64,000 nt of DNA. It comes from Roseiflexus sp. GTDB taxonomy: Bacteria > Chloroflexota > Chloroflexia > Chloroflexales > Roseiflexaceae. A program made the translations under genes and the position numbers. The notes beneath the pieces are model-generated. The model was not told the DNA's origin, did not search any database, and saw only the letters and a list, made by a program, of their open reading frames with translations. This document shows, piece after piece, positions 1 to 64,000 of the stretch (positions are counted from its first letter, which is position 1; the number at the start of each line of letters is the position of its first letter). Location of the stretch: contig JAGHYV010000002.1 in assembly GCA_017743475.1 (NCBI GenBank), positions 13,844 to 77,843 on the forward strand. Direction: 5' to 3'.

Positions 1-1664
1 TAGCCAGCCCACTCCTTTTCGCGCAGGACGAACTTCTGGATCTTGCCGGTCGATGTTTTGGGCAGACTCTCGACAAACTCGACGAACTTCGGGCACTTGA
101 AATGCGCTAGCCGCTCGCGGCAGAAGGCGATGATCTCGTCGGCGGTCGTCTGTGCGCCGGGTTTGAGGATGATAAATGCCTTGGGCGTTTCGCCCCATTG
201 AACGTCGGGTACCCCGATGACGGTCGCCTCCAGCACCAGTGGATGCTGATAGAGCACACGTTCGATTTCGATGGTCGAGATATTTTCGCCGCCGCTGATA
301 ATGATGTCCTTCTTGCGGTCGCGCAGTTCGATATAACCGTCCGGGTGCATCACTGCCAGATCGCCGCTATGGAACCATCCGCCGCGAAACGCTTGCCTGG
401 TAGCTTCCTCGTCGCGGTAGTAGCCCTTCATCACATTGTTGCCGCGCATCACCACCTCTCCCAGGGTGGCGCCGTCCGCCGGGACATCGCGCATCTCCTC
501 GTCCACTACACGAAGTTCCGGTGCGTGCAGGTAACCGACACCCTGGCGTGCTTTGAGACGGGCACGTTCTTCAAGCGACAGCCCATCCCATTCGCGCTTC
601 CACTCGCAGACCGTATGCGGTCCGTAGGTTTCGGTCAGCCCATACACGTGGATGATTGTCGCCCCCAGTTCTTCCATCCGCTGAATGATCGCTGGCGGCG
701 GCGGCGCTGCTGCCGTCACGATGGTCAATTGGCGGGCAAAACGAAAGCCAGGTGGGCATTCCATCGCCAGCATAATCAGCACCGTCGGTGCGCCGCAGAA
801 GTGGGTAACCTGTTCTGCCTCAATCAGGGATAGAACGCGGGCAGCATCCACTTTCGGCAGGCAGACGTGCGTGGCGCCGATGCCGGTCACCGCCCAGGGG
901 AAACACCATCCATTGCAGTGGTACATCGGTAGCGTCCACAGGTAGGTGCTATCGGGGCGCAGACCAACCTCAATGATTTCTCCCAGCGCATTCAGATACG
1001 CCCCGCGATGGGTGTAGATCACACCTTTGGGGCGACCGGTTGTGCCGCTGGTGTAGTTGATGCTGATGGGATGATCCTCATCGTCTACCGGATACGCAAA
1101 GGGTTCAGGGCTGGAGTCCTTCAAGAACTCCTCGTAGTTAACGCCGTCCGGCAGTATGCCAGCATCGGTTGGGCTGCCAGCGTGCCGGCTCGACACATCC
1201 GCGACCACGATCACCTCTAGCGCGTTGAGTTGCTTCCGGATCGGGGCGATAAGCGGCGCGAGTTCGGCATCCAGAATCAGCGCTCTGGCACCGGAGTGAT
1301 CCAGAATATAGCCTATCTCATCAGATGTCAGGCGAATGTTGATCGGAACGAGGATCGCGCCGATCTGCGGAACGCCGAAATGCGCCTCAAGCACTTCGGT
1401 CGCATTCCGGCACAGGATCGCAACCCGGTCGCCCGATTCGACACCCTTCCGGCGCAGTGCGTTCGCCAGCCGATAGACCCGCGCACCAAATTCGGCATAC
1501 GTCAGTCGCCGATCACCATCTACAATGCCCCTCTTCTCCGGAAAGACGCGCAGAGTACGTTCCAGAAACATCAACGGCGAGAGTATCGAGCGGTGGACAG
1601 GGAGACCAGCCCACTGGTCGTTCGACCACAACAACTGGAAGCAATCATCGGCATACGGATTCAT
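1..1664 (-). CDS. Acyl-CoA synthetase / AMP-binding enzyme (3' end runs off the window)
   Basis: Translated by hand because the ORF track lacks it (no stop in window). ATG at 1664 with GGAGG RBS. Reads MNPYADD...LSPLMFLERTLRVFPEKRGIVDGDRRLTYAEF...VPINIRL and ends LPKTSTGKIQKFVLRE, typical of acyl-CoA ligases. Confidence 0.9.
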   Translation of the reverse strand, partial: MNPYADDCFQLLWSNDQWAGLPVHRSILSPLMFLERTLRVFPEKRGIVDGDRRLTYAEFGARVYRLANALRRKGVESGDRVAILCRNATEVLEAHFGVPQIGAILVPINIRLTSDEIGYILDHSGARALILDAELAPLIAPIRKQLNALEVIVVADVSSRHAGSPTDAGILPDGVNYEEFLKDSSPEPFAYPVDDEDHPISINYTSGTTGRPKGVIYTHRGAYLNALGEIIEVGLRPDSTYLWTLPMYHCNGWCFPWAVTGIGATHVCLPKVDAARVLSLIEAEQVTHFCGAPTVLIMLAMECPPGFRFARQLTIVTAAAPPPPAIIQRMEELGATIIHVYGLTETYGPHTVCEWKREWDGLSLEERARLKARQGVGYLHAPELRVVDEEMRDVPADGATLGEVVMRGNNVMKGYYRDEEATRQAFRGGWFHSGDLAVMHPDGYIELRDRKKDIIISGGENISTIEIERVLYQHPLVLEATVIGVPDVQWGETPKAFIILKPGAQTTADEIIAFCRERLAHFKCPKFVEFVESLPKTSTGKIQKFVLREKEWAG

Positions 1665-1861
1665 GTTCTTTTCCTCCGGGGTGTCATCTCATCAAAACCG
1701 GTTTTGCAGAAAGCTACGGTCATCTCTATTGCGATGGGAAGGATAGCTTATTACGGTACTATTCGGTGCATACACAGCTATTGTGCTTCAACGCGACATC
1801 GATACATATTGACGGAAGACCGAAAATCTGTGTTCTTCATTCTGCATTCACTTGCGAACGT

Positions 1862-1965
1862 ATAGCAGTTCTCAGATACATTGACCCCTGTCTGGGCCTA
1901 CCGTGTCATGCAAGGTACCCGCATCCGCTTCCAGCAGAACGTAGACCGAAATTATGAATTTCAAG
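1862..1965 (+). repeat. Partial copy (left end only) of the MITE at 44466-44646
   Basis: TATAGCAGTTCTCAGATACATTGACCCCTGTC...GTAGACCGAAATT aligns over ~100 bp with TATAGCAGTTCTCAGATACGTTGACCCTTGTC...GTAGACTGAAATT at 44466; no right end seen. Confidence 0.75.
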
Positions 1966-2125
1966 AATTAATCTCCGTATCACATCTAGTAATACCAGGC
2001 GCTGTACACCGGTGCTCATTCACAATTTGCTCTGCTTGCTACAGATCAAAAACTGGGGTGGTCATCATGAGGGTAAATTTTTTGGAAAGCCCTTACGTCC
2101 TATCTCCTATTTCAGGCATTGGTAC

Positions 2126-2199
2126 GCTCAAACTCCTCCTTCTCCCCCTGTGGGGACGAGAGTTGGGGAGATGGGGGTAAAGGCGGATGAGCATGCAGA
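2126..2199 (+). repeat. Degenerate copy of the CCCCCTTCTCCC/GGGAGAAGGGG REP-like element
   Basis: ACGCTCAAACTCCTCCTTCTCCCCCTGTGGGGA...GGGGAGATGGGGGT...ATGCAGAA resembles the copies at 10053 and 15939. Confidence 0.5.
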
Positions 2200-2280
2200 A
2201 AATCTCTCATCTCTCCTAGATCTCTACTCTTGAGAGGACTGAAGAACACCTTCGATACGGCGCGAGATCTGATGCGTATG

Positions 2281-3566
2281 CTACAACTGCTGCCGCTGCG
2301 CCAGTGCATACGCGATGCCCTGTTGCAGACTGCGCAGCGCAATCATATCCTGCATTTCGGCGCCAATATGCACCAGCGTCTGTGCAACCTCGGCACTGAT
2401 GCCGCTGAGCACAACGCGCGCGCCCAGCATCCGCGCCGCCTGTGCTGCCCGGATCAGCGCGCCAGCGACCTGTGTATCAACTACTCTGACGCCTGTAATA
2501 TCCAGGATGGCAATATCAGCGCAATGGGTCGCAATGCCTTCGAGCAGTGTTTCCATAATCTGCTGCGCGCGGCGGCTATCAATCGTACCGATAATCGGCA
2601 TTACCACCACCCCTTCGGCAATCGGCATCAGCGGCGTACTCAGTTCACGCAGCGCCGCCTGTTGCGCCTCGATCACTTCCTGTTGCAGCGCACGTTCACG
2701 AATGGCTTCTTCCGCGCGTCGTCGCAGCGTGATGTCGGTAAACGACACCATACCGTACACAATGCGTCCCTCTGCATCCCGAATCGGCGCGCCGTGGATC
2801 TCGATCAGTATCCGACCATCAGGGCGCTCGATCTCCATATCATCAACTGATGACGTCTCTCCACTCAATGCGCGTACCAGCGGCATACGCTCTGTAGGGT
2901 AGAGTTGATCAGTTCCGGCTACAAAAGCACGATAAACCTCGGCGAGTTGCCCGACGGTGACGTCGGACATAATACCTTTGCCAAGTATCTCAATAGCGCT
3001 GCGGTTAGCATAGAAGGGACGCCCGTCCGGTTCGACGACGAAGACTCCGACCGGTAGCGCATCGAGAAAGCGGAGCAGGCGTTGCTCACTGTCGCGCAGC
3101 GTCGCTTCGACCCTGCGACTCTCGCTCATATCGCGCATAATTGTCGAGTAGTGGGTGATTGCTCCGTCAGCATTTTTGTGCGCAATGATGACCTGTGAAA
3201 CCGGAATTTCCCTCCCCTGCGGGTCGAGCACTGCCGTATTGCCGCTCAAACCCCCTCGCGTGCAGCGTGCGGCAATCCCTGGTTGAGGATCAGATCGGCT
3301 GCCCAGGCTGGATGAAACTGGGGAATGCGCGGCTCTTCCGACAGAGTATCCACCTCGCCGAGTAGACGCCGACCGGCCGGATTGATGAAGATCACCCGCC
3401 CTTTGCTGTCGGCGGTGCTGATCACGTCTGGTGTATATTCGATAATCGCCTTCAGTCGTTCAGTGACTTCATCATCCTGCTGACGCTGCGCTAGCAATGC
3501 CTCAAGTTCGGCAACGCGACGGCGCAGGCGTTCCAGTTCGTCAGCAGGATCATTCGGGGATGACAT
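2281..3566 (-). pseudogene. PAS-PAS-STAS (RsbR-like anti-anti-sigma/stressosome-type) sensor split by a 1-nt frameshift
   Basis: ORF 3246-3566 (coiled coil plus first half of a PAS) ends AREGV*. ORF 2281-3249 continues SGNTAVLDPQGREIPVSQVII, a second PAS, then STAS (LSTPLMPIAEGVVVMPIIGTIDSRRA...DITGV). The junction GTT TG AGC is one G short of GTT TGG AGC (V-W-S). Confidence 0.8.
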
Positions 3567-3690
3567 ATGGGTTGCTCCTGATTGCTATCGTTGAGCCTGT
3601 TTGCTTGCTGACGCAAGTTTAAGCGATCCCGGCAAAAATGCAATGTCCTGTCTGCTACATGGGATTGGTTTAATGAAGATTTGGAGAATT

Positions 3691-3763
3691 ATAATCCGGT
3701 ATGCTGAACTGACTGTGAAGCTAAAATCCTCGGCTATCTAAGGCAAAGCCTGCCTGTGCGGGC
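3691..3763 (-). repeat. REP-like unit (GCCCGC...GGCTTTG...TTCGGCATACTGGATT family)
   Basis: The reverse complement GCCCGCACAGGCAGGCTTTGCCTTAGATAGCCGAGGATTTTAGC...GTTCAGCATACCGGATTAT matches 44720-44790 and 45988-46015. Confidence 0.7.
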
Positions 3764-3780
3764 TAGAGCGGACTGTGTAT

Positions 3781-4054
3781 TCAAAGACTATCAGACAGTC
3801 GAGCCGAGGGGAGGACGTACTGCCAGGCCCAGGCACGCTGAGAGTTGGGGTGTTGACGCCCCAGAGAGTCAGGCAGGGAGAGCAGGGCGCTCAGAACCCG
3901 GTTCTGGGGAGAGGCGGCGACGTGTTCATTGATGGCCGGGTGGGTGAGGAAGGCTTCGACTTCGGGTGCACCCGGTTCGTTGGGATGCCGTTTGCCGTAG
4001 AAGAAGGATAGAGCGCCGAATCTAGCCCACATAAGAGTTCTCGGTGCGGATGGA
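3781..4054 (-). pseudogene. intI: Integron integrase (IntI) remnant
   Basis: Across frames it reads [54 protein letters not shown] (IntI N-terminal domain), joined directly to [28 protein letters not shown] (the IntI-specific insertion). It has a nonsense codon at 4022-4024, a frameshift and a large internal deletion. Confidence 0.85.
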
Positions 4055-4106
4055 GCGGAAGCAAAATCCATCACCATCTACTGGATAAGACCACACAAGG
4101 GATGAG

Positions 4107-4337
4107 ATGGCTCGTCGTCAGATCACCGGGGACGATGTGGTCAAAGTTCTCATCGCCCCAGAGCAAACGGCAGTTATCCGCGAAGGCCGGGAGGTCTATC
4201 AATCTCGTTTTCAGGCTGGCGAACCACCCAAAACGCATCTGCTCCGCGTCTTTGTAGATATTGACCGCACTCCCCCAGAAGTGGTGACAATGTATCGAAC
4301 AAGCAAGGTTGCGACGTACTGGAGGACAGAAACATGA
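4107..4337 (+). CDS. DUF4258-family putative toxin (N-terminus probably truncated)
   Basis: MARRQITGDDVVKVLIAPEQ...LLRVFVDIDRTPPEVVTMYRTSKVATYW; stop overlaps the DUF2283 start (ATGA). The in-frame upstream HTRDE resembles the lost HARDE motif. Confidence 0.7.
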   Translation: MARRQITGDDVVKVLIAPEQTAVIREGREVYQSRFQAGEPPKTHLLRVFVDIDRTPPEVVTMYRTSKVATYWRTET

Positions 4338-4537
4338 AAGTGATTTATGACCTTGAGACCGATACGCTCACGATTATCTTTGCCGAGACTCCGGTGGCCG
4401 AAAGGAAGATAAGCCGGGGGGTGATTCTGGACTACGATGCTTCTGGTAATCTGGTCTCGCTGGAAATCCTCGACGCTTCACGTCGCGTCACTTTGCCGAG
4501 CTAGATTGAGTATCAAGTCGCCCTCGTGTCGGGGTGA
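4334..4537 (+). pseudogene. DUF2283-family putative antitoxin, decaying
   Basis: MKVIYDLETDTLTIIFAETPVAE...GVILDYDASGNLVSLEILDAS. A compensated frameshift hides EDKPG, and TAG at 4502-4504 is followed by in-frame IEYQVA (likely CAG>TAG). Confidence 0.75.
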
Positions 4538-4675
4538 CATGCAAATGACGGGTGATTGATAAAAGGATAGAACACCGGGAAGCCACAAGGCAGCCTTACA
4601 CCGCATCCGACTGCCCCGCGCTGTGCACTCGATTAACTGGCCAGTCCTGCTCGCAGGCGTTCGGGTTAACGTCTT

Positions 4676-4773
4676 TCCAGACCCACGCAGGCAGCTGACG
4701 CGCGAGCAACTTATCTTCATTTGCCACCGTTCCGCCTCGAGACCCGCGCGGGCAGCTGACGCATGTGTTAGAC
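4676..4773 (+). other. attC-like recombination site (degenerate)
   Basis: R'' TCCAGAC (4676), L'' CAGGCAGC (4688), inner stem CAGCTGACGCGCG/CGCGCGGGCAGCTG, L' GCTGACG (4755), R' GTTAGAC (4767-4773). Confidence 0.65.
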
Positions 4774-4777
4774 CCCT

Positions 4778-5087
4778 ATGGCTACTTCGCAGACTGTGTC
4801 AGATTGAACCCTGGCTAATCCAGTGGGACTCCCGAGGCAATCCTTACTTGTGGGCGGAAATGTCCGAGGTGCCTGCTGGCGTCCCGCTGCCTCCAACAGA
4901 AGGTGAGTTGGTGCAACTTCTCGAGCATACGTTCGCCCGGCTCGTTAGAGCGCCGATAGGGTCGCCCGAATCGTCCATTTTCGTTGAGCGTTACTGTCAC
5001 AGTGGCATGTCTACAGGTCTGATCAGTTTTGCCTTCTGGCAAGAAATTGGGTTGCCACTCTCGCGGGCTCGCTATCTCGGAGCCTGA
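4778..5087 (+). pseudogene. Integron cassette gene of unknown function (~100 aa, apparent frameshift near 4800)
   Basis: ATG lies 4 nt after the attC R' core (MATSQTV), then the frame shifts into the ORF-track frame QIEPWLIQWDSRGNPYLWAE...RARYLGA*. The TGA lies inside the next attC R'' (GCCTGAC). Confidence 0.55.
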
Positions 5088-5136
5088 CAATTCGTCCGAG
5101 CCAATACTGCGCCGCAGTGTAACTCGGGCGTTAGAG
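5082..5136 (+). other. attC site (short, aadA7-like type, degenerate)
   Basis: GCCTGACAATTCGTCCGAGCC...ACTGC-GCC-GCAGT...TAACTCGGGCGTTAGAG resembles the classic GTCTAACAATTCATTCAAGCC...TAATTCAAGCGTTAGAC (16/21 and 13/16 by my alignment against the remembered consensus). Confidence 0.75.
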
Positions 5137-5215
5137 CTTTTCCGAATAACCCGGTGACTTGCACGGCGATCACGCCACAAGCGACAGGGAGAAAGGCAGG
5201 ATACTGGATAGGCTC

Positions 5216-7357
5216 TCACTGCCGTGTATCAATCCGGCTACGCATATCGAGCGCAAACAGACGCACACTGATCGGAGCGCCAGCGCGCGCGGGATCAGGG
5301 GTGGCAGGCGCCTGCAATGTCAGAACGTGCTGACCGGGAGGAAGCAGGAGGTGCAGTGTGCGCGCCGGTGCGCGTCCGGAAAGAATATCGAACGTGCCTA
5401 GAGACGCGCCATCCAGCGACCAGGTGAGTGGTCGTGGATGGGCATATGCTTCCAGCCAGCATGTGAGGCGCACAGGCGTCGGAGCAGGAGAAGGGTTGAA
5501 CAGACGCACCTCAGCCCGCTCTCCCATCCAACGCCAGCGAACGTCGCTGTCAGGCTGGCGTTCAAGCGGTTGCCAACCCTCCCCCAGAAATGCAATCGGT
5601 GAAACGGGCCAGGTATCCGGCATTGCGTAGACCTCCAGCGTTTCATCAACAAAGATCGGCGGCGGTATGCCCAGATCAGCCAGCAGGGGACGCACGCGCG
5701 CAAAATACTCGTCCTTATTGCTCTCCAGGTCCATCGTGATGTAGCGGATGCGGTATGCAGCAAGCGCCCGTCGTCCGGATTCGGGCCACGTGGGTAAAAC
5801 CACGTCATGTCGCTCGACTTCGCCGAACTGGATGTCGCGTATGCCCGGAGTGTACTGCGCAAATGGGTATGCTGGCGGACGAGCGACATACCCGCCGATA
5901 ATTGGCCATCTGTGAACCATTTGGGGCGTCAGATTTTCGCTGCGATTGATGTTGATGTACAGCGGCAGCGGCATCAGCGCGCCATCGGGCGGCGGAAGCG
6001 TTGCGTAGAACGGGTGGATGCGGCGCTCGACGATAGGGTGAGGTCCGGCATAGCCGTCGATGCCCACAACTGCAGCAATCAACACTGCCACAGCAATCCA
6101 CGCGCGTCTCCGTGAGCTACGAAACAGGCGCGTTTGCAGCCCCGCTCGCACGCCGTATGCCGCCAGTACCGCCAGACACAGGCTGACCATCACTGCCATG
6201 TGGTTGGGGCGCTGCCCGGCGCGGATGCCTGGCAAATCCTGAATCAGAGCGTACGGCAGCGGCAGACCGGTATGCCAGCCAGCGATCTTCAACTGTGGTC
6301 CCAGCGCCAGCAGCAGACACGCCAGCGCCAGCAGAACCCAGCGCCACGCATTGCGTCTGAAGGCGAGCGCGCCCACCGTTCCCAGGCTCAACGCCACCCA
6401 TCCCAGCGCCACGTTCCAGATGGGCGCATCGGGATAGATCTGGTTGCGCCAGGCGCGCACTGCCGGACCCCACCACGGATTGACCGGGCTTGGCAGAAAC
6501 ATATCGACCAGGTCGGCGGAGCGTTCGTACTGCACCTGACGCATGTCCCACATTCCATCTTCTGCGCGCGTTGCCAGGCTGCTCAGCGCTGGCGCCAGCG
6601 CCAGCACCCAAACGATAAGCGGGGACGTCCCCCACGCAAACACCCGCGCTCCTTGCAGCACCCGCTGATTGTGCTCAGATGAACGAAAGGCCCCACACCC
6701 CCAGATGCACGCCGCGCATCCAGTATAGAGGGCGGCAAACAGTCCGTAGTACCAACTGCCCAGACTGACCCACACAAGCATTGCCCCGGCTGCCAGCGCC
6801 CAGCGCCACGATGGGCGTTCGAGGAGCAGCAGCAGGGTATAGGCGTACCACGGAAGCCAGTGGATGGCGGCGACTTCCAGATTGCCGTCGATCACTTTTT
6901 CCACGTGATAGGGCGAACAGACAAAGGTGGCGCCGGCAACCAATGCGGCTCGTTCGTCGCCGGTCATCCGCCGTGTGAATAAGAACGTTGCGTATCCGCC
7001 GATGGTGAAACTGGTGAGCACGACCCAGTTCACCGCAGCAATCGATCCGAGGGTAAGGGTCACCGGCAGTGCCAGGATGCCCTGGCTGAAGCCGATAGGC
7101 TGCCAGAAGAGATCAATGCCGTCCGGGTAGAAGAGCAACGGAGAAAAAAACGGGTTGCGCAGCGACGTGATTGCATATGCGATCCACCACAGGTTCCAGG
7201 CGTTCTGATAGGCGTCAACACCATCGACAGCGCCAATAACGCCGCGTGTCAGGTTGATCGTCAGCGGCCAGGTGAGGATCACGCCGAGGAACGAGTAGAC
7301 TGCCAGGGAGATCAGGTGGAAATGTATGCCTATCATCGAAGTGCGCTGTGCATCCAT
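5216..7357 (-). CDS. Multi-pass membrane GT-C-like protein (YfhO/PMT-like) with C-terminal GxGW..E..RW beta module
   Basis: ORF 5216-7438, probable start at 7357 or 7336. Contains YQNAWNLWW, LFYPDG, many TM segments, PIIGGYVARPP and LGEGWQPLE...RWRW; paralogous to 23801-25975. Confidence 0.75.
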   Translation of the reverse strand: MDAQRTSMIGIHFHLISLAVYSFLGVILTWPLTINLTRGVIGAVDGVDAYQNAWNLWWIAYAITSLRNPFFSPLLFYPDGIDLFWQPIGFSQGILALPVTLTLGSIAAVNWVVLTSFTIGGYATFLFTRRMTGDERAALVAGATFVCSPYHVEKVIDGNLEVAAIHWLPWYAYTLLLLLERPSWRWALAAGAMLVWVSLGSWYYGLFAALYTGCAACIWGCGAFRSSEHNQRVLQGARVFAWGTSPLIVWVLALAPALSSLATRAEDGMWDMRQVQYERSADLVDMFLPSPVNPWWGPAVRAWRNQIYPDAPIWNVALGWVALSLGTVGALAFRRNAWRWVLLALACLLLALGPQLKIAGWHTGLPLPYALIQDLPGIRAGQRPNHMAVMVSLCLAVLAAYGVRAGLQTRLFRSSRRRAWIAVAVLIAAVVGIDGYAGPHPIVERRIHPFYATLPPPDGALMPLPLYININRSENLTPQMVHRWPIIGGYVARPPAYPFAQYTPGIRDIQFGEVERHDVVLPTWPESGRRALAAYRIRYITMDLESNKDEYFARVRPLLADLGIPPPIFVDETLEVYAMPDTWPVSPIAFLGEGWQPLERQPDSDVRWRWMGERAEVRLFNPSPAPTPVRLTCWLEAYAHPRPLTWSLDGASLGTFDILSGRAPARTLHLLLPPGQHVLTLQAPATPDPARAGAPISVRLFALDMRSRIDTRQ

Positions 7358-7430
7358 AGACGTGCTGGAACGAGGCGGATTACCTGGTTGATGCCGGGGG
7401 CTACCAGAGGCATCACGGTCTGAACCAACA

Positions 7431-8297
7431 TCACCCATCGCGGCGCTTCCGCAACGCCAGCATCACATAGAGCGGATCCGACCGGTCGAACCGTTCTTCG
7501 AGCGGATGGATCAGCCATGCCAGCAGCAGATCCTTCAATACGAAACGCCGCCAGAATCTGGTGAGACAGGTTTCGTGATACCTTCCGTTGAGGATGCTGC
7601 GCCCAAATGCGTGTCGCTCGACGATGTCGGCGTGTGCCGGTTCGATGTACGTTCGTCGAATATCGTCATCGGTGTAGAAGCGGAAGAACGACCCCGGCTT
7701 TCCCTCCTGCACGAACGCGTTCCGGGCAACCTGTCGGAACGGTCGAATGCCGGCAAAGAACGAACGCCGCTCGCTGCTGGTGAATGGCAACGTCAGCGCA
7801 ACGATGCCGCCTGGAGCGAGCACGCGCCCTATCTCGCGACCGGCTGCAACGTCGTCGGGAATGTGTTCGAGCGACGAGACCGCACTGATAAATGGCGCCG
7901 ATCCATCGCGGAACGGCAAGCGGGTAGCGTCTGCCACGACTGGCAGCAGGTCGCCGTCACCAGGGCGCGCCGTTGCACGTCGTTTGTCGCGCTGCCAGCG
8001 CACACGACGCGCTTCAATCTCGACGATCACGACATTCACGCCCTCTTTTGCCAGCATATGCGGGAACGATGAGGTTCCAGAGCCAATGTCAATCACCGTA
8101 TCGCCACGCGTTACGCCCAGCGCCCGTGTCGCCCAGGGATACTCGATCAGGCGCCAGAGACTGAAATCATTGACCGTTTCCCACAGGATGCGCAGCCCAT
8201 TCAGCGCAACCTCATACCGCAGACAACGCCACGCCGATAAACGGATCGGAGTGCGGCGCACCGGTGATTGTTCGACAGCAGACCCGGAAGTGACCAT
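7431..8297 (-). CDS. Class I SAM-dependent methyltransferase (Methyltransf_11-like)
   Basis: VIDIGSGTS, VADATRLPF and SSLEHI motifs; ORF 7431-8366 with a likely downstream start. Confidence 0.8.
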   Translation of the reverse strand: MVTSGSAVEQSPVRRTPIRLSAWRCLRYEVALNGLRILWETVNDFSLWRLIEYPWATRALGVTRGDTVIDIGSGTSSFPHMLAKEGVNVVIVEIEARRVRWQRDKRRATARPGDGDLLPVVADATRLPFRDGSAPFISAVSSLEHIPDDVAAGREIGRVLAPGGIVALTLPFTSSERRSFFAGIRPFRQVARNAFVQEGKPGSFFRFYTDDDIRRTYIEPAHADIVERHAFGRSILNGRYHETCLTRFWRRFVLKDLLLAWLIHPLEERFDRSDPLYVMLALRKRRDG

Positions 8298-8344
8298 AAC
8301 GCATATTCCTCTACACAGGGCGCTCCAGTATACCATACATCGCC

Positions 8345-8373
8345 TTGACAGCAATGCGATAGTCATGTACTAT
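8345..8373 (+). promoter_or_regulatory. Sigma70-type promoter of the small-ORF/rpmB/rpsR operon
   Basis: TTGACA (8345-8350), 17 bp, TACTAT (8368-8373). Confidence 0.75.
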
Positions 8374-8379
8374 TCATAG

Positions 8380-8402
8380 TTGATTGAAACTATCATTATC
8401 AT
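8380..8402. promoter_or_regulatory. Fur/Zur-like operator
   Basis: TTGATTGAAACTATCAT(TATCAT) just downstream of the -10. The reverse complement of 8382-8400 matches the Fur box GATAATGATAATCATTATC at 14/19, and it matches 17174-17190 at 13/17. Confidence 0.6.
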
Positions 8403-8421
8403 ATCGAGGAGCACGCCGGTC

Positions 8422-8655
8422 ATGGCAGAGAAGAAATCGAAAACCGACGTTACTGCCCGCGATAAGACGGGCCGGGTGACCAACCGGTACTGCAACCATT
8501 GCGGGCAGCGGATTATGAATGACCGTGAGATGGTTGTGATCATGGACGGTCGGCGGCGGAACAAGACGTACTACCGACGCGATTGCTTCAACCGCCTGTT
8601 GAGCGCGGATCGTGAACTGGGGCTGGATGGTTCGCAGACCTGCCCCCTGCGCTGA
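8422..8655 (+). CDS. Small basic hypothetical protein with CxxC
   Basis: GAGGA RBS at 8406-8410, then MAEKKSK...RYCNHCGQR...YYRRDC; first gene of the operon. Confidence 0.7.
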   Translation: MAEKKSKTDVTARDKTGRVTNRYCNHCGQRIMNDREMVVIMDGRRRNKTYYRRDCFNRLLSADRELGLDGSQTCPLR

Positions 8656-8678
8656 TATGCCTGTCGAGGGGAAACCAT

Positions 8679-8954
8679 ATGGCAACGTGTGATCTTACCG
8701 GCAAGAAAGTCGCCTTCGGGCGCAACATTCGCCACAAAGCGTCCGGGGGATGGGCGCGCCGCGCTCCCAAAACCAACCGCACCTTCCGACCGAATGTTCA
8801 TCGGCACACGATATACGTGCCGGAGATCGGGCGCACTATCACGCTCAATCTTTCGACGAAGGCGCTGCGGACGATCAACAAGAAAGGGTTGATCGCCGCC
8901 GTGCGTGATCAGGGGCTGTCGGTCGAAGCATTTCTCAAGGAGCACCTTCGATGA
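8679..8954 (+). CDS. rpmB: 50S ribosomal protein L28 (Cys-poor paralog type)
   Basis: [19 protein letters not shown]...[11 protein letters not shown]...STKALRTI; only one Cys. Confidence 0.9.
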
Positions 8955-9217
8955 CGCATCAGGACGGATCTCACCGTATGCGCGGACGTGGGAGGCGCAA
9001 AAAAGTCTGCGAATTTTCGCGTCTCGGCATCTTGCCGGACTACAAAGACCCGGAGCGGCTCAAACGTTTTCTTGGTCCGACGGGGAAAATCCTGCCGCGC
9101 CGTCGCACCGGTCTGAGCGCAAAAATGCAACGTAAATTAACCATTGCTATCAAACGAGCGCGACATATGGCGCTTTTGCCATTCGTCGAGCGCAGTATCA
9201 CCGACCGGCGACGCTGA
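8951..9217 (+). CDS. rpsR: 30S ribosomal protein S18 (Cys-poor paralog type)
   Basis: KKVCEFS...[49 protein letters not shown]; no CxxC. Confidence 0.92.
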
Positions 9218-9241
9218 ACCGCAGTTGTGGGTGCGTATCAA

Positions 9242-9331
9242 GAATTGAATCCTCAATCTTCATGAGCCCCACAATCAGAACGTTCGGCATACCGGATGAG
9301 TCGCCGGACTACCGCGCAAATACCGGTTTCT
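9242..9331 (+). repeat. ~90-bp degenerate intergenic repeat (second copy 15085-15176)
   Basis: GAATTGAATCC...TCTTCATGAG...CGTTCGGCATACCGG-ATGAG...GACTAC aligns with GAATTAAGTCC...TCTTCATCAG...CGTTCGGCATGCTGG...ATGAG...GACTAC. Confidence 0.6.
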
Positions 9332-9492
9332 GCATAATGTTGGCCCCTCCGCGTCGTTGTCGCCGCGTGGGTGACAACAACAGTTGCGTATCTCCACGTT
9401 TATGCCGACAGTCAGGCGACGTTGTTTCCCCGCCCTCTGTTTCTCGACCCTGTACGCCGCTTTCCAAATCAACAGAAGTCGCCCAACCTTGA

Positions 9493-9520
9493 TTGACACG
9501 TGCGTATCGTTCTGTATACT
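9493..9520 (+). promoter_or_regulatory. Sigma70-type promoter of the His-rich gene
   Basis: TTGACA (9493-9498), 16 bp, TATACT (9515-9520). Confidence 0.6.
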
Positions 9521-9578
9521 AGAGGTAACAGACGCAGGCGCGCCGGATGAGCCTGCCAGGTGGAAAGGAGCCAGAGTG

Positions 9579-9902
9579 ATGTCGCATACGGTTCACGAAC
9601 CGCATCCTCATGTCCACAGCGAGCATTGTGGGCACATTCGCATTCTTCACGACGGGCACGTGGATTATCTGCATGACGGACATCTGCACTACCCGCACGA
9701 GGGGCATTATGATGAGCATGTAATTGCAGTCAGCGCCGATAACCCCGATATCTGCGCTCCCATTGCATGCCAGTGCGGACATGATGGATGCGGACATCCA
9801 CTTGTTCCACATGGTGACCACTACGACTATCTGGTAGATGGACGTTTGCATCACTCCCACGGTGATCACTGCGATGACCATGGTCCGGTGACTGTGGTGT
9901 AG
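9579..9902 (+). CDS. His/Cys/Asp-rich small metal-binding protein with an internally duplicated motif
   Basis: AAGGAG RBS. Two copies of CGH...H(D/G)(G/D)HxDYLxDGxLHxxHxxHxDxH in 107 aa. Confidence 0.8.
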   Translation: MSHTVHEPHPHVHSEHCGHIRILHDGHVDYLHDGHLHYPHEGHYDEHVIAVSADNPDICAPIACQCGHDGCGHPLVPHGDHYDYLVDGRLHHSHGDHCDDHGPVTVV

Positions 9903-10052
9903 GTGAATGTCAGCAGCGAAGGAGTAAGAGCCAGACCTGAGGGTGTGGAAGCCCTGATGCTGCGCATTCAGGTGTGGGTAAGAGCACGCCCCGTTTCCCC
10001 CTTCCTTACACAAGCAAGTTCTCTGACAAGCCTCTGCGCGCTATCTCCCGGT

Positions 10053-10142
10053 TCAGGAATCAGGACGCCCAGGGTCCCCCTTCTCCCACAATGGGAGAAG
10101 GGGGCAGAGGGGGATGAGGGGCAAAAGCGTACCGGAATGCAG
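10053..10142 (+). repeat. REP-like element with a perfect 13-bp hairpin
   Basis: CCCCCTTCTCCCA-CAA-TGGGAGAAGGGGG (10076-10104). Flanks ATCAGGACGCCCA and GCAAAAGCG.AC.GGAATGCAG are shared with 15939-16019. Lies between convergent genes. Confidence 0.8.
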
Positions 10143-10174
10143 AACATCACTCAACAACACACGTCTCGCCGCAA

Positions 10175-10744
10175 TCATCGCAGATCGAACGTTCGCGCGC
10201 GAGGACCGCGATCACTCGCCTCGACAGTGACCGAGATCTGATCACCCTCCTGGAGTGACCGCCGAACCTGGCTGAAGAGCGATCCGTGGACATACACATC
10301 GAACTGCGGATGATCGACGCGCGCAAAGAGGAACCGCCCTGCCGGGTCGATACGCACAATCGTGGCATTGACCGGACCGGATGGGAGTGGACCGGTATAC
10401 GGCTCCCGGTCACGCCGGGAACGTTCGCCCGACCATCCACGCGACTCTCCGCGTGGTCGATCATGCGAGCGTGACCAGTCTTCGGAACGACGTGAACGGG
10501 ATGCGCTGCTTGCCTCAATGGCTTCGTCGGTGATCCTGCCATTCCCCGACACATCGTGGGGGCAGACGCGCCCACCAGTAATATCGGTCAGACTTCGTCC
10601 CTCCTTCCGTGCCCGACGCCCGGCAGGGCAACGGGTCGGTTCGTTCGTAAAGCCTTTCTGCGCATAAAACTCCTGCTCGCCCGCCGTGAACACGAACTCG
10701 CCGCCGCAATCCTTACAGGGAATGTGCTTGTCCTTGAAACTCAT
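10175..10744 (-). CDS. Zinc-ribbon (CxxC-x17-CxxC type) protein fused to a cold-shock/OB domain
   Basis: N-terminal CKDCGGEFVFTAGEQEFYAQKGFTNEPTRCPAG; C-terminal GRFLF...DVYVH...LQEGDQI...GPRA resembles CSD RNP1/RNP2. Confidence 0.75.
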   Translation of the reverse strand: MSFKDKHIPCKDCGGEFVFTAGEQEFYAQKGFTNEPTRCPAGRRARKEGRSLTDITGGRVCPHDVSGNGRITDEAIEASSASRSRRSEDWSRSHDRPRGESRGWSGERSRRDREPYTGPLPSGPVNATIVRIDPAGRFLFARVDHPQFDVYVHGSLFSQVRRSLQEGDQISVTVEASDRGPRARTFDLR

Positions 10745-11024
10745 AGATGGGTGTCCTTACTGTCTCCTTGTCATCCTGATAGTCCCGGATGCGGTCGCCC
10801 TCCCGGAAGACGAGCGAGGTGAGGTTTGGTACGCCTGCCATCAACCTGTCCACGATGAGTGGATAACCGATGCCGGGGTGCAAATGATCTTGTCTATCAG
10901 TTGCAATTTCTACTATACCCGATTGAGGAAACACATGTCAAGGAAATGAACCAGAAAAACGATACGGTCTATCGATGCAGCGTACCGATCACCAGCACGC
11001 TGCATCGATGCATCGGAACTGCAG

Positions 11025-12224
11025 CTACTTGAGGAAGAAGGTGGTATACAGCCCAACCAGGATGAAGAAGGCGAACCACGCGCCCAGCATACCGGTGGCA
11101 ATCGACCCAAATTGTTCTACGCGCGGCGACACGCTGCCATCGCGCTTCGTCCCGCCTGATTGATACAACACCAGCGCCAGGTACGTGACGACGGCAACGC
11201 CGACGATGGTGGTTACGCCAAAAATCAGGATCGACCCCCAATCTATGATGTAGGGGTACTCAGATACGCGATACCCAAACCGTTCCAGAGAGACTGCACG
11301 GATGACTTCCCGCACAACGCCGACCGTCATCAGCGATGCAAACCAGACCAGCAAGGTACGCGGTGCGTGCTGCATCGGTTGCTTCAAGAAGAAGAAATAG
11401 CTGGTCAGCGCCAGTCCAAGACTCGTCAGCGCAACCCCAAGTGGTATGCCGATGCCGAACTCGACGCCTTCCGTCGCTGCCCATAGCAGGCCGGCCAGTG
11501 TATACAGCGGACTGACGACCAGACCGATCAATCGTCCTTGCCTGGCGACCCACTGCATAAAGGGCGCATCCTCTTCAATACGCCGGAAATACCATGCGAA
11601 CAGGGTGAGCACCACTGCCAGGCTCAAGCCCGCCTGCAATGGTAGAAGAAACGTCAGGCGCGGGATATTCCATGAATGGAAAACAACACCGCGCGTGTCG
11701 ATAACACCGTTCGGCGCGTACCATTCCATCCAACGCTCAGGACGGATCGACACCGATGCCAAGACGTGCATCACCCATCCGGCGAAAAAGAGCAACACGA
11801 ACGACGCCACTGCCGACCAGAGCAGTTTTCCGTCGGCGCTCCCTTTGAGATAAAACAGATACGCCAGACCGTAGCCACCCATCATCACAAAGATGAAACT
11901 CACCGACCAGAAACCGGTCAAGGCATTGCTTGCGTACCAGAGAGGGTCATGGATCGTCTGCACGAAGAGCAGCGGCGCAATTCCCGTCACAATGCCGAGT
12001 CCAACCGCGTTGGGCGTCAGCCGTGCTGCGACGCGCCCCAACCGCAGGCGATAGTCAGTCGGGCGCAGGAAACAGGCAATCGAGCACGCGCTCGACCCAA
12101 GCGCCAGGGTTACAAAGAAGATGTGCAAGACCCATGTCACCACCAGCAATACCTGTAATGCAGGCGGATAGAACGGTGCACCCAGCGGGTCGCGCATCCG
12201 TTCGAGCATATCGCCAATGTCCAT
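11025..12224 (-). CDS. CydA-like membrane subunit (second paralog) of a cytochrome bd-superfamily complex
   Basis: ~10 TM segments with WVLHIFFVTLALG, NAVGLGIVTGIAPLLFVQ and REVIR, echoing CydA helices; directly downstream of 12228-13634. Confidence 0.65.
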   Translation of the reverse strand: MDIGDMLERMRDPLGAPFYPPALQVLLVVTWVLHIFFVTLALGSSACSIACFLRPTDYRLRLGRVAARLTPNAVGLGIVTGIAPLLFVQTIHDPLWYASNALTGFWSVSFIFVMMGGYGLAYLFYLKGSADGKLLWSAVASFVLLFFAGWVMHVLASVSIRPERWMEWYAPNGVIDTRGVVFHSWNIPRLTFLLPLQAGLSLAVVLTLFAWYFRRIEEDAPFMQWVARQGRLIGLVVSPLYTLAGLLWAATEGVEFGIGIPLGVALTSLGLALTSYFFFLKQPMQHAPRTLLVWFASLMTVGVVREVIRAVSLERFGYRVSEYPYIIDWGSILIFGVTTIVGVAVVTYLALVLYQSGGTKRDGSVSPRVEQFGSIATGMLGAWFAFFILVGLYTTFFLK

Positions 12225-12227
12225 GTC

Positions 12228-13634
12228 TTACCTCCTGACTTGCGCCTGGGGTTGTGGCGCATACTGCTGTTGAACGAAGTATTCCAAATACAGCGCCATT
12301 GCCGCCCGTTCTTCGGGTGTGCCGACAAACGGGTGCATGTAAGGGAAGGCGCCAATGCGCTGCAGGTACGCTTCAATCTTCGGTGCAGTCGTCATCTTGC
12401 GTCGCTCCAGCAACTGCGCCAGCGAACGCAGTGCCAGGCGCTGATCAAAAATAGTGATCGCCGTCTGATTGCTGACACTGTGGCATGCCGCGCACTGCTG
12501 AATGACCAGCACACGCCCCATCATAACCTGATGATCGGGCAGTCCGGCTGTCGCTCCAACCGAAATCGTCTCTGGACGTGGCAGAAACGGCAGTGAACCG
12601 AGCATACCAGTCTCGTTCAACGGCTCCTCTTCGCTTTGAATTCCACGCGCAGGGATATCGTTGAAGACCAGTTGATTCGAGGACATATAGCCAGCAATAA
12701 TGTCTGGCTTACGAATGACTTCACGGGTGCGCTCCGCGCCAAAAATGGCAGCAAACAGCACTAGCATCGCCCCAAGTGCAATGATCGGATGCTGACGACG
12801 CGGCATTGCCAGCGCAAACAGCAACCCCAGGAAGGTCGCAATCAGCCCACCGACAATGACCGTAAATGTAATAGGTGGAATGGCTGGAGAGCGCAGAATA
12901 GTTTTTGCATGATCCGGAAGCACAGGGTAGAACCAGAGGAACCAAATGCCAAGTGCGATGATCAGCCCGCCGAGCCCTATTGCTGCCGCTGTACGGATGA
13001 TCTGCTCACGCGCGAAATATCCTTTTGGCAAGCTGGTAGCGATTAGCATTACCCAGGCTGCAGTGATGGTGAACATCAGGAAAAACCGCGTGAGCAGCTG
13101 CGGCCAGAAGGTGGGGTTGAAGAAACCGTTCAGGCTCTCACCAGTCGTAAACCAGAGTCCCGGTGTCAACTTGAACGACAGAATGCCGACAATGAGCGTC
13201 AAGGTACCGGTGCCTCCCAACGCCAGAATCCACGCCAGCCGCAGGTGCGTTCGCGGACTGACCCGCCCGAAGGTGTAATAGTAGGCGATAATCCCCACGA
13301 CATCGATCAGGAACATGTACCATTCTGAACCCCAGTAGAGCACAAAATTGTGGATGAGAGTGGAAATACCACGTGGGTTGGCAACAGTCGTAGTTTGCCA
13401 GATTCCCACGCCTGCCAAAGCGCCAAAGACGTATGCGAACACCAATAGCCCCAGTGCACTCCGTTTGAGATAGACGTACAGTTCCGGGCGATTTTCGTAC
13501 ACTGCGCGCCGTTCCAGGTACAGGTTGAACCACGCTGCCGCAACCGTCAGGTGCGAAACAAGGACATGGAAGGCGGACACAATAGCGACGAACATCGCCG
13601 AGTGAATGAAGATACCTTCCCATACCGGATACAT
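12228..13634 (-). CDS. CydA-like membrane protein with C-terminal c-type cytochrome (CxxCH)
   Basis: AFHVLVSH, WGSEWYMFLID and ERTREVIRKP are CydA-like; no Q-loop; CAACH and a distal Met (YMHPF) near the C-terminus; GGAG RBS. Confidence 0.75.
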   Translation of the reverse strand: MYPVWEGIFIHSAMFVAIVSAFHVLVSHLTVAAAWFNLYLERRAVYENRPELYVYLKRSALGLLVFAYVFGALAGVGIWQTTTVANPRGISTLIHNFVLYWGSEWYMFLIDVVGIIAYYYTFGRVSPRTHLRLAWILALGGTGTLTLIVGILSFKLTPGLWFTTGESLNGFFNPTFWPQLLTRFFLMFTITAAWVMLIATSLPKGYFAREQIIRTAAAIGLGGLIIALGIWFLWFYPVLPDHAKTILRSPAIPPITFTVIVGGLIATFLGLLFALAMPRRQHPIIALGAMLVLFAAIFGAERTREVIRKPDIIAGYMSSNQLVFNDIPARGIQSEEEPLNETGMLGSLPFLPRPETISVGATAGLPDHQVMMGRVLVIQQCAACHSVSNQTAITIFDQRLALRSLAQLLERRKMTTAPKIEAYLQRIGAFPYMHPFVGTPEERAAMALYLEYFVQQQYAPQPQAQVRR

Positions 13635-13683
13635 AGGTGCTCCTCGTGATTGCTCAGCGGCGACATATCGTGATATACTTCAC

Positions 13684-13703
13684 GATTATTTGCAATAATA
13701 ATC
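13684..13703. promoter_or_regulatory. Perfect 7-6-7 inverted repeat overlapping the predicted -10/TSS (candidate repressor site)
   Basis: GATTATT-TGCAAT-AATAATC; the minus-strand -10 TATTAT is at 13700-13695. Confidence 0.55.
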
Positions 13704-13722
13704 ACAAAGTATCCGGCTGTCG

Positions 13723-13736
13723 TTGCGCTGGCGCAA
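13723..13736. promoter_or_regulatory. Crp/Fnr-family (NnrR-like) box at -41.5 of the cydA-like promoter
   Basis: TTGCG-CTGG-CGCAA is a perfect 5-4-5 palindrome. Its centre is -41.5 when TATTAT (13700-13695) is taken as -12..-7. Confidence 0.7.
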
Positions 13737-13786
13737 GTTTGCGAGGGCATCGGGAGAGATTATTGAACAGTTGCAACGGTGCGATA

Positions 13787-14473
13787 TTACGACTCGAATG
13801 ACGTCTCCGCCCGCGTGAGCAATTGCTGGCGATCAGTCACAACCACGCACCCGCGTCGACTCTGCACCAGACCCTGCTGTTGCCAGAGATGGAGCAGGCG
13901 ATTGACAGTGTAGTGACTCACGCCGATAAGATCGGCAAGATCGCGCTGCATAATCGGTATCTTCACCTGTCCTGGTGCGCTGATCGGCGCGCCATACTGG
14001 TCAGCGAGGCGGATGAGCGCATGCGCCAGGCGTTGCTCCACATGCTCAGTTGCCAGTTCAAGAAATTGCTGTTGAAGATGATCACGATACTCAGATAGCA
14101 GTCGCAAACTGCTACGCTGGAGCACCGGGTAGCGGTCGATCAAACGGTGCAGGTCGCATGCGCGCCAGGTGAGCAACCGGCAGGGCGAAATCGCCTGTGC
14201 TGCGAGGGTGTACATCCCTTCCGGCAGAACTGCGCTGATCCCGACTATATCCGACGGACCGGACAGGCGAATGACGCTCTGTCGTCCATCAGCAGCGAGT
14301 TTGTAGAGACGTACCCATCCATTCTGCACTGCATATAGCGCTTCCGCCGGAGTATGTTCCTCAAACAAGATTGCACCGCGTCGTGCCTGAGATACACGCG
14401 CATAAGCGGCAATATCGTCGAGCGCCTGGGGATCGAGACCTTCGAAGAGTCGGTAGCGTTCAAGCACGTGCAT
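13787..14473 (-). CDS. Crp/Fnr-family transcriptional regulator (no FNR Cys cluster; Dnr/NnrR-like)
   Basis: cNMP-binding fold (GAILFEE...GWVRLYKLAADGRQ), HVEQRLAHAL and HTH QRDLADLIGVSHYTVNRLL. Confidence 0.88.
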   Translation of the reverse strand: MHVLERYRLFEGLDPQALDDIAAYARVSQARRGAILFEEHTPAEALYAVQNGWVRLYKLAADGRQSVIRLSGPSDIVGISAVLPEGMYTLAAQAISPCRLLTWRACDLHRLIDRYPVLQRSSLRLLSEYRDHLQQQFLELATEHVEQRLAHALIRLADQYGAPISAPGQVKIPIMQRDLADLIGVSHYTVNRLLHLWQQQGLVQSRRGCVVVTDRQQLLTRAETSFES

Positions 14474-14493
14474 AGTGTAATCCTTTTGGGGGC

Positions 14494-14539
14494 GACCGCG
14501 AGATACGCCTGATCCTCCACAACAGGCGCGTCTCGCGTC
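14494..14539. other. Strong stem-loop between the CxxxC ORF and the crp/fnr gene
   Basis: CGCGAGA (14497-14503)/TCTCGCG (14531-14537) and CGCCTG (14506-14511)/CAGGCG (14523-14528); no U-tract. Confidence 0.6.
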
Positions 14540-14588
14540 TCCCGTCAGTTACAATGAAGTAACGGAGAAGATATGCAGGAATGCCGCG

Positions 14589-15038
14589 TTATGATAATGC
14601 TGACAGATGCAAGCGGGCAGGGCGGACGCTACGCGGCGGAGGGGTCAAGGGCGGCAGAGGTTGATGACGGGGGCTATCTTGAACAGTCGGAGTTGCGCCG
14701 ACAGGATGCAGCGCGTGTCCGATCATCAGCAATGTCGTCAGCACGATTGGGTGCACAATCTCCGGCAGATGGTGGCTCAATGGTGTCTGGTCGTCAGAAT
14801 TCAATGTCCGTTCGCCAAAATTGCAGACGAACAGCGGCAATGGCTGTGTCATAAGTCGCTGTACCCACGGCATCACCTGGCAGTGAATGATACACATCAC
14901 TGGGGCATGCAATGCGACACACCAGAAAAGGAACAGAACCAGAGCGCATTGAACCGCGCGCCGTACTGCGCGCATCGGTGGATGAAGGAGAATAACCAGA
15001 TTTGGTGTTGCCGACGAGCCCTCAGGCATCACGATCAA
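14589..15038 (-). CDS. DUF2946/CutF-like small protein (signal/TM segment, CxxxC, Pro-rich C-terminus)
   Basis: Hydrophobic ALVLFLFWCVALH, CIIHC and C-terminal PLPPLTPPPR; likely start at 14975 or upstream. Confidence 0.55.
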   Translation of the reverse strand: MIVMPEGSSATPNLVILLHPPMRAVRRAVQCALVLFLFWCVALHAPVMCIIHCQVMPWVQRLMTQPLPLFVCNFGERTLNSDDQTPLSHHLPEIVHPIVLTTLLMIGHALHPVGATPTVQDSPRHQPLPPLTPPPRSVRPARLHLSALS

Positions 15039-15084
15039 TGCGCTGTCATTTCAGATAAATGTCGAAAGGCACGATGAATTTTCA

Positions 15085-15176
15085 GAATTAAGTCCAGGTT
15101 CTTCATCAGTCTCGCAGCCGGAGCGTTCGGCATGCTGGGAAATGAGCTGCCAGACTACAGGGCGAATTCCAGTTTA
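15085..15176 (+). repeat. Second copy of the ~90-bp repeat at 9242-9331
   Basis: 27/41 identity over the first 41 nt by my ungapped count, plus shared CGTTCGGCAT and GACTAC blocks. Confidence 0.6.
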
Positions 15177-15378
15177 TATTGTCAATCTTCATATGCGTTG
15201 ACCTGGGTGGATCGGCGCATCTCGATAAAGGTGACGATCGGACGCACCGTCATGATAGTAGACTGTGAAAGAAAGCGCAAATCAATCGCCGCTCGTTTTG
15301 CGAGACGCTATCAGTCAATCCCCGGCATATGGTACAATGGGAGAGAAAACGCTGCTCTGGAGTAAGAAGGGCAATGCA

Positions 15379-15843
15379 ATGAGTCGTTTTCTTGACGAAC
15401 GCAGACACACGCTGCCGCCCGCAGTAACGACCCTCGCTGAACAACTTGCTGCTGCCGGGTACAAAGTCACCCAACCGCGCCTCGCAGTGCTTAAAGCGAT
15501 CACGTCGCTGCCCGGTGCATTCAGCGTTCAGGAAGTCGAGCAGTGGCTGATCGAACGTCATGAGTCGCCGGGAATCGCCAGTATCTTTCGCACTATTCGG
15601 CTCCTCTGCGACCTTGGCATGCTCCAGCGCATCCACGGTCTGGACGAGTGCCATCGGTACTGTCTGGGCGGCGGGCACAGTCACCATCTGGTATGCACGC
15701 AGTGCGGCGTTATCGAGCGCTTCGACAACTGTGGCTTGCAGGGAGTTATTTCCGGGCTTGAACAGTCCACCGGCTATCGCATCACCAGCCACGTGGTCGA
15801 ACTGTTTGGTCTATGCCCGCAGTGTCAGTCGATCACAGCCTGA
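15379..15843 (+). CDS. Fur-family transcriptional regulator (Zur-like)
   Basis: KVTQPRLAVL, SIFRTIRLL, HSHHLVCTQCG and FGLCPQC; AGAAGG RBS. Confidence 0.9.
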   Translation: MSRFLDERRHTLPPAVTTLAEQLAAAGYKVTQPRLAVLKAITSLPGAFSVQEVEQWLIERHESPGIASIFRTIRLLCDLGMLQRIHGLDECHRYCLGGGHSHHLVCTQCGVIERFDNCGLQGVISGLEQSTGYRITSHVVELFGLCPQCQSITA

Positions 15844-15938
15844 ACCGGCGGCGATGTCCCACTCCCGTTCCCGGAAACCGCCTGCGGTGCGGTCTGATGT
15901 GGCGCACCCACGGGCGCCGCTGATACAGCGAAGCGTTT

Positions 15939-16019
15939 TCAGGCATCAGGACGCCCAAACTCCCCCTTCTCCACTTGTGGGAGAGGGGAATGAGGAGCAA
16001 AAGCGCACGGGAATGCAGC
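15939..16019 (+). repeat. REP-like element (copy of 10053-10142)
   Basis: TCAGGCATCAGGACGCCCAAACTCCCCCTTCTCCACTTGTGGGAGAGGGGAATGAGGAGCAAAAGCGCACGGGAATGCAG, between convergent fur and permease genes. Confidence 0.8.
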
Positions 16020-16026
16020 AACCGGG

Positions 16027-17160
16027 TTATGATCCGAATATCCGGTTGAGCAACAGTCCTAGCAGCATCACATACGCCGCATACCAGAGCACAACCTTGA
16101 TGGCGTTGATGCGCCCGATCAACCGGTCGAGCATCGCCCATTCCGGGATCGATGAGACTGTAGTTGCCATCATCGCCGCTATCAATGTTCCAATCGGCAC
16201 GATCTGGTGGAGGGCCACCAGGATCGGCCCCGTTGATGCAGCATTGATGTCGAGCGGCAACCCCAGCAGCGTGGCCGCGATCGGACCCCACCATGCAGTA
16301 CCAGCCTGCTTCAGGTACTGGACCAGCGTGAGATTGAAATTGACCAGGATGCCCGCTAGCAATCCGCTGAACAGCACGACGCCGAATAACCGTTTGAACA
16401 GGGTCCACGCCTCACGGTGCGCGCGGGTCAGGATGCTTTCTTTGACACACCCGCAACCGGGATGGTCGGGCAGGTGGCGTTGCACAAACCGCGATGGATC
16501 GAGTCCCAGCAACGGTGCAAGGTACGCCGTGGCCAGCGCCGCAGCAATCCCTGCCAGAACGTAGATGAGTGCGCCGGTCGGACCGACGATCACGAACATG
16601 AATATGATCGCGAACTCATTCAATGCCGGGCTGGCAAACAGAAAGGCGGACGAAGCGCGCTGGCTGGCACCGCCAGCAACAAGCCCGACATACAGGTTCG
16701 TCACTGTGCACGAGCAGACCGGGGTCACCATCCCCATCAGCGTCCCGCCAACGGCGCCGATCAGGTCGTTGCGTCCGATAGTGCGTTCGATCCACGTTGT
16801 GCTGATGCGCAGGCGGATCAGCGCCATGCCATACGTGGTCAAAAACAGGATGATCGGCAGTTTGAACCACTCATATATCGTGTACGATGCGGTATATTTC
16901 ACGTCGAGCGGTCCGAACGGAGTAGGCACAATCCATGCTGGCATCCAGTCGGTCAGCGCCTTCCCCAATGCTTTCCCGGTCTGCGCAATCGGCGCTTCAA
17001 AGACCGGCACGATGCTTCTGGCTTCGGCGCCTGCCAGCCACGCACTCATACTCTGGAACAACGCCATCCCGACAATCAGCGTCAGCACTGCGAGCGAAAT
17101 GATCGGCATCACGCGCTCGAACGATCCACGTGCAGCGGTCAAAGTTGGACGGTTGAGCAT
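16027..17160 (-). CDS. Predicted permease (DUF318/ArsP-like, two-repeat)
   Basis: GMVTPVCSCTV, AFLFASPALNE and a second-repeat LGLPLDI; GGAGAGG RBS before ATG 17160. Confidence 0.8.
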   Translation of the reverse strand: MLNRPTLTAARGSFERVMPIISLAVLTLIVGMALFQSMSAWLAGAEARSIVPVFEAPIAQTGKALGKALTDWMPAWIVPTPFGPLDVKYTASYTIYEWFKLPIILFLTTYGMALIRLRISTTWIERTIGRNDLIGAVGGTLMGMVTPVCSCTVTNLYVGLVAGGASQRASSAFLFASPALNEFAIIFMFVIVGPTGALIYVLAGIAAALATAYLAPLLGLDPSRFVQRHLPDHPGCGCVKESILTRAHREAWTLFKRLFGVVLFSGLLAGILVNFNLTLVQYLKQAGTAWWGPIAATLLGLPLDINAASTGPILVALHQIVPIGTLIAAMMATTVSSIPEWAMLDRLIGRINAIKVVLWYAAYVMLLGLLLNRIFGS

Positions 17161-17173
17161 ATCCTCTCCGTAA

Positions 17174-17190
17174 ATGATAGTAAATATCAT
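17174..17190. promoter_or_regulatory. Fur/Zur-like operator
   Basis: Perfect 6-5-6 palindrome ATGATA-GTAAA-TATCAT just upstream of the permease RBS. Confidence 0.65.
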
Positions 17191-17340
17191 ATACCAAGGA
17201 GACTATACCACTGTACCTGCATTTGTCAAGATGGTGTGTTTTCAAGATAACGCGCTATCGATGTGAGCGCGATCGCAGCGTTGCTGCCCCTGGTGCACCG
17301 ATGGCGCGGCTGGCATCTCGCAATGGTTCGTCTCTTGCCT

Positions 17341-17913
17341 TCAGAATAGACCAGCGCACTGGTGTGCCAGGTGCTGCCACTCCTCGACCAACCGCTCGAT
17401 GGCGATGTGAAAGGTGTGCTTCGTCGACTCGTCGGCGCAGCGATGCCGATATGCGAGACCATACGTGTTGCGCACCCACATTTCGTACTGCACGATCCAT
17501 TCAAGCAGCGCAACAAACTGCCGATGCATCCGCTGCCGCGCGTCGGGTTCAGGTGGGATAGCCGCAGGGCGTATCTGGTCGGGCAACCAGGGCAGACGTT
17601 GAGCGTTAAGCGGCGCGGTCCACATGGGGGTAAACTCGTACCGTTTGAGATAGATTCCGCCTTCTGTCGGGTTGCCGTAGAATGCGCCGAATCCCCACAA
17701 CACGACGCACGCCTCCGACTCAAGCGCCATCAGATAGGCGCTGCTCCCAACTGCGCCGGATGGCGGTCGCTGACGAGAGAACCCATACTCCAGCAGGAGA
17801 TTCCCTTCAGCGCGACGAATATCGCAGCCCCACAGCCAGCATTGCAGATGAAGCAGTTCCGCGCCACGCCTTCGGACCGGTTCAGGCAGGACGATACAGG
17901 CGTCGGGTGTCAT
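17341..17913 (-). CDS. Conserved-looking hypothetical protein
   Basis: LLHLQCWLWGCDIRRAEGNLLLEYGF...; ORF 17341-17964, probable start at 17913. Confidence 0.65.
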   Translation of the reverse strand: MTPDACIVLPEPVRRRGAELLHLQCWLWGCDIRRAEGNLLLEYGFSRQRPPSGAVGSSAYLMALESEACVVLWGFGAFYGNPTEGGIYLKRYEFTPMWTAPLNAQRLPWLPDQIRPAAIPPEPDARQRMHRQFVALLEWIVQYEMWVRNTYGLAYRHRCADESTKHTFHIAIERLVEEWQHLAHQCAGLF

Positions 17914-17954
17914 CGCTTGATCCTGATCGTTCGCAGTGGTTTCCTTGCCCGTCA

Positions 17955-17971
17955 ATGATAGCAACTACCAT
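17955..17971. promoter_or_regulatory. Fur/Zur-like operator
   Basis: ATGATA-GCAAC-TACCAT, 14/17 identical to 17174-17190. Confidence 0.55.
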
Positions 17972-18086
17972 TTTTGGATGACGTAATAATAGTGACACTC
18001 AATGGTTTCGTCAACCAAATGGTCTTTGCCTGAATGTATGCGGAGCAGAGGACATATCCTGTATTACTACCTGTGCGCCGTCTGTT

Positions 18087-18431
18087 GTGAGCGGAATGAC
18101 AGCATCGAACGTCGAGCAGGGAGGAAATAGATGGAGCATGGTGCGCTGGTTTCCGCAATCAGATGTATCGAGATTTCGAGCAGGGATCCTGGCGGCTCTG
18201 GTCGTCTTTGGGTATCCGGTCGAGCCATGGCCACTCATATGGCTACGTTCCACATTTGAAAGCCTGCTGCTTACTGCTGATCCCCTTCCAGCCGCAGTAC
18301 TGGAGCTACAGCCACGACTCGATCAGAGTGAGGGATTGTTCAATCAGATCTGTCATGGGAGACCACTTATGGGCGGTTATCTGGCTCGCACACCATTTTA
18401 CCCTGTCGTGGATAGTGCTGCTAACATGTGA
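18087..18431 (+). pseudogene. Fragment of a YfhO-like GT-C membrane gene
   Basis: AAVLELQP...LFNQICHGRPLMGGYLARTPFYP parallels GAVADLPL...RSQMVHGQPIIGGFIARRPAYD (23801 gene) and QMVHRWPIIGGYVARPPAYP (5216 gene). Confidence 0.65.
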
Positions 18432-18820
18432 GCAAGTGATCGTTGCCTTGAGCTGGTGCGCTACTGCCTATGGTATCGTCGCGAACATTGCACATGCGTT
18501 AGGGGGATCGTCCTCTGGGCGCGCTGGACGTGCTGGCTGCACCCTATAGCCGAATGATCACCCTCCGCATATCCCCCCGGTCGGACTATCCTGCGATCGG
18601 AGAGTACGGCAGAGTGTGTATCCGATGGTCGCTGTCTGAGTCTCTCTATCAGTGATCTGCGCATCACTGCGCTCCCTGTCACTAACGCCTAGTGCACCAA
18701 GGTTCAATATCTGGACATTCCGCCGACACGCCCAGCAATTGCTGCGCCGCCGTGCCGTTGAGAGTGATAGTCCATACTGGTCAGGCGCTATCGATTTCCT
18801 TACTTTGCTGGTTCTGTCTG

Positions 18821-20104
18821 CTAAGATGCTTGCTCTGCGATCAACTGGTTATAGAGCGCTTCGAGATGAACGGTCAGCGTTTCAGCCCGATACCGATCAA
18901 AGACTTCGGCGCGTCCGGCAGCAGCAAGTCGCGTTCCCAGGGCGCGGTCATTCAGCAGACGTATAAGCGCCTCTGCCAGTGCTTCGACATGACCGTAGGG
19001 AACCAGTAAACCAGTTCGTTCGTGGCTGATAACTTCGTTACCTGCCATCACGTCGGTGGTCACTACCGGCGCTCCGGCAGCCATAGCCTCAATCAGCGGT
19101 ATGCCAAAGCCTTCATATCGGCTTGGCGCCGCTACGACGGCTGCATTGTGCAGCAGGCGAATCTTTTCATGCTCGCTTACCGGTCCGACGATATCCAGAT
19201 GATTGGTTACGCCGCCGACTGCTGCAATGTGCCGCAGGTCGGCTTCACCGTTACGGTTGTGACTCACGAACATAAAACGGGCTGTCGGCGCTTCACGCAA
19301 CACGAGCGGCATTGCACGCGCCAGCAAGTCGTATCCCTTGCGTGGCACTAGCTGCCCAATAAAAAGCACTAGAGGAGGTCGAGAAGCGACAGGAGGCGGA
19401 GTATGACTGTAGGCGTCCAGATCCACTGCATTTGGCAGCACGCTTATTCGCTTCGGATTGACTCCCAAACGGATAAGAAGGTCGCGCTCGGCATGCGATA
19501 GCGCTATCACACGATCTACACGAAGCAGGGGAGCGTGAATGAGATAGTTGCGCACTGTGCGGTGTGGATGAGCGCCGCGCGCTATCCGAAGCGCCAGCTG
19601 GCGTAGTGTCGTCACTATATTATCGTAGCGAAGCGGCGCTTCCAGAGGACGTTCCCGATCTGATACGAGGTCGCCGTCGTGCAGGAGTCCATGGATGGTA
19701 AGGACAGTGGGAATACGCAGTTGCGATGCAGCCAGCACCGTTTGAAAGCCAAGGAGATTGCGCAGGTGATGCAGGTGAATAATGTCGGGCCGATCTGTTC
19801 CAACCAAGCGTAGCAGCGACTCAGGACCGAAGAAACCCAGGGTTTTCACTCGATGCACGGGTACCGGACCGGGTAACCACTCATGACGGCGTGACTGTCC
19901 AGGATAGCGTCGGTCGAGGTACTCGTGGGCGACGACAGCATGCCCGCGTGCCGCCAGTGTTCGCGCCTGAAGTTGTTCGGGGCGGCCGGGAAACGCAGGA
20001 TCAAAACCATAGGTAGTGACGATCAAAATTCGCATACGGGTTTGTGGTGCAGTGACTGTTCGTTCCAGTTTGATCGGGATAAAGTATGGCGTCCCAGTCT
20101 GCAC
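18821..20104 (-). CDS. Glycosyltransferase family 4
   Basis: MRILIV (alternative start 20035), FIGQLVPRKG and EGFGIPLIEAMAAGAPVV. Confidence 0.9.
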   Translation of the reverse strand: MQTGTPYFIPIKLERTVTAPQTRMRILIVTTYGFDPAFPGRPEQLQARTLAARGHAVVAHEYLDRRYPGQSRRHEWLPGPVPVHRVKTLGFFGPESLLRLVGTDRPDIIHLHHLRNLLGFQTVLAASQLRIPTVLTIHGLLHDGDLVSDRERPLEAPLRYDNIVTTLRQLALRIARGAHPHRTVRNYLIHAPLLRVDRVIALSHAERDLLIRLGVNPKRISVLPNAVDLDAYSHTPPPVASRPPLVLFIGQLVPRKGYDLLARAMPLVLREAPTARFMFVSHNRNGEADLRHIAAVGGVTNHLDIVGPVSEHEKIRLLHNAAVVAAPSRYEGFGIPLIEAMAAGAPVVTTDVMAGNEVISHERTGLLVPYGHVEALAEALIRLLNDRALGTRLAAAGRAEVFDRYRAETLTVHLEALYNQLIAEQAS

Positions 20105-20110
20105 ACCCTG

Positions 20111-21250
20111 TCAGCTTTGTATTGTTGATGCACGATTGACATGTGTTCCGCGTACTGCCGCGTGATACGCCGCTTCTACCCGATCCGCCACAGCAGACCA
20201 CGCGAATTGTGCCGCCCAACCGGGTGCAGCGTCAGCCATAGCTCGTCGGCGCTCCGGGTCGTCGATCAGGGAACGCACGGCTGCTGCCAGTGCAGCCGGA
20301 TCGCGTGGCGGCACAAGAAGTCCAGTGCGCCCTTCGTCGATCACTTCGGGGAAACCGCCAAAGCGTGATGCGACGACCGGCAGCCCGCACGCCTGCGCTT
20401 CAATCAGCCCAATGCCGAACGTCTCGCTAGCAAAGCTGGTGGCGAGCAGGAGATCGGCTGCGGCGTAGATTGACGGGAGACGTTCACGTGGCAATGCTCC
20501 CAGGAAGCGTACCCGCTTTGCCAGTCCCAATTCCTGCGCCAGTCGCTCCAGGTCGGCGCGGGTTTCGCCATCACCAACGATCATCAGATGCGCCCGCGGA
20601 ATCTCCCGTAAGGCGTGGAGAGCAACATCTACCCCCTTCCAGGGTTGCAGCCGACCGACCCACAGAAGGAGCGGCGTTCCGTCGGTGCGAACGATGTCTG
20701 GATCAGGCGCTGTTGGGCGAAACAGGCTTGTGTCGATTCCGTTGAAGACGACGGTCGGCTCAAACCCGTAGCGTGCTGCTACGGTACGGGCATTGAAACG
20801 ACTGCACGATACTGCGGCATCGACACGTGGTGCGAGCAGTGTATCGCCCGGATAGAAATCCTCGCCGTGGCATCCCAGCACCACCCGCGCTCCGCCGAAG
20901 CGTCGCGCCAGGAGCGCCGGACCCAGGTCATACGGTTTTTGAATGTGGATGATGTCATATCCGCCAGCGATCAGTTCCGGCAGGGCGGCGATCGCAAGAG
21001 ACAGACGTTCGAGCAGTTTAGCTTCGGCATATGCGCGGTGGAGCAACGGGAGCGCCTGAAACCGGTAGCGATTAATAAACGGGAACATCAGCACCCGAAC
21101 CCCCGGCGCCAGCTCACGACGTTTCCCCACTCCGCCGATGATCGTCACTGCGTGCCCGCGACGCGCCAGTTCGCGCCCCAGGTCCCATACAAAACTTTCC
21201 ACACCGCCGAACCTGGTCGTCGTTGTCAAATTGTAGAGTGCAATGCGCAT
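20111..21250 (-). CDS. Glycosyltransferase family 4
   Basis: MRIALYNLTTTTRFGGVE, WVGRLQPWKG and ETFGIGLIEAQACGLPVV. Confidence 0.9.
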   Translation of the reverse strand: MRIALYNLTTTTRFGGVESFVWDLGRELARRGHAVTIIGGVGKRRELAPGVRVLMFPFINRYRFQALPLLHRAYAEAKLLERLSLAIAALPELIAGGYDIIHIQKPYDLGPALLARRFGGARVVLGCHGEDFYPGDTLLAPRVDAAVSCSRFNARTVAARYGFEPTVVFNGIDTSLFRPTAPDPDIVRTDGTPLLLWVGRLQPWKGVDVALHALREIPRAHLMIVGDGETRADLERLAQELGLAKRVRFLGALPRERLPSIYAAADLLLATSFASETFGIGLIEAQACGLPVVASRFGGFPEVIDEGRTGLLVPPRDPAALAAAVRSLIDDPERRRAMADAAPGWAAQFAWSAVADRVEAAYHAAVRGTHVNRASTIQS

Positions 21251-21276
21251 AGCTCGACCACCAGCGCCATCAGCCA

Positions 21277-22950
21277 TTACAAGACACGCAGCAACCAGCG
21301 CTGCCCCGGCAGACGCATCTTTGCCAGTTGTTCGCGATCCTGCGGTTCCAGGCCGCCGGTTGCGCGCAGTGCTGCAATGAATGCGCCTGCGCCCAGCAAC
21401 GCCACACATACCAGTAACCCCGCTTCACGCAACCGCAGAAGAATGCTGGCACGTGGCGGAAGTTCCGGCAACAGTGCCGCCATACCTGCCACCAGGAGCG
21501 CCATCACGCCGCTCGCTAACAAGACGCGTAACGTAAACCACCAGGGCCAGCGTAATCCCAGCAACCGATATCCGCTTGCCGTTGTCCACAACCCTGCCAG
21601 GACGCGCGCCAGCCCAAACGCCAGTGCCACGCCAACAATGCCCAGTAGCGGCGACAGCAGGACCAGCAGCGGAACGACTGAGAGTGTCAGCAGGCGCGAA
21701 ATCACAATGACGCGCAACTTTTCGTACACGATCAGCGCGTTGTGCGCCGTAGTCAACATACTTTCCAGAAAGAGACAGGGCACGAGCACCCATACCAACG
21801 ACGCTGCATCGACATACTGCGGCGTCAGCACTGTCAGCACAGGGCGCGCCAGCAGGATCAATCCCACGGCACCGGGGATGAGCAGCAGCACCTGGAGCCG
21901 CGCCAGCGATTGATATGCCCCCAGAAGCGTCCCGCCCTCACCTGCGCGCACCCTGGTGAACAGTGGCACCTGCACCCCGACCATCGGCGTATACAGGTAG
22001 CCGAGCACCATCCCAACCACCGACGCGCCAGCCCAGAGCAGGGCGACATCGCTGATGTCATTCGCCAGAAACACTGCAAACGACTTACTTGCCAGAAAGT
22101 CGGTCACCGTCATGAGGAATGAAACTGCGCAGTAGCGCACGAATCCGGACGGCAGGGCATTGGCAAGCGGCAGGTCAAGCGCTTCCCGTCCGTCATCCGA
22201 CCAGGAGCGGATATCGGATTTCCACAAACGGTACACGTTCCATCCGGCCAGCGCAACGGCGATCGCGGGGGCAACGAACATGGCGATCAGCACGCCGATG
22301 ATTGCGCTACGGTCAGGATCGGGAGTCATCCGGCTGATGAGAATGGCCGCTGCACTCAATAACGGCGGCAACAAACCCGCTGCCAGCGCCACACTGTTCC
22401 AGGCGCGCTGCTCGAAAAAACTGTTCAGGTACGCCATCAGCATGTCGTAGCAGATGCCTAGGAAGAGCATGATCAGGATGGTGAGCATGATGAGCCAGCC
22501 AGACTCATCGATGAACCGTACAAGAGTCATCTGCTCGACAGGTGGAATGCGCTTATCGGCGAGCACCTTGCCCTGCAACTCGTTAATGTAGCGGTCGTAC
22601 CCTGCGATCAATCCGGCGAACACGATCATCAGGACGACAACCTGTGCTGCAAGTACAGCAGAGATCAACCGCAACACCGCGCGCGGTCCGCCGGTGCGGT
22701 TGGTCTCTGGGATGTACTTCGGCAGTGCACGAGTTGTTCCCAGGTCGATCCAGGTGCCCAGTCCATTACTGGCGCCGCTCACCAGCGCCAGCAAGCCGTA
22801 ACTGGTCAACGGCAGCACCGTTAGTTTGAGCAGCGTTGCGACAATTTCGGCGATCATGCGCAGCGGCACAAACACCGCGTTCCATACAACGGCGCGCGAT
22901 ACCTGGCTGGCGAGTGAAGGAGCGCGACTGGTTGTCGGTTCGGTTGCCAT
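21277..22950 (-). CDS. Wzx-like flippase / polysaccharide biosynthesis protein
   Basis: ~14 TM segments, YGLLAL...DLGTTRALPKYIPE, located inside a glycosylation locus. Confidence 0.75.
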   Translation of the reverse strand: MATEPTTSRAPSLASQVSRAVVWNAVFVPLRMIAEIVATLLKLTVLPLTSYGLLALVSGASNGLGTWIDLGTTRALPKYIPETNRTGGPRAVLRLISAVLAAQVVVLMIVFAGLIAGYDRYINELQGKVLADKRIPPVEQMTLVRFIDESGWLIMLTILIMLFLGICYDMLMAYLNSFFEQRAWNSVALAAGLLPPLLSAAAILISRMTPDPDRSAIIGVLIAMFVAPAIAVALAGWNVYRLWKSDIRSWSDDGREALDLPLANALPSGFVRYCAVSFLMTVTDFLASKSFAVFLANDISDVALLWAGASVVGMVLGYLYTPMVGVQVPLFTRVRAGEGGTLLGAYQSLARLQVLLLIPGAVGLILLARPVLTVLTPQYVDAASLVWVLVPCLFLESMLTTAHNALIVYEKLRVIVISRLLTLSVVPLLVLLSPLLGIVGVALAFGLARVLAGLWTTASGYRLLGLRWPWWFTLRVLLASGVMALLVAGMAALLPELPPRASILLRLREAGLLVCVALLGAGAFIAALRATGGLEPQDREQLAKMRLPGQRWLLRVL

Positions 22951-23801
22951 TACTGCTGTTTGACCAGTCCCAGTTCAAACATGCCGGTGTACCAGTCGCG
23001 TTGCAGGCGATACGCAGCACGCTCCAACCCCAGGCGACGCAGTACGGCTCGCGCGATGCGGTGCGTCGGTTTCGGGCTGTAGAGCGTTCCTTGTAGCAGT
23101 TCTTCTTCGCGGAGATCGCGCACGCTGAATCCGCAGCGCAATGCAAGCGTAGCGAATGTCTGGTACTCGAAATAGTGCATGTCACTCAACCGCTGCATAT
23201 CACGAAACGCAGCGCCCTGCTTGCTGCGCCCGCAGCGTGCGATCAACCATTCGGCAAGCGGACGCGGCATCCAGTTGATCCCCGGCATATGGTAGTGCGG
23301 ATCGATCCAGGCTCGTCGGTTGATCACCGTTATCAGCGCCACTCCGCCAGGACGCAACACCCGCGCAATCTCGCGCAATACCTGTTCCGGCGACTGGACA
23401 TGCTCAATGACATCCCAGCATACCACGGCATCGAATGCTGCATCAGGCAATGGCAACGACTCACCCGCGGCGTTGATAACCGGCAGGTGCAGATGGTAAC
23501 GCGCCGCGCGCAGCATCATGATCCGACAGTAGGCTGGATGATATTCGCTGGCGATGACCTTTGCGCCACGCAGGGCTGCTGCAACCGCAAAGCCGCCCAT
23601 GCCCGCACCGAGATCGAGCAATCGTACTCCATCGACCCGTCCGGCAATCTGTTCCAGTCGCGCAAGTCGTTCGCTCTGATACGCTTCCTGATTGATGCGC
23701 CGCTCGCGCCAGCGCGCAAAGTCGCGCCGCCAGCGCATATGTTGCAGCCAGGGATCAATCGCCTGCTCGAGTTCAGTTGGTGCAGCAGGTGGTTGGGTCA
23801 T
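22950..23801 (-). CDS. Class I SAM-dependent methyltransferase
   Basis: LLDLGAGMGG, AAGESLPLPDAAFD and VIEHV...LRPGG. Confidence 0.88.
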   Translation of the reverse strand: MTQPPAAPTELEQAIDPWLQHMRWRRDFARWRERRINQEAYQSERLARLEQIAGRVDGVRLLDLGAGMGGFAVAAALRGAKVIASEYHPAYCRIMMLRAARYHLHLPVINAAGESLPLPDAAFDAVVCWDVIEHVQSPEQVLREIARVLRPGGVALITVINRRAWIDPHYHMPGINWMPRPLAEWLIARCGRSKQGAAFRDMQRLSDMHYFEYQTFATLALRCGFSVRDLREEELLQGTLYSPKPTHRIARAVLRRLGLERAAYRLQRDWYTGMFELGLVKQQ

Positions 23802-25975
23802 TATCGTTTGGATTCCAACACATAGTCGGCAATGCGGACCTTCAACGCTGCAATGCTCAACTCACGCCGGGATTGCGGGTCAAACGTCGTCGGCGCGTGC
23901 AGGCGCAATTGGGTCTGTCCCGGCGGCACGGTCAATCCTGTGCGATAGGTGCGCACCGGGCGCTGCACGTCCCAGTGCGCGATCAGGCGCTGATCATGCC
24001 ACAGTTCTACCGGGCGCGGCGTCTCGTAAGACGCCAGGGTCAACGCCAATGTCATATGGATTGGCGTATCATACGGGTTGACCAGCCAGAGCGTGTTGTC
24101 GGCGCTGCCCCAGCGGTGCAGACCGTTATCGTTGCGCTCTACGCTGTCCCATCCTTTGCCTGCATAAACGAAGGGACGGCAGGCGTTGGCGAACAGGGGC
24201 AGTTCGTACCAGCGATACTGCGCATCCTCATACTCTGGTGTCGGCACGTGCCCGATCAACATCCTGAGCGTCTCCGCGACCTGTTCCTGCTCACGCGCCG
24301 TTGTCAGGTCGGTGCGCACTACCACGTGGCGCACCGGCGCGAAACACTGCATCGCTCTGAGCGTGGACGGATCGAGCGGTACAACATCTTGCTGCAATGC
24401 TCGCATCGTCCCGATAGTGTACAACAGCGGCATGTTAAAGCTGTCGTATGCCGGTCGCCGCGCGATGAACCCGCCGATGATCGGTTGACCATGCACCATC
24501 TGACTCCGTAATGTGCGGCTCGTTTCGAGCACATCGAGCGGCAGGTCGGCGACGGCGCCGGGGCGCGCTGCAATTTGTTCATAAACTGCCGGGCGCTCCA
24601 ACGGCAGGAAGACGCGCTCTGGCGGGAGCCAGAGTTCGAACAACCCTGCCATCACTGCCCCTGCGATTGGCAGCATGCGCCAGGCATCTGGCGTCCCCTG
24701 GCGCAACTGCGCCAGCCCCTGTGCCGCTGCTATGCTCATCACCATTAGCACCGGCGCGATAAACAGCGCTGGCTTGCGCGCCGTCCCAAAGAGCGGAAGC
24801 CGATCAAGCAGCGCATATGGCATCGGGATGCCCGTATCCTTCCCCAGCACGTGCAAACCGGGACCCATCGCCAGCACCCAGAGCACGATGGCTGTGAGTG
24901 CCAGGTGCCGCTCGCGCCGCCAGACGGTTCGTGCGCCGAGAATCGCCAGCGCCATCAGGGTCCATCCCGCCGGAACGTACCAGACGCTCGGAGTAAAGTG
25001 TTCGGCTATCGGACGCATCCACTGCTCGACCTGCGCTCCCCACAGCGGGTTGTACACATTCGGAAAGAATAATCCGAACAGGTCGACCGACGAGTTGTAG
25101 ACATATAGTTCCCGGATGGCATCGCGCGTCTGGTGACCTATCGGTAATACGTCACGCCGCATAAGCATCCCGGCGAGAAACGGCGCCAGCAGGATCAGCG
25201 TTCCCATCGCAAACAGTGCATAACGGCGGGCGAGCATCCGTCGCTCACGAACCGCTGCGAACCGTGCAGCCATCCATACAATCGTCAGCACGCCGCAGAT
25301 CGACGCCCAGTACCAGTCGGAAAGCACGACCAGTGCGGCGATTGCCGCAGCGCACGCAATGCGCCAGCGCTCCCCGCCGCGATCCAGCAGCGCCAGGGCG
25401 TAGATATAGAACGGGATCCAGTGCAGGCTGAACAGGTTAAGGTGGCTGTTCTGCAACTGTGCGATGTGGAACGGTCCAAGCGTAACCAGCACACCGCACG
25501 CCAGCGCCTCCCAGAATCCGCGCACGTAGTGATAGGTCAGCAGAAAGACGCCAAACCCGGTCAGCGCAAAACCCAGCAGCACCGCCGTGTTAAACGCTGC
25601 GACCGGACCCGCCAGCAGATAGATCGGCAGCGTAAGCACCGCATTTGGCGCGCCCAGCGTTTGCACATACAACTGTACGCCGTCCGGGTAGAAGAGCAGG
25701 TCGGTCCAGAACGGGTTGATGCCGTTCAGGATCGCCTCGCTCACCCACCAGAGATGCCACAGATGCAATCCAGCTTCTTCGCTGCCAGCAAAGTCGAATC
25801 GCCCTGGAGCGCCGTCAATCCCGCCGAACAGAAGTCGGTCGAAGTGCAACGCCAGGGGCCAGGTGACAATCAGCGCCAGCAGCACGTAGCATCCGAGCGC
25901 CAGCGCATAGATGGCGGCGATGCGGCTGCTGGAAGGAGCCGCCCGCTCAGCAGACGAGCGCGTCGACCGCTTCAT
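23801..25975 (-). CDS. YfhO-like GT-C membrane protein with C-terminal GxGW..E..RW module
   Basis: WHLWWV, LFYPDG, GPFHIA and PIIGGFIARR; paralog of 5216-7357. Confidence 0.75.
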   Translation of the reverse strand: MKRSTRSSAERAAPSSSRIAAIYALALGCYVLLALIVTWPLALHFDRLLFGGIDGAPGRFDFAGSEEAGLHLWHLWWVSEAILNGINPFWTDLLFYPDGVQLYVQTLGAPNAVLTLPIYLLAGPVAAFNTAVLLGFALTGFGVFLLTYHYVRGFWEALACGVLVTLGPFHIAQLQNSHLNLFSLHWIPFYIYALALLDRGGERWRIACAAAIAALVVLSDWYWASICGVLTIVWMAARFAAVRERRMLARRYALFAMGTLILLAPFLAGMLMRRDVLPIGHQTRDAIRELYVYNSSVDLFGLFFPNVYNPLWGAQVEQWMRPIAEHFTPSVWYVPAGWTLMALAILGARTVWRRERHLALTAIVLWVLAMGPGLHVLGKDTGIPMPYALLDRLPLFGTARKPALFIAPVLMVMSIAAAQGLAQLRQGTPDAWRMLPIAGAVMAGLFELWLPPERVFLPLERPAVYEQIAARPGAVADLPLDVLETSRTLRSQMVHGQPIIGGFIARRPAYDSFNMPLLYTIGTMRALQQDVVPLDPSTLRAMQCFAPVRHVVVRTDLTTAREQEQVAETLRMLIGHVPTPEYEDAQYRWYELPLFANACRPFVYAGKGWDSVERNDNGLHRWGSADNTLWLVNPYDTPIHMTLALTLASYETPRPVELWHDQRLIAHWDVQRPVRTYRTGLTVPPGQTQLRLHAPTTFDPQSRRELSIAALKVRIADYVLESKR

Positions 25976-25979
25976 AACG

Positions 25980-27977
25980 TTACTTGCTTTCCGTAGCGGT
26001 GTAATCTGCAAGCTGCACCTTTAATGCCGTAACACTTAACTCACGCTGCGACTGCGGGTCATACGTCGTCGGCGCACGCAGGCGCAATCGGGTTTGTCCC
26101 GGCGGTGCGGTCACTCCTATGCGATAGGTGCGCATTGGGCGCTGCACGTCCCAGCGCGCGATCAGGCGTCGATCGTGCCACAGTTCCACCGGGCGCGCCG
26201 TCTCGTAAGACGCCAGGGTCAACGCCAGCGTCATATGGATTGGCGTATCATACGGGTTGACCAGCCAGAGCGTGTTGTTGGCGCTGCCCCAGCGATAGGC
26301 TAAGGAACCGGCATATTCAGTAGCATACCAGCCTCTTCCCAGCGCAACCCATGGACGGGAGCGATCAAGAGTTGATTCTTCGGGTCGATCTCTGTGGTTG
26401 CATTCTATTACCATGCCTAATTGCCCTGGTGATGTAATACGCTTGCAACTTAAATCAGGATAGCGACTCTCCAGGAGACGCTGTACGTTTGCATCATTTG
26501 TAAACACGTATATGGGCTTCTTTGATCGAATCCAGCTCTTCTTTATTTCTAGGTTAGGAGATTTATGCCATTCTTTTAATGTTTTTCCGTAAATTTCTAA
26601 CCAATAGTCGAGATATCTCGGCATTGCCATCTTATCCCACTTGTGAATTATGAAGATAGATTCCTCCTGGCAAATCTCAGCAAACTCTTTCATAAGTGCG
26701 GATGGTTTATAATAATTCTGGTAATAATTGTTTGTAATGTCTTGTAAATGCCTTCCAGATTCTAAATTTGATAGCAGGATTCTATCGCGATATACTACTG
26801 AAAAAGTAAATGAGATGATAGCGGCAAGAAAGATCAATACGAGAGAAATAGAAGTAAATCGAACATCGAAACCTTTGATTGCTTCTTTCAGAGATATACC
26901 CCCGATCATAGAGAAAGGGATGACTAATGGAATAAATGTTCGGTCAAACGGTTTGTCACCCCTAAGAGCACTCAATAAGAATGGAAGCACCATTAATATC
27001 AGAAGTAGGTAAAATCCACTGTAATCCTGATTTTTATCCCTAAAAATCTTTATAAGTCCATATAATACTGGTAAGAGTAGTAACCATCGTTTTGAGATGA
27101 GATGTCCCAAAAATGCAGGCATAAGTTCTGTTATTGTGCTCAAGTTGGGCATTCCTGATGTTCTTGTCATATTATTGTCGATAACTTTTGGAAGGATAGG
27201 GATATACCAGACTGTAGCGACGGCGATGCCCGACACAACCATGACCGCCAGCTCTATCTCGCGGTTGGATGTTAATCTTCTGTCAGGTTGGGCATATTTA
27301 TTTCTAGACCGCGAAAACAGATACCTCGATAACCAATAAATAAAAATAGGTGCGGTAACGTAGATATTTGATGGTATGGTGTAAAAGAGCAAAGAAGTTA
27401 GTGCCACGACCAAAAACCCACTTATTCTACTTCCACTCCTATAATAATGCAAGTTATAGTATAAGATCATTCCGAGCAGTGTCATGCTCAAAGTATAGCC
27501 TCTGACCTGGACAGTAAAGTTTACAGAAGGCAGGGTTGATCCCAAGATAATAACTGCAAGAAATCCCGCTAACGGATCAAAAAAGTCTCTTACAGTCCTA
27601 TAAACATATACAAACGTCAAAAATGTGTAAAACAACATTAGTATGCGAATTTTCCAGGGTTCTCTGAGCAGGTCGAAATCATCGATGCCAAGCCCGTACA
27701 GGTAAAGGTGGTTTAGTATGTTGGCGAAAATATGATTATTTGGTGCGCGATAGTCGGTTACAATCGTTGAGATCGGAACAAACACAAAATGATGTAGTGT
27801 ATAAATCTCGTCATACCAGAAATCGAGATTGATGTATGCAGCAACGACATAAATAAGCCATGGTAGCGCAGCAGCGCATGCTATCAGCGTCCACGCAAAC
27901 TCTGAGCGAGAAGACAAACTCTTTGCAGTTTTGTCTGATAATGCGAGTAGGGCGGACATGCCTGTATGCGAATTCAT
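25980..27977 (-). CDS. Chimeric GT-C (PMT/ArnT-like) membrane protein: low-GC body plus duplicated native C-terminal module
   Basis: DFWYDEIYT, NNHIFA and VQVRGYTL motifs. Sampled lines 26521 and 27001 are 32% and 30% GC. The last ~105 codons closely match those of 23801-25975. Confidence 0.8.
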   Translation of the reverse strand: MNSHTGMSALLALSDKTAKSLSSRSEFAWTLIACAAALPWLIYVVAAYINLDFWYDEIYTLHHFVFVPISTIVTDYRAPNNHIFANILNHLYLYGLGIDDFDLLREPWKIRILMLFYTFLTFVYVYRTVRDFFDPLAGFLAVIILGSTLPSVNFTVQVRGYTLSMTLLGMILYYNLHYYRSGSRISGFLVVALTSLLFYTIPSNIYVTAPIFIYWLSRYLFSRSRNKYAQPDRRLTSNREIELAVMVVSGIAVATVWYIPILPKVIDNNMTRTSGMPNLSTITELMPAFLGHLISKRWLLLLPVLYGLIKIFRDKNQDYSGFYLLLILMVLPFLLSALRGDKPFDRTFIPLVIPFSMIGGISLKEAIKGFDVRFTSISLVLIFLAAIISFTFSVVYRDRILLSNLESGRHLQDITNNYYQNYYKPSALMKEFAEICQEESIFIIHKWDKMAMPRYLDYWLEIYGKTLKEWHKSPNLEIKKSWIRSKKPIYVFTNDANVQRLLESRYPDLSCKRITSPGQLGMVIECNHRDRPEESTLDRSRPWVALGRGWYATEYAGSLAYRWGSANNTLWLVNPYDTPIHMTLALTLASYETARPVELWHDRRLIARWDVQRPMRTYRIGVTAPPGQTRLRLRAPTTYDPQSQRELSVTALKVQLADYTATESK

Positions 27978-28024
27978 CGAGGTCTTCTTTTCAAAACAAT
28001 GCTGTATGCGATATTCTCTGGCGC

Positions 28025-30124
28025 CTACGGCGTGACCTGCACGTCAGTAATTGCCACTCCTCCGTACCACGGCGCCATCTCCAGGTCGAGCAGTCCTGTT
28101 GCACTTGTGAACCACACTGTCAGTTCGGGATTGTGCTCACATTCGCGTATACCTGATAGGGAAATATGCATCTCTTGCGGCGCTCCGGTTAGCGTGATCC
28201 GCTCATGGATATTCCAGTTATCAAGCGAGATGTCAACCATACGCCCGGCAGGTCCGTGCATACGCACCACCAGCGTCCCGCATCCGCCGCGCACCCGCAC
28301 TCTTCCCTCTCCCAATGTCCAGCGCCCAACGGTGAGATCAGGAGTGGCAGGCGCGAACCCGGCGTAGAACCCGAGCGCAGCAGGATCGCCGGGAATGACG
28401 CGCGATGGAGCGCTCATGTGCTGCGCATTCCATGCCCATTCCAGCAGATCGTTGCCGGTGCGCCAGTAGCCGTCGATAGCGCGGAGCGCCGCTGCCGCTT
28501 CCGCCGGATTGTCGAGCACAGCAGCAGTGATCGCGCGCATTGCCTGTGCATACAGACTGCGGCGTTCCATTGACGCTGCCAGACGGTAGAGTTCCAGCGC
28601 CCGCTCATTATCGCCCTGCGCCAGGTAGAGATCGGCAAGGTCGATCAGGCGCAGCGGGTTGTCCGGGTTGGCGTCGTATGCCAGCGTCAACAGCGATTCA
28701 GCCCGTCGCAGATCGCCCGCGTCGAGCGCAGCCCGCCCTGGTGCAGCATACCATATGCCTGCACTCCACGGAATGTACTGTGTGCTGACGATCAGCGCCA
28801 GGAACACCAGCGATCCACCCAGCGCCGCGTAACTGCGCCGGTCACGCAGGAAGCGAGCAGGTTGCCGCCAGAGCGCCGGTAGCCTGATCAGCGCATATGC
28901 TGCGAATGGCAGAACTGTCGCCACAATCGGCAGGCGCAGGCGGGGATGTCCAATTGTCAGCGCTGCCAGCAGGGTCGCCAGCCCGATCCACAGCAACGTC
29001 GGCGTGGCGCGCACGGGTTGCGGTATAAAGCAGAACCCGCCGATTGCCAGCAACATTAGTACAATGTACTGCACATCCGCCAGTATGGTCAGCTCCAGCC
29101 GATATTCACCCGCATTCTGTACGATTGGTGCGCCGCGTGAGTCGATGGAAATGACATCGCCAACCGCATAACTGCGCGTTTGAAGCGCGTAGAGCGATGC
29201 GATTTTGAAGCGCATACGGGTGAGAAACCGCACTGGATCGTCACGAATGATATCCCACGCCATGTGCAGGGCAAGCGCCTGCCGGTCGGCAAGGTTCGGA
29301 ACCGCCGCCAGGCGTGCCTCGCCTGCTGCCTGTTCGGCATCACTGCGCACGGTGCCGTACCACATACTGATGCCGCCGTTCGTGTCGCTTACGATCAGGC
29401 GACTATGCACTAGATAATTCCGCCCCACCCACGGTCCAATGACCAGCATTGCGCCCAGCAATAGGAGGATCGCCGGATGATGCCAGCGCCATACCCGATA
29501 CCCGTCGGACTGAGCACGCCATGCTATCAATGCCGCCGCTAGCGGAATCAGATACACGCCAACCGCGCGCGTCAGTGCTGCAAGCGCCAGGATCACGCCA
29601 GCGCCAAACGCCATTCGCCCGCTTTTGCGATCAATCGCGTCGTTGAGCGCCGTCAGACCGGCAACCAGAAGAGTTATGAACAGTGCCTCGGCGTAGAGCG
29701 AACTGGCATACGATGCCAGCGGAATAAAGAGCGCTGCCAGCAACGCTGTGACCAGACCAGTGATACGTCCGAAGAGATGCGCGCCGAATGTGTAGAACGC
29801 CAGCACCCCGACACTCAAGATGCACGCCTGAAGCAGCAACGCACCGGCGACGTTCATCCCGGCTGCTGGCAACAGGAGCGCCAGAAATGCTGGATAGACC
29901 GGCGGACGCAGCCACTTCCCGGTATCGTGGTAGCCGCCATGCAGGATATGGATGGCTGCGCGATAGTACTCTTCCGGATCACCAGGCGGCACAGCGCCAG
30001 AGCGCGCCTGGATCCACCAGAACCAGAGACGCATGGCCAGCGCCAGCACAATCACGGCAACCAGAGCGATCCGGCTGGCAGCCAGCAGAGCGCGCGCTTT
30101 CCGCAGCGTTTGATGGTCGAGCAT
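28025..30124 (-). CDS. ArnT/PMT-like GT-C membrane glycosyltransferase with TPR-like region
   Basis: GDPEEYY, RPPVYP, LYAEALF and PWVGRNY; TPR-like AESLLTLAYDANPDNP...LADLYLAQGD. Confidence 0.78.
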   Translation of the reverse strand: MLDHQTLRKARALLAASRIALVAVIVLALAMRLWFWWIQARSGAVPPGDPEEYYRAAIHILHGGYHDTGKWLRPPVYPAFLALLLPAAGMNVAGALLLQACILSVGVLAFYTFGAHLFGRITGLVTALLAALFIPLASYASSLYAEALFITLLVAGLTALNDAIDRKSGRMAFGAGVILALAALTRAVGVYLIPLAAALIAWRAQSDGYRVWRWHHPAILLLLGAMLVIGPWVGRNYLVHSRLIVSDTNGGISMWYGTVRSDAEQAAGEARLAAVPNLADRQALALHMAWDIIRDDPVRFLTRMRFKIASLYALQTRSYAVGDVISIDSRGAPIVQNAGEYRLELTILADVQYIVLMLLAIGGFCFIPQPVRATPTLLWIGLATLLAALTIGHPRLRLPIVATVLPFAAYALIRLPALWRQPARFLRDRRSYAALGGSLVFLALIVSTQYIPWSAGIWYAAPGRAALDAGDLRRAESLLTLAYDANPDNPLRLIDLADLYLAQGDNERALELYRLAASMERRSLYAQAMRAITAAVLDNPAEAAAALRAIDGYWRTGNDLLEWAWNAQHMSAPSRVIPGDPAALGFYAGFAPATPDLTVGRWTLGEGRVRVRGGCGTLVVRMHGPAGRMVDISLDNWNIHERITLTGAPQEMHISLSGIRECEHNPELTVWFTSATGLLDLEMAPWYGGVAITDVQVTP

Positions 30125-30131
30125 CGTACTG

Positions 30132-31763
30132 TTATGGATTGTCCGGCGTCTGACGCATCACCAGCAGATCCTGTTCTTCGGCAATCACCTGCCAGCGATC
30201 TGACTCACGCAGGCGCTGAACGAAATCGCGGTGACGATCGGTGCGCAATGCTGCGGCGCGTGTATCGATGAAGAGGTACTCAGCGCGCTCGATCGGCGGA
30301 AACGACTCATCGGGCGGCACGTAATAGATGAAACGGCGCGGCATCATCCGTGGCGCGAGAAACGACGTGACTCCCAGCGATGCATCAGGCGGGATCAATG
30401 CTGCCAGGCGCTCCATCGCTGCCAGTCGTTCAGGGGTCTCTCGGTAGAGCACCGTTGTCGCCACCGGATTGCGATATGCCAGATTGGTTGCTGCCACAAT
30501 GCCAATCACGCCGATCATCAGCACATATGCTGTACGTGATGCGCGATTGTTGCGCCGAATCACACTGACGCCGCGCTGGTCTATCACTGTGCTTCTTGCC
30601 TGCCACCACCCCCACAACCGCGCAGCGCCGATGATGGCAGCAAGTATCAGACCAGGAATAACGAGCGCCTGATACTGTTCACGTACGGTGATCTGAAACG
30701 GGCGCAGCGAGAGCAGGTTCATCGCCAGCGGCGGCGCCGCCAGCAGCGCAACATCGGGTGCAAGCAACGGCAGCAATGCCAGCGGTAGCAGCATAAGGAA
30801 CAGATATTCCACTTTGTCCGGCGTTAGCATCAGGCGCAGCACATCAACAGGACGACTGACAATCGTCCAGAGAATAGCGCCTGCGCTGTCGCCGAGATGC
30901 GAATAGTAGGCAAGCTGCGGGCTTTTACCGGGCCAGATTTCGGTATAATCGCCCTCTGTCACCCCGCCAATGTCCCCTTCTCGCATCTGATAGTCTGGGC
31001 GATAGAACGACGGCACAACGACACTTGTCGAGAGATGGAACCATGCCAGTCCGATGAGAACCGGCGGCAGCACCCAGCGCCACCCGACACGCCACAGCGC
31101 TGCCAGGAAGCCAAACATGGTCACCACCAGCGACACATCGGTGCGGGTTGTCAGCGCGAGTGCCAGCAATCCCACGTATGCGACCCAATCACGTGCATTC
31201 GCCCGTCCATTCGCAGCACGCTGCAAAAAAAAGAATGCGCCCAGCAGCGCCGGAATTGCCAGCGTGCGCGGTTGCCATGGAGCGCTCATCGTCACAAACC
31301 AGAGCGAGGGGTAGAGCAGATACACGCCTGCCCATCCCAGCCCGGCAAGACGCGAACCGCCAAAGCGATCCCGCGCAATCCCATACACTGGCAGCGCACC
31401 GAGCGCCATAAAAAGCGCCTGAAAAAAATTGAGCGTCAACGCTGAGGGAAACAGCGCATAGAACGGAACGACCAGCAGGATTGCCGGAATGAAATCCATC
31501 CCCCACAGATGATCGGTGTGGCGATAGTGTGATATTTCAAGAAAGCGTCCCTGCGTCGTATTCCAGATCGACTGCTGATAGTCGATCTGATCATATCCCT
31601 GCGCCCAATGGAGATACTTGAATGTCAGACCAAAGAAAAGAATGGCGATGTACAGCGCAATGAGCGCCGCCAGCGTCAGACCTGCCCGTCGCTCGATCGT
31701 TGCGAGTAGCTGCACAATGCCTGTTTTGAAATATTCGTGGTGTGATGCAAGCGCTCGTGTCAT
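30132..31763 (-). CDS. DUF2079-family membrane protein (GT-C-like)
   Basis: YDQIDYQQSIWNTTQGRF, DFIPAILL and ITVREQY. Confidence 0.75.
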   Translation of the reverse strand: MTRALASHHEYFKTGIVQLLATIERRAGLTLAALIALYIAILFFGLTFKYLHWAQGYDQIDYQQSIWNTTQGRFLEISHYRHTDHLWGMDFIPAILLVVPFYALFPSALTLNFFQALFMALGALPVYGIARDRFGGSRLAGLGWAGVYLLYPSLWFVTMSAPWQPRTLAIPALLGAFFFLQRAANGRANARDWVAYVGLLALALTTRTDVSLVVTMFGFLAALWRVGWRWVLPPVLIGLAWFHLSTSVVVPSFYRPDYQMREGDIGGVTEGDYTEIWPGKSPQLAYYSHLGDSAGAILWTIVSRPVDVLRLMLTPDKVEYLFLMLLPLALLPLLAPDVALLAAPPLAMNLLSLRPFQITVREQYQALVIPGLILAAIIGAARLWGWWQARSTVIDQRGVSVIRRNNRASRTAYVLMIGVIGIVAATNLAYRNPVATTVLYRETPERLAAMERLAALIPPDASLGVTSFLAPRMMPRRFIYYVPPDESFPPIERAEYLFIDTRAAALRTDRHRDFVQRLRESDRWQVIAEEQDLLVMRQTPDNP

Positions 31764-31882
31764 ATGCTCTGAACTCTCGCCTGTTCCTCGCCTTACACTG
31801 TTCACGCCTCGCGCTGCCCCCTCGATGGACCCCGCTGCCGGTACGGGCGCAGCAGCGTTGCGCCCCGATACATCGTCGTCCC

Positions 31883-31975
31883 ACGTTCAACGTGCAATGT
31901 TCAACCTTCAACCCCTCGCGCCTTCATCCCCTCGCGCCTCGTCCCCTCGCGCCTTTCGCCTCCGCCTCGCGCCTC
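31883..31975. repeat. Heptamer tandem (ACGTTCA-type x4) followed by CCCCTCGCGCCT repeats
   Basis: acgttca acgtgca atgttca accttca, then three CCCCTCGCGCCT units; intergenic. Confidence 0.7.
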
Positions 31976-31981
31976 ATATCC

Positions 31982-34327
31982 TCACACTACCGGCGACCGC
32001 AGGATGCGAATCACCCAGAGATCGAGCGCCGTCACCAGCGTAAACAGGTAGATTGTCGCAACCAGCGCTTTTCCCCACCACCCGCGTCGCCAAAAGCGCT
32101 CAGCGTAGATCGCCCAGCAGAGACAAATGGCAGGCACGATATAGAACAACTGCTTGTCAACCATCGATACCCGATATCCCACCAGCATGAACAGGGTTCC
32201 GACCGAAAACCACGCTGCCAGCATCACCCACAGCAGCGGGCGCTTGCGCAACGCAACAAAACCCGGAACGACAAAAGCGAGCGGAATGAGCAAACCGTAG
32301 TATAAAAAGCCGTCCGGTCGCATATCGTACCGCAGGTGCCGCCAGAAAGAGAAAAGGTAATCACTAAACGGCGGACGCACCACACCGACGCTTTCTGGAC
32401 CACTTGTTGCCAGACTCAGCATATATGGTATGGTTCGCTCGACAATCGGTGAAATATACTGGCCATAGTAGATCAGCGTTGCCGCTCCCAGCGCCACGAC
32501 CAGTGAGAGTGCGACAGGGCGAAGCGGCTTTCGGTCGATCCTCACTGGTGCGATGAGCGCGATTCCAATGAAGCAGACGATGAACACAATGTGGAAGACT
32601 GCCATCACCGTGTAGAACAGGAGTGTAATCACCGTTAGCACGGTAAGCAGAGCAAACGGACCCCATTCGTGGAGACGGGGATACAGTGCGACCATGACCG
32701 TCGAGGTGACCAGTGTCCACCACATGCCGGATGTCGTCGGGATGTTGCCCCACGAATGCAATAGAAAGGTAACCGGTGTGACAGCATAGATCAGCGCTGC
32801 GAAGATCGTCGCGCGATGGCTCAACCTCGCCTTGCGCGCCAGAAGCGCGATCAGAAAGACGCGACTGTTGTCGAGCAGGGCGCTGAAAAGGTTCGCGCTG
32901 GTTTCGAGCGACCATGGAAAGAGTGCAAAAACCGTCGCAAAGAGGTGAAAAAATGGTGAATAGGGAATGACAGGGCGATTCGGTCCCCACTCATTGATCG
33001 GCATTACCGACTCTGAGAACGCGCCGGGAAGATACATTTCCGACCAGTGTCCATTGAGGATCCAGCGTACGCGATCCATGTGCCAGCCGACGTCGATAGC
33101 GCGCATATAGGGGAAGAGCAATCCGCCGCCTTTCAGCCAGAGACCGACGAGAAAGATAACCAGCAGTGCATATCGCACTGCCGGTTCAAGAGGGGCGTCG
33201 AGTTTACGGAAGATCCAGTCCACACCGCGATCTGCCACAGGCGTCAGCACAAGGGTGAAAAGCATAAACCATGCCAGCGGCTCCAGGAACAGTCCAGTCG
33301 GGTAGCGGTACGCTATCAGCGCCCACGCGCCGATCAGCGCCACCATGATGCTCGCACTGCATGCAATCCATGCCGGAACCCGCGCTACGCGAAGGGCGCC
33401 GTACATGCTGGCGACAATAGTCAGTGCTGGCAACACTGCACTCCACGGCGGCAGCGTCACACCAGGCGCGCGGGTGAGCGGCGTTACTGCCACACGCTCT
33501 AGCGACACCCCTAGCGGGCGCGGATCGCGGTACGGATTCGCCGAGATGTCCAGATTCAGGTTTCCGTTGTTGAGGGTGCGCGCTGGCGCGATCAACAGAT
33601 AGCGGCGCATACCCGGCGTCTCAGGCAGGGCAGCGATCATTTCTCCATTGGCGAAGACGCGTGCATCAACTGCGCCGCCATCTGGATGCGCTACCAGTGC
33701 CCGCAGTTCTACGCGCCAATCGCCGTGTCCTAATGCAGGAAGTGTGATCGTCGAGCGTTCGCTTGTCCAGCGATAGGTCAGCGCTCTGGCGATTTCAGCG
33801 TCGATCAGGCGCACTGGCGGTACTTCGAGCGTGCGGTCCGGGATCGCTTCGATGCGCAATCGCATACCGCCAGACAGATCCATGTCGTCGGGCAGGAGCA
33901 GGCGAAAACGCCGGGCACCGCCGCGATCATTGAGGGTGTCAACTCGACGGTCGTTGGCATAGACAGCAATCAGACGGCGTGGATGAACTGTATCGGGCTG
34001 CCAGTCATCCAATGTTAGCGTCACCATGCGTGCATCTTCACGCAATGGAGTCGCAACAACAACCTCGTTTGAACCGGGAAGCGCAGCAACCCGCATGAGA
34101 ACCGTCTGTGCGGTAAACTCACGCCCGTGCATATCGCGAAGGTAGGGATAGTCAAGACGGGTGCCAATATCGAGCGTTACCTGCGGTTGCGCAGTGTAGG
34201 CGACCATCAGTGCGATCAGGACGCCAAGCGCTGTCACTGCCAGTGGCAACCCTGGTTGCCAGCCATGCGGATTGATGAACGCTCTTGACCAGGCGACCGG
34301 AGCGCGTGTTGCTTTCGGAGCAGCCAA
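31982..34327 (-). CDS. Large membrane protein (extracellular beta modules plus GT-C-like TM region)
   Basis: N-terminal TM, a domain with YRWT and RPLGV motifs, then ~13 TM segments with RAIDVGWH. Confidence 0.7.
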   Translation of the reverse strand: MAAPKATRAPVAWSRAFINPHGWQPGLPLAVTALGVLIALMVAYTAQPQVTLDIGTRLDYPYLRDMHGREFTAQTVLMRVAALPGSNEVVVATPLREDARMVTLTLDDWQPDTVHPRRLIAVYANDRRVDTLNDRGGARRFRLLLPDDMDLSGGMRLRIEAIPDRTLEVPPVRLIDAEIARALTYRWTSERSTITLPALGHGDWRVELRALVAHPDGGAVDARVFANGEMIAALPETPGMRRYLLIAPARTLNNGNLNLDISANPYRDPRPLGVSLERVAVTPLTRAPGVTLPPWSAVLPALTIVASMYGALRVARVPAWIACSASIMVALIGAWALIAYRYPTGLFLEPLAWFMLFTLVLTPVADRGVDWIFRKLDAPLEPAVRYALLVIFLVGLWLKGGGLLFPYMRAIDVGWHMDRVRWILNGHWSEMYLPGAFSESVMPINEWGPNRPVIPYSPFFHLFATVFALFPWSLETSANLFSALLDNSRVFLIALLARKARLSHRATIFAALIYAVTPVTFLLHSWGNIPTTSGMWWTLVTSTVMVALYPRLHEWGPFALLTVLTVITLLFYTVMAVFHIVFIVCFIGIALIAPVRIDRKPLRPVALSLVVALGAATLIYYGQYISPIVERTIPYMLSLATSGPESVGVVRPPFSDYLFSFWRHLRYDMRPDGFLYYGLLIPLAFVVPGFVALRKRPLLWVMLAAWFSVGTLFMLVGYRVSMVDKQLFYIVPAICLCWAIYAERFWRRGWWGKALVATIYLFTLVTALDLWVIRILRSPVV

Positions 34328-34409
34328 ACCTGACGACCTTATACCATACCAGCGAAATAATCCAGCGCATTATAGCACAAGCAGAATGGGGTATACTTTG
34401 AACTGTCTG

Positions 34410-34493
34410 GTTCTCAGTTCTCGGTTCCTGGTTCTCAGTTCTCGGTTTCTGGTTCTCGGTTCTCGGTTCCCGGTTCTTGATTTTTGGTTCTCA
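34410..34493 (+). repeat. 12 x 7-bp tandem repeat (GTTCTCR) filling the GT4 5' UTR
   Basis: gttctca gttctcg gttcctg gttctca gttctcg gtttctg gttctcg gttctcg gttcccg gttcttg atttttg gttctca, then C-ATG at 34495; TATACT at 34392-34397. Confidence 0.9.
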
Positions 34494-34494
34494 C

Positions 34495-35574
34495 ATGAAT
34501 CTAGTCTGGCATTCGTCATTCGCATCGCTTACCGGCTACAGCGGTTCCTCTCTGGCGTTTGTCCTTGGTCTCGATGCGCGCGGTGTCGCGGTTCGCCCAC
34601 TCTACCTATATGGCGCTGATCGCGATGAGCATATTATGATGGGTGGCGTTCACCCGCGCATCGCCATGTTGCAACGCGCTCCACTTCGTCTTGATGTGCC
34701 ACAGGTCGTATACGCGCCGGGGGATCGTTTCTCGAAGAACAGCGGGCGCTACCGCATCGGTTTTACCATGCTCGAGTTTGACCGTTTGCCGCAGGAATGG
34801 GTTCAGCAAGCCAATCAGATGGACGAAGTCTGGACCCCAACTGTCTGGGGGGCACACGTGTTTGCCGCCAGTGGCGTGACCCGTCCCATCCATGTTGTTC
34901 CCCTAGGTGTCGACCTAGCGTGTTTTGCACCGGGTTCTCCCCGCACCCATCTGACCGACCGCGTCGTCTTTTTGTCGGTGTTCGAGTGGAGCCGCCGCAA
35001 AGGATGGGATGTACTGATCCGCGCTTACCGCGCTGCCTTTCGTCCTAATGATCCGGTGGTGCTGGTGCTGAAGATCGACTGTCGCGCCCCTGATGAGAAC
35101 CCGGTGCGTGAGATCGCGGCGCTGTTGCCGTCGCCCTCGCCGCCGGTGACACTGCTCTACAACCGCACGCTGAATGCGCAGCGTATGGCTGAACTGTACC
35201 GCAGCGCCGACTGCTTCGTGCTGCCCACACGCGGCGAAGGATGGGGGATGCCGATCCTCGAAGCGATGGCGTGTGGCATTCCTGCAATTGCAACCGATTG
35301 GAGCGGACCAACAGCGTTTTTGAACCACGAGAACGGCTACCCGCTGCCGATCCGTGGTCTGGTTCCCGCAGATGCTGGCGGGTTCTACGGTCGCAGCGCG
35401 CAGTGGGCGGAACCCGACGGCGATGCACTCGTTGAACTGTTACGCCACGTTGCACACCATCCCGAAGAGCGCCGCGCTAAAGGTCAGCGTGCAGCCGCCG
35501 ATGCAGCGCAATGGTCGTGGGAGCGGGCGATCGATATCGTGTATGCACAATTGAACCGCTCCAAACTCTGGTGA
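34495..35574 (+). CDS. Glycosyltransferase family 4
   Basis: MNLVWHS...TGYS, RKGWDVLI and RGEGWGMPILEAMACGIPAI. Confidence 0.9.
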   Translation: MNLVWHSSFASLTGYSGSSLAFVLGLDARGVAVRPLYLYGADRDEHIMMGGVHPRIAMLQRAPLRLDVPQVVYAPGDRFSKNSGRYRIGFTMLEFDRLPQEWVQQANQMDEVWTPTVWGAHVFAASGVTRPIHVVPLGVDLACFAPGSPRTHLTDRVVFLSVFEWSRRKGWDVLIRAYRAAFRPNDPVVLVLKIDCRAPDENPVREIAALLPSPSPPVTLLYNRTLNAQRMAELYRSADCFVLPTRGEGWGMPILEAMACGIPAIATDWSGPTAFLNHENGYPLPIRGLVPADAGGFYGRSAQWAEPDGDALVELLRHVAHHPEERRAKGQRAAADAAQWSWERAIDIVYAQLNRSKLW

Positions 35575-35757
35575 TGTTTGATCAGGATTTCGTGGTATAT
35601 TTTTTGAAGAATGTGACATATAACCCTGACGTTCCCAGATATAACCTATCGCCGCGCTGTGACGCCAATCGGCGCACCATGGTGTGTTGCATAGAAGGTT
35701 CAACGATCCACGCTGATCGTCTACGCTCCGTTCCTGTCCGGCGGGGGTATCGCATCT

Positions 35758-38439
35758 ATGGGTATGACCCTGTTTCTGTTGGGTTTGCTGATCAGCGGCA
35801 GCGCAGCGATTGTTCTGGCGTTTGTCATCCTGCAGCATCGTGAAGCCAATAGCGCTCTTCCCTTTGCGCTGGTGATGATTGCCAGCGCAATCTGGGCGTG
35901 GGGCTATGCCCTGCAGATCAGCGCAGTATCTCCCGATCTTGCCCTGCTCGCTGTGCGGATCAGGTACATTGGTCTTCTTGCCGTCCCACCGTGCTGGCTC
36001 TGGTTTACGCTGATCTACACCGAAACTATTGCGCGCCTGACGAAGAAACAGGTGGCGATGCTGGCATTTTTCCCGGTGTTGACCTTTGTGGTGAACATTA
36101 CCAATGACTGGCATCATCTCTTCTACCGGCGTATCAACGTGATGTCACCCGGTTCGTCGCTCGCTGTAACCTTTGAATACGGTCCCTGGTACTGGCTCAA
36201 CGTTGGCTATTCATACCTGGTGGTGCTGATCGGACTCTGGGTGCTGATCCGGTTCTGGGGGCGGGCGCTGCGTCTTCATCGCATGCCGATCGCCGTGACA
36301 GTCGGCGGGTTGTTCTTTCTGATGGCCATCGGGTTGATCTTCTATATCAGCCGCCAGTTTGCTGGTGTCTTCGACATCACACCGCTATTGCTGCCGGTGA
36401 ATGGAATATTGCTCTACCTGGCATTGTTCCGACCCAGGCTGTTTGATGCGCATCCCGTCGCCTATACGCACCTGTTCGAGCAGTTGAACGACGGAGTGCT
36501 GGTGTTCAATATACAGGGCAAGGTGATCGATTGCAATCCAGCAGCATACCGTCTGCTCGGTCTGACGAATCCCATCGGGCAACCGGTTCAACTCGTTCTG
36601 CAGCATATCCCCCAGCTGGCGCAAATCGGTTCGGGTGTTCTGCTCGAAGAGCCGCTTCGTCTGGAGTACAATGAACAGGTGCTTGATGTGCGCTTGACCA
36701 TCCTGCGTGACCGCCGTGGACAGCAGAGCGGATATATGCTGGTTGCGCGCGATGTCTCAGAGCAGTGGCGAACGCAACAAGCGCTTGCCGAAAGCGAAGC
36801 CATGCTGCGCGAAGAACGTCGTCTGTTCATCGGCGGACCGACGGTGATCTTTCGCTGGGAAGCTCGACGCGACTGGCCCGTCTCATACGTCTCCCCCAAT
36901 GTTCAGGAGCAGTTTGGATATGCGCCGGAAGATTTCACTGCGCACAGACTCAGCTATCCCTCGTTGATCCATCCAGAGGATTATGTGCGGATCAACCGCG
37001 AAATTGTCCATTACCTGCACCAAAAGACACTCTGGTTTCGCCGGGAGTATCGCCTGATGCACGCCGATGGCGAGTATCGCTGGGTCGATGATTATACATC
37101 TGTCGTGTACAACGATCAGGGGAAGCCGGTCTATTTCCTCGGTTATATTCTCGATGTCACCAATCAGAAGCGTGCCGAAGCCGAGCGCCTGGAAATGGAA
37201 CGTCAGTTTCAGCACACCCAAAAACTGGAAAGTCTTGGCGTGCTGGCAAGCGGCGTGGCGCACGACTTCAATAATCTGTTGACGGCCATTCTCGGCAACC
37301 TCGACCTTGCGCTCCTGACCCTTTCCCGCAACGACCCCGCCGCTCAACCGATTCGCAATGCGATGCTGGCAACGCGCTACGCAGCCGGATTGACGCGCCA
37401 GTTGCTGGCGTATGCTGGCAAGGGAAATTACCAGGTTTCCGATGTCAATTTGACCGAGATAGTGCAGGGTATGGCAGCAATGCTGCGGGTCTCGGTCGGC
37501 AAACAGGCGCGCCTGGAACTCCATCTCGCTCCTAACCTGCCGGTCTTTCAGGCGGACCCGTCGCACATCCAGCAGATCGTGCTCAACCTCATCCTCAACG
37601 CCGCTGAGTCGCTCCCTTCCGGCGAAGGCACAATTACAGTGCGCACAGATGTCTGCGATTGCGATGAAGCGTTTTTGAAGCGCAACCGTATCAACAACCA
37701 GGCGCCGCCGGGTCGCTACCTGCTGCTGGAAGTCGCCGATACCGGATGCGGCATGGACGAACGTACCCAGCGGCGTATGTTCGATCCCTTCTTCACCACC
37801 AAATCAGTCGGGCGGGGATTGGGCATGTCGGCGATCCTGGGCATCGTCCGGCGCCACCACGGCGCGATCATCGTCGATAGCGCTCCCGGTTGTGGAACAA
37901 CGATCACCGTGCTTTTTCCGCCATCTCGCGTTGAGCGCGACAGCAGCGCAGATCGTGATCGGGAATCGTTGCCGCCCGTCCCGTCCACGACCGTTCTGGT
38001 TGTCGATGACGAAGCCGACGTGCGCGATGTCACTGCGCGACTGCTCACCCATCTCGGCTTTCGTGTCGTCGTGGTTGCGGACGGCGCTTCCGCGCTTCAA
38101 GCGTTGCAGGAACAGTCTTCAGAGATTGTGTGCGTCCTGCTCGATGCGAACCTGGCGGGTATGGATGCGCCGACCACCCTGCGTGAACTACGCGCGCTTG
38201 CTCCCCACATGCCTGTGGTTGTATCGAGCGGGTACAGTCAGCATGAAGTGTTGCAACGCTTTGCGGGCCAGACGATTGAAGGGTTTATTCAAAAACCGTA
38301 TCAGATGTCCGAGTTATACGGCGTTCTTCAGCATGCGCTGCGGCAGTTCCCGACGATCACCGTTGCTGATCAGCCTTCAGCCGCTGATGCAGCCCCTGCA
38401 ACGCCAGAAACGCCGGGCGCGGACTCCAGTCCGGATTGA
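35758..38439 (+). CDS. Hybrid sensor histidine kinase (7TM sensor, PAS/PAC, HisKA, HATPase, receiver)
   Basis: 7 TM N-terminus; GVAHDFNNLL H-box; NAAES, DTGCGM, FFTTK and GRGLG; REC VVDDE...VLLD...FIQKP. Confidence 0.92.
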   Translation: MGMTLFLLGLLISGSAAIVLAFVILQHREANSALPFALVMIASAIWAWGYALQISAVSPDLALLAVRIRYIGLLAVPPCWLWFTLIYTETIARLTKKQVAMLAFFPVLTFVVNITNDWHHLFYRRINVMSPGSSLAVTFEYGPWYWLNVGYSYLVVLIGLWVLIRFWGRALRLHRMPIAVTVGGLFFLMAIGLIFYISRQFAGVFDITPLLLPVNGILLYLALFRPRLFDAHPVAYTHLFEQLNDGVLVFNIQGKVIDCNPAAYRLLGLTNPIGQPVQLVLQHIPQLAQIGSGVLLEEPLRLEYNEQVLDVRLTILRDRRGQQSGYMLVARDVSEQWRTQQALAESEAMLREERRLFIGGPTVIFRWEARRDWPVSYVSPNVQEQFGYAPEDFTAHRLSYPSLIHPEDYVRINREIVHYLHQKTLWFRREYRLMHADGEYRWVDDYTSVVYNDQGKPVYFLGYILDVTNQKRAEAERLEMERQFQHTQKLESLGVLASGVAHDFNNLLTAILGNLDLALLTLSRNDPAAQPIRNAMLATRYAAGLTRQLLAYAGKGNYQVSDVNLTEIVQGMAAMLRVSVGKQARLELHLAPNLPVFQADPSHIQQIVLNLILNAAESLPSGEGTITVRTDVCDCDEAFLKRNRINNQAPPGRYLLLEVADTGCGMDERTQRRMFDPFFTTKSVGRGLGMSAILGIVRRHHGAIIVDSAPGCGTTITVLFPPSRVERDSSADRDRESLPPVPSTTVLVVDDEADVRDVTARLLTHLGFRVVVVADGASALQALQEQSSEIVCVLLDANLAGMDAPTTLRELRALAPHMPVVVSSGYSQHEVLQRFAGQTIEGFIQKPYQMSELYGVLQHALRQFPTITVADQPSAADAAPATPETPGADSSPD

Positions 38440-39625
38440 GGATGCTGAACGACGCCTGCTCGTGTTGTGGGTTTCCCTGCGCTCCCCAGAGAACCGAAAA
38501 GTTCATATTCTACAAAAACATCGCCCCGACCTATGGACGTCCCTGCTTATCACGGTACTGTTCATACACCCGCGTGATGGCGCGGATGATGTAGTCTGCC
38601 TGATCCTCAAATGTCAACAGATTGCCGAACTCGAACCCTGGAGTCGTGTTAGGCGTCGCCCATCCATACTCGGTAATCCAGATCTGCCGATCACCGAGAC
38701 CATGCTCGATCATCAGGGCGCGCACATTCTCGACGTGGCGAAAGTAGTGGGTCGGGTGATCATTCCATCCCGGACGGTTGCCCGGAAGATCGGGGTAGAG
38801 CCAGTCGGGCGAGTTCGCCGCGCCGCCGGGATGCACTGCCTGCGCATCGAAATAGTCGCGGATCATGCCGTCTTTGTAGGTATACATCGCGCGCAGGTAA
38901 TCAATGTCAGGAACCGCGCGGTTTGGATCGAACACGCCAGTGGACGCTGGTGCAGCAGCCAGCACATATACATTGGGATTGATCGCCTTAATGCGACGGT
39001 AGCATTCTGCAAGCAACTCGACGTATCGCCCCGGATCGTCAGGGGTCACCCGACCGCCGTTTTCGACTGCCAGGTTCGGTTCGTTCCAGATTTCAACGGC
39101 AGCAATCCGATTACCGTAGCGTTCCACCATGGCTGCCACAAAATTTCCCATGACAACCGGATCGTGCGGTTTGCCGCCATTCCCCGGCGCATAGAATGGT
39201 GGCGACTGCACAATGTTGATCAGTAGTTGGGTGTCGCTGGCTGCCACGTCGGCAACGATATGGTCGAGTTCATCCCAGTAGTAGACACCTGGCGCTGCTT
39301 CGATGTCCTTCCAGTGCACCTGCTGACGCACCCAATCGAAACCGGCAATGTTCGTCAGCATCAACACCCGACTGCGATATAGTACAGGTGCACCACTACG
39401 CCAAATTCCAGTGCAGATGTGCGCAGAAAACGCGTTTGCGGCGCTGCTGTCCCGGCTGTATTTGTGGGTGTGGGCGATACCTGCATTGCGTTGTGGCGTT
39501 GGTCGCGTTGTGGTTGTCGGACGCATCTCACCCAACCCTGGTTGGGTCAACGGATTCGTCGTCGATGATCCACAGGCGACAAGCCATCCGAACATCAGCA
39601 GCAAACAGATCAAATGAGTGTTATG
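38357..39625 (-). pseudogene. GH5-like (cellulase-family) lipoprotein, inactivated
   Basis: Lipobox LVAC, WVRQQVHWKDIE, VEIWNEPN and IWITEYGW. LEFGVVVHLYY sits in another frame (frameshift near 39375). Two TAG codons (38531-38533, 38510-38512) replace Trp in P*VGAMFL*NMNF, and the frame runs on to TGA at 38357. Confidence 0.8.
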
Positions 39626-39764
39626 ATGTATCAGATATTCTTGTTGCACGCCGCTCTGCAAATGTGACGCAACGTTCAGAACGTTTCTTCTGTAATTGCG
39701 AATAAGCCTCTTTGCTGGCAGGAGTTCCCCAGATGAAAGATGAAAAAAGGTGCACGCTGTGATG

Positions 39765-40988
39765 TTACTCCTCGTGCCATGACCATTGACCACCTAAAAT
39801 GAGGGCACCAAATCGTTCGCTCCCGTCTCTGTTATGCACAACAAAATGATAGAGGCGGTCATGGTGATCGTAGGGATGCAGCATCGTCTCATCGTACACT
39901 GCTGCGCTGAGGAGGTACCGCCCCGCCAGCAACGGCAGTGCTGCCACGCGCATATCAACCACTCCCTCGCCACGCACTGCAGGAATGTCCAGTCCGGCAA
40001 ACAGGGTATTCGGTCCGGCCAGAAGCGTACCGCTTTCGTGATGGATCGCTAGCCCGAACACTGGTCGTGGCACGGTTTGATGAGCGCGATACCGGACTCG
40101 GAACGTCACTGGCGCACCGGTAAGGGCGATCGGGCATGCAACGCCTTCCGCATTGAGCAGTTCCACACCGATGATCTCAACCTCGCGCGACCCGAAACGG
40201 CGTGTCGGGTCAATGCTCAGCGCGTCCATCTGTGCCAGTGATTCGTATTCACGTCGGTTCACATCGGCAAGATAGGCATCGATCACCTCCCCAGTTGCAC
40301 CGATCGCACGGACAACGCCACGGTCGAGCCACACTGCGCGATCGCACAGGGTACGCACTGTGTCGAGCGCGTGCGAAACGAAAATAATCGTTTTCCCGGC
40401 ATGACGAAACCTCAAGATACGATCCATGCATTTGCGCTGGAACGCTTCATCACCGACCGCCAGCACTTCATCCGTGATCAGGATGTCGGGGTCTACTGCC
40501 GTTGCCACAGCGAACGCCAGGCGTGTGTACATACCGGAGGAATAATGTTTAACTGGCAGATCGAGAAAATCTTCCATCTCGGCAAACGCGACGATCGCAT
40601 CCAGCCGTGCGGCCATCTCGCGTCGGCTAAGACCCATGAGCGAACCGTAGAGAAACACATTGTCTCGTCCGCTCAATTCGGGGTGGAAACCGCTGCCGAG
40701 TTCGAGCAGGGCAGCAACTCGTCCTCGCAATCGCACCCGCCCCAAAGTTGGCTCAAGGATGCGCGTCATCAACTTGAGCGCCGTGCTCTTTCCGGCGCCA
40801 TTATGCCCGATCAGCCCAAAACTTTCGCCGCGCTCCACCGTAAAACTGACATCGCGCAGCGCCCAGAACTCATCCCGGAGTGTGCGCGGACGGAAGACCC
40901 CGAATAGACGCTCGCGTAAGGTGGTATGGCGCTCATGCTGGAGCAGAAAACGTTTCGAGACGTTGTCGAACTCGATCACTGCGCTCAT
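39765..40988 (-). CDS. Wzt-like polysaccharide ABC transporter ATP-binding protein with Wzt_C domain
   Basis: GHNGAGKST, YSSGM and DEVLAVGD; C-terminal GPNT...LLAGRY; GGAGG RBS before ATG 40988. Confidence 0.9.
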   Translation of the reverse strand: MSAVIEFDNVSKRFLLQHERHTTLRERLFGVFRPRTLRDEFWALRDVSFTVERGESFGLIGHNGAGKSTALKLMTRILEPTLGRVRLRGRVAALLELGSGFHPELSGRDNVFLYGSLMGLSRREMAARLDAIVAFAEMEDFLDLPVKHYSSGMYTRLAFAVATAVDPDILITDEVLAVGDEAFQRKCMDRILRFRHAGKTIIFVSHALDTVRTLCDRAVWLDRGVVRAIGATGEVIDAYLADVNRREYESLAQMDALSIDPTRRFGSREVEIIGVELLNAEGVACPIALTGAPVTFRVRYRAHQTVPRPVFGLAIHHESGTLLAGPNTLFAGLDIPAVRGEGVVDMRVAALPLLAGRYLLSAAVYDETMLHPYDHHDRLYHFVVHNRDGSERFGALILGGQWSWHEE

Positions 40989-41046
40989 CGCGCTTCCTCC
41001 CGTCGTTTCCGAAAGCCGCATTCGTTTATCTCCCGCTAGATGGCGC

Positions 41047-41111
41047 ATAGTACTGCCAACATCACCTCGTGTCAACCAGAGTTGACACGACTCTGCGCTT
41101 TGTGCTACATT
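41047..41111. promoter_or_regulatory. Back-to-back divergent sigma70 promoters built on a 10-4-10 palindrome
   Basis: TCGTGTCAAC-CAGA-GTTGACACGA (41067-41090). Minus strand: TTGACA-17-TACTAT (41052-41047). Plus strand: TTGACA (41082)-18-TACATT with TGn. Confidence 0.7.
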
Positions 41112-41137
41112 CAGGGTCAAGCGCTCAGAGTTGTGCA

Positions 41138-42098
41138 ATGAACCGTAACCGTCAGTCCGACAGGGATTCCTCTGTGCACGCGGATGTCGAAACCCTTTTC
41201 TCGAAAAATGGGCAGACCGTTGCCGCGCTGGCGCGTTCGATCCTCGAACGCATTCCGGGGGATCGGATTACACGCGTTCATGAGTATGCTGCACGACTGG
41301 ATGCCAGTGCTGGGACAGTTCAGGCAGCGCTGAACTACCTGACGTCGGTCGGTGCGGTTCGTCTCGAAGCGCGTGGTCGGCTTGGCACCTATGTCCATTG
41401 CTATCGAGTACCCGTTACTCTGGTCACTGGCAATGCGTCGTCCGCTGGTGGGTGCGCTGCCGCTGATCTACTCGCGCCGCCTGGCCGGGCTGGCAACTGG
41501 CCTGCGCACTCAGTTTGACCGCCTGCCAGTCGACCTGGAACTGCGTTTCATCCGTGGTTCAGGGCAACGAGTGCAGATGTTGATGATGCAGCAGTGCGAT
41601 TGGGCGCTCCTCTCACGCCACGCAGCGTTGCTTAGCCCCGAAATCGATGTGGTTGCCGAACTGGGCGATGAAACCTATATGGCGCACTACGTTCTGTTGC
41701 TGCACAATGCCTCGGGGTCTGGCATTCACGATGGTATGCAGATTGGCATCGATCCCTCGTTGAGCGATCATGCCTTCATTGTTCGTGCTATTTGTCGCGG
41801 GCGGAGTGTCGAATTTGTCGAGATCGACGACGCAAAAGAGCTGCACCTGGTGATGAATGGCGTTATCGATGGAACGGTCTGGAGTTGCGAGGATGTGCTG
41901 GGTACGGTTCGTGACCTGACAGTCATCCCCCTGAGTATGGACGAGTATCCAGAACTTGCTGCGCTCGGTGTGGCAACGCTGGTTGTCGATAAAGGCAATC
42001 GCGCCGTTGCTTCAGTGCTTTGCGCTGCAATCGATGCGATGGAACTGCGTGAGATCTAGCAGGAGGTGCTGGATCGGCGGCGCCCGCCTGCATACTGA
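41138..42098 (+). pseudogene. YhfZ-family GntR-like regulator, frameshifted with a premature stop
   Basis: LFSKNG...GTVQAALNYL...LEARGRLGTY shifts frame at ~41395 into IEYPLLW...PLIYSRRLAGLATGL...RGSGQRVQ. TAG at 42057-42059 is followed by QEVLDRRRPPAY*. Confidence 0.8.
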
Positions 42099-42109
42099 AC
42101 GAGAGGATT

Positions 42110-43123
42110 ATGACAGACCTGGCGCTTACTGGGGTTGCGGAAGCGTGGGCGGCAGCGCAGCGTTCTCGCCGCAAGCCGCTGGCACCGTCCACTGTCGAAA
42201 CCTACTGTGACGCATGGCGCTCATTCGCGCTATGGGCGCAGCGTGAAGGACGGCGCACTGTCGCCGATATCCGTGCAACCGACCTGGGAGCCTGGATCGA
42301 ATCACTGACTGATCTGGCAGACGGAACGGTGTTGACCTATGGTCACGGGGCGCTGGCAATCTGCAAATTCCTTGCCGATCGCGGTTGCCTTCAGTGTGAT
42401 CTAGCGCTGGTTCGTCTGCACCTGCGTGACGCCCTTCCCCGCGCCTACGCAAGTCGCGCGCCTGATGTCCCCGATCTGCGCAGACTGGTCTCATTCTACG
42501 ATGGTGAATTACCGCCAGTCGAACCAGGGCGCCGCGGTGAGCGTGATCGGCTCAACAGGCTCCGCAATGCTGCGCTTCTGCACACCCTCTTTTCTACCGG
42601 TGCGCGCATCTCCGAAGTGTTGAGCCTGAATGTGGATGATGTTCTCACCGACGATGGCAGTGTCGCCCCCCGCGCATTCGTGGTCGGAAAAGGACAACGA
42701 CGACGCGCCATTTTTTTGCGTGACCATGCGCAGCGAGCAATTGCGCGCTACCTGACGGTGAGACGCACTGCCTTTCCCCACGCCGAAGCGCTCTTCATTT
42801 CGCACGGACCGCGCGGCGCTGGCGGGCGCCTGGGGCGTATTGCCGCCTGGAGTATTGTGACCGATGCGGCGAGTGCCATTGCCAGTCAGGTCGAGCGGGA
42901 AGGGCGCACCCGTGAAGCGCGCGCGCTGCGTACTGTTACGCCACATACGTTTCGGCATTTTGTTGCGACCTGGTTGCTCAACGAAGGCGTACAACTCTCC
43001 GAAGTCTCGGCGATCCTGGGGCATGCCAATACCCGGATCACTGAGCAGTACTATGCGCGTCACACTGATGAACGATTACAGGAGCTGCATGACCAGTTCG
43101 CGCCGGATCCGGAATCGTTATAA
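42110..43123 (+). CDS. Tyrosine recombinase (XerC-like/phage integrase family)
   Basis: RNAALL...STGARISE, GKG, HTFRH, LGH and C-terminal YY; GAGAGGA RBS. Confidence 0.88.
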   Translation: MTDLALTGVAEAWAAAQRSRRKPLAPSTVETYCDAWRSFALWAQREGRRTVADIRATDLGAWIESLTDLADGTVLTYGHGALAICKFLADRGCLQCDLALVRLHLRDALPRAYASRAPDVPDLRRLVSFYDGELPPVEPGRRGERDRLNRLRNAALLHTLFSTGARISEVLSLNVDDVLTDDGSVAPRAFVVGKGQRRRAIFLRDHAQRAIARYLTVRRTAFPHAEALFISHGPRGAGGRLGRIAAWSIVTDAASAIASQVEREGRTREARALRTVTPHTFRHFVATWLLNEGVQLSEVSAILGHANTRITEQYYARHTDERLQELHDQFAPDPESL

Positions 43124-43139
43124 TTTTACCTGCCCTTAA

Positions 43140-44450
<1,311 letters not shown>

Positions 44451-44465
44451 TGAGTCTTGAGGAAT

Positions 44466-44646
44466 TATAGCAGTTCTCAGATACGTTGACCCTTGTCCAG
44501 GTCTGCTGTGTCGTACGAGACGCCCGCTTTCAGTGAAGTGTAGACTGAAATTCATTTCGGTCGCTACGCAGGGAGCGCAATGGTGATGATTGCGGTCGTC
44601 CGATGCAATCTTGTTCAACAGGTTCAACTCTACGAGAACTGCTATA
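44466..44646. mobile_element. 181-bp MITE
   Basis: Perfect 13-bp TIRs TATAGCAGTTCTC/GAGAACTGCTATA flanked by AAT on both sides; no ORF; partial copy at 1862. Confidence 0.8.
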
Positions 44647-44657
44647 AATCCGCCCTT

Positions 44658-44790
44658 GCCCGCGCGGGCGAGCTTTGTCCTGTAGATGTGAGAGCTTGTT
44701 TGGCAATTATTCCGCTTTCGCCCGCACGGGCAGGCTTTGCCCCGTAGAGTCGACGGCTTTAATCCCGTGACCAGTTCGAGATACTGGATT
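44658..44790 (+). repeat. Tandem REP-like units (partial 44658-44696, full 44720-44790)
   Basis: GCCCGCGCGGGCGAGCTTTG and GCCCGCACGGGCAGGCTTTG...GGCTTTAATCCCG...TTCGAGATACTGGATT, homologous to 3691-3763. Confidence 0.7.
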
Positions 44791-44809
44791 TGTTGCTCAA
44801 TCTTCACCG

Positions 44810-45987
44810 GTACTTGATCACATTGGTTGCTTTGGGTATCCTTTCCTCCTCTGCAAAATGCTCCAAAGGAAGATGTCTCGGCCCAAGACCAGTGACTCTG
44901 ACGGAGGAGCAGCGCGCTCACTTCCTGGCTTGACTAAAGGAGTGACCAAAGCGCAACCCTCGCCTGCGCCCCCGTCCTTCTGTTCTCAGCCGAAAGTAAA
45001 ACCGACGGCCCGATTGCCAATCTGCTCCAGGCAACCCCCGAAACTATGCGCAACATCTGCAAGCGGTGTGCTTCAGAGAGACGGGAAGCATCCCTACAGG
45101 AGTGTTCCCTCCCCGACGCCCAGCCGAAACCGGACGGCAAACAAGCAGCGTTGCTCGTAGCGCTGGCCTGCAGCGCGTCGCCGAAGGGCTGGAACTGCTG
45201 GACGATGCACCTTCTGGCTGACCGACTGGTGGAACTGGGAGTGGCAGCATCCATCTCCGACACAACGGTGTGCCGCGGGTGAAACCGAACGCACGCCCTG
45301 GCAGAAGCGGCAGCGATGCCTCGGACAGCGCACGTCTTAGTCGCTCTGGCAGATGGAAAATGGGCGCGAGCGCTCCGCCGCGCCCGACAATCCTCAGCGC
45401 CCGATGGTCTGCACAGACGCACGGCCATATCCATTGCTGGAGGAAGTTGGGAAGCCCCTGCCGATGGAACCAGACCAGCGCCAACGAGTGGATGATGCAT
45501 ACCAGCGCCACGGCGTCTGCGCCCTGTTTTCGTTTTTCCGACCTCTGAGCGGACGGCGGGCCGTCCACGTGACGGAGCAGCGGACGAACGAAGATGTTGC
45601 CCGGCAGATGCAGCGGCTGGTGGACGAGGCGTTTCCCGAAGCGGAGGTCATCCGGGTCGTGCTGGACAGCCTGAACGTCTATACGCCTGCTCTGGCGTAT
45701 CAGGCCTTCTTGCCGGAGGAAGCCCGACAGCTGACGCGGAGGTGGAAGTTCCATTTCACGTCGAAGCGCGGGAGTTGGCTGAATATGGTGGAAAGAGAAT
45801 GCTCCATTCCGTCCCGCCAGCGGCTGGGTCGGCGGCTGATGGAGAGAGCGAGCGCGCGCCAGCGGAGAGAGGCGTGGATGCAGGCGCGAAACACCGCCCG
45901 CTCCACCGTGGAATGGCGAGTTACCGCGGCCAATGCTTGGCGCAAGTTTCATCGCTTTGATCCTAAGTAATCAGGGTGGTCAAGTAC
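44810..45987 (+). mobile_element. IS630-family element, degenerate transposase
   Basis: HTH part LVALACS...WTMHLLADRLVELGV..SISDTTV and DDE part VCTD...VVLDSLN...SWLNMVERE lie in separate frames. Imperfect IRs GTACTTGATCACATTGGTTGCT/GTACTTGACCACCCTGATTACT (17/22); TA on the right flank only. Confidence 0.88.
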
Positions 45988-46135
45988 TAGCCTGCAGCCG
46001 ATTCGGCATACTGGATTATGTTCACAATCCTTATCAGCCCTACGGCCAGAACGTTATGAGCCAGCAGGCTCCTGGACGAACACCAGGTTATATTCTCAAC
46101 CTTCCTGAGAGAAACGAGGTTTCACTTTTCAACCT

Positions 46136-47728
46136 TCATCCTCTTCCTGCCACATACGCCCGCACCTCGGACGCCGGGATGCGCACCTGCTGCATGGTAT
46201 CGCGGTCGCGCACGGTGACAGTGCCATCTTCGAGCGACTGGAAATCGACTGTCACACAGTACGGCGTACCGATTTCGTCCTGGCGGCGGTAAAGTTTGCC
46301 GATAGCGCCGGTATCATCGTAGACTGTGCGAAAGAAACTTCCGCTCTGGATCGCCTTGCGCAGCTCCCGCGCCATGGCAACCAGACCTTCGTGGTTGCGC
46401 TTGAGTGGAAAGACAGCGACGCGGATCGGTGCAAGATGCGGTTTCAAGTGTAGCACAGTACGGAAGTATTCATCGATCAGTCCCTGCACCTGACCACGTA
46501 GTTTCTTTCCGGCTTCAACCTGATCAGCGCCTGGCATTGCCAGCAACGTCTCGATCTGAGGCATGGTCTCTGGCAATCCCGCCAGGATTGCCTGTCCGCG
46601 TTCAATGAGCGTGTCACGTGTTTCGGGTGCCAGTTTTTCGTTTCTGCCGACTGACTTGAGGAATGCTTCTAGGGCGTCGGTAACAGTGCTCACTCGTTCA
46701 GCTGGAGGCGCCTTAACCATCTGTTCATCATAGGCTTCTGCGAGCACTGCTAGGAAACAACGCCCCACACCAGCCGACGGTTCGATCACGAAGGGCACGA
46801 TATGCCGTCTGCTCTCTGGATCGTAGTAGGTCAGCCTGGCATTGCTATCGCGGTTGGGATTAGCGCGCGCCGTCAGGTTGAGCGTCTCCTGGTCGCGGCT
46901 GTGTGAACCAAGGTCATAGTCGGTGCGACTGGCGATCCCTTCGACCTCCTCGTACCCCAGGGTCGGGTAGTCGTACATTAGGTCGAACGTGCGTTTGGAG
47001 TAGTGCGCCAGTTCGTTGGGCGGCACATCGTAAATCTTGATGCGCGTGCGCGGGATGCCGATGCTCTCCCACCAGGCGAGCCGATCCTCCAGCCAACGCT
47101 GGTGCCATTCGTCCTCAGTTCCAGGCATTACAAAGTATTCGATCTCCATCTGCTCGAACTCGCGCACACGGAAGAGAAAGTTACGCGGGTTGATCTCATT
47201 GCGGAACGCTTTGCCAACCTGTGCGACGCCAAACGGCAGTTTACGGCTGCTGGTCGCCAGCACATTCCCAAAGTTGACAAAGATACCCTGCGCTGTTTCT
47301 GGGCGTAGATACGCAAATGAGTCGGCGTCTGCCACAGGACCGACAGTGGTTTTGAACATCATATTGAACGGTCGCGGCTCGGTCAGGTTGGTTGAACCGC
47401 AGTTGGGGCAACGCCCCTTGATATGATCGGCGCGCCAGCGGCTCTTACAGTCCCGGCAATCGACCAGCGGATCGTTGAACGTTTCCTCGTGACCGGAATA
47501 GCGCCAAGTCAGGCGGTTCATCAAAATGGCGGCATCCAGCCCTTCCATATCGTCGCGCTCATAGACATTGGTGCGCCACCAGGAGGAGATAATATTGTTT
47601 TTCAACTCAACCCCTAGTGGTCCCCAGTCAAAGACGCCTTGCAGTCCGCCATAGATTTCGGAGCTAGGAAACACAAAGCCACGCCGTTTGCAAAGCGAGA
47701 CCAACTGATCCAATGTAGTTGCTGGCAT
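46136..47728 (-). CDS. glyQS: Glycine--tRNA ligase, alpha2 (GlyQS) type
   Basis: [46 protein letters not shown] and [12 protein letters not shown]; AGGAG RBS. Confidence 0.95.
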
Positions 47729-47747
47729 AGAACAACTCCTGTTTAAT

Positions 47748-47975
47748 AAAAAAACCAGGCGATCATCATTCGCCTGGGGACGCATTGCGCAAGACATGCA
47801 ACACGCGGTTCCGCCCCAGTTACCGTTCAGCGCCAACGCCCTGAACCGCCCTGAACGATCACTCGAAGCACATTCAGCTCCTCAGCGCCCTTCCCTACTG
47901 CGCATACCACCAGGCTTGCACCGTCCCCGGCTCGCTGGATGAAACGCACACAGGTACTCCTCTGGTTCAACGCTG
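47748..47975 (-). ncRNA. T-box riboswitch (Gly)
   Basis: Stem I GAGGAGTA...AGCGAGCCGGG...CGGTGCAAGCCTGG; specifier GGC (47889-47887); T-box AACTGGGGCGGAACCGCG (47821-47804); antiterminator CGTCCCC; terminator CCAGGCGA/TCGCCTGG plus T7. Confidence 0.9.
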
Positions 47976-47981
47976 CACGTT

Positions 47982-48923
47982 TTACTTTTCCTCCGGAACG
48001 AGCGCCTGCTCGTTGATCACGCCATTGACTTCGGTGGCGCGCGGTTCCGACCGTAGTGGTTGCGCCGACGATGCGTGGTTGATGTAGGTGTAGATTTGCG
48101 TCGTCGAAATCGACGTATGCCCCAACAGTTCCTGCACAGCGCGCAGGTCGGCGCCAGCGTTGAGCATATGCACTGCGAACGAATGACGCAGCACGTGCGG
48201 CGTCAGGTCGCCAAGCCCCATTTCTTCGGCGTACTGTTTAAGGATCAACCAGAACCCCTGACGTGTCAGACGCTTGCCACGATGGTTGAGGAACAGCGCG
48301 TCGGTTGGCGCATCATTCCCACGGGCAAGCTGGCTGCGACTGTTATCACAGTACTCTTCCAGCGCAGTCACTGCGGATTCATTGATCGGCAGGACGCGTA
48401 CGCGACTGTTTTTACCGGTGCAGCGCACAGTGCCCCGTACCAGGTCGATGTCAGTCATATTCAACGCCACTAGTTCACTTACCCGCATCCCGGTGGCGTA
48501 CAGCAGTTCGAGCATCGCCTTATCCCGGATGCGCTCTGGTGTTGGCGAACGCAACGGCAACTCCAGCAGTTCGTCTACCTGGTGCGGAGTCAGCGCACGT
48601 GGCAGATCGCGATCAACCTTTGGCGAATCGATCCGCTTGGTTGGATCGTGTGGGACGACGCCGCTTCTAGTCAGGAACGCGAAGAACGACTTTACTGCTG
48701 CAACTCTGCGTGCAACTGTCGAACTGGCATAGCGACGCTCGCGGAGATAAAGCATAAATGCCAGAATATCATCGTGCGAAACATCACACCATTCGCGCCG
48801 ACTTCTTGCGCTCACAAAGTCGCAGAATTGATCGAGATCGGTACGATATGCCGCGATAGTATTGGCGGCAAGATTGCGTTCGTCTGCGAGGTACTGCAGA
48901 AACGCTTCAATCTGATCATTCAT
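47982..48923 (-). CDS. xerD: Site-specific tyrosine recombinase XerD
   Basis: ERNLAANTIAAYRTDL, RDKAMLELLYATGMRVSEL, LTRQGFW, TPHVLRHSFA and LLGH..ISTTQIY. Confidence 0.9.
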   Translation of the reverse strand: MNDQIEAFLQYLADERNLAANTIAAYRTDLDQFCDFVSARSRREWCDVSHDDILAFMLYLRERRYASSTVARRVAAVKSFFAFLTRSGVVPHDPTKRIDSPKVDRDLPRALTPHQVDELLELPLRSPTPERIRDKAMLELLYATGMRVSELVALNMTDIDLVRGTVRCTGKNSRVRVLPINESAVTALEEYCDNSRSQLARGNDAPTDALFLNHRGKRLTRQGFWLILKQYAEEMGLGDLTPHVLRHSFAVHMLNAGADLRAVQELLGHTSISTTQIYTYINHASSAQPLRSEPRATEVNGVINEQALVPEEK

Positions 48924-49073
48924 AGTCTCTCCAGCGCCCTGCCGGGATCCAGCATAGATGGCAGACCACATTCTGATAATCTATAAGCATCTTTGCTGGC
49001 AGATGCGCATAGTGTACAACAGTGCATTGTGATGCTCGATGTCTGCGCATGGTACTGCAAGGCTTCCGATGTG

Positions 49074-50093
49074 TCAACCGACTGCCATTGCTTCAATATG
49101 CCAGGCAAAGAAGCGATCAAGATGGTCACGCGCTTCCGCGACGCTGGACGAGTGGTGCACTGCACTGCGCAGTGCGGCTGCGCCGGGCAGCTCAATGCCA
49201 AACTGTCCTATCAACTGTTTCAGCTTGTTCAGCGCCAGGCGTTCGGGCATTTCGTCGCAACACATCTCCAGGTAGCGCGTCAGAAAATCGTATTTGTCCG
49301 CGGGGGTGACTGTCATTGGTTGCATTCCTGCGCGTAATTGAGCGATCTGTCGGAAGATCCACGGATTATGTATTGCACCGCGCCCAATCATAACACCGTC
49401 AGCGCCGCTCTCGCGCAGACGGCGAAGCGCGTCGGCGGCATCACGAACATCTCCTGATCCGATGACAGGGATCCTGACAGCGCGCTTGACCTCAGCAACC
49501 CGCTTCCAGTCAGCAACGCCGCTGTACCCCTGGGCGCGTGTGCGCGGATGGAGTGCCAGCGCTGCCACACCAGCCTGCTCCGCCATTTTTGCTGTATCCA
49601 GGTAGTTCAGGCTCTCCTCGTCCCACCCGGCGCGAAACTTGAGAGTTACCGGGATCTGTACCGCAGCGCAGACTGCCTTCAACAGTCGTTCCATTTTCGG
49701 CAGATCGCGCAGCAGTGCCGAACCATGCCCGCTCCCAGTCACTTTTGGCGATGGGCATCCACAGTTGATGTCGAGAATATCGGCACCGAGTTCTTCAACG
49801 ACGCGAGCAGCCGCCGCAACCAGGTCTGGATCACTGCCACTCAGTTGCATGGCAATGGGACGTTCTTCTGGCAGATAGTCGAGCTGGCGATGGCGGCTGC
49901 GCGCACGAGGGCTGACTGCCGAGGCGCTGGTCATCTCGCTGCACACCAATCCGCATCCGCCTAGACTGAGGATCATGCGGCGGAAGATGCTATCGGTGAA
50001 GCCAACCATCGGTGCCAGCACAATGTTCGGCTCGATGGTGATATGCCTGATCCGGTACTTCGTCGGAAGGGCGTCGTTCATAGACTGCAACAA
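49074..50093 (-). CDS. dusB: tRNA-dihydrouridine synthase
   Basis: VLAPMVG, QLSG, DINCGCP, LHPRTR, GSGD and VMIGRG. Confidence 0.88.
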   Translation of the reverse strand: MLQSMNDALPTKYRIRHITIEPNIVLAPMVGFTDSIFRRMILSLGGCGLVCSEMTSASAVSPRARSRHRQLDYLPEERPIAMQLSGSDPDLVAAAARVVEELGADILDINCGCPSPKVTGSGHGSALLRDLPKMERLLKAVCAAVQIPVTLKFRAGWDEESLNYLDTAKMAEQAGVAALALHPRTRAQGYSGVADWKRVAEVKRAVRIPVIGSGDVRDAADALRRLRESGADGVMIGRGAIHNPWIFRQIAQLRAGMQPMTVTPADKYDFLTRYLEMCCDEMPERLALNKLKQLIGQFGIELPGAAALRSAVHHSSSVAEARDHLDRFFAWHIEAMAVG

Positions 50094-50128
50094 ACTAATT
50101 TGGCTTTCACAGAATAATGCCCATACGA

Positions 50129-50137
50129 ATTATACCA
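50129..50137 (-). promoter_or_regulatory. Extended -10 (TGG-TATAAT) upstream of dusB
   Basis: The plus strand reads ATTATACCA. Confidence 0.5.
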
Positions 50138-50153
50138 GAGTCAATGGCGATCT

Positions 50154-50188
50154 AACGTTCAACGCTCAACGTTCAACCTTCAACGTTC
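50154..50188. repeat. 5 x 7-bp tandem (AACGTTC) overlapping the murJ stop
   Basis: aacgttc aacgctc aacgttc aaccttc aacgttc. Confidence 0.8.
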
Positions 50189-51507
50189 GCCCGCATTCGC
50201 CATCGCAACACCATCCCCAGCGTCAACGACTCCAGCGCCGACGTAAGCGCAAAGGCTGCCGGAATTGCCACAACACCCCATGGTTCAAGCCATACCCAGA
50301 TCAGTGCTATCCGCCCCATCAGTTGCGCGCAGTTGGTCACCAGCGGCGTCTGCGTATCGTGCAGAGCTATCAACCCACGTGTCAGCACTTCGGTTGCAAC
50401 ATACGCTGGCAAACCTGCAATATAGACAACCAGCAGCAATGCTGTCAAATCGCCTGCAGCGGCATCGAAGCGACCACGTTCAAACAGCAGGCGAATGAGC
50501 GAACGACCGGTCAGTGCCAGCATCAGCGCTGCTCCGATTGCCAGAATGATACTGATTGCCAGTGCCGCACCAATAGTCTTGCGCATACGCGCCCAGTCAC
50601 CGCGTGCCGCACTGGCGGCGATGCGTGGGAATGCCGCCTGCGCTAGAGCGACTCCGATCAACCGCAGTGGCACACCCATCAGTAAACCCGCGTTGAAGAG
50701 CGTCGGCAGCGCCCCTGGCTCACGCGCCAGCGAGGCAAAGGCAGTATCGACGATTCCGCCAGCATAATTCACCCCGGACGACAATCCATTCGGCGTCAGC
50801 AAGCGAAGCATCCGGCGCAATTGCGCATCGTGTAGATCCAACACCGGTCGCAAACGAAATCGATTGGCGTGCAAGCCAAGCCAGAGAATAACCAGTTGCA
50901 GTAGCGCATCGCCAACCACGCCGTAGGTTGGACCGTAGATGCCGATACCGGGAATGAAACGCGCCGCCAGAATGCCGCCAATCATGGTGATGTTGTGGGT
51001 CACAATCGAGATCGCAGTAAGCAGAAACTGGTTACGCGCGTTCAATACCGCTATCGCCACACTGGAGATGACAACCAGGATCAGTTGCGCCAGCATGATC
51101 CGTGTCAGTGCCACGGTCAATGCCGCTGTGGCGCTATCGAAACCTGGAGCAATCACGAAGCGCACAAGGAAGGGGGCAAACACGATGCAGATGAGCACAA
51201 TCAGCGCTACGACAGCGGTCAGTGTCGTTGCCGCCAGATTTACCAGACGCCGCTCGGCAGTGTCGCCTTCTTCGTAGCGCACGCCGAGCAACACCGGTAT
51301 CATCGCGTTGGAAAGCGCCCCGCCGCTGATCAGGCTGGCAATGGTGTCGGGCAGGCGGAAGGCAGCGTAGTAGGCGCTCGCTTCCATTCCCGCACCGAAT
51401 TCGGCGTTAAACAACGCCTGACGGATAATCCCCAATCCTGCTGATAGAACATATGCGGATATGAAAAGGATTGTCCCCTCGGCGATGGTGAATTCGCGCC
51501 GGATCAT
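50173..51507 (-). CDS. murJ: MurJ/MviN-family lipid II flippase
   Basis: FGAGMEASAYYAAFRLPD...GGALSNAMIPV, QAAFP and LLFERGRFD; start overlaps the upstream stop (ATGA). Confidence 0.85.
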   Translation of the reverse strand: MIRREFTIAEGTILFISAYVLSAGLGIIRQALFNAEFGAGMEASAYYAAFRLPDTIASLISGGALSNAMIPVLLGVRYEEGDTAERRLVNLAATTLTAVVALIVLICIVFAPFLVRFVIAPGFDSATAALTVALTRIMLAQLILVVISSVAIAVLNARNQFLLTAISIVTHNITMIGGILAARFIPGIGIYGPTYGVVGDALLQLVILWLGLHANRFRLRPVLDLHDAQLRRMLRLLTPNGLSSGVNYAGGIVDTAFASLAREPGALPTLFNAGLLMGVPLRLIGVALAQAAFPRIAASAARGDWARMRKTIGAALAISIILAIGAALMLALTGRSLIRLLFERGRFDAAAGDLTALLLVVYIAGLPAYVATEVLTRGLIALHDTQTPLVTNCAQLMGRIALIWVWLEPWGVVAIPAAFALTSALESLTLGMVLRWRMRANVEG

Positions 51508-52496
51508 CGATCCACAGCCGCCCGCAACGCTCGAATGTTGCTCCATGGCGCCGTTGTTGGCATAACGCAACCGGTTGAGAGACACACGCGCCGCCCACCC
51601 ATGGCATCGATAGCCTGTCGCGCCAATGTCTGAATCGTCGCTGGCGTACCCTCGACGATGTCACGCTGACTCAGCCCGCCGACGACCATGCCTGGAAAAC
51701 GACGCGCCCCTTCTGCGAGGTCGGGCCCGGTGTCCCGATCGTGCCAGTTGAGCGCCTGCACCGGGTACTCTGCTGCAATCTCGAAGTAGGAATACAGCCC
51801 GTGCAGGTGGAGCAGGATGAAGGTTGTCTCTCCCTGTGCGGCGTGAACTGCTTCGAGGATGCGGAGATCGAGCGGGCGGCAGACGTCGCGGTACTCCGCT
51901 TCGCTGATGACGTCCGCTGTGCAGCGTTGCATAGCATAAAAGATGCCATCGGCGCCAGCTGCCAGTGCTGCTTTAACGAAGCGAATGGTTGTTTCGGTGA
52001 TTGCCTCAAGTGCATGAAACAGATCGGATCGGTATCGCCGGAGATGGACGATCTCCATCCCGCCGCCAATCAGGTTCTTCGCCTGGCTGATCGGACTGAA
52101 GATCGTCGCCAGCAGCGGAACATCTGGATCGATCAGTTCGCGTGCACGACGGATCGCAGCCAGGTGCGCGCCGAGCGCTCCCGCATATGGATCAAGCGGC
52201 TCGATCCGACGCCAGTCGGCAGGAACGCTGACCGGATGCGCAACGTAGTCACTAGTGCCTTCGGGGTTCCCGCGGTACACTGCACGACATCCCCAATCTT
52301 CGACACAGAAACTGCTGGACGGTGTGAACTTCACAAAATCCCAATCGTAGTGCGCCTGAAACGCTGCAACCGACTGCGCCAGTTGTTCAGGATCCTGGTC
52401 ATCGACCGGGAAATGACGCCACAACGCAACTGGCGGGCGATCAACTGGCTCACCACGAAGAGCGGCAGCAAGCCGCTCACGGTGCGTCATCGACAT
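51504..52496 (-). CDS. Uroporphyrinogen decarboxylase-family protein
   Basis: MTHRERLAAALRGEPVDRPPVALWRHF, TIFSP, ILLHLHG and LSTGC. Confidence 0.8.
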   Translation of the reverse strand: MSMTHRERLAAALRGEPVDRPPVALWRHFPVDDQDPEQLAQSVAAFQAHYDWDFVKFTPSSSFCVEDWGCRAVYRGNPEGTSDYVAHPVSVPADWRRIEPLDPYAGALGAHLAAIRRARELIDPDVPLLATIFSPISQAKNLIGGGMEIVHLRRYRSDLFHALEAITETTIRFVKAALAAGADGIFYAMQRCTADVISEAEYRDVCRPLDLRILEAVHAAQGETTFILLHLHGLYSYFEIAAEYPVQALNWHDRDTGPDLAEGARRFPGMVVGGLSQRDIVEGTPATIQTLARQAIDAMGGRRVCLSTGCVMPTTAPWSNIRALRAAVDR

Positions 52497-52752
52497 GGTG
52501 CACCTCGTTTCGGTGGCTTATTACTGCTTCTATGGTACCACAGTAACGCCAGTCGAGTGTTGGTAATCGTTCACTCCTGGAGGAACACACGTGTCTGTGA
52601 GCGAGGGCGTCCCGATCTCGTCGCGTCTACGACTACGATAGTAAGATGCCCTCACTCCCAGAATAAGAACACTTACGAACGTCGCAATCGTTGACGCCTG
52701 TGTGGTTGAGGTCTACAATGTTCATTATTCTGTAAAGGGAATCATCAGACGT

Positions 52753-53628
52753 ATGGGACTCTATCCGCCTGACGATCCATTTTTCATCAGCACGTCTCTT
52801 TTCGGTATTCCGCTTGTTGTGCGATGGTACGGCGTTATCATTGTCGGCAGTGCGATGCTGGCAGGTTGGATCGCTGCCAGACGCGCTCGCCAGCGCGGGT
52901 ATGATCCAGATCATATCTGGAACCTGCTGCTGCTTGGAATGGTATCTGGCATCATCGGTGCGCGTGCCTATTATGTCCTGTTTGAGTGGCCTCGCTTCGC
53001 TGGTGCATCGTGGCTGGAGATTATCAACCCGGCAACAGGCGGGTTGGCGATCCATGGAGCGCTGATCGGCGCTGTGGTTGCTGCTGCGCTCTACACACAC
53101 TGGCAGCGCCTGCCGTTGCGCATCTTTCTCGATATTGCCATGCCTCCCTTCCTGCTAGCGCAGGCGATCGGGCGCTGGGGCAACTTTATGAACCAGGAGG
53201 CGTACGGCAGCCCAACACACCTGGGTTTTGGCGTTCTGATCGACGAGCAGCATCGCATCGGTCCGTACCGCGATATGCAGCAGTTTCCGCCCGATACCCT
53301 GTTCCATCCCACATTTCTCTACGAATCGGTCTGGAATCTCACCGGTTTTGGGGTGTTGATCTGGCTGGAGCGACGCCTGCGCGACTGGCTGCGTCCGCTC
53401 GATATTGCGTTATTCTATGCAATCTGGTACGGACTGGGGCGCTTCTGGATCGAAGGATTCCGGACCGACAGTCTGTGTTTGAGCGGTATCGGCGGTTCGT
53501 GTGAAGGGTCGTTGCGTGTTGCGCAACTGGTCAGTTTGCTGATGGTTATTGGCGGCATGATAGGTCTGGCGATTAATCACCATTACGCTGTCACACACGG
53601 AACGCAACCGAAGAGCGCTGAACGTTAG
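52753..53628 (+). CDS. lgt: Prolipoprotein diacylglyceryl transferase
   Basis: RWYG, GARAYYV, GLAIHG, QAIGRWGNFMNQEAYG, HPTFLYES and RFWIEGFR. Confidence 0.93.
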   Translation: MGLYPPDDPFFISTSLFGIPLVVRWYGVIIVGSAMLAGWIAARRARQRGYDPDHIWNLLLLGMVSGIIGARAYYVLFEWPRFAGASWLEIINPATGGLAIHGALIGAVVAAALYTHWQRLPLRIFLDIAMPPFLLAQAIGRWGNFMNQEAYGSPTHLGFGVLIDEQHRIGPYRDMQQFPPDTLFHPTFLYESVWNLTGFGVLIWLERRLRDWLRPLDIALFYAIWYGLGRFWIEGFRTDSLCLSGIGGSCEGSLRVAQLVSLLMVIGGMIGLAINHHYAVTHGTQPKSAER

Positions 53629-53769
53629 TATCACTTTCTAATGATGAAACATATGGGGAAGATGCATCCGCTGCGCCTCCTTCCTTGTTGTTTGCCGGTG
53701 CTGCACCACAGACGATGCAGCGAGCAGATGTTCCATCTTCCGGGGTGCAACCCTTTCGCCTTCAACCTT

Positions 53770-54993
53770 TTACACCCTCTCCTCGACTCGTCCAACCACG
53801 AACTTTAGATACCTTCCTTCGGGAAAGTGCGCTGGTGCTGGATGATCGAGCGGTTGACCAGCCTCGTGGATGATTTGCAACCGTCGGTCGGCGATGGCGC
53901 CAGCTGCTGCCAGCGCTTCGCGGAACGCCTCCGGTCCTACCTGGGTGGTGCAACTGGCAGTTGCCAGCAGACCGCCAGGAACGACGCAGCGCATACCAAG
54001 TGCGTTGAGTCGCGCATATGATCGCTGAGCCGCGAAACGACTCTCCTTACGCCGCGCAAAACTGGGCGGATCAAGGATCACCAGATCAAAGCGTTCCCCG
54101 GAGGCTGCATACTTCTCCAGCAACTCGAAACAGTCGGCAGTTTCAAACTGATGCCGTCCATCGTCGAGATTGTTGAGCATGAGGTTATAGTGGGTTGCTG
54201 TCGCCAGTCCCTTGCCAATATCGACGCTGACGACGCGGCGGGCACCGCCGCGTAGTGCATAGAGCGCAAATCCGCCAGTATAGGCAAAGCAGTTCAGCAC
54301 GGTTCGTCCTGCAGCAAGACCTTCAACGAACCGCCGGTTTTCACGCTGGTCGAGGAACAGACCGGTTTTTTGAGCGGCATAGAGGGCGACGGCAAAGCGT
54401 ATTCCATGCTCGGTAATCACAACCTCGCGCGGCGGCGCTTCGCCATACAGGGTTCTCAGACGTGCGCCGCTCTCCCCGTCAGGTGCTGCATCACGATGAT
54501 CTTCATACGTCGCCGTGCGTGTCCCCGCCGATCCGCGCAGCGCTACACCGCGAAGGGTCGGGTCTACTTTGGCGAGCATCGCTGCCACGTCATCAACTAG
54601 AGTACGTGCACCGGGAGAGTACGACTGTATCACAGCAAAGTCACCGTAGCGATCAATGGTTATACCTGGGAGTCCATCACCTTCGCCAAAAACCCAGCGG
54701 TACGCAGTTATGCCCGCAGCACGCAACGGGGCGCGAAGTTCCCACGCTCTCGTCAGTTGATCGTGCAGCCAGATCGTATCAGGTGGGCGTCGCGTCGAGA
54801 AAATACGTAACGCAATTGGACCCTCTGCATCCCACAACGCATACCCCCGCCACGTGCCGCAGCGGACTGCCACCCACGCACCGGATGGCAGGCGCACGTT
54901 GGGCGGCACATGATCCCGATAGACCCAGGGATGCCCCTGAGCCAGACGCTCGCGCAGGAATGCTGGCAGCGCGATTTCTGGAAGATGCACCAT
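53770..54993 (-). CDS. Class I SAM-dependent rRNA m5C methyltransferase (RlmI-like, PUA domain)
   Basis: GHPWVY, GEGDGLPG, QKTGLFLDQRENR, LNCFAYTG, ILDPPSF and EGRYLK. Confidence 0.88.
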   Translation of the reverse strand: MVHLPEIALPAFLRERLAQGHPWVYRDHVPPNVRLPSGAWVAVRCGTWRGYALWDAEGPIALRIFSTRRPPDTIWLHDQLTRAWELRAPLRAAGITAYRWVFGEGDGLPGITIDRYGDFAVIQSYSPGARTLVDDVAAMLAKVDPTLRGVALRGSAGTRTATYEDHRDAAPDGESGARLRTLYGEAPPREVVITEHGIRFAVALYAAQKTGLFLDQRENRRFVEGLAAGRTVLNCFAYTGGFALYALRGGARRVVSVDIGKGLATATHYNLMLNNLDDGRHQFETADCFELLEKYAASGERFDLVILDPPSFARRKESRFAAQRSYARLNALGMRCVVPGGLLATASCTTQVGPEAFREALAAAGAIADRRLQIIHEAGQPLDHPAPAHFPEGRYLKFVVGRVEERV

Positions 54994-55297
54994 ACACTAT
55001 CGGGTATCAAAATCCTGACTGATCGAACGTCTGCGTGAGAAGGATCGCCTGGTACTATCACACGCAGTGTAGCATGATCCTGAAGTCACTGCACAGAAAT
55101 CAAGGGGAGTGTGTCAGGAGAGACGCTTTTCAGGCAATGCGCAGCGCTTTATCTGGTGCATCTTGTGATCAGACGTATCTCTTGAGATGCCTGAGCGATT
55201 ATTACAAAGAGAGAGGTGAAACCTGCCTTCATCTGTCACGTATGTTCAGGCAGGAGTGTGTGATATGATCTTGTGTGATAAGGAGAGGGATAAGGCC

Positions 55298-55510
55298 GTG
55301 TCGTCGATACTCCTAGGAGTCTTGTGTCTGATTGTCATTTTTGCCGTAATCGGTGTAGTCGGCTTCATCGTAGCGCTGAAGATGGGGGTCATTGTGCATC
55401 AAGCGACGAAGCCCACATACCTGGATACCGGCAATTACACCCTCGACCAGGGGCGTGAAGTGCGACCTGAGGAGGAAGAGCGCGCACGTCTTCCGCGAGA
55501 TGGCGCGTAG
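55298..55510 (+). CDS. Small single-TM hypothetical protein
   Basis: AGGAG-like RBS, GTG start, long hydrophobic helix and acidic tail. Confidence 0.6.
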   Translation: MSSILLGVLCLIVIFAVIGVVGFIVALKMGVIVHQATKPTYLDTGNYTLDQGREVRPEEEERARLPRDGA

Positions 55511-55521
55511 CAGCGACGCCG

Positions 55522-55914
55522 ATGAGTAACGCTCTGAAAATAGCGCTTGTAGTGGGGATTGCTATTGCTATCGAAGCGCTTATACTTCGGCAGTTGTTTC
55601 TTGGCTTCCCCACATGTGTCTTTGTCGGTGCGTTCCTGATCGCCAGCGTTCTCCTGGTGTTCATTCAGTATCTGCTTATGAAGCGCTGGTCGACACTCTC
55701 TGCCTCTCTGCGTCGTCGGAAGTCGCAATCCGAACCCGCGTCGAACTTTGATCCCGGTCTCAGTCCCCCGTCCACGCCGGTATTTCACAGCATCGAGGCC
55801 CCAGAACGGAACGGCGCGCTTCCTGATCAGGAACGACATAGTGTGCTTCCTGAGCATGAACAACATGCTGCGTCATCTGATGAAGATGGTATAATACAAA
55901 AGGAAGTATCATAA
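55522..55914 (+). CDS. Two-TM hypothetical protein
   Basis: Two hydrophobic helices followed by a disordered tail; co-oriented in the operon. Confidence 0.6.
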   Translation: MSNALKIALVVGIAIAIEALILRQLFLGFPTCVFVGAFLIASVLLVFIQYLLMKRWSTLSASLRRRKSQSEPASNFDPGLSPPSTPVFHSIEAPERNGALPDQERHSVLPEHEQHAASSDEDGIIQKEVS

Positions 55915-55932
55915 CTGGCAGGGAATAGACCG

Positions 55933-56571
55933 TTGAGTGCAGCCGAATTACTCCAGCAGATCGCCAACGAAGTTCGCACGTGCACGGCGTGTCGATTGCA
56001 TCAGTCGGCGATGAGAGCCGTTCCGGGCGAAGGTCCGCCGGATGCGAAAGTGATGTTCATTGGCGAGGCGCCTGGTTTCCATGAAGATCGCCAGGGTCGT
56101 CCATTCGTGGGTGCTGCCGGGCAATTTCTCGAAGAGTTGCTTGCGCTTGCCGGGTTGCGCCGGAGTGATGTATTCATCGCCAACGTCATCAAACACCGCC
56201 CACCGGACAATCGGGATCCGGAGCCGGACGAAATTGCTGCGTGCAGTCAATTTCTCGAACGGCAGATTGCTGCGCTGAATCCGCTGGTGATTGTGACGCT
56301 TGGGCGCTTCTCGATGGCGCGCTGGTTTCCAGGGGAGAAGATCTCCCGCATCCACGGTCAACCTCGCTGGATCGACGGACGTCTGATTGTTCCGATGATG
56401 CATCCGGCTGCAGCGCTCCATCAACCGCAGTACCGCGCTCTGATCGAAGCGGATTTTCGTAGATTGCCGGAGTTCATCGCGCAGGCGGAAGCGCGGTCGG
56501 TGCACAGCGCTGCTCCTGCTGCGCCCGAAAAGCCAGATGATCCAGACGTGCAGCAACTGTCGCTGTTCTGA
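55933..56571 (+). CDS. Uracil-DNA glycosylase family 4
   Basis: CTAC, GEAPG, GRPFVG, NVIKHRPP and HPAAAL. Confidence 0.92.
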   Translation: MSAAELLQQIANEVRTCTACRLHQSAMRAVPGEGPPDAKVMFIGEAPGFHEDRQGRPFVGAAGQFLEELLALAGLRRSDVFIANVIKHRPPDNRDPEPDEIAACSQFLERQIAALNPLVIVTLGRFSMARWFPGEKISRIHGQPRWIDGRLIVPMMHPAAALHQPQYRALIEADFRRLPEFIAQAEARSVHSAAPAAPEKPDDPDVQQLSLF

Positions 56572-56577
56572 GCATCT

Positions 56578-57153
56578 ATGAAGACGTATCGGCTTTCTCC
56601 GTCAGGACGACGCAGCGCGATTGTTTTGCTGATTGGCGCGATGCTTATCTGGGTGTTTGCGTTGTGGACGCTGCGGATTACACTTGCTACCAGCAGTGAT
56701 CCTTCTGCCGGGTTGTTTCAGGCATTGCAGGAAAACCTTGACCGCGGGCTTTCCGTCGGTCAGGTTATTCCTGCATTGCTGATGGTAGTGCTGCTTATTG
56801 CGACACCACTGGTTCTATGGAATATTCTTGAAGAGTGGGGCGCGCAGTATACGCTGACCGACGCTGGCTTGCGGTTTACATCGCTTGGTATCGCATTGAA
56901 CTGTTCCTGGGATCGCATCACCGGCATTCGTCGTCTTGGAGATGATGCTGACGATCCGCTCGATGCCATTATGGTGAGCGACGATCTGTCGTCTCAGATC
57001 AAGAATCCGCTGGTACGCTGGCTGCACTGTCAGGCATGCGGTGCCCAACGCCTGCTAATCTATCCAGGCGTTGAAGACCGCGACGATCTGCTCCAGGAGA
57101 TCCGCGTGCGCTCCGGTCTATCCGATGCGCAGTCAGCATTATCACGAGCATAA
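56578..57153 (+). CDS. Membrane hypothetical protein (PH-like C-terminus)
   Basis: Two TM segments, then YTLTDAGL...SWDRITG. Confidence 0.6.
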   Translation: MKTYRLSPSGRRSAIVLLIGAMLIWVFALWTLRITLATSSDPSAGLFQALQENLDRGLSVGQVIPALLMVVLLIATPLVLWNILEEWGAQYTLTDAGLRFTSLGIALNCSWDRITGIRRLGDDADDPLDAIMVSDDLSSQIKNPLVRWLHCQACGAQRLLIYPGVEDRDDLLQEIRVRSGLSDAQSALSRA

Positions 57154-57269
57154 CAGGCTGTGGTGCCGCCTGTAATGATATTTGGAATAAAAACAGAGCC
57201 GCTCCAGGAGCGGTCAAAAAGGAAAGGAGTGTAGCAGAGACCGCAACGAACGATGGTCCCTGCTCGAAG

Positions 57270-58961
57270 GTGCTTATGGCAAAAAACAGATTACGTGCAA
57301 TTCCGCTTGGCGGCGCTGGTGAAGTGGGCCGCAACATGTGGGTTCTGGAGCACAACGATGAGATTCTTGTCCTCGATTGTGGGGTGATGTTCCCGGAAGC
57401 CGATATGCTTGGCGTCGATCTGGTGCTTCCCGACATTACCTATCTCCGCGACCAGAAGGACAAAATTAAGGCGATTGTGCTGACACACGGGCACGAAGAC
57501 CATATTGGTGCAGTGCCATACCTTGCGCCAGAACTTGATTTCCCGCCGATCTACGGCACGCCGCTGACGCTTGGCATGCTGTCAGTAAAACTCAAAGAGC
57601 ATCGCCTGCTTGATCGTGCCAAGCTGGTGAAGATGCAGGCGGGCGAGTCGTTCACCATTGGCTCCTTTACGATCGAACCGTTCAGCGTTGCGCATTCGAT
57701 CCCTGATACGGTCGGTCTGGCGATCGACACGCCAGTTGGTCTGGCAATCTATCTGACCGACTGGAAGTTTGATCACACGCCAGTGGATGGGCGTCCTACC
57801 GATATTGTCAAACTGTCGGAACTGGGCAGACGGTCGCCACTGGTGCTGATTACCGACTGTGTGCGGGTCGAGTCGAAAGGGTACACGCCGAGCGAGCAGG
57901 TGGTCGGCGAGGCGTTTGACGCGATCTTCGCAACTGCGCCCGGTCGGATTATTGTGGCAACCTTTGCATCGAATATATCGCGTGTGCAGCAGGTGATCGA
58001 CTCGGCGGAAGCGTATGGGCGCAAAGTTGTTATTGCAGGGCGCAGCATGGAGAATATGACGCGCATCGCGCTCGAACTTGGGTATCTGCGCGCGCAACAG
58101 GGCACGTTGATCCGCCCGCAGGAAGCGGCAGGTCTTGCCGACGATCAGGTGGCAGTTATCTGCACCGGCAGTCAGGGTGAACCGATGTCGGCGCTAGCGC
58201 GCATGGCCAACCGCGACTATCCCCACGTCAAGATCAAGGAAGGTGATACCGTTGTTGTTTCAGCAACGCCTATTCCGGGCAACGAGGTGTCGGTCAATCG
58301 GGTGATCAACAACCTGTTCCGTCTTGGCGCTGAGGTGATCTATGTTGGCAGCCCTTCGAGCCTGGCAGTGCACGTTTCCGGTCACGCTGCTCAGGAGGAA
58401 CTCAAAATGGTGCTCGCTATCCTGCGCCCAGAGTTCGTGGTACCGTTCCATGGCGACTATCGCCACATGATGCTTTACCGTAAACTTGCGCTTAGCATGG
58501 GCGGGTTGTTCTCTGAGTCGAACGTGATCATCCCCGAAAATGGCGCTGTGATGGAGTTCAGTCGCAACTATGTGAAAGTGACCGGCAAAGTTCCGGTCGG
58601 GTACGTCTATGTGGACGGCACAACCGTCGGTGATGTGGGGCAGGTAGTCGTGCGTGACCGTCAGTTGCTGGCGCGCGATGGCATTCTGATGGTCGTTGTC
58701 AGTATCGACCGAACTACCGGAGAACTCGTTGCGGGACCGGATGTGGTCTCGCGCGGTTTTGTCTATATGCGTCAGTCGGACGACCTGATCGAGTCGACGA
58801 AGAACATTGTGCGCGATGCGCTCTCGAAGCGGAACGGTGGTGGCAAGATGGAGATCGACAGCGCATTCGTCAATCGCAAGATCAAGGATGTCGTGAGTGA
58901 CTATCTCTACGGGCAAACACGCCGCCGTCCAATGGTTTTGCCAGTGGTCATGGAGGTGTAG
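57270..58961 (+). CDS. rnj: Ribonuclease J
   Basis: PLGGAGEVGRNM, THGHEDHIG, DWKFD, GSQGEP and HVSGH; start 57270 or 57276. Confidence 0.95.
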   Translation: MLMAKNRLRAIPLGGAGEVGRNMWVLEHNDEILVLDCGVMFPEADMLGVDLVLPDITYLRDQKDKIKAIVLTHGHEDHIGAVPYLAPELDFPPIYGTPLTLGMLSVKLKEHRLLDRAKLVKMQAGESFTIGSFTIEPFSVAHSIPDTVGLAIDTPVGLAIYLTDWKFDHTPVDGRPTDIVKLSELGRRSPLVLITDCVRVESKGYTPSEQVVGEAFDAIFATAPGRIIVATFASNISRVQQVIDSAEAYGRKVVIAGRSMENMTRIALELGYLRAQQGTLIRPQEAAGLADDQVAVICTGSQGEPMSALARMANRDYPHVKIKEGDTVVVSATPIPGNEVSVNRVINNLFRLGAEVIYVGSPSSLAVHVSGHAAQEELKMVLAILRPEFVVPFHGDYRHMMLYRKLALSMGGLFSESNVIIPENGAVMEFSRNYVKVTGKVPVGYVYVDGTTVGDVGQVVVRDRQLLARDGILMVVVSIDRTTGELVAGPDVVSRGFVYMRQSDDLIESTKNIVRDALSKRNGGGKMEIDSAFVNRKIKDVVSDYLYGQTRRRPMVLPVVMEV

Positions 58962-58964
58962 GTC

Positions 58965-58991
58965 GGGCATGTGGAGATGCCCATCTTTGTT
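58965..58991 (+). terminator. Weak hairpin terminator after rnj
   Basis: GGGCAT-GTGGAG-ATGCCC followed by ATCTTTGTT. Confidence 0.4.
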
Positions 58992-59054
58992 TCCTGCCGT
59001 AGTTCAATGGTAGATGGCACATTGGGGAGAGGAAGGTGTAGTGGAAAGATGGTA

Positions 59055-59091
59055 GCCGCTCACTCCCTCTCCCTGAGACAGGGACTGAAAG
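59055..59091 (+). repeat. Solitary CRISPR-repeat-like unit
   Basis: 37-mer GCCGCTCACTCCCTCTCCCTGAGACAGGGACTGAAAG with hairpin TCCCTG/CAGGGA and a 3' ACTGAAAG handle; no second copy in the window. Confidence 0.35.
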
Positions 59092-59120
59092 GCAACAGAG
59101 CGTCAGTAGAAGGTGAAACA

Positions 59121-59786
59121 TTATTGCCCTCTAGGACGCACACTATTCCGCACTGGTTCTGGTGCATCCGCTTCTTCACGCAACCGTGCAAACAGGCGTT
59201 CACGCAGATGACGCAACTTTTCCTGATACGCTTGCGTGCGGATTGGATCAGTCCACATAATCAGCGCATCCTCACCATTATCGGTGTAATAGCGCGGTCG
59301 CATACCAGCGGGGCGAAAACCATATTTCAGATATAATTGCTGGGCAACAACATTGCTGACGCGCACCTCCAGCGTCAGCACATCGGCTTGGAGATCGAGC
59401 GCCTGGTCAATCAGACCGTTGAGCAGCAACTCGCCAATGCCGCGACCGCGGTACTCCGGCGCTACGGCAATCGTGGTAATATGCCCCTCGTCAACGCTCA
59501 ACCAGACCCCGCCATACCCAACGATCGGGAAGTCGCGCGATGATGGTTGCTGCCCAAAGATCGCAGGGAAGATGCTCGAAAGCAGGTTGCGTCGTGTGAA
59601 TTGGCGTTCGTCGCGAGAGGGCGGCGGATTCGGCGAGGCGCGCGCGACGATGTAGCGACTCGTTGAAGGCGAGCGCAGTTCGTGGCGATAGGTGTTGGCA
59701 GACCAGAGTGTACTGAAACTGGCGCGCTCTATCGCCTGCACTTGCTCGATGTCCTCTTCGGTCATGCGCTCGACAAAATAATACAC
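59121..59786 (-). CDS. rimI: Ribosomal-protein-alanine N-acetyltransferase
   Basis: EGHITTIAVAPEYRGRGIG, TLEVRVSN and YYTDNGEDALIMW; start 59786 (GTG) or 59831. Confidence 0.88.
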   Translation of the reverse strand: MYYFVERMTEEDIEQVQAIERASFSTLWSANTYRHELRSPSTSRYIVARASPNPPPSRDERQFTRRNLLSSIFPAIFGQQPSSRDFPIVGYGGVWLSVDEGHITTIAVAPEYRGRGIGELLLNGLIDQALDLQADVLTLEVRVSNVVAQQLYLKYGFRPAGMRPRYYTDNGEDALIMWTDPIRTQAYQEKLRHLRERLFARLREEADAPEPVRNSVRPRGQ

Positions 59787-59802
59787 GGTGGTCTCGTGTT
59801 GG

Positions 59803-60636
59803 CTATCGTTTCGGTTCAAGCGGACGCGCAAGGTTCGGATTGTTCGGATCGAGCAGCAGTTGACCGGGGTATGCGCCGTCTTTGCCGAAATTCCCGCCGC
59901 CCTGGAACAGCCCGGTCACCTCGACACGCCCCCAGACGAAACTGTTATTCGGACCGAGGTTCAATTCACCAGAAACGCTGGGCGGAAACCCTTCCATCCA
60001 GATCATCTTACCGATCGGTTGCGGGCTGCTTCCGTCTTCTTCGGTGGAAACCCCTTCAGCTAGTACATAGATCAAGGAATTCCAGAAATAGTACCCCTGC
60101 GTCGTCACGGTTTGACCGTTATACCGCGCTGGATCGGCGACCAGGTCAAACAAAGAAACTTTCCCCTCGCCGAGAGGACGATTGTCGATGCGATACTCCC
60201 GTCGTCGAATCCGCTCAATTGGCTCAGCCGAAGCGACAAGAATTCGATGTCTGTACGCATTCTCCGCGCCAAACGGACCACCGGTCTCAAACCGGCCCTT
60301 CACCCGCACAAAGCCGTAGACGGCATCACCGGGTCGATGCAGTTCAGCAGCTGCGTCTCGTGGAAACCCTTCGAGCCAGATTGGCTCTCCCAGCGGTTGA
60401 GCGTCGAGACCGTTATCGAGCGTACTGACCCCAAGCGCCAGCACCTCACGCCCGTCACGACTCAGGTATGCACCTGATACCGTAATGTCTTTACCGTTGA
60501 ATTCCTGTGGACGATCAAGTAGATCGGGAACGTAGAGCGATGATGGACCATCGCCTGTACACGCAACCAGGATTGCGCCAGCGACAAGCACAAGCGTCAT
60601 CCATGAGATGCGTCGGATATAATTGTGCATATACAT
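59803..60636 (-). CDS. Lipoprotein with two repeated OB-like domains
   Basis: Lipobox ILVAC; internal duplication (ALGVST.D.G...QPLGE.IWLEGFP vs AEGVST.E.G...QPIGK.IWMEGFP). Confidence 0.75.
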   Translation of the reverse strand: MYMHNYIRRISWMTLVLVAGAILVACTGDGPSSLYVPDLLDRPQEFNGKDITVSGAYLSRDGREVLALGVSTLDNGLDAQPLGEPIWLEGFPRDAAAELHRPGDAVYGFVRVKGRFETGGPFGAENAYRHRILVASAEPIERIRRREYRIDNRPLGEGKVSLFDLVADPARYNGQTVTTQGYYFWNSLIYVLAEGVSTEEDGSSPQPIGKMIWMEGFPPSVSGELNLGPNNSFVWGRVEVTGLFQGGGNFGKDGAYPGQLLLDPNNPNLARPLEPKR

Positions 60637-60813
60637 TTACATATGCGCTTTCAGCTTGGATGGGGATCTCTTCCATCGGGCATTATAAAATCCAGCGAAG
60701 AAGTTGTCAAAACTGGTGTAATCCATATGTCATCCTGCTGGCACTTCAGGCGTTGATTCTAGTAATTGAGTGCTCGTATAATAATGCCAGGAATGAGTAG
60801 GGGGTCTAACGTT

Positions 60814-61458
60814 ATGTCTGTCCTCTTTGTTGCGCTGGGAATCATGGTATTAGCGCTGCTTGCACTGTTGCTCTGGTTCGTGCCGCACCTGCTGCACCAG
60901 CAATCGGCGCGGGTCGCTGGTGAGACTGCCCAACTGCGTGAAATGCTGCTCAATCTGCTCAATGAACAGGAAGCGGTAGCAATGCGGCAGGCGCAGCTTG
61001 GCGCGTCGCTATCGACGCTCCAGGGACGGCTCGAAGCGCTGGCGCAGAACGGCGGCGTCACCCGGACCTCCCCTGAACTGGTTGTAATGATTGATCAACT
61101 GGAAGCGCGTCTGAGCGATCTTCAGAGCCAGATCCAGTCCTGGCTTGATGGTCGCCAGCACAGTCTGCAAATGCGTGACCGTCAGGACAACGAAGCATGG
61201 GCGAATCTGATGGGATTGCTGGCAGCGATCCAGGAGCGTCTGGGGGCATTGTCACGTGACCGCGCGAATGCGATGGCAGCGTTACAAGCCAGTCAGTTGC
61301 TCGAAGATCTCGAACGTGAGATGCAGCAACTGCGCGCCATTTCGGAAGACATTGCCACGCTGCAAAACAGATTGCGACGTTCGCTCAGTGAGCGTGAGCA
61401 GCACTTGACCCTGGTACGTACTCGCCTGACGAACAATATTACGACCCGCGGCGCTTGA
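60814..61458 (+). CDS. N-terminally anchored coiled-coil protein
   Basis: TM helix followed by heptad-rich helices. Confidence 0.7.
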   Translation: MSVLFVALGIMVLALLALLLWFVPHLLHQQSARVAGETAQLREMLLNLLNEQEAVAMRQAQLGASLSTLQGRLEALAQNGGVTRTSPELVVMIDQLEARLSDLQSQIQSWLDGRQHSLQMRDRQDNEAWANLMGLLAAIQERLGALSRDRANAMAALQASQLLEDLEREMQQLRAISEDIATLQNRLRRSLSEREQHLTLVRTRLTNNITTRGA

Positions 61459-61526
61459 GTGTGTATTTTCGAAACAGTACTCTATTCCTGATGGTCCGTA
61501 GTTCAGAAGTATGGTACGATAAGCTT

Positions 61527-62363
61527 ATGAGCATCATCGTCGTTGACAACCAGGTCGTTCACTATGAGGTGCTGGGTCGTGGTCGTCCCGTGCTCTTTCT
61601 CCATGGCTGGATGGGCAGCTGGCGCTACTGGTTCCCGACGATGGAGCACGTGAAACAGTACTACCGTGCCTACTCATTCGATTTCTGGGGCTTTGGCGAG
61701 TCGCGCCGCAAGAGCACGACCGAGAGTATCCAAAATTACAGCGATCAGGTTATTCGTTTCCTTGATGCTCTCGGCATTGACCGCGTCCTGCTGGTCGGTC
61801 ACTCGATGGGCGGCATGGTAGCGCTCAAAACGGCGATTGATCATCCAACGCGCATCGCGCGTGTGGTGACAGTGGGCGCTCCGATTGTCGGCTCGTCCCT
61901 CTCCTGGTTGCTCAAACTCACCTATCATCGACCGCTTGCCAATACATTGGTGAGCGCTCCCTGGTTGCGTCGTTTTCTGTTTCGCCACTTCCTGGGCGAG
62001 ACGAACGATCCGGCAGTGCATGAAATCCTCGACGACAGCCTGAAATCTTCTGCCAGTACATTGCAGCGCTCGATTGCCTCGATGTTGTACACCGACCTGC
62101 GTCCAGAACTGCCGAAACTGGCTGTTCCTGCGCTGATCGTTCATGGCGGGCGGGACGAGATTGTGAACCCGAATCAGGCGGATCTGTTCCACCATGTGCC
62201 GCTGGCGCAGGTCGTCGTGATGCCGAAAAGTCGCCACTTTCCTTTCCTTGATGAGGCTGAGCAGTTCAATACGCTGTTGCTCAGTTTTCTGGCAAACGAT
62301 CACTCCTCCTTTCGCGACAGCATCGCGCCGCAAACAGTAGTACGCTCTTCACTCACGCCTTGA
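61527..62363 (+). CDS. Alpha/beta hydrolase (probably leaderless mRNA)
   Basis: FLHGW, GHSMGG, HGGRDE and SRHFP; TGG-TACGAT extended -10 at 61512-61520, ending 6 nt before the ATG. Confidence 0.88.
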   Translation: MSIIVVDNQVVHYEVLGRGRPVLFLHGWMGSWRYWFPTMEHVKQYYRAYSFDFWGFGESRRKSTTESIQNYSDQVIRFLDALGIDRVLLVGHSMGGMVALKTAIDHPTRIARVVTVGAPIVGSSLSWLLKLTYHRPLANTLVSAPWLRRFLFRHFLGETNDPAVHEILDDSLKSSASTLQRSIASMLYTDLRPELPKLAVPALIVHGGRDEIVNPNQADLFHHVPLAQVVVMPKSRHFPFLDEAEQFNTLLLSFLANDHSSFRDSIAPQTVVRSSLTP

Positions 62364-62464
62364 ATGCTATCTTTTGCGCTGGTGATCCCAACTAGCGCTG
62401 CGACGCTTTCCTGGATGCAGCGCTGTTGAGTCTGTTGTGCGCGTCATTGTGGTTATGCGTTCTG

Positions 62465-62473
62465 TGGTATAAT
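62465..62473 (+). promoter_or_regulatory. Extended -10 (TGG-TATAAT)
   Basis: Sits upstream of the FmdB-like gene. Confidence 0.55.
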
Positions 62474-62510
62474 CGAAGCGCGTGATTTTCGCCATCGTGA
62501 GAAGAATCCT

Positions 62511-62747
62511 ATGCCGCTCTACGAGTATCAATGTGGTGACTGCTCGCGCACCTTTGATCTGCTTCGTCCCTATCACCTTGCAGACGAAACACTGGACTGC
62601 CCGGTCTGTGGCAGTGATCGCATACGACGCAAAATATCGGTGATTACGCTCAGGCTGGATCAGGCGTCGAATCACATCGAAAACGGAACGATGGGCGCCT
62701 GCTGTGGCAGGAGTTGCGGTTGCGCGTCGCATGGCGGTCAGGGATGA
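62511..62747 (+). CDS. FmdB-family zinc-ribbon protein
   Basis: MPLYEYQCGDC...CPVCGS and a C-terminal CCGRSCGC. Confidence 0.85.
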   Translation: MPLYEYQCGDCSRTFDLLRPYHLADETLDCPVCGSDRIRRKISVITLRLDQASNHIENGTMGACCGRSCGCASHGGQG

Positions 62748-62775
62748 TGCGGAAACATTCACAACAGGACAATAT

Positions 62776-63771
62776 ATGAAAGTTATTATTCCTACTGCAG
62801 GGCTTGGGACGCGCCTGCGTCCACATACCTATAGTAAGCCCAAACCACTGGTATCGGTCGCCGGCAAGCCGGTCCTCGGTCATATTCTCGATACGCTGAC
62901 GCGATTTCCGATCGATGAAATGATCTTCATCACCGGCTACCTGGGCAATCAAATTGCCGACTATGTTACCTCGAACTACAAAATTCCGGCGCGGTTTATC
63001 GAGCAAACCGAACTGAAAGGTCAGGCGCACGCTGTCTATCTGGCGCGTGAAGTTGTCAACGGTCCAACGATTATTCTGTTCGTGGATACGATCTTTGAAG
63101 CGGACCTCAGTTGCCTGACGGAGCAGGATATCGATGGCGCCATCTTCTGCAAAGAAGTGGATGATCCCCGGCGTTTTGGTGTCGCTTTCACCAAGGATGG
63201 ATACATTACCAGACTCGTGGAGAAACCGACGACCGATGAGTCGAAGCTGGCAATGATCGGTCTGTACTATATCCGCGACATTCAGTGGTTGATGCGCGCA
63301 ATCGAAGTCCTGATGCTGCGGAATATCCAGACAAAAGGCGAGTACTTTCTCACTGACGCCCTGCAGTTGATGGTTGAAAATGGCGCCCGCTTCACCGCAC
63401 CTACCGTTGATGTCTGGGAAGACTGCGGCAAGCCAGAGACAGTGTTGCGAACGAATCGTTACCTGCTCGATCATGGTCGCGATTACGTTGATACCAGTCG
63501 TCTGTGTGGTTCGATTATTATTCCGCCTGTCTATATCGATGACACGGCGCAGGTGATCAATTCGATCATCGGTCCGTATGTGTCAATTGCGGCTGGCGCT
63601 GTGGTGAAGGACTCGATCATTCGCGACTCGATTATCAATCGTGATGCGCAAATTGTCTCCGCCACGCTTCAATCGAGCCTTATCGGTGATCACGCGGTAG
63701 TCCTAGGGGACTTTCGCGAACTTAATGTGGGCGACTCCTCCGAGATCCGGTACGGTCGTCCGGCGCATTGA
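62776..63771 (+). CDS. Sugar-phosphate nucleotidyltransferase (glucose-1-phosphate thymidylyltransferase-like)
   Basis: IIPTAGLGTRLRPHTYSKPKPL, GEYFLTDA and WEDCGK, plus a C-terminal beta-helix. Confidence 0.9.
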   Translation: MKVIIPTAGLGTRLRPHTYSKPKPLVSVAGKPVLGHILDTLTRFPIDEMIFITGYLGNQIADYVTSNYKIPARFIEQTELKGQAHAVYLAREVVNGPTIILFVDTIFEADLSCLTEQDIDGAIFCKEVDDPRRFGVAFTKDGYITRLVEKPTTDESKLAMIGLYYIRDIQWLMRAIEVLMLRNIQTKGEYFLTDALQLMVENGARFTAPTVDVWEDCGKPETVLRTNRYLLDHGRDYVDTSRLCGSIIIPPVYIDDTAQVINSIIGPYVSIAAGAVVKDSIIRDSIINRDAQIVSATLQSSLIGDHAVVLGDFRELNVGDSSEIRYGRPAH

Positions 63772-63789
63772 AAAGAATTGAGGGTTGCT

Positions 63790-64000
63790 ATGCTGCACTT
63801 TCCGAGCTCCATCGGCGTTGTGGCCGGGGGAGTGGCCGGTGAGGGCCAGCGGAAGGCGAGCCAGTATAGTCTGCGACCGCCATTGCTGCGTTTGAGCAGT
63901 CGCGACAACTGGGACTCTGCATGTGGTGAGCAAGAGTTGATTCAGCGTATGGTGGCGCTGGCGCACGCTGCCGGTCTTCCTTTCTCCCGCACGTTGATTG
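63790..64000 (+). CDS. Possible partial ORF running off the window
   Basis: Open from ATG 63790 to the edge after an AGGG; no recognisable motif. Confidence 0.3.
   Translation, partial: MLHFPSSIGVVAGGVAGEGQRKASQYSLRPPLLRLSSRDNWDSACGEQELIQRMVALAHAAGLPFSRTLI

What the first reader, a model, noticed from the sequence alone, without database searches (positions are those of the whole stretch)
3781..5136. Fossil chromosomal integron: intI remnant with a divergent cassette array
Seen: IntI-diagnostic segments (SIRTE..YV.W.RR..F.GKRHP, and the LPD.L.R..P...W.WQY.LPS insertion) with the catalytic core deleted. A divergent DUF4258/DUF2283 pair, a cassette ORF whose stop lies in an attC R'', and two attC sites follow. 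Established: integrons place intI divergent from cassettes and often carry TA cassettes. Inference: a deletion removed the intI 5' end, attI and the start of the first cassette. Standard annotation would miss all of this.
Basis: partly seen in the sequence, partly recalled or inferred. Interest (0 to 1): 0.72.

Follow-up and report, generated by a model that had tools for sequence, protein, structure and literature searches.

The report
Decayed integron remnant in hot-spring Chloroflexota
This is the wreck of an integron (a bacterial gene-capture device): a gutted integrase gene, a toxin-antitoxin pair, an orphan gene and one surviving recombination site. It is a known kind of genomic fossil, but unusually well documented because sister populations keep different pieces of it.

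Summary
The core of the finding is right. On the minus strand, 3781-4054 is an integron-integrase (intI) pseudogene. It keeps the N-terminal SAM-like segment and the IntI-specific patch. About 119 central codons and the whole C-terminal catalytic third are missing, and it also carries a stop codon and a frameshift. Sister alleles from hot-spring metagenomes still hold the missing pieces. One keeps the 361-nt central segment, and its read-through scores 180 bits on TIGR02249 integron integrase against 35 bits for XerC. Another keeps 308 bp with the intI start and a conserved TTGACA-17-TATAAG motif; the window lost these at 4054|4055.

I built an attC covariance model from 20 unrelated real attC sites. 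It gives one hit in the whole 64 kb, at exactly 5082-5136 (+): 17.2 bits here and 30-31.6 bits in orthologous alleles. Unseen true attCs score 31-36 bits.

The second proposed attC (4664-4773) is not supported in any allele. DUF2283 is solid; DUF4258 is below the Pfam threshold. The pair is under purifying selection across relatives but looks relaxed in this lineage.

The whole ~1.55-kb island (3672-5218) is absent from an abundant sister population. This is a known kind of object and of moderate interest.

The parts
3672..5218 (.). Whole variable island: integron remnant plus two dispersed small elements. It is absent from an 'empty-site' allele.
   Evidence: DNA metagenome contigs join 3671 to 5222 (4 nt, GCTA, between) and 3660 to 5222 (25 nt between). 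Depths are 347, 263 and 1660. In run X16 this is the dominant form, 1660 against 317.
3742..3765 (+). Element A: a GC-rich hairpin of a dispersed repeat family (REP-like). It sits at the truncated 3' end of intI.
   Evidence: Rfam CRISPR-DR28 scores 32.9 bits, below the gathering score of 35, and there is no array. A second copy lies at 44711-44741(-). DNA depth is roughly 30-60 times that of the flanks.
3781..4054 (-). intI pseudogene. It holds IntI aa ~24-81 (4054-3879) fused to aa ~201-232 (3882-3787). There is an in-frame stop at 4022-4024 (W to *), a frameshift near 4005, an internal ~357-nt deletion at ~3879-3881, and no C-terminal catalytic region.
4054..4055 (.). Junction of a lineage-specific 308-bp deletion. 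It removed intI codons 1 to ~23, the intergenic region with a conserved TTGACA-17-TATAAG motif, and any attI.
   Evidence: L028 3329-3638 has no counterpart in the window. The motif is invariant in L028, L055, L048 and L050.
4107..4337 (+). Putative toxin, 76 aa, DUF4258-like (BECR/RelE-ParE superfamily). It is the first gene of the first presumed cassette.
   Evidence: Pfam PF14076 scores E 1.1e-3, below its cut-off. 58 related loci almost always have DUF2283 immediately downstream. dN/dS is 0.13-0.30 against relatives but 1.98 against L028.
4334..4504 (+). DUF2283 putative antitoxin, 56 aa, overlapping the toxin stop (ATGA). This lineage carries a compensated frameshift (ERKISR in place of ESDEDKP) and an earlier stop.
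   Evidence: Pfam PF10049 scores E 1.6e-14. The indels +CGAT and -1 appear.
4505..4698 (+). Non-coding tail that travels with the TA pair. It is shared with L028 and L051, and in diverged form with L061.
   Evidence: Local alignment of L061 350-520 to window 4531-4698 scores 48, against a shuffle maximum of 35.
4664..4773 (.). Hairpin made of two 26-nt direct repeats (4676-4701, 4737-4762), flanked by GGTTAAC and GTTAGAC. It is not supported as an attC.
   Evidence: L028 has AAC changed to AGC plus a 6-bp insertion. The region is deleted in L051- and L055-type alleles.
4860..5087 (+). Orphan cassette ORF: 75 aa from the ATG (the mechanical ORF runs 4623-5087). Its stop codon TGA lies inside R''.
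   Evidence: The only homologue among 5.8 billion proteins is the orthologue P0014. There are no Pfam, NCBIfam or PADLOC hits. The upstream half is out of frame in L028.
5082..5136 (+). attC site, 55 nt: R'' GCCTGAC, spacer AATTC, L'' GTCCGAGCC ... L' AAC, spacer TCGGGC, R' GTTAGAG. It is degenerate: the right arm lacks the complement of GAGCC, and R''/R' form 4 Watson-Crick pairs and 1 wobble out of 7.
   Evidence: Its sequence resembles the aadA1 attC retrieved.
5131..5218 (.). Element B: an 88-nt dispersed palindromic element with 13-nt terminal inverted repeats (TTAGAGCTTTTCC / GGATAGGCTCTCA). It starts at the attC crossover point G|TT, and its right end supplies the TGA stop of the 740-aa gene.
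   Evidence: DNA depth is 7-17 times that of the flanks. RNA contigs with differing flanks reach depths up to 24,618. Fold z is -2.3 and -2.5. There is no second copy in the window.

Best explanation
The region is the remnant of an integron in a Roseiflexus-like Chloroflexota bacterium from hot-spring microbial mats.

The inferred original layout was: intI on the minus strand; an intergenic stretch with a promoter reading towards the cassettes, and presumably attI; a toxin-antitoxin cassette (DUF4258-like plus DUF2283); and an orphan-gene cassette ending in an attC site.

Inferred order of decay:
1. intI lost its C-terminal catalytic third. All alleles share this, and a REP-like element now sits at the break.
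2. Different lineages then lost different pieces by ordinary deletion.
3. The window's lineage shares with L028 the loss of about 119 central codons.
4. It then lost a further 308 bp on its own. That removed the intI start, the candidate promoter and any attI.

Nothing here can recombine any more. There is no integrase, and no other intI in the 64 kb. The single attC left is degenerate and has no partner site. In this lineage the cassette genes look as if they are drifting, so the block most likely has no function as an integron and is on its way to loss. One abundant sister population lacks it altogether.

Shown: the family identity of the intI pieces, the attC, the deletions relative to sister alleles, and the presence/absence polymorphism. 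Inferred: the order of events, the role of the promoter, and the silence of the cassettes in this lineage.
For: intI identity. Only integron-integrase models hit the remnant. The patch aligns to the IntI-specific insertion that the window's XerD lacks. The read-through of the longer pseudogene in L049 scores 180.1 bits on TIGR02249 (E 6.5e-53, profile positions 52-224 of 315) against 35.5 bits for XerC. Its closest relatives are proteins named integron integrase from Chloroflexi, Caldilineae and Anaerolineae MAGs, at 60-67% identity.

attC. Model R1 was built from 20 real attCs, none from this organism. The orthologous sites score 30.0 bits (L028/L029) and 31.6 bits (L051). True attCs not used in training score 31-36 bits (dfrA14, dfrA17, aadA5), and an environmental one scores 32 bits (L014).

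Geometry. intI is divergent from the ORFs. The attC is on the ORF strand, and the ORF stop lies in R''.

Cassette-array behaviour. In L061 the same TA pair and its tail are followed by a HicB/HicA pair whose stop abuts a canonical attC (28.7 bits).

Nested deletions.

Relaxed constraint. dN/dS against L028 is 0.11-0.16 for flanking genes, 1.98 for the toxin, 0.79 for the antitoxin, 1.22 for the orphan ORF and 0.62 for the intI remnant. Five or six toxin replacements are unique to the window's branch, and the antitoxin carries a compensated frameshift.

No other intI in the window. The two intact tyrosine recombinases are XerD (337 bits on TIGR02225) and a Xer-like protein.
Against: - Only one attC is detectable, so the TA pair cannot be shown to be a cassette in the strict sense.
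- The window's own attC scores only 17.2 bits. In my searches that range held both true degenerate sites and false hits.
- The R' box TTAGAG of the attC coincides with the terminal repeat of dispersed element B. Part of the score may therefore be borrowed from B.
- attI is not identified.
- The promoter motif has G at the last -10 position and is not reported by the consensus scan.
- The dN/dS values rest on 7-12 substitutions per gene.
- The metatranscriptome data say nothing about the window's allele. It was not the abundant lineage in the runs examined.
- The model's E-values are rough, because calibration was shortened.
Confidence: 0.85

Rival explanations
1. Origin variant. The block did not decay in place from a long-resident chromosomal integron. 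It arrived by horizontal transfer as an already truncated integron fragment, inserted between the PAS/STAS gene and the 740-aa gene. On this reading the empty-site allele is the ancestral state.
For: An empty-site allele exists with clean junctions and is dominant in one metagenome. More distant relatives (55-73% identity in the 740-aa protein) have no intI, TA or orphan ORF within the flanks available. All alleles share the same 3' truncation of intI. No intact orthologue is found; the nearest IntI is 67% identical. Dispersed elements A and B sit at both ends of the block.
Against: The empty allele could equally be a deletion, and this locus plainly deletes often. The nearest IntI relatives are Chloroflexota, which fits vertical descent. 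Synteny on the PAS side is not conserved in the distant relatives, so they cannot show which state is ancestral. The block has no terminal repeats of its own.
Confidence: 0.3
2. The 4664-4773 hairpin is a second attC. It would be too degenerate, or too atypical, for my small model to detect, and would mark the end of the TA cassette.
For: R'' GGTTAAC is a genuine R'' variant; dfrA27 and dfrA1 use it. R' GTTAGAC is canonical. The 110-nt length is in range. The stem-loop has z -2.3. It lies where a cassette boundary is expected. L028 has a 74-bp indel starting 3 bp after the R' box (window 4777-4850).
Against: There is no covariance-model support on the cassette strand, and only 5 bits on the opposite strand, from the R boxes alone. 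There is none in the alleles scanned with filters off either. The spacing is wrong: 14 nt with its own mini-hairpin on one side and ~1 nt on the other, where the consensus is 5 and 6. The arms are direct repeats that pair only through internal palindromes. In L028 the invariant AAC is AGC, with a 6-bp insertion next to it. The TA tail shared with L061 ends inside the structure, not at its R'. It has no similarity to attC2.
Confidence: 0.15
3. The TA pair is still an active addiction module in this lineage. That, rather than neutrality, would explain why the block persists. The amino-acid changes would then reflect co-evolution of toxin and antitoxin, not decay.
For: Both ORFs are intact. The antitoxin's two indels restore the frame. 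The pair is under purifying selection across relatives: toxin dN/dS 0.13-0.30, antitoxin 0.0-0.3. TA cassettes are known to stabilise integron arrays; this point is cited in PMC2426708.
Against: The conserved upstream promoter-like motif is deleted here. Six non-synonymous and one synonymous change separate the window toxin from L028, nearly all on the window's branch. The antitoxin's conserved acidic stretch ESDEDKP is replaced. A sister population lives without the block.
Confidence: 0.25
4. It is not an integron at all. On this reading it is a remnant of a generic phage or Xer-type integrase next to a TA island, and the attC-like hit is a chance match or a by-product of element B.
For: The window's attC score is marginal: 17.2 bits, E 0.076 over 64 kb. 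R' overlaps B's terminal repeat. Most distant homologues of this TA pair have no attC or intI nearby.
Against: Integron-integrase profiles beat Xer profiles by about 145 bits on the fuller allele. The IntI-specific patch is present. The orthologous attCs score 30-31.6 bits, like real ones. The 48 nt left of the crossover match the attC consensus on their own. The left flanks of other B copies do not resemble attC2.
Confidence: 0.03

Closest known systems
intI pseudogenes / 'pseudo-integrons' in bacterial chromosomes (Nemergut et al. 2008, PMC2426708; pseudogenes near CALIN in Cury et al. 2016, PMC4889954)
   Same: An integron integrase disabled by stop codons, frameshifts and large deletions, still lying next to cassette-like genes. 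About one third of the chromosomal intI genes surveyed are pseudogenes. Chloroflexi is a phylum already known to hold integrons.
   Different: The decay here goes further than usual. No PF00589 catalytic domain is left, so the IntegronFinder pseudogene screen (at least 50% coverage of intI_Cterm or PF00589) would probably not flag it. The same pseudogene persists across lineages that differ by 8-20% in DNA, whereas that paper notes that pseudogenes are usually not shared between close relatives.
IntegronFinder classes: complete integron, In0, CALIN (PMC4889954)
   Same: It has an attC recognised by a covariance model, an intI relative, divergent orientation, and a cassette ORF ending in the attC.
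   Different: It fits none of the three classes. There is no callable intI (so not complete and not In0), and only one attC (CALIN needs at least two).
aadA-type ~60-bp attC sites of class 1 integron cassettes (aadA1, aadA2, qacL, gcuF)
   Same: The sequences are strikingly alike. Window: GCCTGACAATTCGTCCGAGCC...AACTCGGGCGTTAGAG. aadA1: GTCTAACAATTCGTTCAAGCC...AACTCAAGCGTTAGAT. The box order and spacers are the same.
   Different: R'' has GAC instead of the AAC that is invariant in my 20 seeds. The right arm lacks the complement of the L''-proximal stem. At 55 nt it is shorter than any of my 20 seed sites (60-135 nt). Recombination activity was not tested.
Integron integrases of Chloroflexota MAGs (for example 'Chloroflexi bacterium RBG_16_57_9' and Caldilineae and Anaerolineae bacteria; P0015, P0019, P0018)
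   Same: These are the best protein matches to the read-through of the fuller allele: 60-67% identity over 98% of 174 aa.
   Different: Those proteins carry PF00589. No intact protein closer than 67% was found.
Toxin-antitoxin cassettes in chromosomal integrons
   Same: A two-gene overlapping toxin-antitoxin module sits as the integrase-proximal unit. A second TA pair (HicB/HicA) with its own attC follows in allele L061.
   Different: DUF4258 toxins have no known activity (PMC11980606). The match here is below the Pfam threshold. No attC can be assigned to this pair.

Membership tests
Integron (intI + attI + Pc + cassettes with attC) | Integrase of the IntI clade with the IntI-specific additional domain (patch) | tested here: met
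   Present as a pseudogene. Only IntI models hit it. The patch aligns to the IntI insertion that XerD lacks. The fuller allele scores 180 bits on TIGR02249 against 35 bits for XerC.
Integron (intI + attI + Pc + cassettes with attC) | Functional tyrosine-recombinase catalytic domain (PF00589; box I Arg, box II His-x-x-Arg, Tyr) | tested here: not met
   The window lacks IntI aa ~82-200 and everything after aa ~232. Box I survives only in L047/L049/L051. Box II and the Tyr are absent from every allele.
Integron (intI + attI + Pc + cassettes with attC) | At least one attC site recognised by a structure-aware model, on the cassette strand, next to intI | tested here: met
   5082-5136 (+) is the only hit in 64 kb. 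Its orthologues score 30-31.6 bits, within the range of unseen true attCs. The model is my own 20-seed model, not IntegronFinder's.
Integron (intI + attI + Pc + cassettes with attC) | attI site at the intI-cassette junction | not testable with these tools
   No attI is described for this integrase lineage and no consensus exists to search with. In the window the junction is deleted at 4054|4055. No canonical GTTRRRY lies in the retained segment of L028.
Integron (intI + attI + Pc + cassettes with attC) | Promoter (Pc) directing transcription into the cassettes | tested here: inconclusive
   It is absent from the window. Sister alleles have TTGACA-17-TATAAG facing the cassettes, invariant in four alleles that otherwise differ. 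The motif fails the consensus scan's rule for the last -10 base. Transcript ends were not mapped.
Integron (intI + attI + Pc + cassettes with attC) | Cassette content varies between related arrays | tested here: met
   The same TA pair and tail are followed by the orphan ORF plus attC here, and by HicB/HicA plus a different canonical attC in L061.
CALIN (cluster of attC sites lacking integrase) | At least two attC sites within 4 kb | tested here: not met
   Only one attC is found. 4664-4773 and 4567-4665 score 5 bits or less.
attC site | R''/R' and L''/L' inverted boxes (RYYYAAC ... GTTRRRY) forming a bulged hairpin of the bottom strand | tested here: inconclusive
   The boxes and spacers are present and match the consensus. 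However, R'' is GCCTGAC, R' ends in G, and R''/R' form only 5 of 7 pairs. The stem next to L' is missing. The free-energy fold is not better than shuffles (z -0.16 and -1.25). This fits a decayed site.
DUF4258/DUF2283 toxin-antitoxin pair | Both proteins reach the Pfam gathering score | tested here: not met
   DUF2283 scores 54.2 bits against a cut-off of 23, which passes. DUF4258 scores 19.6 bits against 25, which does not.
DUF4258/DUF2283 toxin-antitoxin pair | Conserved two-gene operon with overlapping or adjacent ORFs, under purifying selection | tested here: met
   The ORFs overlap at ATGA. The pair is conserved in nearly all of 58 related loci. dN/dS is 0.0-0.3 between lineages.
DUF4258/DUF2283 toxin-antitoxin pair | Toxicity of the first protein and neutralisation by the second | not testable with these tools
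   This needs expression tests. The activity of DUF4258 toxins is listed as unknown in PMC11980606.

The most novel reading that the evidence does not exclude
Dispersed 88-nt element B begins exactly at the G|TT crossover point of the attC. This could record an integrase-mediated joint between an attC and a secondary site at the end of a mobile miniature element. Alternatively, B could be a small element that inserts at attC cores. Either way, B would have shaped or terminated this array. Together with the series of nested deletions and the empty-site allele, the locus would then be a natural time series of integron death in one hot-spring population.
Probability: 0.1. Interest if true: 0.5.

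Novelty: new member of a known kind. Interest (0 to 1): 0.3.

Why it matters
Decayed integrons are common but seldom caught in several stages at once. Here co-occurring hot-spring populations each hold a different remnant. One keeps the integrase centre, one the integrase start and promoter region, and one the attC. One has nothing at all.

Two practical points follow for integron surveys. First, remnants like this fall through all three IntegronFinder classes, so integron turnover in Chloroflexota is probably under-counted. Second, an attC can stay recognisable long after its integrase has gone.

The locus could also serve as a population-genetic marker for Roseiflexus-like lineages in mats.

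It does not change what is known about how integrons work.

Tried and rejected
- A home-made attC finder (R'' xxxxAAC, R' GTTRRRY, constrained DNA folding) produced about 160 candidates per strand. Coding-region hairpins ranked on top, and it missed attC2 because R'' is GAC. I dropped it in favour of a covariance model.
- I looked for a second attC by similarity to attC2 within 4505-4860. Nothing exceeded the shuffle controls.
- Rfam gave no family over threshold in the window. The only near-hit is the CRISPR-DR28-like hairpin. There are no tRNA or tmRNA genes.
- PADLOC gave no hit for the toxin, the antitoxin or the orphan ORF.
- The first protein search, with the 93-aa remnant, returned only fragments. 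Their contigs are mostly other broken intI genes and gave little help with attC.
- The genome-collection scan with the 740-aa neighbour found relatives at 73% identity or less, without conserved synteny. It could not show which state of the island is ancestral, and the source genome itself was not among the representatives.
- Metatranscriptome contigs at 95% identity or more do not cover 3596-5223. At 80% or more they cover sister alleles only. There is therefore no evidence either way on expression of the window's allele.
- The consensus promoter scan does not report the TTGACA-17-TATAAG motif, because it requires T at the last -10 position.
- I checked whether element B is repeated in the window or in the loci I searched (L003, L011, L012, L014, L015, L028-L043). 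Only orthologous copies turned up.
Full report
WHAT IS THERE

Reading 3560-4140 on the minus strand gives '[16 protein letters not shown]'. After a frameshift near 4005 it continues '[42 protein letters not shown]' and runs straight into '[32 protein letters not shown]'.

- Pfam sees the phage-integrase SAM-like N-terminal domain (PF13495, E 1e-6).
- In NCBIfam the only families that hit are the two integron-integrase models: TIGR02249 (E 1.4e-18, two stretches) and PRK15417. No Xer model appears.
- tblastn with an annotated integron integrase from a Kovacikia plasmid maps aa 30-81 to 4035-3874 and aa 201-232 to 3882-3787.
- In a multiple alignment, the second piece lies on the IntI-specific insertion ('[23 protein letters not shown]' in IntI1). 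The window's own XerD has a gap at that position.

About 119 central codons and everything after aa ~232 are missing. The two intact tyrosine recombinases elsewhere in the window are XerD (47982-48971, 337 bits on TIGR02225) and a Xer-like protein (42110-43123). Neither is an IntI.

TESTING THE attC SITES

No attC model is in Rfam, so I built one.

- I took 15 attC sites from class 1 integron cassettes on plasmids, one from a Candidatus Tenderia plasmid and four from the Kovacikia plasmid integron. I aligned them.
- I checked the R''/R' and L''/L' pairing on the seeds. 78% of cells are paired, none of 500 shuffles reaches that, and the slid controls are far lower. I then built covariance model R1.
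- Over the whole window, both strands, R1 gives a single hit: 5082-5136 (+), 17.2 bits, E 0.076. With filters off on 3500-5500 the E-value is 0.0024.
- Controls: true attCs that were not in the training set score 36.1 bits (dfrA14), 34.5 (dfrA17) and 31.4 (aadA5). An environmental attC beside another broken intI scores 32.2 bits (L014).
- The orthologues of the window site in sister alleles score 30.0 bits (L028/L029) and 31.6 bits (L051).

The site is therefore a genuine attC, and the window's copy is the most decayed version. Its sequence closely resembles the aadA1 attC:
GCCTGACAATTCGTCCGAGCC...AACTCGGGCGTTAGAG (window)
GTCTAACAATTCGTTCAAGCC...AACTCAAGCGTTAGAT (aadA1)
However, the right arm lacks the complement of GAGCC. 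The fold is no better than shuffles.

THE SECOND PROPOSED attC (4664-4773) FAILS

- It gets nothing on the cassette strand. On the opposite strand it gets 5.0 bits (E 1.8 in 2 kb), from the R boxes alone. None of the alleles scanned with filters off gives a better hit in the corresponding region (highest 6.5 bits).
- It is a real structure: two 26-nt direct repeats that pair through internal palindromes, unique in the window.
- Its spacing is not that of an attC.
- In L028 the invariant AAC is AGC, with a 6-bp insertion beside it.
- It has no similarity to attC2.
- A weak hit at 4567-4665 (4.8 bits) is not significant either.

THE GENES BETWEEN intI AND attC2

- 4107-4337 and 4334-4504 overlap at ATGA. 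The second is DUF2283 (E 1.6e-14). The first matches DUF4258 only below threshold (E 1.1e-3).
- DUF4258 is listed as a BECR-fold RelE/ParE-superfamily toxin family of unknown activity (PMC11980606).
- The orphan ORF's only homologue among 5.8 billion proteins is its own orthologue. Only its last ~78 codons stay in frame in L028, so the likely gene is 4860-5087. Its TGA stop sits inside R''.

SISTER ALLELES SETTLE THE INTERPRETATION

The locus occurs in many hot-spring and microbial-mat metagenomes. I recovered related alleles through the orphan protein and through a metagenome scan with the toxin.

- L028 (92% identical in DNA) holds 308 bp that the window lacks at 4054|4055. These contain the intI start (MKPRPKKLLDQV..., with frameshifts) and ~230 bp of intergenic DNA.
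- That segment carries TTGACA-17-TATAAG facing the cassettes. The motif is invariant in four alleles that differ around it.
- L047/L049/L051 hold 361 nt that the window lacks at ~3880. They encode IntI aa 82-200 with box I (LLYGSGLRLME) and 'VRDSKGDQDR'. The read-through scores 180 bits on TIGR02249 against 35 bits for XerC. It is 60-67% identical to integron integrases of Chloroflexota MAGs.
- L055-type alleles keep IntI aa 14-99 and the intergenic segment. They lack 4556-4982 and 5076-5205, so they have no attC.
- All alleles lack the IntI C-terminus.
- DNA contigs from three metagenomes join 3671 directly to 5222. This is an empty site, and it is the dominant form in one run.
- In L061 the same TA pair and its ~170-nt tail are followed by a HicB/HicA pair ending in a canonical attC (28.7 bits). 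The TA pair therefore also sits in a real cassette array.

SELECTION

- Against L028, the flanking genes have dN/dS 0.11-0.16. The toxin has 1.98, the antitoxin 0.79, the orphan ORF 1.22 and the intI remnant 0.62.
- Against more distant alleles the toxin has 0.13-0.30 and the antitoxin 0.0-0.3. The pair is a real, constrained module in general.
- Five or six toxin replacements and a compensated antitoxin frameshift are specific to the window's branch. That branch is also the one that lost the 308-bp upstream segment.
- I infer that the cassettes are silent or drifting here. The counts are small, and no RNA data bear on this allele.

ORGANISM AND CONTEXT

The neighbouring 740-aa protein is 73% identical to one in a Roseiflexus sp. 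MAG and 55-66% identical to others in Chloroflexota MAGs. All runs that hold the sequence are hot-spring, mat or related metagenomes.

COMPARISON WITH WHAT IS KNOWN

intI pseudogenes make up about a third of chromosomal intI genes. Integrons are already recorded in Chloroflexi (PMC2426708, PMC4889954). This is a further example of that kind.

It fits none of IntegronFinder's three classes.

OPEN POINTS

- Whether the block decayed in place or arrived already truncated.
- Whether the 4664-4773 hairpin is anything more than debris.
- What the two dispersed elements at the ends of the block are.

Element B (5131-5218) has 13-nt terminal inverted repeats. It is high-copy in DNA and abundant in RNA contigs. 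It starts exactly at the attC crossover point. The left flanks of its other copies do not look like attC ends, so I treat the coincidence as unexplained.

Noticed in passing
window 5131-5218: An 88-nt palindromic element (B) with 13-nt terminal inverted repeats (TTAGAGCTTTTCC / GGATAGGCTCTCA) and fold z of about -2.4. Many metagenome and metatranscriptome contigs with different flanks match it at 80-90% identity. DNA depth is 7-17 times that of the flanks, and RNA contig depth reaches 24,618. It starts at the G|TT crossover of the attC, and its right end provides the TGA stop of the 740-aa gene.
   Followed up: partly
window 3742-3765 (+); second copy 44711-44741 (-): A GC-rich hairpin, GGCAAAGCCTGCCTGTGCGGGCTA, matches Rfam CRISPR-DR28 at 32.9 bits, just under the gathering score of 35. 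There is no array. In DNA metagenomes its depth is roughly 30-60 times that of the flanks, and the neighbouring sequence is partly conserved. It looks like a REP-type dispersed repeat rather than CRISPR. It sits at the truncated end of intI.
   Followed up: partly
window 3672-5221 against metagenome runs X12, X14, X16: An empty-site allele joins the PAS/STAS upstream region directly to the end of the 740-aa gene. It has two variants, with 4 nt or 25 nt at the joint. It is dominant in one hot-spring metagenome.
   Followed up: partly
L061 810-1272: A HicB-like (72 aa) and HicA-like (62 aa) pair, identified by eye from the sequences, whose stop abuts a canonical attC (CCCTAACAAACCGCTCCAGCGG...CCGCTGACCTAAATCGTTGGGC, 28.7 bits). 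It lies downstream of a close relative of the window's TA pair, so this is a live-looking cassette array in a related organism.
   Followed up: partly
L011/L012/L013 (protein P0004, 145 aa): Another integron integrase with a large internal deletion that fuses the N-terminal domain directly to the C-terminal '[28 protein letters not shown]'. It lies next to flagellar genes in an unrelated MAG. A 17.9-bit attC-model hit lies just past the neighbouring gene in L011 (46-171).
   Followed up: no
window 23876-26002 (-): A paralogue of the 740-aa membrane protein (30% identity over 740 aa). Related MAG contigs carry three or four tandem paralogues of this family (L033, L034, L035). The family has only a weak PMT_2 glycosyltransferase-like Pfam hit.
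   Followed up: no
window 9384-9902 (+): A 172-aa ORF whose C-terminal part is very rich in histidine, with repeated HDGH / HxxHGDH motifs. It may be a metal-binding protein. I saw it only in the ORF list.
   Followed up: no
window 4404-4416: Relative to every other allele, the window's antitoxin gene has a 4-nt deletion (CGAT) and a 1-nt insertion 12 nt later. Together these restore the frame but replace the conserved ESDEDKP with ERKISR.
   Followed up: yes

Follow-up and report, generated by a model that had tools for sequence, protein, structure and literature searches.

In a 64,000-nucleotide stretch of Roseiflexus sp. DNA, here called the window, three real, conserved 17-bp palindromic boxes are very probably (roughly 85%) the operators of a zinc-sensing repressor in this hot-spring bacterium. 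From sequence comparison, and with the same probability, the boxes are assigned to a zinc-responsive Fur-family repressor, a putative Zur, encoded at 15379-15843. This type of switch is well known, and what is new is its cargo, which includes uncharacterised protein families.

Sequence, position and conservation of the boxes

Re-reading of the sequence placed the three 17-mers at 8380, 17174 and 17955, as the preliminary description had it, each upstream of the genes that it had named: the small77/L28/S18 operon (box 1), the permease gene (box 2) and the hyp190 gene (box 3). A fourth box in the window, at 10884-10900, had been overlooked. The boxes and the associated promoters are as follows:

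8380..8396, no strand assigned: box 1, TTGATTGAAACTATCAT; starts 7 nt past the -10 hexamer and covers the predicted transcription start site (TSS)
17174..17190, no strand assigned: box 2, ATGATAGTAAATATCAT; past the predicted TSS and ahead of the permease gene's Shine-Dalgarno sequence
17955..17971, no strand assigned: box 3, ATGATAGCAACTACCAT; about 15 nt past the -10 of the predicted hyp190 promoter
10884..10900, minus strand: box 4, CTGATAGACAAGATCAT when read along the gene; some 12 nt past a predicted TTGACA / TATAGT promoter
8345..8373, plus strand: sigma-70 promoter predicted for the alternative-ribosomal-protein operon; TTGACA, 17 nt, TACTAT, read from the sequence
17202..17229, minus strand: predicted permease promoter; TTGACA, 16 nt, TATAGT, conserved in 7 genomes
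17986..18014, minus strand: predicted hyp190 promoter; TTGACG, 17 nt, TATTAT, read from the sequence

The motif, with position counts taken from 26 orthologous sites, is an AT-rich 8-1-8 palindrome of the Fur-family type, ATGATAGT-n-ACTATCAT, with the 7-1-7 repeat TGATWGW-n-WCWATCA as its core. Its half-site resembles what we take to be the classical 7-1-7 box of the family, TGATAAT-n-ATTATCA. A degenerate pattern of the motif matched 7 times in the window against 0.29 expected, palindromes being counted on both strands, and none of 100 dinucleotide-preserving shuffles reached this count. By allowing up to two mismatches in ATGATA-N5-TATCAT, 6 matches were found against 1.64 expected. A weight-matrix scan of the 4.97-Mb genome ranked box 2 (27.9 bits) first, box 1 (24.3 bits) second and box 3 (22.9 bits) fourth, and with a first, smaller matrix the three boxes held ranks 1-3 genome-wide. 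Box 4 scored 14.1 bits in the scan of intergenic DNA. In 1.04 Mb of intergenic sequence (55.5% GC), 4 sites of at least 22 bits and 7 of at least 18 bits were detected, against 0.05 and 0.9 in dinucleotide shuffles, statistics that are partly circular since the matrix was trained on the boxes and their orthologues.

In the other operon-carrying Roseiflexus genomes and in a second genus, G017, box 1 keeps its place in the form ATGATTGAnnCTATCAT, and the predicted -35 and -10 of the operon were conserved in 9 genomes. Box 2 was constant in 7 genomes while its flanks diverged, and orthologous sites of box 3 were present 5' of hyp190 in 4 other genomes (5 in all). Each of the 8 Roseiflexus genomes with upstream sequence has box 4 in the corresponding place, in the form (A/C)TGATAGnnAAGATCAT or, in G005, AAAGTCAT; this box is less certain than boxes 1-3, since its right half-site is weaker and the adjoining 5' UTR is conserved too.

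Chance similarity might be suspected, given that promoters are AT-rich and that a right half like TATCAT may also function as a -10 hexamer, as it does at the COG0523-A gene. The motif does not, however, occur at the background frequency of AT-rich spacers, the check proposed at the outset, as intergenic matches lie far above the shuffles. Beyond these counts, flanks and central N positions drift but the boxes themselves are unchanged across up to 9 genomes, and this conservation refutes chance similarity, to which we give next to no credence.

The operators begin 7-15 nt past the predicted -10 hexamers, and the COG0523-A box, conserved in 7 genomes, overlaps the spacer and the -10, a geometry of repression. 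The promoters are predicted and their TSS are bracketed only roughly by RNA contigs: in metatranscriptome contigs the depth is zero at 8364-8404 and high from about 8415 in the box 1 region, and it falls at about 17937 near box 3. The boxed operons are expressed in hot-spring mats according to the metatranscriptomes. The alternative-ribosomal-protein operon is abundant in the mat contigs, the depth of which is a poor expression measure, and this hints that mat Roseiflexus may meet zinc limitation in situ.

The boxed genes within and beyond the window

The genes following the four boxes are:

8422..8655, plus strand: small77, a basic protein of 77 aa with a CxxC motif; opens the operon and is the long form in a family confined to Chloroflexia
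8679..8954, plus strand: ribosomal protein L28, Cys-less (C-) paralog; PF00830 75.6 bits, TIGR00009
8951..9217, plus strand: ribosomal protein S18, Cys-less (C-) paralog; PF01084 85.8 bits, TIGR00165
10175..10744, minus strand: zf_Tbcl treble-clef zinc finger with cold-shock-like domain (CSD); PF13451 78 bits, CSD match weak
16027..17160, minus strand: ArsP_1 / DUF318-type permease; PF03773 68.2 bits, PVCSC and GCGC motifs
17341..17913, minus strand: hyp190, 190 aa, family uncharacterised; AF2 model with pLDDT 94

L28 and S18 of the operon are second copies without the CxxC pairs of the primary copies, which defines a C- paralog. Each contains a single Cys; the primary L28 on contig C183 displays CMIC...CTRC, and the primary S18 on contig C149, beside ssb, has CMFC and 2 more Cys. 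The same pattern was found behind box 4, which precedes the zf_Tbcl-CSD gene: the protein has lost the fourth zinc Cys (RCPAGR), a loss common to all orthologues, and its paralogs on contigs C81 and C102 have RCPSCR. The first gene of the operon is less clear. Small77 has no Pfam or NCBIfam match and its homologues are all annotated 'hypothetical', in a family with a subfamily-specific ligand pattern. Its 61-aa paralog (C195:27496-27681, 72% identical) is the housekeeping form and uses CxxC...HxxC, whereas in small77 the ligands are exchanged: the HxxC is gone, and the protein has acquired a C-terminal Cys together with an internal His. As four Cys remain (C24, C27, C55 and C74), small77 is not plainly zinc-free.

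Of 10 Roseiflexus genomes, 7 contain an orthologue of the permease. Assignment to the SO_0444 or SaoE efflux equivalogs was ruled out by scores far under the NCBIfam cut-offs (50.3 bits against 300 and 45.6 against 325, respectively), which leaves the broader PF03773 only. The characterised relatives are exporters (Shew_3410; NCBIfam SO_0444 and SaoE), and ZntR switches on Shew_3410 when zinc is in excess (bioRxiv 10.1101/072470). Exporter kinship fits poorly with control by a metal-loaded repressor, unless the boxed permease imports. Its position behind a Zur-type box would mean expression at low zinc, so import is probable, and we propose the permease as a zinc importer, a low-zinc role for a family otherwise known from metal/arsenical efflux.

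Hyp190 matched no Pfam or NCBIfam model, and its AF2 model found no fold match in the PDB at E<0.001. Its homologues adjoin znuACB, COG0523-WD40 or ArsP_1+Fur genes in 5 of 7 other contexts, in G017 it is located directly 3' of the C- S18, and a single RNA contig of the metatranscriptome covers both hyp190 and the permease gene. These neighbours tie a protein family without domain assignment or PDB fold match to the zinc genes of two or more phyla, and hyp190 might act as a conserved partner for the zinc-uptake or COG0523 systems of Chloroflexota and Acidobacteria. A broader reading is speculative and, taken as a whole, rather doubtful: small77 and the 61-aa proteins would form a Chloroflexia-specific family of ribosomal or ribosome-bound zinc-ribbon proteins with Zur swapping the forms, and hyp190 would be a zinc-uptake/COG0523 partner with an importing permease. 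In that reading, the alternative L28 and S18 share a transcript with the small77 form that has different ligands.

The zinc regulon described as local and clustered is indeed clustered but not purely local, as two COG0523 genes on contig C15 are boxed as well. COG0523 genes had been expected from a genome-wide scan together with znuA and GTP cyclohydrolase IB; the latter is absent among the top genome-wide sites, and znuABC is unboxed in this genome. A box at znuA, whose product has His-rich loops, was restricted to the R. castenholzii-like clade, where four genomes carry it at the -10. Both C15 proteins contain PF02492 cobW and PF07683 CobW_C and a GCICC motif of the CxCC kind that defines COG0523, and the second carries a His-rich tract. 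ATGATA-N5-TATCAT also precedes znuA and a hyp190 homologue in Ktedonobacter robiniae, so the motif is Chloroflexota-wide, as first suggested. When the comparisons are combined, znuCB, the C- L28, a small77-like gene and COG0523 appear in one gene string in G010. The targets are thus zinc-acquisition and zinc-sparing genes (C- L28/S18, two COG0523 genes, and znuA in the sister clade). Together with the conservation in orthologous promoters, the Cys-less L28/S18, the COG0523 genes and the Ktedonobacter znuA argue for the Zur-type reading originally put forward.

The Fur-family regulator and a proposed mechanism

The Fur-family gene noted earlier at 15379 was confirmed by its domain match:

15379..15843, plus strand: Fur-family regulator, proposed Zur; PF01475 73.7 bits, two CxxC pairs

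Among solved structures, the Zur proteins of S. coelicolor and M. tuberculosis rank 2-4 against the regulator (E ~1e-15). It keeps the equivalents of C79, H84, H86, H87 and H122 of S. coelicolor Zur (ScZur), and Q and S align with the sensing-site residues D65 and H85; owing to these two replacements, metal specificity is not readable from the sequence. None of the NCBIfam equivalog models for Fur, Zur or PerR reached its cut-off, and the Fur models scored highest. The only other Fur paralog in the genome (C179:42217-42771) is without the Zur-type Cys.

The boxes might be Fur-family operators that answer to Fe, Mn, Co/Ni or peroxide instead of zinc, bound by the C179 paralog or by the 15379 protein acting as Fur, Mur, Nur or PerR. 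The best PDB match of the regulator is annotated Fur, the Fur and PerR models slightly outscore the Zur model, the half-site is presumably one position away from the canonical iron Fur box, and acidobacterial hyp190 homologues adjoin CbiMQO cobalt/nickel transporter genes. The regulon, however, comprises Cys-less zinc-ribbon replacements and COG0523, with a His-loop ZnuA in sister clades, and no siderophore, haem, catalase or Mn-transport genes were found among the top genome-wide sites. The C179 paralog, besides its missing Cys, has no box nearby and no synteny with any box. We regard another signal as unlikely.

An operator of an unrelated transcription factor, next to a Fur-family gene by coincidence, is less likely still. 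The pairing of operator and protein is predicted from sequence, and zur itself has no box upstream in the intergenic weight-matrix scan. The 7-1-7 TGATA...TATCA repeat is nevertheless typical of the Fur family, and the regulator gene is convergent with the permease gene in all 7 Roseiflexus genomes examined, syntenic there with two boxed genes and again on a further Roseiflexaceae contig. No other regulator is consistently linked; a Crp/Fnr gene (13787-14473) belongs to a neighbouring cyd-like cluster.

With Zur as the preferred regulator, the mechanism may be depicted as follows. At sufficient zinc, a Zn-loaded Zur dimer would bind the 8-1-8 palindrome and block transcription, since the palindrome is predicted to cover the -10 and the TSS of strong sigma-70 promoters or to follow closely behind them. 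At zinc scarcity, Zur would shed its sensing-site zinc and dissociate from the DNA; that repression is lifted under this condition is suggested by target genes that point to zinc and by a syntenic Fur gene that keeps the Zur-type Cys. Derepression would then supply the zinc-free stand-ins L28, S18 and the treble-clef/CSD protein, probably the 77-aa zinc-ribbon protein, the two COG0523 metallochaperones (C15), the ArsP-type permease (proposed zinc import) and the 190-aa protein. We infer in this scheme the box-binding protein, its zinc dependence, repression, the transport direction and the roles of small77 and hyp190; the sites with their statistics and promoter conservation, the C+/C- pairs, the regulator's synteny and the operons' expression in mats are observed. 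For filamentous anoxygenic phototrophs, on whose zinc homeostasis our literature search found no experimental paper, the scheme offers a concrete, predicted pair of operator and regulator. The strategy of zinc-sparing paralogs may extend past the classical ribosomal proteins.

Comparison with known zinc regulons

In actinobacterial Zur regulons (M. tuberculosis Rv2359/FurB, S. coelicolor Zur), the alternative operon is rpmB2-rpmG-rpsN2-rpsR2. The Roseiflexus system shares with these the Fur-family zinc sensor, a palindromic operator at the core promoter, and the Cys-less L28/S18 and COG0523 targets. Its operator, TGATAG-n3-CTATCA, differs from what we take to be the actinobacterial Zur type, TGAAAATGATTTTCA. 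The Roseiflexus operon differs in being led by an uncharacterised 77-aa protein and in having no L33, S14 or L31 paralogs, and the targets additionally include the ArsP-type permease, hyp190 and the treble-clef/CSD protein, whereas znuABC is unboxed.

The C+/C- switch of ribosomal protein paralogs was reportedly described by Makarova, Ponomarev and Koonin in 2001, and L31 and S14 of B. subtilis under Zur are an example. As in that switch, CxxC pairs are found in the primary Roseiflexus copies and missing from the Zur-boxed ones, but here the logic appears extended to two zinc-finger families, small77 and zf_Tbcl-CSD, which are non-ribosomal or unassigned.

The permease resembles the Cu/Zn efflux permeases SO_0444 and Shew_3410 in its PF03773 domain and in the paired-Cys motif in a transmembrane segment. 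Unlike these, with their induction by zinc excess via ZntR, it is located behind a Zur-type box.

RegPrecise has reconstructed Zur in >25 taxonomic groups, and its Chloroflexi collection comprises 5 genomes and 30 TF regulogs (PMC3840689). Our regulon is, like those regulogs, a comparative-genomics prediction, and a Chloroflexi Zur regulog may already list the motif. The links to hyp190 and small77 come from the present analysis, as does the finding that one clade has lost its znuA box.

Boxes, promoters and genes in the window

The window corresponds to contig C188 of a 4.97 Mb assembly in 206 contigs, and its database homologues carry the label Roseiflexus sp. Two complete genomes, of 5,801,598 and 5,723,298 bp, are among the same-genus relatives available for comparison. 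The three 17-mers of the preliminary description were recovered at exactly the positions it had reported, upstream of the ribosomal operon, the permease and the hypothetical gene at 17341, whose positions also agreed. The Fur-family gene claimed at 15379 was found as a PF01475 gene, and a weight-matrix scan revealed a fourth box.

Candidate operators and associated features in the window
8345-8373: predicted promoter of textbook type (TTGACA, 17 nt, TACTAT), box 1 following directly
8380-8396: box 1
8422-8655: small77, basic protein of 77 aa with a CxxC motif and without family match, first of three genes after box 1
8679-8954: L28, second gene after box 1
8951-9217: S18, third gene after box 1
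10175-10744, minus strand: box-4 gene (zf_Tbcl-CSD)
10884-10900: box 4, some 12 nt downstream of a TTGACA / TATAGT promoter
15379-15843, plus strand: Fur-family gene (PF01475), convergent with the permease
16027-17160, minus strand: permease, PF03773 (ArsP_1)
17174-17190: box 2, between a TTGACA-16-TATAGT promoter and the permease Shine-Dalgarno sequence
17341-17913, minus strand: hyp190, protein of 190 aa without family match
17955-17971: box 3, about 15 nt after the hyp190 -10

Metatranscriptome contigs from hot-spring mats covered approximately 8415-9219 at high word depth and none covered 8364-8404. The permease and the greater part of hyp190 were covered by a single 1.8-kb contig of this kind, and RNA contig depth collapsed upstream of approximately 17937. 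This pattern fits the promoter predictions and a joint transcript of hyp190 and the permease, with the reservation that contig depth measures expression poorly and that metatranscriptomes may include carried-over DNA. RNA contigs also piled up at 15937-16027, the spacer between the Fur-family gene and the permease, which holds a dispersed palindromic repeat (CCCCTTCTCCACTTGTGGGAGAGGGG...) with about 90 blastn matches genome-wide, one of them at approximately 10106-10142 of the window. In some strains 15850 is joined to 16027 and 176 bp are skipped; the repeat resembles a REP/MITE-like element that is polymorphic for presence or absence.

Ahead of the box-4 gene, roughly 140 nt of 5′ leader (10745-10883) are strongly conserved genus-wide and contain a CCAC...GTGG hairpin. 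The leader may have a regulatory role additional to that of box 4, of the cold-shock type or another.

Frequency and conservation of the motif

The pattern ATGATA-N5-TATCAT with at most two mismatches occurred 6 times in the window against 1.64 expected. A degenerate pattern gave 7 matches against 0.29 expected, and 0 of 100 shuffles gave as many. The genome-wide scan proposed in the preliminary description placed boxes 1-3 at ranks 1, 2 and 4 and found the anticipated COG0523 sites, with a matrix that was built from orthologous sites and makes the scan partly circular. Rank 3 fell to a site on contig C15, 44 nt ahead of a COG0523 gene (COG0523-A). The rank-9 site precedes an ORF for an FmdB-like zinc ribbon and another COG0523 gene, this one His-rich. 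Four intergenic sites of at least 22 bits were found compared to 0.05 in dinucleotide shuffles, which, with the same reservation about the matrix, counters the objection that the motif occurs at background frequency.

Lower-ranking matches, among them C6:21352, C56:39931 and C56:144950, were left out of the regulon, being intragenic or upstream of genes without an obvious zinc link. Neither C106:22808, upstream of a Zn-type alcohol dehydrogenase, nor C58:29379-29395 (ATGATTGAAACGATCAT, 19.2 bits) was counted as a member. The latter site lies directly 3′ of a TTTACA / TATGAT promoter and 35 nt upstream of a CheY-ANTAR response-regulator gene; judged from its sequence, it may represent an additional target or have matched by chance.

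Orthologous loci taken from related genomes served as footprints. The permease box was kept in all seven Roseiflexus genomes with the permease gene, at constant distances from promoter and ribosome-binding site while neighbouring bases vary, and the box before hyp190 was found in five genomes. Box 4 was kept in 8/8 Roseiflexus genomes having upstream sequence. The box of the small77-L28-S18 operon, ATGATTGAnnCTATCAT, stands directly 3′ of the -10 and recurs in the other Roseiflexus genomes carrying the operon and in another genus (G017). At COG0523-A the site covers the spacer and the -10 and is conserved in seven Roseiflexus genomes; order-level relatives have TGATACTTGGTATCA at its position. 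The 26 sites yield a consensus that is perfectly palindromic (8-1-8), ATGATAGT-n-ACTATCAT, and G3 and C15 are invariant among them. The canonical Fur box is TGATAAT-n-ATTATCA, from which the 7-1-7 core here differs at essentially one position per half-site.

The znuA gene on contig C81, whose product has His-rich loops, has no box here or in the two most closely related genomes, and no site of at least 8 bits was found in this genome for znuA or for a second ZnuA-family operon (C55). Four castenholzii-like genomes carry ATAATAGATGCTATCAA over the znuA -10. In the upstream region (C81:24896-25160; loci L073-L079) the box, intact in those four, has decayed in the present genome and the two relatives, all three of which instead share a TTTTTGATACTnTGTATATA element beside the znuA ribosome-binding site. 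Control of znuABC may have undergone clade-specific rewiring.

The proposed regulator and its predicted targets

Two Fur-family genes are present in the genome, the one in the window, which adjoins the permease in 7/7 genomes, and a paralog on contig C179. Against solved structures, the window protein matched a Fur entry best, followed by the Zur proteins of S. coelicolor and M. tuberculosis. It retains the Cys aligned with C79 of S. coelicolor Zur (ScZur), as well as H84, H86, H87, H122 and both CxxC pairs; the C179 paralog is without an equivalent of C79. Since the positions of ScZur D65 and H85 are occupied by Q and S, zinc specificity is inferred mainly from the regulon content and not from the protein sequence. 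Neither the present box nor a second box type was found near the C179 paralog, and no site above 6 bits was present upstream of the window regulator gene that would indicate autoregulation.

The primary L28 (contig C183) has the motifs CMIC...CTRC and the primary S18 (C149, adjoining ssb) has CMFC and two further Cys, whereas each boxed copy has a single Cys. By their sequences, both pairs conform to the classical pattern of Cys-bearing (C+) and Cys-less (C-) paralogs. The box-4 product combines a treble-clef zinc finger with a cold-shock-like domain in one protein. The fourth of its zinc Cys residues has been substituted (RCPAGR), here and in all orthologues, and two paralogs elsewhere in the genome retain RCPSCR.

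Small77 has a housekeeping paralog of 61 aa on contig C195. In a comparison of 27 family members, C24, C27, HH51-52 and C55 were invariant in the short form. In the long, boxed form Y(R/Y) stands in place of HH, H26 has been gained by nearly all members, and every member is extended at the C terminus by a segment containing a conserved Cys. Read from this alignment, the change from short to long form is an exchange of ligands and no clean loss. A PDB sequence search with the 61-aa paralog returned chance ankyrin matches only, and a fold search with a small77 model of medium confidence (pLDDT 75) gave nothing significant (best E = 0.26). Its top matches at that level were eS27 and eL24-type ribosomal zinc ribbons, a resemblance that the model can only hint at.

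A gene at 9579-9902, situated among the Zur-boxed operons, encodes a very His/Cys-rich protein of 107 aa with duplicated CGH...DGH motifs and without family match. It has its own TTGACA / TATACT promoter and no upstream box in the weight-matrix scan (best score below 0 bits), and the product may be a metal buffer that is regulated differently.

The permease is a PF03773 member, yet its scores fall far short of the efflux equivalogs SO_0444 and SaoE. In Shewanella, a relative that has been characterised takes part in zinc efflux under ZntR (bioRxiv 10.1101/072470). Low zinc is the condition under which genes controlled through a Zur-type repressor box should be expressed, so import would be a more coherent reading than efflux. 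The transport direction, putatively import, is the weakest link of the model.

All homologues of hyp190 are annotated 'hypothetical' and are without a Pfam domain. Its AlphaFold model is confident (pLDDT 94, pTM 0.91), and a PDB fold search with it gave no match at E<0.001. In Ktedonobacter robiniae the homologue lies directly upstream of znuA-znuC-znuB, and AATGATATnnnGTATCATT precedes both the homologue and znuA. GCA_000526415.1 has the homologue within a cobW-MoCF-hyp190-COG0523-WD40-COG0523 string, in two acidobacterial contigs it comes after COG0523, WD40 and a small ORF, and a further Roseiflexaceae contig repeats the hyp190-ArsP_1-Fur arrangement. Upstream of another homologue there is only a box-like ATGATACAACATATCAA, and in one Thermomicrobiales context zinc genes are absent from the vicinity. 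From these neighbourhoods of distant homologues, the family is a recurrent, uncharacterised companion of zinc-homeostasis genes.

Related strings occur in two other genera. In G017 (locus L040), small77, the C- copies of L28 and S18, and hyp190 follow in order, S18 leading directly into hyp190, and a Fur-family gene is convergent with the string. In G010 (L042/L069), znuC, znuB, a C- L28, a small77-like gene and COG0523 appear as one string, as inferred from combined coordinates.

Comparison with known Zur regulons

The boxed genes behave like, and most probably constitute, a Zur regulon. For Roseiflexus or the Chloroflexi, a literature search found no study specifically on Zur. Zur regulogs in more than 25 groups and a Chloroflexi collection form part of RegPrecise 3.0 (PMC3840689), so the motif may be listed there already. 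The interest of the regulon is moderate and comes from its uncharacterised cargo. With the Zur regulons of Actinobacteria and Firmicutes, from which the type is best known, this regulon has in common the family of the regulator, the logic of the operators and the C- paralogs of L28 and S18.

Follow-up and report, generated by a model that had tools for sequence, protein, structure and literature searches.

An OR-C1-type pair of CydA paralogs in Roseiflexus and its predicted NnrR-type regulatory site

Described relatives of the enzyme and of its regulator

Murali, Gennis and Hemp (2021; doi 10.1101/2021.01.16.426971) introduced the OR-C1a/OR-C1b family of the bd superfamily and recorded it in 41 phyla, including Chloroflexota; the locus considered here, which a preliminary description had put forward as a candidate new module, shows the features of this enzyme type, which was already on record for the phylum. 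The main text of doi 10.1101/2021.01.16.426971 nowhere mentions Crp/Fnr, FNR or nitric oxide, and a 2026 paper cites OR-C merely as a phylogenetic class. Our literature search found no biochemical study or characterisation of the OR-C family, nor any of its enzymes for which an activity, a haem content or a transcription start had been determined. The locus lies in a 64,000-nucleotide stretch of Roseiflexus sp. DNA (the window). Like OR-C1, it has two adjoining CydA paralogs: an 'a' subunit that has eight transmembrane (TM) helices, equivalents of E. coli H19 and E99 and, on the periplasmic side, a C-terminal CxxCH motif, but lacks a quinol site and the His and Met of haem b558, and a 'b' subunit without the channel glutamates. 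It differs in having a single haem c, whereas Desulfovibrionia members have up to 8, in the E107 equivalent, which is Asp in the window's clade, and in its second subunit, which lacks haem c and is predicted to form approx. ten helices rather than eight.

Two further systems are close enough to be compared. In CydAA' (qOR4a/qOR4b) of Caldivirga maquilingensis, two CydA paralogs likewise replace CydA and CydB, and the second paralog lacks quinol-site features. However, CydAA' is quinol-oxidising, confined to Archaea and devoid of cytochrome c, whereas subunit 1 of the window has neither a quinol site nor the b558 ligands. Canonical CydAB, known from E. coli, Geobacillus and Mycobacterium structures, shares the fold of each subunit and, within the four-helix bundle that reduces O2, the TM1 His and the pair of acidic channel residues. 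Identity to it is only approx. 12-15 %, the Q-loop, the b558 ligands and any match to the CydB family are missing, subunit 1 has eight helices instead of nine, and electrons would enter through a fused cytochrome c.

On the regulatory side, the closest described system is NnrR of alpha-Proteobacteria, an NO-responsive Crp/Fnr protein that activates nirK, nor and nnrS; it likewise lacks the FNR Cys cluster and recognises a TTGCG-N4-CGCAA site (published consensus ctTTGcgnnnncgCAAag; PMC1274295). In both cases, the regulator gene lies directly upstream of the target promoter and the box 22 nt ahead of the -10 element; moreover, the best contextual homologs of the Roseiflexus regulator (29-36 % identity) occur among nnrS, DUF1858, DUF2249 and nosZ genes. 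Unlike NnrR, which has the helix TTLHTVSR, the window's regulator carries SHYTVNR, its target is a bd-type oxidoreductase rather than nir or nor, it belongs to Chloroflexota, and NO sensing may be supposed for it by analogy. DnrT of Thermus thermophilus, the Crp-like master activator for nitrate respiration, is by description comparable as a thermophile activator acting on promoters of anaerobic respiration, and it drives the DUF1858 protein gene drpB; it differs as a partner of DnrS that is reported to be insensitive to signals. The Thermus OR-C pair, unlike that of the window, has no adjoining Crp gene.

The CydA paralogs and their neighbourhood

The regulator gene and the genes for both subunits run in the same direction, and the stop codon of subunit 1 is followed after only 3 nt by the start codon of subunit 2 (Table 1). 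All features listed in the preliminary description were found where it had placed them. Metatranscriptome contigs from hot-spring mats match the operon exactly. In a related strain, such contigs span the intergenic region; thus, read-through from the regulator gene is possible.

Table 1. Features of the Roseiflexus locus (window coordinates)
Feature	Position	Strand	Basis or remark
Subunit 2 (OR-C1b-like), 399 aa	11025..12224	-	ORF
Subunit 1 (OR-C1a-like), 468 aa	12228..13634	-	ORF
Codons of haem c attachment motif C381-A-A-C384-H385	12480..12494	-	invariant CxxCH
Shine-Dalgarno AGGAG	13640..13644	-	5 nt upstream of subunit 1 ATG; invariant in alignment A5
Box 2 palindrome ATCGTGA-N6-TCACGAT	13667..13686	.	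downstream of -10, predicted +3 to +22; unique exact match in window
-10-like hexamer TATTAT	13695..13700	-	promoter scan; 22 nt after box 1
-35-like ACGACA	13718..13723	-	promoter scan; overlaps final base of box 1; 17-nt spacer to -10
Box 1 palindrome TTGCG-CCAG-CGCAA (TTGCGCCAGCGCAA)	13723..13736	.	predicted site of adjacent regulator
Crp/Fnr-family regulator gene, 228 aa	13787..14473	-	ORF, Pfam
Conserved small ORF, 149 aa, hydrophobic, His/Cys-rich	14589..15038	-	between Fur-family gene and regulator
Fur-family regulator	15265..15843	+	Pfam FUR; NCBIfam ambiguous among Fur, PerR, Zur
ArsP_1-type permease, weakly similar to Cu/Zn efflux transporters	16027..17190	-	conserved syntenic neighbour

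The match of subunit 1 to Pfam Cyt_bd_oxida_I is weak (E 1.4e-4) and, at 21.1 bits, below the family cut-off of 26.2 bits. Its AlphaFold model (pLDDT 86.5) nevertheless has CydA chains as its best ten PDB matches (E 1e-7 to 2e-5, TM 0.5-0.6), and a profile of its membrane part aligns with M. smegmatis CydA (E 0.0095). The protein combines eight predicted TM helices in a CydA fold with a C-terminal periplasmic monohaem cytochrome c; the profile matches cytochrome c domains with an E of 3.6e-8, and M433, invariant in the alignment, is likely the sixth haem c ligand. As the preliminary description had noted, a Q-loop is absent (the model links TM6 and TM7 by approx. 15 residues) and a CAACH cytochrome c is present. 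In particular, H23 aligns with the TM1 His of solved CydA proteins (the E. coli H19 position), and E104 and D111 occupy the positions of E99 and E107, the Glu pair of the CydA proton channel; the second acidic residue is Asp, not Glu, in this clade. The His of haem b558 is indeed missing, but the Thr to which its place had been assigned (T182) is off by one residue: in the HMMER alignment, the invariant R183 next to it takes that position. Conserved residues E301, R304, E305, R308 and P310 mark the end of TM8.

Subunit 2 matches no Pfam family. Its paralogy with subunit 1 was detected by hhalign (96.7 %, E 4e-10, 252 columns), and its model (pLDDT 90.1) has CydA as its top Foldseek match, followed by CydB. 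It is predicted to form approx. ten TM helices, has an invariant H34 in TM1 (alignment A2), lacks the acidic channel pair and haem c, and adjoins subunit 1 in 74 of 79 loci. The earlier view of two CydA paralogs with no CydB and no quinol site is upheld, and CydA is the best structural match for both subunits. With its fused cytochrome c, the paralog pair also agrees with the OR-C family, which the preliminary description had named, and close homologs come from phyla on the OR-C record (Chloroflexota, Deinococcota and Armatimonadota). Judged by sequence and structure, the pair shows the features of an OR-C1-type member of the bd superfamily.

Upstream, the Fur-family gene and the metal-efflux-like permease are syntenic in four Chloroflexales lineages; the Fur gene neighbourhood is shared by loci L084, L088 and L092. 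The small ORF matches no family, is 46 % identical (E 1e-41) to an ORF at the same position in R. castenholzii, and is an unproven candidate for part of the unit. Across approx. 90 clustered loci, the pair recurrently adjoins metal-homeostasis genes and genes for flavocytochrome c sulfide dehydrogenase, cytochromes c and response regulators. At least 14 gamma- and beta-proteobacterial loci carry OR-C1a, OR-C1b, a cytochrome c, FccB (flavocytochrome c sulfide dehydrogenase) and a dihaem cytochrome c on one strand, an order that suggests a donor chain feeding cytochrome c; this link comes from sulfur-oxidising Proteobacteria, not from Chloroflexales. The Dissulfurispira pair comes after CcoI/CcoS-like genes and cydAB.

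Regulator and promoter

The regulator has Pfam cNMP_binding and HTH_Crp_2 domains, and its closest solved structures are GlxR (98 bits) and Mtb CRP (85 bits), followed by Dnr (61). In agreement with the preliminary description, it has no FNR Cys cluster, indeed no conserved Cys at all. Its HYT(V/I)(N/S)R recognition helix is invariant in the first five Chloroflexales orthologs aligned; orthologs were found in Chloroflexales only. In the regulator of L092, the second C. aggregans locus, Pro replaces the His of the helix, while Y-T-x-x-R is kept in every TTGCG-associated regulator aligned. The best contextual relatives of the Roseiflexus regulator, on plasmids, lie in nnrS/DUF1858/nosZ clusters.

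In the six-locus alignment of the intergenic region, no block is better conserved than box 1, which also occurs in both paralogous loci of C. aggregans and in R. castenholzii. It is this conservation, rather than its single exact occurrence in 64 kb, that excludes a chance box. Of 7 Chloroflexales loci, 6 have CGACA after the box, and the TAT of the -10 hexamer is invariant in alignment A5. R. castenholzii shares the first 46 nt of the promoter core letter for letter, against a DNA identity of 72-82 % in the genes. The arrangement of regulator, box, spacer (22-23 nt) and -10 element recurs in eight Chloroflexales loci read directly (the window, L001, L084, L088, L089, L083 and the two paralogous loci of C. 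aggregans). Among unrelated metagenomic promoters with the box, 27 of 35 have a -10 element (xAxxxT) at exactly the window's spacing. An extended 19-mer site lies downstream of distant Crp/Fnr genes, whose proteins carry an aromatic residue where CRP has E181, in approx. 29 metagenomic loci, where the genes behind it include DUF1858, hemerythrin, nirK, ctaD and fdxA. An Azospirillum NnrR-type locus and NnrR-type plasmid loci have the same layout as the window. These findings bear out the proposal of an NnrR-like activator at a class II-type promoter, and the assignment of the regulator to NnrR-type Crp/Fnr proteins, by DNA site and gene context of relatives, is well supported. The position of -41.5 once given for the box is conditional: box and hexamer stand at the spacing described, but the box centre would lie near -41.5 only if transcription starts approx. 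7 nt past the hexamer, at the predicted approx. 13688.

Box 2 has a CRP-type GTGA-N6-TCAC core, which is kept in L001, L084, L088, L081 and L092 but absent in L083. It may serve as a second operator or fold into a hairpin at the 5' end of the mRNA.

Proposed function and alternatives

The reading that we hold to be slightly better than an even bet is a copper-free cytochrome c oxidase of the OR-C1 type, tolerant of NO and sulfide and switched on under nitrosative and/or microoxic stress by an NnrR-type activator. Its observed grounds are the family features, the folds, the paralogy, the conservation and geometry of the site and the kinship of the regulator; from these we infer heterodimer formation, the substrate, DNA binding and the inducing signal. 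The two paralogs would form a heterodimer that has no quinol site. A periplasmic carrier (cytochrome c or, here, auracyanin) would pass electrons to the haem c of subunit 1 and thence, bypassing the missing b558, directly to the conserved four-helix haem site with its TM1 His and acidic pair, where O2 would be reduced. Such an enzyme, like known bd oxidases, would stay active while haem-copper oxidases are poisoned by NO or sulfide. The regulator would bind TTGCG-N4-CGCAA near -41.5 and activate a class II promoter, and the operon would thus be on under nitrosative and/or microoxic conditions. NO or low O2 as the signal is suggested by what box-sharing relatives control.

The signal is the part for which an alternative carries most weight. 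With identities of only 26-38 % to box-sharing relatives and, once the L092 paralog is added to the alignment, a sensor domain in which neither a His nor a Cys is conserved that would point to a sensing cofactor, the regulator could respond to a different signal or act by concentration alone. There is a minority chance that it does not sense NO: it would act by concentration below another sensor, like DnrT, which is Crp-like, responds to neither O2 nor nitrate and drives a DUF1858 gene (PMC6282519), or a canonical CRP bound to box 2 would control the operon according to carbon or energy status. The closest solved relatives are cAMP receptors, and box 2 has the G3/A6 signature, which PMC1274295 ties to an Arg-Glu helix absent in the adjacent regulator. 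However, the cAMP-contacting Glu and Arg are replaced in the alignment to solved structures, and the invariant element is box 1, tied to this regulator class across phyla.

It is unlikely that the pair is instead protective, a periplasm-facing scavenger of O2 or peroxide with cytochrome c peroxidase-like chemistry at a bd-type site, expressed alongside genes for metal and oxidative stress. Side activities as catalase and peroxidase have been reported for bd oxidases, and such a role fits the synteny with the permease and the Fur-family regulator (possibly PerR or Zur), the thioredoxin/DsbB neighbours in Acidimicrobiia, ZnuA/CobW in Thermus and CobW in Armatimonadota, and the presence of the family in strict anaerobes. 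Yet the type of the Fur-family protein is ambiguous in NCBIfam, E104 and the acidic residue 111 are kept as in a proton channel for energy conservation, and the operons that join the pair to sulfide dehydrogenase and cytochromes c resemble a respiratory chain.

The NO reductase that the preliminary description had thought possible is quite unlikely; it would take cytochrome c electrons, convert NO to N2O at a di-haem site and be induced by NO through the NnrR-like regulator. In its favour, the enzyme is cytochrome c-fed like cNOR, and elsewhere regulators of this class act through the box on genes for nirK, DUF1858 proteins and hemerythrins. In Bradyrhizobium, norCBQD and nirK are under NnrR, and C. 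aurantiacus has a copper nitrite reductase, with no NO reductase named in its genome paper (PMC3150298). Gene context, however, lends the idea no support: in the approx. 90 clustered loci, genes of the nir, nor or nos type were not seen adjoining the pair, and sulfide dehydrogenase is the conserved partner in Proteobacteria. The family is frequent in gut Sutterella, in sulfate reducers and in sulfur oxidisers that do not denitrify, the assayed superfamily members named in the literature searched are O2 reductases only, and no C. aurantiacus-named homolog was among those found. If true, the NO reductase reading would supply the NOR step that is missing in Chloroflexales with NirK only.

An NnrR-type regulator suits an NO-consuming and an NO-tolerant enzyme equally. 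For the copper-free oxidase that we favour, as for the family at large, the enzyme type is already known and the regulatory lead is what is new here, providing the first concrete conditions under which an OR-C enzyme can be tested.

Subunits of an OR-C-type enzyme

The locus recognised in the preliminary description is confirmed as three co-directional genes on the minus strand, encoding a Crp/Fnr regulator, a CydA-like protein with a cytochrome c domain (subunit 1) and its paralog (subunit 2), together with a TTGCG-N4-CGCAA palindrome (box 1). Chloroflexus and Roseiflexus genomes, along with hot-spring metagenomes, contain the nearest relatives of all three genes. The order of the trio recurs in R. 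castenholzii, a Chloroflexus sp. MAG and C. aggregans as part of a longer arrangement: ArsP-type permease, Fur-family gene, in some cases a small ORF, regulator, subunit 1 and subunit 2. In C. aggregans (CP001337.1), the trio is duplicated at paralogous loci (L081 and L092, at ~3.27 Mb and 2.48 Mb), each of which has its own TTGCG-CTAG-CGCAA box; the ArsP/Fur synteny of the window is found in just one of them. Metatranscriptome contigs from a hot-spring mat are identical to parts of the operon, indicating that it is transcribed in situ; these contigs are fragmentary, partly chimeric with rRNA, and do not place the 5' end. Contigs from a related strain span the intergenic region, and read-through from the regulator gene is thus possible.

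Features of the OR-C locus and its surroundings (window coordinates)
Feature	Position	Strand	Remarks
L28 and S18 genes with His-rich ORF	8679-9902		
His-rich ORF	9384-9902		beside L28 and S18 genes
Subunit 2, membrane protein	11025-12224	minus	399 aa; start 3 nt past subunit 1 stop
H34 and M152/H153 of subunit 2	~11766-12125		
Identity to metatranscriptome contigs	12186-13236		
Subunit 1, membrane protein	12228-13634	minus	468 aa
Box 2	13667-13686		perfect palindrome ATCGTGA-N6-TCACGAT just past the -10-like hexamer, predicted +3 to +22
-10-like TATTAT	13695-13700		22 nt past box 1
-35-like ACGACA			after box 1
Box 1, TTGCGCCAGCGCAA	13723-13736		downstream of regulator stop; sole exact TTGCG-N4-CGCAA in window
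Insertion point in related strain	~13772-13777		~155-nt insertion in its metatranscriptome contigs
Regulator, Crp/Fnr	13787-14473	minus	228 aa
Hydrophobic ORF	14589-15038	minus	149 aa, His/Cys-rich; between Fur-family gene and regulator
Fur-family gene and Cu/Zn-efflux-like ArsP_1 permease	15265-17190		
ORF without Pfam match	25980-27977	minus	665 aa; 2-kb stretch at 43 % G+C vs ~57 % elsewhere

Subunit 1 is matched by Pfam Cyt_bd_oxida_I (PF01654) at 21.1 bits, below the 26.2 cut-off, a weak match that is common among its homologs, and it shares ~30 % identity with Desulfobacterota proteins carrying PF01654 and PF13442. Its AlphaFold model (pLDDT 86.5, built with a 30-sequence alignment) comprises eight transmembrane helices and a C-terminal domain. 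In a Foldseek search of the PDB, the ten best matches of this model were CydA chains, followed by CydB, which bears out the structural similarity to CydA. At the sequence level, phmmer and a full-length profile retrieved only cytochrome c domains from the PDB, and the CydA match needed a profile of the membrane part, which aligns with M. smegmatis CydA (9r2g_A; E 0.0095). In particular, H23, invariant in 30 homologs, is aligned with the TM1 haem ligand histidine of 9r2g_A (E. coli H19), and the invariant R183 occupies the position of the haem b558 histidine of CydA. E104, which is invariant, and D111 align with the two channel glutamates of CydA (E99 and E107) and are spaced i, i+7 as in qOR2/qOR3; Asp occupies position 111 in the Chloroflexota/Deinococcota/Armatimonadota/Actinomycetota clade, and Glu in other homologs, the position remaining acidic though the residue differs. 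The Q-loop is absent, TM6 and TM7 being joined by ~15 residues, and subunit 1 has neither haem b558 ligands (H186 and M393 equivalents) nor a quinol site. Its C-terminal domain, the profile of which matches class I cytochrome c domains, contains an invariant CxxCH motif (C381-A-A-C-H385) and an invariant M433. An invariant E305-x-x-R308-K-P310 at the end of TM8 is at most a tentative equivalent of CydA E445-x-G-R-Q-P-W (haem b595 ligand), as neither HMMER nor hhalign aligned the two motifs.

Subunit 2 gave no match in the family search, and no PF02322 (CydB) is present at the locus. BLASTP of subunit 1 against subunit 2 returned nothing significant (E 0.097); the paralogy is visible by profiles, a profile-profile comparison (96.7 %, E 4e-10, 252 columns) aligning H34 with H23. 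The model of subunit 2 (pLDDT 90.1) matches CydA best and then CydB. The protein has about ten predicted helices, as against eight in subunit 1, and lacks the acidic channel pair; in its Bacteroidota relatives, a cytochrome c takes the place of the last two helices. The TM1 residue H34 is invariant and the M152/H153 pair nearly so. Judging from its sequence, subunit 2 may bind its own haem; CydB-type subunits bind none.

The bd superfamily has been divided into qOR, OR-C and OR-N (Murali, Gennis and Hemp 2021, doi 10.1101/2021.01.16.426971). OR-C1a was described there as a CydA homolog of eight helices, without quinol site or b558 ligands, that retains H19, E99 and E107, has F183 at the b558 His position in the reference sequence and bears one or more CxxCH motifs in a periplasmic C-terminal extension; it is adjoined by a paralog, OR-C1b, also with eight helices. 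Because the window proteins show most of these features, they are assigned to a family already described, the pair representing a CydA/CydA' enzyme of the OR-C type to which a cytochrome c is fused. Thus, the CydA-CydA' assignment of the preliminary description holds, and its designation as a candidate new module does not, the family having been known since 2021. Compared with OR-C1, the window pair has one haem c, Asp at the E107 position (shared by its clade) and a subunit 2 with about ten predicted helices rather than eight. It differs from canonical CydAB in having no above-threshold Pfam CydA match, no CydB partner, no Q-loop and no b558 His/Met, and hence falls outside that group. Homologs were found in phyla that the published OR-C table lists (41 phyla, including Chloroflexota, Deinococcota, Armatimonadota, Aquificota, Campylobacterota and Nitrospirota), and relatives are encoded in at least 591 species-level genomes. 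A literature search found no biochemical study or assay of any OR-C enzyme, and a 2026 paper cites OR-C just as a phylogenetic class.

Several features of the surroundings deserve mention. The hydrophobic ORF upstream of the regulator gene has no family assignment; a counterpart (46 % identity) occupies the equivalent position in R. castenholzii. NCBIfam did not distinguish between Fur, PerR and Zur for the neighbouring Fur-family protein. Metal-homeostasis genes recur around OR-C pairs, both in the window and elsewhere (L082, L086, L090): ZnuA and CobW in Thermus, CobW in Armatimonadota and a CcoI/CcoS-like Cu-ATPase in Dissulfurispira. The ribosomal L28 and S18 genes beside the His-rich ORF may represent a Zur-regulon-like cluster. 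In the Chloroflexus sp. MAG (L084), a TGA at codon 5 of subunit 1 shortens the called gene by 15 codons, and the box differs by a single mismatch, CGCAA to AGCAA (5962-5976 and the 5860-5873 region of that locus); either sequencing error or a decaying copy would account for both. The 665-aa ORF, situated in a cluster of glycosyltransferase and methyltransferase genes, is a candidate for horizontal acquisition. An Rfam search of the window found no RNA family.

The regulator and its predicted promoter

The regulator has the Pfam domains cNMP_binding and HTH_Crp_2. It contains no conserved Cys, and the [4Fe-4S] Cys cluster of FNR is absent; in the alignment, Ile and Tyr replace the Glu and Arg with which CRP contacts cAMP. 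The sequence of its recognition helix is S-H-Y-T-V-N-R, versus R-E-T-V-G-R in CRP. In a tblastn search against plasmids, the top matches were unnamed alphaproteobacterial Crp/Fnr genes (29-36 % identity) located among nnrS, DUF1858, DUF2249, pseudoazurin and nosZ genes; their scores of 120-137 bits are similar to or better than that of GlxR (98) and clearly better than that of Dnr (61). An NCBIfam search with the regulator matched no NnrR model. The sole predicted target of the regulator in the annotated part of the window is the OR-C operon; no nir, nor or nnrS was found among the window genes annotated at 5216-30124 or adjoining the pair in other Chloroflexales loci.

Box 1, the predicted site, fits the NnrR target consensus ctTTGcgnnnncgCAAag (PMC1274295). 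Since a single occurrence of a box proves little, orthologous loci were examined, and box 1 proved to be conserved across Chloroflexales. The box, the spacing and the -10-like hexamer are also present in L001, L083 (Roseiflexaceae), R. castenholzii (L088) and L089, a near-copy of the latter, as well as at the two C. aggregans loci, one of which has a spacing of 23 nt; L084 shares them with one mismatch in the box. When six loci are aligned, invariance is concentrated in box 1, the TAT triplet of the -10 hexamer and the ribosome-binding site. Moreover, the window and R. castenholzii do not differ over the first 46 nt of the promoter core, against just 72-82 % DNA identity in the flanking genes. 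The conserved 22 nt between box 1 and the -10 hexamer fit a class II-type geometry, with the palindrome predicted near -41.5 relative to a putative start. That box 1 is instead the terminator hairpin of the regulator gene was rejected: a T-run is absent, and the box keeps a constant distance from the -10 while its distance from the stop codon ranges from overlap to >450 nt. An AT-rich palindrome spanning the -10 (ATTATT-GCA-AATAAT) was dropped for want of conservation in other loci, and exact boxes in two proteobacterial loci (L060, L067) lie away from the promoters of the pair and look like chance occurrences.

The spacer between the regulator stop and the box is ~50 nt in the window and 170-460 nt in close relatives (L001 4203-4661; L088 6685-7048; L084 5690-5859). 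As for box 2, five further Chloroflexales loci, among them the paralogous one of C. aggregans, keep its core GTGA-N6-TCAC at a slightly different distance. Being CRP-type, this core would suit not the adjacent regulator but a canonical CRP with an Arg-Glu helix; box 2 could equally be a 5' mRNA hairpin.

Related promoters were surveyed with the 19-mer TTGCGCYAGCGCAACGACA, which occurs at 110 loci in the metagenome collection. Eight are Chloroflexales OR-C loci, and ~15 lie inside one conserved 847-aa ORF and were discarded as coding coincidences. At ~29 further loci (G+C 49-70 %), the 19-mer is located a few to ~60 nt past a distant same-strand Crp/Fnr gene, the product of which shares 26-40 % identity (74-158 bits) with the window regulator. 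The recognition helices of nearly all these distant regulators read T-(L/I)-(F/Y)-T-V-S-R or S-P-F-T-(V/T)-S-R, with an aromatic residue at the Glu181 position of CRP and FNR. Such a residue agrees with a published rule whereby the bases recognised at half-site positions 3 and 6 depend on regulator positions 180 and 181 (PMC1274295). An xAxxxT hexamer lies exactly 22 nt past the box in 27 of 35 distinct promoters, against a chance expectation of ~1 in 16. Genes downstream encode DUF1858 or 'hybrid-cluster-protein-associated redox disulfide' proteins (at least nine), response-regulator receiver proteins (at least ten), FdxA ferredoxins (three), hemerythrins (two), a copper nitrite reductase, NirK (above the curated cut-off), and a cytochrome c oxidase subunit I (CtaD). 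In Azospirillum, the regulator gene (helix T-T-L-H-T-V-S-R) is followed by TTGCGCGGGCGCAA, 22 nt, TAGGTT and a DUF1858 gene; in Bradyrhizobium, nnrR adjoins a DUF1858 gene that has a TTGCGC box ahead of it (PMC6710368). Since site, geometry, gene order and kinship agree, the proposal of an NnrR-like activator at a class II promoter is supported, with its signal and start predicted. This putative regulatory assignment, supported by broad comparative evidence, is the most valuable part of the analysis. The survey also outlines a widespread Crp/Fnr group (loci L094-L203, e.g., L108, L144, L183, L094, L115, L160) that shares the 19-mer, the aromatic residue at the CRP-E181 position and the fixed promoter architecture, and for which no name was found.

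Gene context and predicted function

When the ORFs of ~90 loci were clustered, subunit 2 was the sole universal partner of subunit 1 (74 of 79 loci). In at least 14 gamma- and betaproteobacterial sulfur oxidisers and gut Sutterella/Duodenibacillus, the pair belongs to one same-strand cluster in the order OR-C1a, OR-C1b, small cytochrome c, FccB (the flavoprotein of flavocytochrome c sulfide dehydrogenase) and dihaem cytochrome c (L037, L041, L042, L044, L045, L047, L048, L059, L060, L066, L067, L073, L076 and L079). The main text of the OR-C paper (Murali et al. 2021) does not mention flavocytochrome, and no title or abstract on an OR-C-flavocytochrome c link was found in the literature. In Campylobacterota, an OmpR-type regulator follows the pair, and in Dissulfurispira, CcoI/CcoS-like genes and canonical cydAB precede it.

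The most economical reading is that the enzyme is a cytochrome c-fed terminal oxidase. Oxidases of the bd type are copper-free and tolerate sulfide and NO. E. coli cytochrome bd-I, for example, is called NO-tolerant in a published abstract. The pair would replace haem-copper oxidases once these are poisoned, or when copper is scarce, and its control in Chloroflexales would lie with a regulator of the NO or hypoxia type. A rival explanation assigns the enzyme a protective, peroxide- or O2-scavenging role, with which the conserved Fur-family and metal-transport neighbours are consistent. It was also proposed at the outset that the enzyme might reduce NO; in its specific form, the Chloroflexales pair would be a cytochrome c-dependent NO reductase that belongs to the bd superfamily and is induced through an NO sensor of the NnrR type. 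The regulator class fits this equally well, and C. aurantiacus has an orphan NirK (PMC3150298); however, no homolog named as C. aurantiacus is among the search matches, and gene context lends no support, as no nir or nor was seen adjoining the pair among the ~90 clustered loci. The proposal is speculative and improbable. If true, it would mean an NO reductase unrelated to the haem-copper NORs and could explain NO disposal in bacteria that have NirK and no recognisable NOR.

The recurrent operon link to sulfide dehydrogenase in sulfur oxidisers predicts the electron supply, as well as a role where copper oxidases are poisoned by sulfide or NO. A plasmid-borne copy of the pair is present in Thermus thermophilus, a thermophilic and genetically tractable organism that could serve as a host for knock-outs and structural work. 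As no assayed OR-C member was found in the literature, one of the three oxygen-reductase superfamilies contains an entire branch without a known function. In the cultured phototrophs C. aggregans and R. castenholzii, an NnrR-type regulator and promoter dedicated to the pair are conserved and predict NO, nitrite or low O2 as inducers; a very widespread enzyme family thereby gains concrete, testable inducing conditions in cultured organisms.

Follow-up and report, generated by a model that had tools for sequence, protein, structure and literature searches.

The small open reading frame (ORF) located upstream of a Crp/Fnr-family gene in the window, i.e. in the whole 64,000-nucleotide stretch of Roseiflexus DNA analysed here, is a real gene, and it belongs to an undescribed Chloroflexota family of tiny two-helix membrane proteins. 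By analogy with the copper-responsive peptides CutF and CruR, the best single explanation for this gene is that it may serve as a cis-acting, co-translational sensor of metal (probably Cu). We put this explanation forward tentatively, at slightly less than an even chance, and weigh it below against a stable copper-binding protein and against two weaker alternatives.

Counted from TTG, the small ORF has 149 codons and occupies positions 14589..15038 of the minus strand; its translation more likely starts from the in-frame ATG at 14975 (MRAVRR..., 128 aa). There is no clear Shine-Dalgarno (SD) sequence before either candidate start. As the original prediction had it, the product combines a hydrophobic N-terminus with the motif CIIHC. 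The proline motif PPLTPPPR was also found where it had been seen, though it is C-proximal rather than C-terminal: 13 residues separate PPPR from the stop codon TAA (14591-14589). In the AlphaFold2 (AF2) model computed with the family alignment (pLDDT 75), residues 2-43 and 74-93 form helices, and confidence is lower for the loop. The hydrophobic N-terminal helix is modelled as continuous over residues 2-43, and the sole A-x-A-like site is followed by Pro. Coordinates of these and of the neighbouring features are collected in the table. Candidate promoters of the conserved block between the fur-family gene and the small ORF were read from the alignment and the sequence; the consensus scan made no call there, and consensus promoter and terminator scans returned nothing usable in the window (the spacer between the small ORF and crp/fnr included) or in loci L012 and L005.

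Features of the locus in the window (positions counted from the first letter of the window)
Feature	Position	Strand	Basis or remark
CIIHC (C49-I-I-H-C53)	codons 14880..14894	-	outer end of helix 1
Cys72 in QPLPLFVCNFG	codon 14823..14825	-	third Cys; predicted external loop
Hydrophobic helix 2 (LPEIVHPIVLTTLLMIGHALHPV)	14700..14768	-	AF2 model, charge pattern
PPLTPPPR	codons 14631..14654; PPP = 14634-14642	-	family alignment
Tail after PPPR, 13 codons	14592..14630	-	family comparison
Block conserved in five of five aligned loci, from fur-family gene to small ORF	15252..15345	.	alignment
Candidate promoter of the small ORF: TTGCGC, 17 nt, TATCAT	15280-15275 and 15257-15252	-	conserved block
Candidate extended -10 element for fur: TGGTACAAT	15330-15338	+	conserved block
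GC-rich hairpin	14494..14540	-	between small ORF and crp; this lineage only
Likely Shine-Dalgarno of crp/fnr, AAAGGA	14481..14486	-	outside hairpin; predicted mostly unpaired
crp/fnr, Crp/Fnr-family regulator, 228 aa	13787..14473	-	cNMP_binding 1.8e-16, HTH_Crp_2 1.4e-16
468-aa protein: CydA-like N-terminal part and C-terminal haem c domain	12228-13634	-	Cyt_bd_oxida_I 1.4e-4, Cytochrome_CBB3 9.5e-4, both below cut-off
399-aa membrane-protein partner	11025-12224	-	synteny

The first search gave eight relatives of the small protein (46-75% identity), and all eight keep the segments FWC, VCIxHCQV.PW, QPLPLFVC[DN]FG, LPEI and PPLTPPPR. A profile search among 1.8 billion representatives together with a second profile search registered 56 proteins at E<=1, and the profile searches set the size of the family at no less than 58 homologue cluster representatives. 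Identity within the family reaches down to about 20% with C, H, C, P and PPPR still invariant. All matches labelled with an organism are from Chloroflexota (Roseiflexaceae, Chloroflexus, Oscillochloridaceae, SZAS-1), and a scan of the genome collection for the family likewise returned Chloroflexota and Roseiflexus MAGs. The family is new to domain collections: precomputed Pfam domains are absent from every family protein found, 15 members compared with Pfam and NCBIfam at permissive thresholds gave nothing relevant, and sequence searches of NCBIfam and PDB produced no significant match (one member matched LpqS_Mycobact with E 0.23). Two attempts to extend these data were of little help. The unspecific pattern CACTGC-N225-252-ACNCCNCCNCCNCG picked 120 stretches in metagenomes, none of which encodes a family member according to the family HMM. 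As to RNA data, a single metatranscriptome touches the region, with coverage confined to the fur gene from a related strain, and a query with the ORF alone matched no run.

An alignment of 34 sequences demonstrates what has been kept. The C, H and C of CxxHC, one Pro before helix 2 and PPPR are invariant, while the third Cys and the PxT preceding PPPR are nearly so. The proline codons vary synonymously from locus to locus (CCT CCG CCG, CCT CCT CCT, CCG CCA CCA and others), thus implying that selection acts on the peptide. In the 58 sequences that carry both motifs, PPP most often follows the last Cys of CxxHC at a distance of 79 residues (range 72-117), and in 42 of them this distance is 76-81 residues. 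In the same set PPPR is followed by 0-6 residues in most members (mode 2, median 3.5), and nothing is conserved beyond it; the tail is 10-18 aa long and variable in both length and sequence in the Roseiflexus branch, to which the window belongs. Helix 2 begins at a median of 36 and ends at a median of 17 residues before PPP. Positively charged residues (K/R) outnumber D/E in the N-terminal flank (3.3 vs 0.65) and in the C-terminal part (2.7 vs 0.4), with the opposite ratio in the loop (1.8 vs 3.2). By the positive-inside rule this distribution predicts an N-in, loop-out, C-in topology, and together with the structural model the small protein is therefore predicted to span the membrane twice with both ends inside. 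The loops of some members are rich in Met and His or in His (for example, HSMPMAHAHMDHAM and NQHQHQHSHAAHIHD), and we take them to resemble Cu(I)-binding segments. Comparison of the window with two relatives gave identities of 72-75% for the small protein, 92.5% for Crp and 90% for the 468-aa protein, while the identity of 4-fold sites was similar; the small protein is thus constrained mainly at its motifs. Such motif-only constraint is typical of leader or sensor peptides.

The genes that follow the small ORF differ between branches of the family, while its own position does not. At every locus examined it comes first and points the same way as the genes after it; the gene upstream of it is always either divergent (as in the window, L001, L005, L006-8, L018 and L021) or separated from it by at least 150 nt. 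Gene order in the Roseiflexus branch (the window and L001-L013) is constant: the small ORF, crp/fnr, the 468-aa protein, the 399-aa membrane protein and a zf_Tbcl protein, usually with a divergent Fur-family gene and then an ArsP_1 permease on the upstream side. For L014, L016 and L018 the next gene encodes a 147-aa lipoprotein-type monohaem cytochrome c, 28-122 nt off. The small ORF leads PCuAC, Sco1 and YtkA in L021, Sco1 and PCuAC in L022, and Sco1, PCuAC, a 124-aa protein and an ECF sigma factor in L020. Screening of all fetched loci with the family HMM disclosed three paralogues within approximately 6 kb of L020, preceding YtkA and CopC, Sco1 and PCuAC, and cytochrome c and YtkA, one group each. 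With neighbours such as Sco1, PCuAC, YtkA and CopC, the family thus leads copper-chaperone gene groups. These copper genes follow distant family members; the genes downstream in the window itself are crp/fnr and the cytochrome bd-like pair, and its small ORF lies near a Fur-family gene and an SO_0444-like Cu/Zn efflux permease. The link of the family to copper is therefore supported by analogy. PCuAC is also among the commonest neighbours of CutF-like and DUF2946 proteins according to a published survey, in which Chloroflexota members are scarce [PMC9973294].

As for the downstream genes in the window, crp/fnr starts with ATG at 14473-14471, 115 nt after the small ORF. The encoded regulator has no N-terminal Cys cluster and no recognisable sensor signature. 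By sequence, the pair of 468-aa and 399-aa membrane proteins (11025..13634) appears to fit the published description of OR-C1a/b, a branch of the cytochrome bd superfamily and a haem-only type of oxidase [bioRxiv 10.1101/2021.01.16.426971]. The cascade from metal to NO that had been proposed for this locus finds no support: nothing here is linked to NO, the Crp/Fnr protein is devoid of a recognisable sensor signature and the downstream pair looks like one of cytochrome bd-superfamily type. Several other details of the neighbourhood are worth recording. The spacer between crp/fnr and the gene of the 468-aa protein is 92% identical to that of relatives, far above the neutral level, and contains an AT-rich palindrome with 16-nt arms (13675-13712), which is likely an operator. 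The match of the ArsP_1 permease to SO_0444-type Cu/Zn efflux transporters is weak. Farther along the window there are a His/Cys-rich protein and extra L28/S18 genes.

If the small protein is a co-translational sensor, then at the time of PPP decoding its helix 2 would be inside the exit tunnel or at its opening, with the Cys/His site already outside. Metal bound at this site would alter the pulling force on the nascent chain and thereby the duration of the poly-proline pause, on which the amount of downstream message produced or translated would depend. The original prediction of a CutF/CruR-like device in Chloroflexota is borne out in the form of the motifs (CxxHC and PPPR) and in the copper-gene neighbours of the family; kinship to DUF2946 and the role given to the hairpin are not. 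The combination of CxxHC, PPPR near the stop codon and conserved spacing counts for a CutF-like architecture, and three paralogues arranged within 6 kb of L020, each before a different gene group, suit a cis-acting element. Since all three classes of downstream genes are expected to be needed at copper scarcity, the logic of CruR is favoured, according to which absence of metal would lead to the pause and the pause to expression. Coupling at the window locus probably does not go through masking of the crp ribosome-binding site (RBS) by the 46-nt hairpin; a route of transcription-polarity (Rho-type) or one of mRNA stability would be more plausible. A C-rich stretch was considered as a rut site and rejected, as a C/G ratio above 2 occurs only inside the ORF, at the Pro codons of its 3' part, and never in the spacer.

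Several observations count against the sensor. PPPR in the window's branch is 10-18 codons away from the stop, and crp lies 92-424 nt further on; homology to DUF2946 or CzcI is not detectable; the spacer is conserved no better than 4-fold sites; the crp RBS is predicted to be open whether or not a ribosome stands at PPP. The second helix and the spacing of 79 residues (approximately 40 in CutF and 45 in CruR) have to be added to this list, as well as the downstream genes of the window, which are not copper genes. Finally, a conserved C-terminal Pro motif at conserved spacing is also to be expected of a stable two-helix protein.

It is this last possibility that competes most seriously with the sensor, though we consider it somewhat improbable. 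The product would then persist as a small membrane protein, act in trans and bind copper (or a different soft metal) at the outer face of the membrane, without any arrest; its role might be that of a chaperone, of an assembly factor or of a sensor bound to the membrane, and its cytoplasmic PPTPPPR would be a protein-interaction motif, for instance one holding or modulating Crp/Fnr. Two predicted membrane helices with a Cys/His cluster and co-location with periplasmic Cu chaperones agree with such a function, and conserved spacing suits a fixed fold equally with a co-translational ruler. A stable protein is also favoured by three features of the Roseiflexus branch: a motif that is not at the very end, spacers of up to 424 nt, and a crp RBS that is predicted to be accessible. 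Against it speak the place of PPPR, which in most members is separated from the stop codon by 0-6 residues and followed by no conserved residue, the first and co-directional position of the gene at all loci examined, and the three paralogues that stand before separate gene groups in one 6-kb stretch. Rapid evolution of the protein outside its motifs, and the match of motif forms to an experimentally proven arrest system, likewise tell against it.

A much lower probability has to be assigned to the model in which a ribosome paused at PPP melts the hairpin at 14494-14540 and unmasks the crp RBS; we regard it as very improbable. The hairpin itself was described correctly as a 46-nt GC-rich structure about 20 nt before the crp/fnr start. 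It consists of 15-nt arms (14497-14511 and 14523-14537) that are 87% complementary and an 11-nt loop, ends 20 nt from the ATG, and the RNA segment 14490-14546 folds with -32.2 kcal/mol (z = -3.6), a value equalled by none of 200 shuffles. The strength of the hairpin and its place between the two genes speak for the model, and a strain of approximately 97% identity from a public metagenome retains it, the one altered position being compatible with a G-U pair. A further argument for the model comes from the cytochrome c-linked paralogues, where the downstream SD is predicted to be mostly paired (0.21-0.30 unpaired, rising modestly to 0.28-0.41), partly with CCU-rich Pro codons or with codons just after them; as a hint of coupling this predicted pairing is suggestive but weak. 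Geometry and conservation are nevertheless against the model. The hairpin is situated about 50 nt past the stop and about 90 nt past the PPP codons, so that a paused ribosome cannot reach it. The crp SD lies outside the stem, and in the partition-function model the crp RBS is unpaired with a probability of 0.62, which changes merely to 0.68 with a ribosome at PPP and to 0.67 with a ribosome at the stop codon. The 3' arm belongs to a 21-nt insertion that is absent from L001 and L009, whose small proteins are 72-75% identical to that of the window; their only stem there is AGACGTG-aga-CACGTCT (7 bp, 3-nt loop), no better than in shuffles. The distance from the small ORF to crp varies in the Roseiflexus branch from 92 to 424 nt, and spacers of L005 and L010-L013 are unrelated to that of the window (332-424 nt where measured). 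Spacer identity between the window and L001/L009 is 78-82% against 69-77% at 4-fold sites, i.e. there is no clear extra constraint, and Rfam gave no family match. By these alignments the hairpin is lineage-specific and no conserved part of a device, contrary to the CutF-like role originally assigned to it. The palindrome GTTAC-N6-GTAAC (14548-14563) was considered separately as a Crp-type site and rejected: it occurs once with 0.7 expected by chance, and is lost in L001.

The idea that the small ORF arose by chance in GC-rich DNA, and that the region merely serves crp as a promoter or leader, has a negligible probability. Long overlapping ORFs of the opposite strand (14573-14854 and 14607-15077) and the lack of a clear SD before both candidate starts speak for it, but it is already refuted by the conservation pattern: homologues that keep the invariant residues reach down to about 20% identity, the Pro codons vary synonymously and synteny is conserved. 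The plus-strand ORFs have no family matches.

Returning to the co-translational sensor, one can outline a broader scheme, which as a whole we consider unlikely but worth stating. Chloroflexota may own a separate family of membrane-inserted copper-sensing arrest peptides, in which helix 2, placed 17-36 residues before the invariant PPTPPPR, would supply the pulling force and the outward CxxHC/Cys site would modulate it. One paralogue would have been recruited in Roseiflexus to gate the Crp/Fnr regulator beside a haem-only cytochrome bd-type (OR-C) oxidase, others would gate cytochrome c or Sco1/PCuAC, and jointly they would form a copper-sparing respiratory switch run by translation instead of a classical metal-sensing repressor. 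To our knowledge, copper-sensing arrest peptides have been proven experimentally only in two Proteobacteria (CutF and CruR). If the scheme is true, a phylum-wide family with the same design logic, but with other spacing, one more membrane helix and no homology detected, would mean that the device is far older than thought or was invented twice, and the Roseiflexus variant, feeding a transcription factor, would connect the supply of copper with the terminal oxidase that phototrophic mat organisms choose. Its extra helix also makes the family a natural system for testing how the force of membrane insertion combines with metal binding in tuning a poly-proline pause. Even without arrest, the family is an unannotated and conserved partner of the Sco1/PCuAC copper chaperones.

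The published systems are indeed as the original prediction summarised them, with Cys and Pro motifs and control by Cu. CutF of Rhodobacter capsulatus (118 aa) has a Sec signal, C69xxH72C73 and the C-terminal P109EPEGPPPRL118; its EF-P-dependent pause at PPP is lengthened by Cu and melts a stem-loop over the cutO Shine-Dalgarno [PMC8456105, PMC9973294, bioRxiv 10.1101/2025.02.05.636593]. CruR of Bordetella pertussis (BP2923, 145 aa, DUF2946/PF11162) has CXXC and, three residues from the end, RAPP, with 45 residues between them, and acts via Rho-dependent termination in a 162-nt spacer; spacing of the two motifs in DUF2946 is conserved at about 45 residues within one or two [PMC9426467].

Kinship to DUF2946, which the earlier proposal named as a check, did not materialise. 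The PF11162 profile matched neither the window protein at E<=1 nor any of 15 family members at E<=10, while CzcI of pMOL30 matched DUF2946 weakly in the same library (E 0.026), which shows that the profile is present there. Comparison by hhalign of the family alignment with 23 CzcI/DUF2946 sequences, all from the CzcI branch, gave 0.3% probability. Membership in DUF2946 is thus not supported by sequence comparison, and by analogy the family may be said to work like CutF and CruR rather than to be a member of their families. The diagnostic traits are distributed accordingly. With 128-149 aa and a spacer of 115 nt the window protein falls within the operational definition of CutF-like proteins (PMC9973294), although the last Pro of its PPP, the 15th residue from the end, is borderline for this definition, most members being clearly within. 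CIIHC with its invariant C, H and C corresponds to the Cys/His motif of CutF-like proteins as a putative metal-binding site. A stem-loop shielding the SD of the next gene was not found in the window, where the RBS is 0.62 unpaired and the hairpin excludes the SD. Of the DUF2946 traits, the N-terminal export signal or N-in/C-out helix and the first place in a same-strand gene group are present; CXXC with RAPP approximately 3 residues from the C terminus is replaced by CxxHC with PPTPPPR, and the spacing of about 45 residues by a mode of 79.

The family shares with CutF a small protein with an N-terminal export or anchor helix, Cys-x-x-His-Cys facing outward, PPPR within a few residues of the stop codon in most members (GPPPRL-stop in CutF), the first place in the gene group and PCuAC-type copper chaperones as neighbours. 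It differs from CutF, which was compared by its published motifs, in the additional membrane helix between the metal site and PPP and in the spacing of about 79 residues against about 40. The window protein in particular carries no signal peptide that is obviously cleavable, Pro being the residue after its single A-x-A-like site; it ends with a 13-residue tail, is separated by 115 nt from the next gene with no stem-loop over the downstream SD, and precedes a transcription factor, not a cuproenzyme. Resemblance to CruR is seen in an upstream ORF whose product has a Cys motif and, close to its C terminus, a putative Pro-containing arrest motif, in conserved spacing of the motifs, in a long spacer before the regulated gene (162 nt for CruR) and in downstream genes that are wanted under copper scarcity. 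The differences concern the motifs themselves (CXXC and RAPP in CruR against CxxHC and PPPR), their spacing (45 against 79), the absence of a Pfam match and of a signal in hhalign, and the spacer of the window, which contains no C-rich rut-like stretch, such a stretch being located inside the ORF. For the window locus, polarity or Rho-type coupling as in CruR would fit better than unmasking of the SD.

SecM, MifM and VemP are force-sensitive arrest peptides which monitor the machinery of secretion or insertion, not metal. Their arrest motifs are unrelated to that of the Chloroflexota family, whose arrest we only infer. What they would have in common with it is an arrest motif near the C terminus, control of the next gene in cis and an upstream hydrophobic segment, with membrane engagement timed to the arrest point.

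Two intergenic segments in the neighbourhood of the small ORF, which codes for the two-helix CxxHC/PPPR protein, were found to be conserved. The first, the spacer that separates crp from the 468-aa gene, shows 92% identity to relatives, as compared with ~74% at 4-fold sites, and in relatives it is twice as long as in the window. The palindrome within it is an AT-rich inverted repeat with arms ATACTTCACGATTATT and AATAATCACAAAGTAT, and it is likely an operator for Crp/Fnr or for the Fur-family protein. The block separating the small ORF from the divergent Fur-family gene is strongly conserved, and distant loci such as L005 and L012 still have it. This block carries two inverted TGATAG-type elements together with a candidate promoter TTGCGC-17-TATCAT and an extended −10 element TGGTACAAT.

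In several hot-spring or mat metagenomes (runs X12, X13 and X15), a relative in which a divergent 143-nt stretch replaces the tail-plus-spacer segment (window 14475-14627) is ~40-140 times commoner than the window's own strain. Variation within the small-protein family was also seen in L020, a locus where one 6-kb copper gene cluster contains three paralogues, the first of which has lost PPPR (its C-terminal end is ...ITPPLFLRPPITSAA) and retained CVFHC. In the homologues P0032, P0042, P0047 and P0050 the distance from CxxHC to PPP reaches 90-117 residues, because their external loop is enlarged by Met/His-rich or His-rich runs. In the NCBIfam scan of family members LpqS_Mycobact was matched by a single member, non-significantly (E 0.23); this model describes a putative mycobacterial copper-homeostasis lipoprotein.

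At the related locus L001 a gene set of zf_Tbcl, S18, L28 and an 80-aa gene is present twice (1-1812 and 10426-11857), its copies flanking the small-ORF/crp/OR-C cassette, and a DDE transposase stands upstream of the small ORF in place of the Fur-family gene. Taken together, the doubled set and the transposase suggest that this locus was shaped by duplication or mobile insertion.

Features of the window and of locus L020
Feature	Position	Strand	Remark
Spacer, crp to 468-aa gene	13635-13786		
Inverted repeat	13675-13712		within spacer
Conserved block	15252-15345		
Fur-family gene	15379-15843	+	
468-aa and 399-aa membrane protein genes	11025-13634	-	3' of crp
ArsP_1-family permease	16027-17190	-	weak NCBIfam matches: SO_0444 Cu/Zn efflux, SaoE efflux transporters
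Extra L28 gene	8679-8954	+	in stretch 8380-9902
Extra S18 gene	8951-9217	+	in stretch 8380-9902
Very His/Cys-rich ORF	9384-9902	+	
Small-protein paralogues	L020 2752-3384, 4968-5528, 8234-8656		

The permease adjoins the Fur-family gene, an arrangement kept in relatives. As for the gene pair downstream of crp, the 468-aa protein is weakly CydA-like in its N-terminal part and bears a CxxCH cytochrome c domain at its C-terminal end, and the 399-aa protein matched no family; the pair fits what has been published on OR-C1a/OR-C1b of the cytochrome bd superfamily (bioRxiv 10.1101/2021.01.16.426971). The extra ribosomal protein genes L28 and S18 adjoin the His/Cys-rich ORF and a gene for a 91-aa CxxC protein, and this set recalls zinc-starvation (Zur-type) regulons.
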